Origin: Myxococcales bacterium
GTDB taxonomy: Bacteria > Myxococcota > Myxococcia > Myxococcales > Anaeromyxobacteraceae
Assembly (NCBI GenBank): GCA_038320275.1
Contig: JBBQEB010000103.1
Span: 1-13,785 of the forward strand
Direction of reading: 5' to 3'
Length of the DNA: 13,785 nt
The translations under genes and the position numbers were made by a program. The notes below the pieces were generated by a model. It saw only the letters and a program-made list of their open reading frames with translations. It was not told the origin of the DNA and made no database searches. How positions within the stretch are numbered: the stretch's first letter is position 1; the number at the start of each line of letters is the position of its first letter. Positions 1 through 13,785 of the stretch are shown here, piece after piece.

Positions 1-1495
1 CGGCGGGGTCGAAGTCGCCCAGCGCAGCCACCAGCCGCTCGTCGGGAGCCCAGGCCACCCATCGCATCGCGCCACCCGAAGCGAGGAGAAAGGGAGCGCC
101 TCCCGCGGTGGGAACCACCTTCACCTCGCGCGCGATGCCGGGTTGAGCGTTCGCGCTCCCGGAGGCTTGCGGGTCCTGGTACCCCCGCGCGTACGCGATG
201 AAGGTGCCGCGGGGCGAGACGCGGAAGCCAGCCGCCGGCGACACGCCGGTGTCGAGGACCGGTCCGGCGGAGGTGGGCGCCGCGCCGAGGCTCGCGACGC
301 GGAAGTCCGAGGCGTCCAGGCCGCCGGCGGGAAAGGTGGGCAGAACCAGCAGGGGAGGAGCCTGGTCTCCCCCGGAGGCCGCGGGCGCGAACGCGGAGTA
401 GCCCAGCGAGGCGTCGGCCCAGAGCAGCGCGTCCGTTCCGGTGGCGGCATCGACGGCGTGAATCGCGGCGTGCTGGAAGAGCACGCTCCAGCCCGTGGCA
501 ACCACGACGGTGCTCCCGACCACCGTCACCTGGTCGACCCCGGTGGCCAGCGTGCGTGGCGCATGGCCCTCCACCCCGTCCCACGACCTGACCGCCGTGC
601 TCGCTCCGGATCCCGCCACCCATACCAGCGAGCGCCCGTCGACGGTCCAGCTCACCTGCCGGACCCCGCTGTCGAGCGGGGCGGCCGGGGAGGTCGATGG
701 AGGGAGCGTCGCCACGTGGAGCTCTCCGCCCCCGAGGGCGGAGTACCCGGTGAGCCAGGCCACGCGCGTCCCGCCGGGCGCAAGGCGGTAGAGGTAGAAG
801 TCGAAGCGCGAGGCGGCGGCTGCGATGAGCTGCGGGGTCGCTCCGGCCCAGTAGAAGAGGTCGCCCTGGCGCTGGGTGGCGTCGTAGTTCCCCACGTACA
901 GCACCGCGTCTCCTCCCGGACCGGCGAAGTCGTAGTTCTCCACCCGCACGTTGGAGGCGACCGCGCGGGGTGAGGCCGGCGCTGTCAGATCGACGAGCAC
1001 GAGCCGCCCCGTCACGTAGCCCACGTCCGCCAGGGTGAGGAGCTTCGTCCCCGAGCCGTCGAAGCGGGCGCCGGTGGAGCCGTCGATGATCCCTCCGGCC
1101 CCGCCGTTCTTCCCCACCACCACCGGCGTCGAGCCCGGCGCGGAGGAGAGCACCGTCACGTTCCCGGCCCCGGTCACGGGGTCGTACCGGTCGAGGTAGA
1201 CGATCCCGCCCGGCGTGGGCGGCGTCGCGCAGGCTCCGCCGAAGCTCCGCACGTCGGCCGAGGGCGAGCCGTTCACGATCTTCCCTGCGGGGCCGGAGTA
1301 GAAGCAGCCCCCGCGCCAGGCGGGGACGTCGGGCGCGAAGCTCGCCACTGGCGGCGCGGCCGTGGCGGAGGCCCCGCCGAGGACAGGTGTGGAAGCGGTG
1401 TGCTGTCCGATCCCGGAGGAGCTCGAGGCCGATCCTCCGCCACAGGCGGCGAGCGTCGCGATGGCAGCGGCGAGGACGGCGGGGCTGCGCTTCAT
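1..1495 (-). CDS. Lipoprotein with TolB/PD40-like beta-propeller repeats (3' end outside window)
   Basis: Manually translated, absent from ORF track: ATG at 1495, MKRSPAVLAAAIATLAAC-GGG (signal peptide plus LAAC lipobox), purine-rich GGGGGAAGGGG upstream, frame open to position 2. Repeated blade-like motifs FDGSGTKLL, LAPGGTRVAW, WTVDGRSLVW, VSPRGTFIAY, WAPDERLVA. Confidence 0.8.
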   Translation of the reverse strand, partial: MKRSPAVLAAAIATLAACGGGSASSSSGIGQHTASTPVLGGASATAAPPVASFAPDVPAWRGGCFYSGPAGKIVNGSPSADVRSFGGACATPPTPGGIVYLDRYDPVTGAGNVTVLSSAPGSTPVVVGKNGGAGGIIDGSTGARFDGSGTKLLTLADVGYVTGRLVLVDLTAPASPRAVASNVRVENYDFAGPGGDAVLYVGNYDATQRQGDLFYWAGATPQLIAAAASRFDFYLYRLAPGGTRVAWLTGYSALGGGELHVATLPPSTSPAAPLDSGVRQVSWTVDGRSLVWVAGSGASTAVRSWDGVEGHAPRTLATGVDQVTVVGSTVVVATGWSVLFQHAAIHAVDAATGTDALLWADASLGYSAFAPAASGGDQAPPLLVLPTFPAGGLDASDFRVASLGAAPTSAGPVLDTGVSPAAGFRVSPRGTFIAYARGYQDPQASGSANAQPGIAREVKVVPTAGGAPFLLASGGAMRWVAWAPDERLVAALGDFDPA

Positions 1496-1535
1496 GTGGA
1501 TGTTTTCCCCTTCCCCCGGCGCGGGTGCCGGAGGC

Positions 1536-1892
1536 TCATCTACTCGCCGGCGAGGGCGCTGCAAGCGCGGGGCGCGGCGCCGCGCCTCCCTGCGGGCTCG
1601 CCGGGCGCGCGCCTCGCGCGAGGAGGGCCAGCGCGAAGACGAGGACGGCCGCCGCCGCCAGCACGAGGAGCGCCTTCCGGTGATCCACCCGCCGCTCGCG
1701 CACGCCGCGCAGCGCGAGCATGGTTCCCGCCCGGGTGAACCGCTGCGAGCTCTCCGGCCGGACGAGGTCGTCGTCTCCCACGAAGCCCTGCGCGTAAAGC
1801 GCGTGCAGGTCGGCGAGGGTGGGGCAGACGAGCTCCTTCCCCTCCGCGTCGCGGATCACATAGCGCATGGGCGGTACGCGGGGCGTCGTCAC
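1536..1892 (-). CDS. Small hypothetical membrane protein (soluble N-domain, possibly GYF_2-like, plus one C-terminal TM helix)
   Basis: MRYVIRDAEGKELVCPTLADLHALYAQGFVGDDDLVRPE... then hydrophobic ALLVLAAAAVLVFALALLA. GTG at 1892 overlaps the upstream TGA (GTGA coupling); alternative ATG at 1868. Confidence 0.7.
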   Translation of the reverse strand: MTTPRVPPMRYVIRDAEGKELVCPTLADLHALYAQGFVGDDDLVRPESSQRFTRAGTMLALRGVRERRVDHRKALLVLAAAAVLVFALALLARGARPASPQGGAAPRPALAAPSPASR

Positions 1893-3484
1893 GGCGGCCC
1901 CAGCTCCGCACAGATGGCCTCCGCCACGCGCAGCCCGTCCACCGCCGACGACGCGATGCCCCCCGCGTAGCCCGCGCCCTCACCAGCCGGGTAGAGCCCG
2001 GCGATGCCGGGGGACTGTAAGGTGTCGGCCCGGCGAACGAGCCTGCAGGGCGAGCTGGTGCGCGTCTCCACGCCCACCAGGATGGCCTCCTCGGTGACGT
2101 AGCCGCGCATGCGCTTCTCGAACGCTCTCAAGCCGGCGCGGAGGGCCGCTTTCACTGGCTCGGGGTACAGCACGGACAGGTCGGCGTGGGTGAGCCCGGG
2201 GCGGTAGGAGGAGCGCCCCGGCGCCGTGCCCGCGCGCCCGGCGAGGTAGTCGGTCATGCGCTGCGCCGGAGCGCGGTAGCCGCCTCCCCCGAGCGCGTAC
2301 GCCCGCCGCTCCCAGGCGCGCTGCCACGCGAGCCCCGCCAGCGGGCCCTCGAATCCCTCGGCGGCGAAGTCGGCGGGCCCCACCGCCGCCACGATGCCGG
2401 CGTTGGCGAGCGCGGAGGAGCGGTGGGAGCTCGACATCCCGTTGGTGCAGGTCATGCCCTCCTCGGTCGGGGTCGGCACCACCACGCCTCCGGGGCACAT
2501 GCAGAAGGAGAAGACTCCGCGCTGGCTTCCGCCCACCCGCGGGTTGTCGGCGAGCTTGTAGTCCGCCGGAGGAAGGTGGTGCTCGCGCGCCGCGGTCCCG
2601 TACTGGATGCGATCGATGAGCGCCTGCGGGTGCTCGGCGCGGAATCCCACCGCGAAGGGCTTCGCCTCGACGGGCCAGCCTCGCCGCGCGAAGAGCTCGA
2701 AGAGCTCGCGGGCGCTGTTCCCGGGGGCGAGCACCAGCCGGTCACAGGGGAGGACGCGGCCATCGGCGAGCGCGAGGCCGTGCATCCGCCCGTCCACGAC
2801 CTCCAGATCCACCGCCCGCGCGCTCCAGTGAAAGGTGCAGCCGCCCCCTTCCAGCTCGGCCCGGAGCGCGCTTACCGCCGCCGGCAGGACGTCGGAGCCG
2901 ACGTGCGGCTTTCCCTCTTCGAGGATCCGCTCCACCCCGCCGTAGTGGGCGAAGAGCTCCACCACCTTGCGCACCGCCGGATGGTGGATGCGCGTGCCGA
3001 GCTTCCCGTCCGTGTACGCCCCCGCCCCCCCCTCGCCGAAGTTCATGTTCGACTCGGGATCGAGCGTCCCGTCGCGGAGGAGCTTCGTCACGTCCACCCG
3101 CCGCGGCCCGACGAGGCGCCCGCGGTCCACCACGACCGACCGAACCCCGCGCTCCAGCAGCGCGTGCGCGCAGAAGAGGCCGGCCGGCCCGGCGCCCAGG
3201 ATGACGGGAGGCAGCTCCGGCTGCCGGGCCCGGGGGGGCGCCGGGGCGGGGGCGGGCACCTCGCTGACCTCGGCAAGGCCCGCGGGGAGGGTGCCTTCCA
3301 CCTCCGCCTCGACGTGCAGGAGCCAGCGGGGCTGCCCCTTCTTGCGGGCGTCGAGCGCGCGGCGCACGACGGAGAGGGAGCGCAGGGCGCCGGCCGAGAC
3401 GCCGAGCCGGGAGGCCACCCGGGCGGGAAGCGAGGCGTCGTCCTCCCCGGGCCAGAGCGTGACGTTGAGGACACGGTAGCGCAT
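1889..3484 (-). CDS. Uncharacterised FAD-dependent oxidoreductase/dehydrogenase (COG2509-like)
   Basis: VILGAGPAGLFCA Rossmann motif, NFGEGGAGAYTDGKL, FCMCPGG, GVETRTSSP, GLYPAGEGAGYAGGIASSAVDG. Start trimmed to ATG at 3484 (MRYRVLNV). Confidence 0.88.
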   Translation of the reverse strand: MRYRVLNVTLWPGEDDASLPARVASRLGVSAGALRSLSVVRRALDARKKGQPRWLLHVEAEVEGTLPAGLAEVSEVPAPAPAPPRARQPELPPVILGAGPAGLFCAHALLERGVRSVVVDRGRLVGPRRVDVTKLLRDGTLDPESNMNFGEGGAGAYTDGKLGTRIHHPAVRKVVELFAHYGGVERILEEGKPHVGSDVLPAAVSALRAELEGGGCTFHWSARAVDLEVVDGRMHGLALADGRVLPCDRLVLAPGNSARELFELFARRGWPVEAKPFAVGFRAEHPQALIDRIQYGTAAREHHLPPADYKLADNPRVGGSQRGVFSFCMCPGGVVVPTPTEEGMTCTNGMSSSHRSSALANAGIVAAVGPADFAAEGFEGPLAGLAWQRAWERRAYALGGGGYRAPAQRMTDYLAGRAGTAPGRSSYRPGLTHADLSVLYPEPVKAALRAGLRAFEKRMRGYVTEEAILVGVETRTSSPCRLVRRADTLQSPGIAGLYPAGEGAGYAGGIASSAVDGLRVAEAICAELGPP

Positions 3485-3594
3485 GCGGGGGGATGGATGT
3501 AGCGCCCGACGCGGGGCGTCGCCCGGCGCCCGAGCGCCGGCGCGCCGCGTGAGAAGCCTGCGTCCTTGCACGCCTTTCGGGCGGGGGTTTGGCG

Positions 3595-3623
3595 TTGACG
3601 GGCCGGGAGCGCGCAAGTAGTTT
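3595..3623 (+). promoter_or_regulatory. Sigma70-type promoter of the gap operon
   Basis: TTGACG (3595-3600), 17 nt spacer, TAGTTT (3618-3623), about 46 nt upstream of the gap ATG. Confidence 0.65.
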
Positions 3624-3669
3624 ACCGCCCGTCCCTCCACCCCACACGCGGTCCTTCAGGAGCTTCGGC

Positions 3670-4671
3670 ATGGCGCGCATCGCTATCAATGGGTTCGGTC
3701 GCATCGGTCGCTGCATCGTGCGCGCGGCGCTGAAGCGCGGGGAGAAGGACCTCGAGTTCGTGTCCATCAACGACCTCACCGACACGACGACGCTCGCCCA
3801 CCTGCTCAAGTACGACTCGGTGCACGGGGTCCTGGAAGCCGAGGTGAAGGCCACCGACACGGCCATCGTCGTGAACGGCAAGGAGATCCAGATCACCAAG
3901 GTGAAGAACCCCTCCGAGCTGCCGCACAAGGCGAACGGCATCGACCTGGTCATGGAGTGCACCGGGCTCTTCACCGAGCGCGCCAAGTCCGAGGCCCACC
4001 TGCAGGCCGGCGCCAAGCGAGTGATCATCTCGGCGCCGGGAAAGGGCGTCGATTTCACGGTCGCCTACGGCATCAACCACGAGAAGATCGACAAGGCGAA
4101 GCACGTCATCATCTCGAACGCGTCCTGCACCACGAACTGCCTCACGCCGGTCGCGAAGGTCCTGCTCGAGAGCTTCGGCATCAAGCGCGGCCTCATGACC
4201 ACCATCCACTCGTACACGAATGACCAGAACCTCCTCGACCTGCCGCACAAGGACCTCCGCCGCGCCCGCGCCGCTGCCCTGTCCATGATCCCGTCCACCA
4301 CCGGAGCGGCCAAGGCCGTGGCGGAGGTGATCCCGGAGCTCAAGGGCAAGCTGCACGGCACGGCGGTGCGCGTCCCCACGCCCAACGTCTCCCTGGTCGA
4401 CCTCACCGTGGAGCTCGAGAAGCCGGCCTCGGTGGAGTCCATCAACGCGGCCTTCAAGGCCGCCGCGGAGGGCGCGCTCGCGGGCGTCCTGAAGTACTCG
4501 GAGGAGCCGACGGTCTCCATCGACTACAACGGCGACGCGCACTCCGCCATCTTCGACGCCACCAACACGATGATGGTCGACCCCACCTTCGCCAAGGTCT
4601 TCGCCTGGTACGACAACGAGTGGGGCTTCTCGAACCGGATGATCGACGTCGCCAAGTACCTCACCCGGTAA
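3670..4671 (+). CDS. gap: Type I glyceraldehyde-3-phosphate dehydrogenase
   Basis: MARIAINGFGRIGR, ASCTTNCL active site, WYDNEWGFS; AGGAG RBS at 3658-3662 before ATG 3670. Confidence 0.98.
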   Translation: MARIAINGFGRIGRCIVRAALKRGEKDLEFVSINDLTDTTTLAHLLKYDSVHGVLEAEVKATDTAIVVNGKEIQITKVKNPSELPHKANGIDLVMECTGLFTERAKSEAHLQAGAKRVIISAPGKGVDFTVAYGINHEKIDKAKHVIISNASCTTNCLTPVAKVLLESFGIKRGLMTTIHSYTNDQNLLDLPHKDLRRARAAALSMIPSTTGAAKAVAEVIPELKGKLHGTAVRVPTPNVSLVDLTVELEKPASVESINAAFKAAAEGALAGVLKYSEEPTVSIDYNGDAHSAIFDATNTMMVDPTFAKVFAWYDNEWGFSNRMIDVAKYLTR

Positions 4672-4689
4672 GCGAAGGCGGTCCTCCTC

Positions 4690-5880
4690 ATGGCGCTCAA
4701 GATCATCGACGCCCTCGATCTGGCGGGGAAGCGGGTCTTCATTCGCGTGGACTTCAACGTCCCGCTCGACCCGTCCGGCAAGGTGGCGGACGACCAGCGC
4801 ATCCGCGCTGCCCTGCCCACCATCCAGTACGCGGTGGCCAAGCGGGCGAAGGTCATCCTGGCCTCGCATCTGGGCCGGCCCAAGGGCAAGCCAGAGGACC
4901 ACCAGAAGCTCACCCTCGAGCCTGCGGCGGCGCGGCTGTCCGAGCTCCTGAAGCAGGACGTGATCCTCGCGGACGACTGCGTGGGCGACGGCGTGAAGAA
5001 GCTCGTCCGCGACCTCGGTGACGGCCAGGTGCTCCTCCTCGAGAACCTGCGCTTTCATCCCGAGGAGGAGGCGAACGACGAGTCCTTCGCGCGCGAGCTC
5101 GCGAGCCTCGCGGACGTCTGGGTGAACGACGCCTTCGGCACCGCGCACCGCGCGCACGCGTCCACCGCGGGCATGGCGAAGTTCGTGAAGGAGAAGGCGG
5201 CCGGGTTCCTCATCCAGAAGGAGCTCGACTATCTCGGCAAGGCGCTCGCGAAGCCCGCCAAGCCCTTCGTCGCCATCCTGGGCGGCGCCAAGGTGTCGGA
5301 CAAGATCAAGGTGATCGAGAACCTGCTGGGGAAGGCCGACACCATCTGCATCGGCGGGGCGATGGCCTACACGTTCCTCGAGGCCGAGGGAGTGCCGGTC
5401 GGCAAGAGCAAGGTCGAGAAGGACAAGCTCGATCTGGCGCGCTCCCTGATGGAGAAGGCGAAGGCCGCCAAGGTCGACCTGCTTCTTCCGGTGGATCACG
5501 TCTGCGCCACCGAGGCCAAGGAGACGGCCCAGCGCGAGGTGGTGAACGACCGCGCCATCCCCGAAGGCCTCATCGGGCTCGACATCGGCCCGAAGACGCT
5601 CGATCGCTATCGGCAGCGGGTCCTCGACGCCAAGACGGTGTTCTGGAACGGACCGATGGGTCTCTTCGAGCAGAAGCCCTGGGCCGAGGGGACGTTCGGT
5701 ATCGCGCGCGCCATGGCCGAGTCGCACGCGGTCACCGTCGTCGGAGGGGGCGACAGCGCGGCCGCCGTCGAGGAGGCGGGGCTCGTCGCGAAGATGAAGC
5801 ACGTGTCGACCGGCGGGGGGGCCAGCCTCGAGTTCATCGAGGGCCGCGTCCTCCCCGGCATCCAGGCGCTCGAGGGCTAA
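4690..5880 (+). CDS. pgk: Phosphoglycerate kinase
   Basis: RVDFNVP, ASHLGRPKG, LLENLRF, NDAFGTAHRAHAS, STGGGASLEFIEG. Confidence 0.98.
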   Translation: MALKIIDALDLAGKRVFIRVDFNVPLDPSGKVADDQRIRAALPTIQYAVAKRAKVILASHLGRPKGKPEDHQKLTLEPAAARLSELLKQDVILADDCVGDGVKKLVRDLGDGQVLLLENLRFHPEEEANDESFARELASLADVWVNDAFGTAHRAHASTAGMAKFVKEKAAGFLIQKELDYLGKALAKPAKPFVAILGGAKVSDKIKVIENLLGKADTICIGGAMAYTFLEAEGVPVGKSKVEKDKLDLARSLMEKAKAAKVDLLLPVDHVCATEAKETAQREVVNDRAIPEGLIGLDIGPKTLDRYRQRVLDAKTVFWNGPMGLFEQKPWAEGTFGIARAMAESHAVTVVGGGDSAAAVEEAGLVAKMKHVSTGGGASLEFIEGRVLPGIQALEG

Positions 5881-5883
5881 GGC

Positions 5884-6641
<758 letters not shown>

Positions 6642-6645
<4 letters not shown>

Positions 6646-7433
6646 TCACCCTCGTCACCATCCTCCACATCGCCGTCTGCGTCGTCCTCATCCTCGTGAT
6701 CCTGCTTCAGGCAGGAAAGGGGAGCGGCATGGGTGCCGCGTTTGGCGGCGGTTCCCAGACCGTCTTCGGCGGGCGCGGCGCGCAGACCTTCCTCGGCAAG
6801 GTGACGAGCGGCTGCGCGGCCATCTTCATGCTCACCTCGCTCACGCTCGCCTATCACGCGTCGCACACGGGCTCGGTGATCCGCGCCGCTGATCCGGGTC
6901 CATCGAAGAGCGGGCCCTCCGCGCCGGTGCCGCCCGGCCCATCGGGTGAGACGGGCGCGCCCTCGCCGCCACCGCTCGGGCAGCGTGCGCCGGCCGCCCC
7001 CCAGGGCCCGGCCAGCACGGCTCCCGCCCCGGCTCAGCCCGCCCCGGCCAAGGAGGGGGGGGCGGCCAGCGGGCCGCTATGCGGCGCCGGACGGCGCGTG
7101 GATCACGCGAACGCCCTCGCGCGTCGCCGCCACTGCGAGGCGCGCCACCGCGTGGCAGGCGAGGCACACTCCGCACCCCTTGCCGCCACCGAAGCGGGCG
7201 TGGATGTCTCCGCCGCACGCGACGCAGGCTCGCGGCATCGACACGTCGTGGAAGTCAGGCACCTCCTGATGCAGTTCACCGGTCATGGCTCCATGGGTAA
7301 CGCATGCCCGGACCTTGGCAAGTGGCGCGCCACCGGGCAGGCGCCAGCCGCGGGCGAATTCGTCTCGCCGGGCCTCGAGATGCACCACCGCTGCGCCCTG
7401 CGCGCGCTTGCGTCCACGCGCAGCCTTTGCTAG
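6642..7433 (+). CDS. secG: Preprotein translocase subunit SecG. Recognisable part plus Pro/Ala tail ends near 7052; the frame stays open to 7433.
   Basis: TTG at 6642 overlapping tpi[53 protein letters not shown]; canonical tpiA-secG-tRNA-Leu order. True 3' end uncertain. Confidence 0.9.
7062..7077. terminator. Short GC hairpin between convergent secG and the small Cys-rich gene
   Basis: GCGGCC-AGCG-GGCCGC perfect 6-bp stem; no U-tract. Confidence 0.3.
7077..7286 (-). CDS. Small Cys-rich hypothetical protein (69 aa), probable Zn-ribbon
   Basis: [69 protein letters not shown]; CxxC and CxxCxxCH; GC-rich third codon positions. The longer track ORF crosses the tRNA and was trimmed. Confidence 0.6.
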   Translation of the reverse strand: MTGELHQEVPDFHDVSMPRACVACGGDIHARFGGGKGCGVCLACHAVARLAVAATREGVRVIHAPSGAA

Positions 7434-7436
7434 ATC
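7408..7436 (+). promoter_or_regulatory. Possible promoter for tRNA-Leu
   Basis: TTGCGT, 17 nt spacer, TAGATC (preceded by TGC, extended -10 like), 16 nt upstream of the tRNA. Confidence 0.4.
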
Positions 7437-7452
7437 AGGCCGGCCGCGAAAC

Positions 7453-7534
7453 GCCCAGGTGGTGGAACTGGTAGACACACCATCTTGAGGGGGTGGCGCC
7501 GTAAGGCGTGCGAGTTCGAATCTCGCCCTGGGCA
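7453..7534 (+). tRNA. tRNA-Leu (anticodon GAG), CCA not encoded
   Basis: Acceptor stem GCCCAGG/CCTGGGC, D-loop GGAACTGGTAGAC, anticodon arm CCATC-TTGAGGG-GGTGG (GAG at 7487-7489), long variable arm GCC-GTAA-GGC, T-arm GCGAG-TTCGAAT-CTCGC, discriminator A. Confidence 0.97.
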
Positions 7535-7549
7535 CTTCAGCAGCGCCGG

Positions 7550-7576
7550 CCGCCGCGTGAACCCTCACCGCGGCGG
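7550..7576. terminator. GC-rich hairpin between convergent tRNA-Leu and fdxA
   Basis: CCGCCGCGTGA-ACCC-TCA(C)CGCGGCGG, 11-bp stem with one bulge; no clear U-tract. Confidence 0.45.
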
Positions 7577-7618
7577 GGCCCCTCCCGGCGGGCGCCACTT
7601 CCCGCCCTCGTCGAGGCA

Positions 7619-7945
7619 CTAGGCCCCCTCCAGCAACCCCCGCTTGCCCTTCGCGTCCTTGAACGTCTCCGCCTCGGGGAGCGGTGACTTCTTGTCCGTG
7701 ATGTTGGGCCACGTCTGGCTGAGCCGGGCGTTCAGCGCCACGTACTCCGTCCACTGCGGGGGCAGGCTCTCCTCGGGAAAGATGGCCTTGGTGGGGCAGG
7801 CGGGCTCACAGGCTCCGCAGTCGATGCACTCGTCGGGATGGATGACGAGGAAGTTCGGCCCCTCGTAGAAGCAGTCCACCGGACAGACCTCGACGCAGTC
7901 GGTGTACTTGCACTTGATGCAGGGCTCGGCGACGACGTAGGGCAT
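7619..7945 (-). CDS. fdxA: 7Fe ([3Fe-4S][4Fe-4S]) ferredoxin, Azotobacter FdI type
   Basis: [29 protein letters not shown]...[27 protein letters not shown] directly after the ino1 stop. Confidence 0.95.
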
Positions 7946-7957
7946 CGGTCCCTCCTC

Positions 7958-9286
<1,329 letters not shown>

Positions 9287-9315
9287 GGCGACCTCCTGAC
9301 GACTGGTGGGCCGCC

Positions 9316-9324
9316 ACCTTACCA
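9316..9324 (-). promoter_or_regulatory. Possible extended -10 for ino1-fdxA
   Basis: Minus strand TGG-TAAGGT about 30 nt upstream of the GTG start. Confidence 0.35.
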
Positions 9325-9392
9325 AAGGCCGGGGGAGAAAGGCCGCCCTCGAGCGCGCAGCGCGCCCGATCCCTCGCCGGTACGATCGCGGG

Positions 9393-9767
9393 GTGACCCG
9401 ACCCCTCGTGATCATGCTGCGGGCCGGCGGCTGGGGCGCGCGCCACCACGCGGTGAGCCTCGCGCTCACCGCCGCGGCCCTCGGTGAGGAGGTGCACCTG
9501 GCGCTCTTCGGAGCGGCGCTCCGCCGCTTCCTGCGGGGCACCTTCGACGGCGGCGCGAGCGCGCTCGCCCGGGAGGCGAAGGTGGGCTCGCTCACCGAAG
9601 CGCTGGCGGAGGGGCGGCGCGATCTCGGCATGCGGGTGGTGGCCTGCGACACGGCGCTGCGGCTGGCGGGATGGGACCCTCTGGCGGCCGTCCCGCCCCT
9701 CGACGCGGTGGAGAGCCTGCCCTCGCTCTGGCGACGGGGCATGGATGGGCGCGTACTCACCGTGTAG
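9393..9767 (+). CDS. DsrE/DsrF-like family protein (sulfur relay / peroxiredoxin-like)
   Basis: VSLALTAAALGEEVHLALFGAAL...GMRVVACDTALRLAG pattern with the single conserved-position Cys; GTG at 9393. Confidence 0.75.
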   Translation: MTRPLVIMLRAGGWGARHHAVSLALTAAALGEEVHLALFGAALRRFLRGTFDGGASALAREAKVGSLTEALAEGRRDLGMRVVACDTALRLAGWDPLAAVPPLDAVESLPSLWRRGMDGRVLTV

Positions 9768-9790
9768 CGAGGGCGCGGCCCGCTCGCCGG

Positions 9791-9811
9791 CGCGCGCTTC
9801 GAGAGCGCGCG
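9791..9811. terminator. Hairpin downstream of the DsrE-like gene
   Basis: CGCGCGCT-TCGAG-AGCGCGCG 8-bp perfect stem; no U-tract. Confidence 0.35.
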
Positions 9812-9839
9812 AAGCGCCTCGGGCGGGTAGACTGGCCGG

Positions 9840-11084
9840 ATGGCTGTCCTGCCCCTCCTGCTTCTCGCGCTCGCAGCTCCGCCGCCCTCCGTCGCCGTCC
9901 TCGGGCTGGAGTCCGGCTCGGGGGCCCGTGCCCACGAGGCCGTGGCGTCGGCCATCGACGACCGCGACGACCTGAACCTCGTCTCGACCAGGGCCTGGCT
10001 CGCGGGCGCCCGGCGCGGCGGGCTCCGAGGCCAGGCAGCGCTCGCGCCGGCCGCGATCCCCAAGGTTGCGCCGCTCGCCCGGGCGGACGCGGTCCTGGTG
10101 CTCTCGCTGGTGGGGAAGGGCAGGGCGAGACAGGTCCACGCCGCGCTCATGGATCCCGGAGGACGCGAACTGTGGGCCTCCGACGCGCCGCTCGTGCGCG
10201 GCGCGGTCACGGAGGAGGTTTCGATGGAGCTCGCCGGGCGAGTCGCGGCGTCCCTCCAGCCGGCTCCCCCCAGGCCCGCGGCGCCGCCGCCCGCAGCCGA
10301 GCCGGTTCCGCTCCCGCCCGTGCCGCCGGCCGCGCCGCCACCCGCGCCGGCACCCGCCCCGCTCGCCGCCCTCGAGGCGGCACCGCTCCGGATCGCGCTG
10401 GGCGTGCCGCTCACCTGGCGGAGCCAGTCGCTCGGCCCCGCCGCCACCCCGCTCGAATACCGAACGAACACCCCGTACCTGGGCGTCGCGCTCGACCTCG
10501 CCCTCGCGCCCATGCGGCTGCGCGAGGGTACCCGGGCTCCGGGCTGGGCCCAGCCGCTCGAGCTCGACCTCCAGCTCTCCCAGCGCTTCCTGTCGTCGAA
10601 GCTCCCCGACGGCCGCAGTCTCGGTTCGAGCGAGGGCCGCGCCAGCCTCGACCTCGTCGCGCCGGTGACGCTCGCCACCCGCACCCGGCTCGATGCGCGC
10701 GTTGGCTACGGCTTCCACCGCTTCTCCATCGACTCGAACCCTTACCTCCCGGCCTCCAGCCGCCGGGGTCTGCGGCTGGGCCTCGACGCCACGCAGCCGC
10801 TGACGCGCTGGCTCGCCATCGAGGCGGGCGTGCGCTACATGCCGTGGATGAGCCCTGGGGGGGACGAGAAGGCAGCCTTCGGCGAGACCGCCAGCGGCCA
10901 TGGCCTCGAGCTCGTCGCGGGGGTGCGCGGTCCGCTCGCCTTTGCGCGCGGCCTCGGCTGGAGCGCCGCCTACGACTACCTTCGCTTCTCCGACACGTAC
11001 TCCGGGCCCGCGGCGATCCTCCCGGGAGAGGGCGCGACCACGGGCTATCATGCGGCCGTGCTCTCGCTCACCTACGACCGCTAG
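9840..11084 (+). CDS. Hypothetical exported protein: N-terminal alpha/beta domain, Pro-rich linker, probable C-terminal outer-membrane beta-barrel
   Basis: Hydrophobic N-terminus MAVLPLLLLALAA; PAPPRPAAPPP linker; amphipathic strands (RLDARVGYGF, LRLGLDATQP, LAIEAGVRY, GWSAAYDY) and terminal VLSLTYDR. Confidence 0.7.
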   Translation: MAVLPLLLLALAAPPPSVAVLGLESGSGARAHEAVASAIDDRDDLNLVSTRAWLAGARRGGLRGQAALAPAAIPKVAPLARADAVLVLSLVGKGRARQVHAALMDPGGRELWASDAPLVRGAVTEEVSMELAGRVAASLQPAPPRPAAPPPAAEPVPLPPVPPAAPPPAPAPAPLAALEAAPLRIALGVPLTWRSQSLGPAATPLEYRTNTPYLGVALDLALAPMRLREGTRAPGWAQPLELDLQLSQRFLSSKLPDGRSLGSSEGRASLDLVAPVTLATRTRLDARVGYGFHRFSIDSNPYLPASSRRGLRLGLDATQPLTRWLAIEAGVRYMPWMSPGGDEKAAFGETASGHGLELVAGVRGPLAFARGLGWSAAYDYLRFSDTYSGPAAILPGEGATTGYHAAVLSLTYDR

Positions 11085-11804
11085 ATGCGCTCACTCTCCG
11101 ACAAGAGCGCCTTGGTGGTGGGCGCGGGCGGGCTGGGCGGCCCGGCGCTGCTGACGCTGGCGTCGGCAGGGGTAGGGCGTATCACCTTCCTGGACGACGA
11201 CGCGGTGGAGAGCTCGAACCTCCAGCGGCAGCCGCTCTTCGGGGAGGCCGACGTCGGCCAGCGCAAGGCGACCGCCGCCGCGGCGCGCCTCGCCCGCCGC
11301 TTTCCCACCCTTGCTCTCGAGCCGCTCGACCGCCGCTTCGACGCGGCCAACGCGGCGGAGCTCGTCGCGCGCCACGACGTGCTGGTGGATGGTTCGGACA
11401 ACTTCGCCACCCGCTTCCTCGCCAACGACGCCGCGCTCGCCGCGGGCAAGCCGCTCGTGCATGGCGCCGTGCTGCGAACCACGGCCCAGCTCCTGACGGT
11501 GCTTCCCGGGAAGACCGGGTGCCTGCGCTGCCTGTTCGAGGGCCCGCCGCCGGAGGGCGCGGTCCCGAGCTGCGCCGAAGCAGGCGTGCTGGGCCCTATC
11601 GCGGGCCTCGCCGGCGCGCTCCTTGGGACCGAGGCAGTCCGCGTCCTCCTCGGCGAGCGCGGGTCGTACTCGGGTAGGCTGCTCGTGTACGAGGCGCGCA
11701 CCGGCAGGTCGCGCACGGTGGCCGTCCCCCGGCGCGAGGGGTGCCCGGGCTGCGCGCTCGCCCCGCCCGCCTCCGCGGCGCGGGCCGACGAGGCCGGCGC
11801 ATGA
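11085..11804 (+). CDS. ThiF/MoeB/HesA family E1-like adenylyltransferase, copy A (catalytic motifs intact, N-terminal RYxRQ segment absent)
   Basis: VVGAGGLG, DDDAVESSNLQRQ, GQRKA, DGSDNFATR, GCLRCLF, PSCAEAGVLG, CPGC. Confidence 0.93.
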   Translation: MRSLSDKSALVVGAGGLGGPALLTLASAGVGRITFLDDDAVESSNLQRQPLFGEADVGQRKATAAAARLARRFPTLALEPLDRRFDAANAAELVARHDVLVDGSDNFATRFLANDAALAAGKPLVHGAVLRTTAQLLTVLPGKTGCLRCLFEGPPPEGAVPSCAEAGVLGPIAGLAGALLGTEAVRVLLGERGSYSGRLLVYEARTGRSRTVAVPRREGCPGCALAPPASAARADEAGA

Positions 11805-12067
11805 TCGCGGCGACGGTCGACATTCGGGGCGTCGCCTGTCCGATGACGTGGGTGCGCACGCGCGTCGCGCTCGACCGGCTCGCCCTCGGCGAGCGGCTGG
11901 AGGTGCTGCTCAGCCGCGGCGAGGGGCTCGAGAACGTTCCCCGCACGGCGGAGGAGGAGGGGCACGCGGTCGCGCTGCGGGAGCCCGTGACCGGGGCCGG
12001 CGAGGGTGACTGGCGCGTCGTGCTGGTGAAGGGCGGGGCTCCGGCGGCGCAGGGGCTGCTTCCCTGA
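11801..12067 (+). CDS. TusA/SirA family sulfurtransferase
   Basis: MIAATVDIRGVACPMTWVRTRVALDRLALGERLEVLL (D-x-RG-xx-CP motif); ATGA overlap with the upstream E1 gene. Confidence 0.9.
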   Translation: MIAATVDIRGVACPMTWVRTRVALDRLALGERLEVLLSRGEGLENVPRTAEEEGHAVALREPVTGAGEGDWRVVLVKGGAPAAQGLLP

Positions 12068-12089
12068 GCGGGCAGAAAGGAGCTCGAAC

Positions 12090-12773
12090 ATGCTCTCCGA
12101 GGTCGAGGTCGCGCGCTATGCGCGTCAGTTGCTGGTGCCCGGGATGGGCGAGAGCACCCAGGAGCTCTTCCGGTCTTCGCGCGTCCACGTCGTGGGGGCG
12201 GGGGAGCTCGCCGGCCCCGCCATGCTGTACCTCGCCGCGGCGGGGGTGGGGACGATCTACGTGGATGACGCGTCGGACGTATCCGCCGAGGATGCGGCGG
12301 CCTGGCTCTACGAGCTGAACCAGGTGGGCGAGTCGAGGCTCTTCGCGGCCGTGGGGGCGCTCAAGGCCGCCACCTCGCTTTCGCGCCCCCGGGCCTACGC
12401 GACCGGCGCCGATCCCAGCGCTGCGCTCATCCTGCCGGAGTCCCCGGGCCTGGCGCGCGAGGCGGCGGAGCGAGCGCGCGCGACGGGGGTGCCGCACGTG
12501 GTGGGCCAGGCCGACGGCGACGGCGGCGAGGTGGTGGCCGTCCCGGTGGGCGCGCCCTGCTTCACCTGTGCAGCGCGCCCGGGCAGCGGGACGCTCCCGC
12601 GACCGGGCGTGGCTGCGGCGCTGGGGGCGCTCGCTGCGAGCGAGCTCTTGCTCATGATCGCCGGCGCGGTGCAGGGGCCGGTGGGGCGCCGCGTCGAGCT
12701 GGTGCTGGGGCGGCCGCGGGCCCGGGCCACGCTGCGCGTCCCTGGCTGCGCCTGCGGCAAGGCGAGCGGCTGA
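12090..12773 (+). CDS. ThiF/MoeB family protein, copy B (degenerate nucleotide-binding site, RYARQ retained)
   Basis: MLSEVEVARYARQLLVPGMGESTQELFRSSRVHVVGAGELA...LAAAGVGTI...APCFTC...PGCAC; strong AAAGGAG RBS; intact reading frame. Confidence 0.85.
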   Translation: MLSEVEVARYARQLLVPGMGESTQELFRSSRVHVVGAGELAGPAMLYLAAAGVGTIYVDDASDVSAEDAAAWLYELNQVGESRLFAAVGALKAATSLSRPRAYATGADPSAALILPESPGLAREAAERARATGVPHVVGQADGDGGEVVAVPVGAPCFTCAARPGSGTLPRPGVAAALGALAASELLLMIAGAVQGPVGRRVELVLGRPRARATLRVPGCACGKASG

Positions 12774-12778
12774 AGGGG

Positions 12779-13237
12779 ATGGACCCGCTCGACGAGGCCG
12801 CAGCGCGGATCGGCCGCCTGGCCGAGCGCGATCCCGGGCGCGAGGTGTGCGGTCTGGTCCTGCGCCGGGGCGCGGCGTCCCTCGAGGTGCTGGAGTTGCC
12901 CAACCGCGCCGCCGACCCGTGCACCGGGTACGCCATGGCGCCGGCCGAACTGCTCCGCGCCGTCGCCGGCGCGGAGCGGGACGGGGGCGGGCTGGCGGCG
13001 GTGTTCCACTCCCATCCCGAAGGCGGCGCTCGCCTCTCGATCGAGGACCTGCGCGCGGCGCTGCACGAAGGGGAGCCGCTCTGGCCGGGCGTGGAGCAGG
13101 TGGTCGTCTCGGTTCGCGGTGGGGTGGCGGCCGAGATCGCCCGATATCGCTTCGAGCGCGGCGCCTTCCGGCGCGTGCCCGCTGCGGGCGGATCGCGGAG
13201 GCGCGAGGCGCCGCGAGGACCCGTTGTCTGGCCGTGA
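12779..13237 (+). CDS. JAB/MPN+ (Mov34, M67) Zn metalloprotease, Mec/QbsD-like
   Basis: REVCGLV (catalytic Glu) and FHSHPEGGARLSIEDL (HxH-x7-S-xx-D). Confidence 0.92.
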   Translation: MDPLDEAAARIGRLAERDPGREVCGLVLRRGAASLEVLELPNRAADPCTGYAMAPAELLRAVAGAERDGGGLAAVFHSHPEGGARLSIEDLRAALHEGEPLWPGVEQVVVSVRGGVAAEIARYRFERGAFRRVPAAGGSRRREAPRGPVVWP

Positions 13238-13251
13238 ATGGCCGCGCGGGT

Positions 13252-13257
13252 TACAAT
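13252..13257 (+). promoter_or_regulatory. Possible -10 box upstream of the cysC-like gene
   Basis: TACAAT in the 71-nt intergenic gap; only a weak -35 (TGGCCG) at 17 nt. Confidence 0.4.
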
Positions 13258-13308
13258 CAGCGGCGCACGCTCCCGACCTCAGCACGGACGCTCCGCCCGG
13301 AGAGACGC

Positions 13309-13785
13309 ATGGACGCGCAGGCGCAGACCGGTTTCATCCTCTGGATCACCGGCATGAACGGCTCCGGAAAGACGTCCCTCGCCCGTCAGCTCCACGGAAA
13401 GCTCGCCGCCGCCGGGCGCCGCGCCGAGCTCATCGACGCCGACGATCCCGCGGAGCTCCTGACCCGAGGTCTCGGCCCGAGCAAGGATGACAGGGAGCTC
13501 GCGGTGCGCAGGGTGGGGCACGTGGCGAAGATGCTGCTGCGGAGCGGCACGGTCGCGGTCTGCGCCTCGCTCTCACCGCAGCGCGACCTGCGCGAGGCCC
13601 TCCGCCGGGAGGCCCGTCGGTTCGTGGAGATCTTCGTCGATTGTCCCATGGAGACGCTGCTCCAGCGCGACCCCATCTACCGCCGGGCGATGGCTGGCGA
13701 GGTCCGGAACGTCCCCGGGGTCGATGACCCGTACGAGCCGCCCACGCATCCCGAGCTCACGGTCCAGACCGACCGGGAGCCGGTC
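13309..13785 (+). CDS. cysC: Adenylyl-sulfate kinase-like protein (3' end outside window)
   Basis: Manually translated: MDAQAQTGFILWITGMNGSGKTSLA...RRVGHVAKML...SLSPQR...FVEIFVDCP...RDP...GVDDPYEPPTHPEL; GGAG RBS upstream. Confidence 0.85.
   Translation, partial: MDAQAQTGFILWITGMNGSGKTSLARQLHGKLAAAGRRAELIDADDPAELLTRGLGPSKDDRELAVRRVGHVAKMLLRSGTVAVCASLSPQRDLREALRREARRFVEIFVDCPMETLLQRDPIYRRAMAGEVRNVPGVDDPYEPPTHPELTVQTDREPV

Follow-up and report, generated by a model that had tools for sequence, protein, structure and literature searches.

The window (the whole stretch of DNA that was analysed, 13,785 nucleotides) carries near its right-hand end two relatives of the MoeB/ThiF adenylyltransferases, here called A and B, in the gene order A, TusA, B, JAB, CysC. 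The features of this region are:

9840..11084, + strand: 414-aa hypothetical protein, separate from gene A; its TAG stop adjoins the ATG of A
11085..11804, + strand: gene A, an N-terminally truncated MoeB/ThiF adenylyltransferase of 239 aa, the predicted active subunit
11801..12067, + strand: TusA/SirA-family sulfurtransferase with a CPM motif; its start overlaps the stop of A (ATGA)
12078..12082, + strand: Shine-Dalgarno-like AGGAG, 7 bases 5' of the ATG of B
12090..12773, + strand: gene B, an inactive MoeB paralogue of 227 aa with the RYARQ helix, post-P-loop helix, post-crossover helix and CxxC/CxC
12123..12125, + strand: codon for Arg12 of B, which phmmer aligns with the trans arginine of E. 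coli MoeB, Arg14
12779..13237, + strand: JAB/JAMM metalloprotease, Mec/desampylase-like
13309..13785, + strand: adenylyl-sulfate kinase CysC, truncated where the contig stops

CysC resumes on contig C71, where it is followed by larE, an RHH gene and, on the other strand, truA. Scans for sigma-70 promoters and terminators gave no signal above that of shuffled sequences. The original prediction had been silent on the TusA gene between A and B and on the JAB and CysC genes after B.

Gene A was originally described as having complete ATP-site, zinc and cysteine motifs but only 12 residues before its glycine-rich loop, and both the translation and the alignment with MoeB bear this out. GAGGLG (G13-G18) follows those 12 residues; SNLQRQ lies at 44-49, the conserved lysine at K61, DGSDN at 102-106, the zinc pairs CLRC and CPGC at 146-149 and 220-223, and the crossover cysteine, C163, in PSCAEAG. 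Aligned with E. coli MoeB (1jw9; E 1e-42), G13-G18, R48, K61 and D105 fall on ATP-site positions and are 98-100% conserved among 61 A sequences. The enzyme thus retains the equivalents of MoeB Gly41, Arg73, Lys86, Asp130, both zinc pairs and Cys187; the first four are the residues named as the MoeB active site in the cited part of PMC12355090. Because the match begins at MoeB residue 28, A lacks the first 27 residues of MoeB, Arg11 and Arg14 included. It passes the Pfam ThiF model at 222 bits (cut-off 28.1) and lies below every NCBIfam MoeB/ThiF/MoeZ cut-off (at best 227.8 against 449, 190.4 against 266 and 186.7 against 275.25).

The prediction that A cannot be extended upstream also stood. 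An in-frame TAG at 11082-11084, which is the stop of the upstream 414-aa reading frame, abuts the ATG of A, and RYxRQ occurs in none of the three upstream frames. A frameshift or a mis-called start for A was considered and ruled out, given the missing RYxRQ and upstream DNA that varies among orthologues. All 29 A orthologues in which a script located the glycine loop share the N-terminal truncation (3 more were unparsed), and the RYxRQ helix with its Arg14 equivalent is missing from A in all 65 A+B loci where the start of A is visible; the truncation is not, then, a matter of chance. Nor does A appear to have replaced the lost arginine in cis, which would have counted against the original prediction: the joint alignment described below has no Arg or Lys column specific to A. 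The nearest candidate is R210, with a frequency of 0.95 in A and 0.62 in the full-length proteins. A quick tree of 138 cores needs six changes of label to account for truncated A, of which starred branches force only one. Truncated A may have arisen once, an origin with which this tree is compatible, as it is with several.

Gene B passes the ThiF model at 52.9 bits against the same cut-off and, like A, stays under every NCBIfam MoeB/ThiF threshold. Its phmmer alignment with 1jw9 spans MoeB residues 4-248 (E 8e-12) and places Arg9 and Arg12 on MoeB Arg11 and Arg14, the latter equivalence being the one originally proposed. The model of the protein has the whole MoeB fold (pLDDT 87.4; against 1jw9, Z 25.4 and rmsd 2.6 with 217 residues aligned). 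The motifs first reported as kept are present (RYARQ at 9-13, CFTC at 157-160, CAC at 220-222), while by translation and MoeB alignment B is without SNLxRQ, the loop glycines, the Mg-binding Asp (at the position of MoeB Asp130) and the crossover cysteine. The original description can be refined for the loop and the pocket. The Glu of GAGELA (36-41) is found in 53 of 120 close B homologues and is not itself conserved, the conserved trait being loss of the GxGGLG glycines. Asp60 is retained in 118 of these 120 homologues, and Arg83 occupies the position of the ATP-binding lysine in all 120; part of the nucleotide pocket therefore survives in the B family. On these sequence features, gene B is a predicted arginine donor and dimer partner.

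To compare the two proteins column by column, 71 full-length, 61 A and 41 B sequences were aligned jointly, 7 degenerate or ambiguous A-like sequences being excluded. In the full-length set, conservation reaches 85% or more at 55 columns; among sequence classes that, the full-length class included, are partly defined by the motif itself, 25 of these are kept in A only, 9 in B only, 10 in both and 11 in neither. G16, G18, N45, R48, Q49, K61, D105 and C163 reach 97-100% in the 61 A sequences and 0-17% in the 41 B sequences. Conversely, R9, R12 and Q24 are 95-100% conserved in B and absent from A. A has thus retained the ATP-site residues, and B the N-terminal R, Y, R, G and Q. The idea that A and B are two halves of one split gene was ruled out, since each protein has its own first strands, its own CxxC and its own helices after the P-loop and after the crossover.

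A complementary pattern could also be left behind by duplicates in decay, with A and B as pseudogenes or near-neutral relics and the fit between their lesions a coincidence. B is very divergent and highly variable in length (about 95 to 250 residues), and dead secondary copies occur, as decay would lead one to expect. Against this, dN/dS over 9 pairs was 0.12-0.38 for B and 0.13-0.39 for A; purifying selection acts on B. In a set of 120 close homologues that was not selected by motif, R9 is present in 120 and R12 in 113; the 7 with R12 replaced count against B as a partner of A. As originally predicted, then, B orthologues keep the arginine and do not decay neutrally. Within the locus tally given below, 69 of 72 B genes have the Arg12 equivalent and none of the 72 has NLxRQ or GxGGLG. 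Conservation elsewhere is sparse: only L2, R12, Q24, L48 and G52 are invariant across 33 B sequences of the order, and only the Arg, the Gln and one Gly across 19 diverged ones. When a profile of 19 diverged B proteins was run against 1.84 billion representatives, the best 150 matches (119-251 aa) had the Arg14 equivalent in 150 of 150 and NLxRQ in none, although the profile itself favours that motif. At least 150 clusters at 50% identity have the arginine and lack NLxRQ, and frames are open in records of Myxococcota, Ca. Binatia and Magnetococcus. The B dN/dS values and the conservation of the arginine in the profile matches largely refute decay, which we regard as scarcely credible.

The smallest B, of 98 residues, keeps the arginine and has no Pfam match. 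In its confident model (pLDDT 89.6) two helices at the N-terminus are followed by a strand-helix-strand unit and then by a long final helix. Of the full fold, the protein retains these N-terminal helices, a pair of strands and the helices that come after the P-loop and after the crossover. The N-terminal, post-P-loop and post-crossover elements are presumably those that form the dimer surface of MoeB. All five of its best structural matches are E1-like (Uba4, Z 7.3; TcdA, 6.7; MoeB, 6.0, spanning residues 2-217; NAE1, 5.0; PaaA, 4.8), at Z scores that, being below 8, are modest.

The A+B pair recurs across Myxococcota and is also present in records with Ca. Binatia in their titles and in a single record of Magnetococcus sp.; of the named homologues of B, the closest belong to Anaeromyxobacteraceae. 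B orthologues at E < 1e-40 were detected in 23 of 24 genomes of the same family, the remaining one being interrupted where its contig stops, and a wider search found B in 78 of 92 genomes of the family. Among 16 genomes from other families of the order, 12 have the pair, 1 has lost both genes and 3, all belonging to one family (f4), yielded full-length MoeB only. None of 53 matching plasmid records covers 80% of the B query, and a scan with the f23 B protein returned only its own sequence. B proteins are currently annotated as adenylyltransferases or as hypothetical proteins.

For a survey of co-occurrence, 88 loci of the operon or pair were picked from those fetched, with duplicates and carrier-MoeZ operons of another kind excluded. 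The co-occurrence expected from the original prediction held in 68 of the 88, which pair a truncated A with an Arg-bearing B (in 3 the start of A is cut off, and 3 are secondary copies with a degenerate A), the loci being related so that these and the following counts are not independent trials. Full-length MoeB without B was found at 3 loci of one family, one of them frameshifted, and neither A nor B at 7. At 2 loci the genes have decayed together: A has lost NLxRQ, Asp130 and the Cys, and B, still in frame, has its N-terminal Arg helix deleted. B stands alone at 1 locus, with A elsewhere in the genome, and 1 locus breaks off with its contig. The co-decay comes from a single lineage, as does the full-length control. 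Searches found no B elsewhere in 2 of the genomes with full-length MoeB, and no truncated A elsewhere in 4 of those with neither gene. The pattern extends beyond this tally. Among 80 carrier loci from many phyla, a full-length MoeB-type gene is present at 33, with B beside none of the 33 (a hand count from the listing). In 80 further titled loci from an alignment of Binatia-like B, B is present in 23, full-length MoeB in 57 and both in none; 19 of the 23 B loci have truncated A, 1 has A partly in view and 3 are cut.

Where the predicted co-occurrence fails is in the remaining 6 of the 88 loci, from three lineages, in which A is intact in all its catalytic motifs and B is missing. Four are Nannocystis-like (L106, L111, L113 and L125), one is from Polyangiaceae (L148; its sister in the tree has B), and the last, L089, has an A with a longer N-terminus from which the arginine is nevertheless missing. 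Searches of the rest of these six genomes gave no B, completeness being stated for one of them only (95%). Such loci are compatible with an A that is active as a homodimer without any trans arginine, as is reported for TcdA; B would then be an accessory pseudoenzyme, for example one that holds the carrier or tunes A by competing for its dimer surface. In the cited part of PMC13139853 the arginine finger is described as non-essential and is missing from E. coli TcdA, and in Anaeromyxobacteraceae pairs of dead A and B persist. It counts against such an accessory role that the Arg14 equivalent is the most conserved residue in the most reduced forms of B, that no B is seen alongside a full-length operon MoeB, and that B lost its Arg helix where A died. 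Moreover, where context is visible, Arg12 is kept in all 22 main-operon copies of B and replaced in 1 of 7 secondary copies, and that sole substitution adjoins a dead A. We consider an A that works as a homodimer unlikely.

Alternatively, A could borrow the helix and arginine from a full-length MoeZ encoded elsewhere, with B a partner or inhibitor of MoeZ and not of A. The genome does contain such a protein, a full-length rhodanese-MoeB fusion with its own RYGRH, and full-length MoeZ is encoded in all five B-less genomes searched for ThiF; borrowing could explain those lineages. As a general account it is very improbable, since the presence, loss and decay of B track A while MoeZ remains, and A and B move jointly as a cassette, also as a two-gene unit without TusA.

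We therefore favour, and consider probable, a reading in which the two proteins join into an asymmetric sulfur-carrier E1, a MoeB-type adenylyltransferase that has a single active site. This reading draws on the complementary residues, co-occurrence beyond one phylum, the absence of B beside full-length operon MoeB, the co-loss and co-decay of A and B and purifying selection on B. Comparative genomics points to an A:B complex, and homology would place Arg12 of B in the site of A. Of the obligate asymmetric E1 originally proposed, the heterodimer has gained good comparative support. The word 'obligate' overstates the case, because intact A occurs without a detected B in three lineages and because papers on the trans arginine conflict. 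The Uba4 site comprises Gly45, Arg77, Lys90 and Asp134 together with Arg18 from the other subunit, and the R18A substitution strongly lowers adenylation, which would make the residue essential there (PMC7527816, as far as cited). PMC13139853, in the part cited, regards the arginine finger as dispensable for MoeB and ThiF, reports that R59A in Tcd1 cost only 26%, and describes the inactive Tcd1 as needed mainly for the stability of Tcd2. The two sources thus divide over whether the trans arginine is essential.

The neighbouring genes suggest what the enzyme may serve. The pair lies in a sulfur operon with the layout A-TusA-(ubiquitin-like carrier)-B-(cysteine synthase)-JAB-CysC-LarE. Among the order's other families, this operon often encodes a PLP cysteine synthase together with a carrier of the ThiS family whose last residues are GG, GGR or GGAR, and many relatives have the carrier gene in the operon. 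A profile built from relatives detected no carrier gene in the window or elsewhere in this genome, which is 90.7% complete, and the operon persists in genomes from which its own carrier and cysteine synthase have disappeared. The genome does encode ThiS, adjoining a gene that we take to be thiG, and a MoaD-MoaE-like fusion; with the operon carrier not found, ThiS and the MoaD portion of the fusion are the candidate substrates here, and one of them is probably used. TusA is likely the persulfide donor that replaces the rhodanese domain missing from A, and JAB likely unmasks or recycles the C-terminal GG of the carrier. For this operon class, SirA/TusA has been proposed to stand in for rhodanese (PMC1779556, section 12).

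The same genes might instead belong to protein conjugation, the pair being an E1 for ubiquitin-like tagging reversed by JAB more than for sulfur transfer. The best model for JAB is desampylase, with a score under the cut-off; A retains Cys163; and the operon is kept where carrier and cysteine synthase are gone. The neighbours, however, are TusA, cysteine synthases, CysC and LarE, no E2 family appears among the Pfam matches of 100 frames around 12 loci, and the layout fits the sulfur-assimilation operon class of PMC1779556 as set out in the section cited. Conjugation seems to us quite improbable. The question bears on the output of the enzyme and not on its A:B architecture.

The two-subunit sulfur-carrier E1 would have arisen by duplication of a MoeB-type gene followed by division of labour. 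B would stand in for the second MoeB protomer and pack on A, leaving one active site per dimer, with Arg12 of B contacting the phosphates of ATP bound in A. A would adenylate the C-terminal glycine of a ThiS/MoaD/CysO-type carrier, TusA would give persulfide sulfur to yield the carrier thiocarboxylate, and JAB would trim or recycle the carrier, exposing its GG end. In most lineages an adjoining cysteine synthase, and possibly also LarE, would receive the sulfur; in the mycobacterial CysO route cysteine synthase uses the carrier thiocarboxylate (PMC3227635, in the part cited). B may be as important for stability as for its arginine and may not be absolutely needed in every lineage.

Several known systems share parts of this design. 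NAE1 and SAE1 supply the arginine to their active partners. NAE1-UBA3 and SAE1-SAE2 have separate inactive and active adenylation subunits (PMC12355090, PMC11354881, as far as cited), a likeness to A and B that is one of sequence, and the alignment of A to SAE2 begins at SAE2 residue 19. Unlike them, A and B have no Cys half-domains and no ubiquitin-fold domain, nor room for these, because the MoeB alignment fills residues 3-224 of the 239 in A and the model residues 4-224 of the 227 in B. A is a bare 239-aa MoeB, B can be as small as about 98 aa, no E2 was found nearby, and the likely output is a thiocarboxylate. A and B would work in the manner of these inactive/active pairs, as a bacterial two-gene counterpart devoted to sulfur transfer, but with the Cys half-domains and ubiquitin-fold domain missing they are not members of the canonical heterodimeric E1s.

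MoeB and ThiF of E. coli and Uba4/MOCS3 share with A and B the fold, ATP site, zinc site, crossover cysteine and sulfur-carrier context. They are homodimers whose site is completed by the arginine of the second subunit (PMC7527816, PMC13139853, in the parts cited), whereas here there are two genes, A without the Arg helix and B without the ATP site, and one predicted site per dimer. The closest two-gene analogue is yeast Tcd1-Tcd2, a ThiF-family heterodimer derived by duplication, in which the inactive subunit has GxGExG and no counterpart of Arg73; this subunit provides the Arg finger and also stabilises its active partner (PMC13139853, same part). It differs in being eukaryotic, in acting on tRNA t6A and in having an extra C-terminal domain; A scores 34.3 bits with the TcdA family model, short of the cut-off of 304. 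In bacteria, BilD, the E1 of type II Bil antiphage systems, has inactive and active domains and one site, with Arg9 from the inactive domain; other known bacterial E1-like proteins are stated to be homodimers (PMC10557695, as far as cited). BilD is a single polypeptide with an 80-aa CYS insertion and an E2-linked defence role, whereas A and B are separate genes with TusA between them in a sulfur operon.

As for the operon, rows 4c/4e of Iyer et al. 2006 list an E1 without rhodanese, SirA/TusA, JAB and adenylyl-sulfate kinase, as here (PMC1779556, section 12). Carrier and cysteine synthase are common to these rows, the mycobacterial CysO-CysM-Mec-MoeZ system and the operons of relatives (PMC1779556, PMC3227635, in the parts cited). 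Both rows 4c/4e and the mycobacterial system have a single full-length E1, and the cited parts of these sources mention no second inactive copy; LarE is an addition, conserved here. A search of largely open-access literature brought up no account of the A/B pair or of any bacterial MoeB heterodimer encoded by two genes. For such a division of labour bacteria already offer a precedent in the fused form of BilD; the two-gene sulfur-carrier form was not found described.

Recent papers present bacterial MoeB/ThiF-type enzymes as homodimers, with the fused BilD as the exception, and a two-gene heterodimer would add the missing arrangement. Bacteria may independently have taken the step from homodimeric to heterodimeric E1 that sets canonical eukaryotic E1s apart, here as two free genes of sulfur metabolism, with its stages still alive: a full-length homodimer-type MoeB, a full-size inactive partner and a minimal partner of about 95 residues, scarcely more than an arginine finger on a dimer surface, required to switch A on. 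To this larger claim we give an even chance. With the arginine carried by a chain of its own that is not catalytic, the A/B system allows what this residue does in catalysis to be told apart from what it does for structure, a matter on which the literature is at odds. The annotation of B proteins as adenylyltransferases or hypothetical proteins would be corrected, and the natural series from a full-length enzyme to a 98-residue partner would make the origin of an inactive adenylation subunit testable.

The gene for A, the MoeB/ThiF-type protein with an ATP site, is directly preceded in the window by two open reading frames, listed here with the positional counterpart of the smaller one at locus L040.

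9306-9767, + strand: small conserved gene, no DsrE match
9840-11084, + strand: 414-aa hypothetical protein, no Pfam match
L040:11148-11519: counterpart of the small gene, weak DsrE match below cut-off (E 7e-4)

Unlike its L040 counterpart, the small gene at 9306-9767 showed no DsrE match; it is possibly another sulfur-relay protein. The 414-aa frame, flanked by this gene and A, resembles unnamed Myxococcota clusters, with one lower-ranked match to an outer-membrane beta-barrel family. Further upstream, 1889-9271 holds ordinary neighbours (a FAD-dependent protein, gap-pgk-tpi-secG, tRNA-Leu(GAG) at 7453-7535, a ferredoxin and myo-inositol-1-phosphate synthase), and a Pfam scan of the frames at 2-1495 and 1536-1892 returned no match. 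A second cysteine synthase lies upstream of the operon at loci L089, L090, L230 and L231, accompanied in L089 and L090 by a gene for a putative Rrf2-like regulator.

A shares a single frame with TusA at three loci (L063:5335-6249, L066:2-709 and L087:3489-4559) and with the ubiquitin-like carrier at one (L067:5376-7400), which suggests fusions. Secondary cassettes of A and its inactive paralogue B, without TusA, were observed in several Anaeromyxobacteraceae genera (L041:9049-10460, L045:8167-9592, L047:8257-9707, L399, L403, L408 and L416), two of them adjoined by FKBP, cold-shock, moeA and 4Fe-4S genes. Here A has lost catalytic residues too; both frames are open, side by side, and one pair gave dN/dS values of 0.39 and 0.36. 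Such doubly inactive pairs may serve a non-catalytic role or be in slow decay.

Contig C58 of the window's genome encodes a MoaD-MoaE-like fusion with an internal GG (L006:1087-1746), a candidate substrate for cleavage by the JAB protease of the operon. LarE, a steady operon member, matches TIGR00268 and carries a CxxC motif plus one more Cys.

C71:295-1134, contig continuing the window's operon: LarE
L040:7398-8249: LarE
L043:11578-12420: LarE

In all five genomes checked, larC lies outside the operon, elsewhere in the genome. The carrier thiocarboxylate could be the sulfur donor for LarE.
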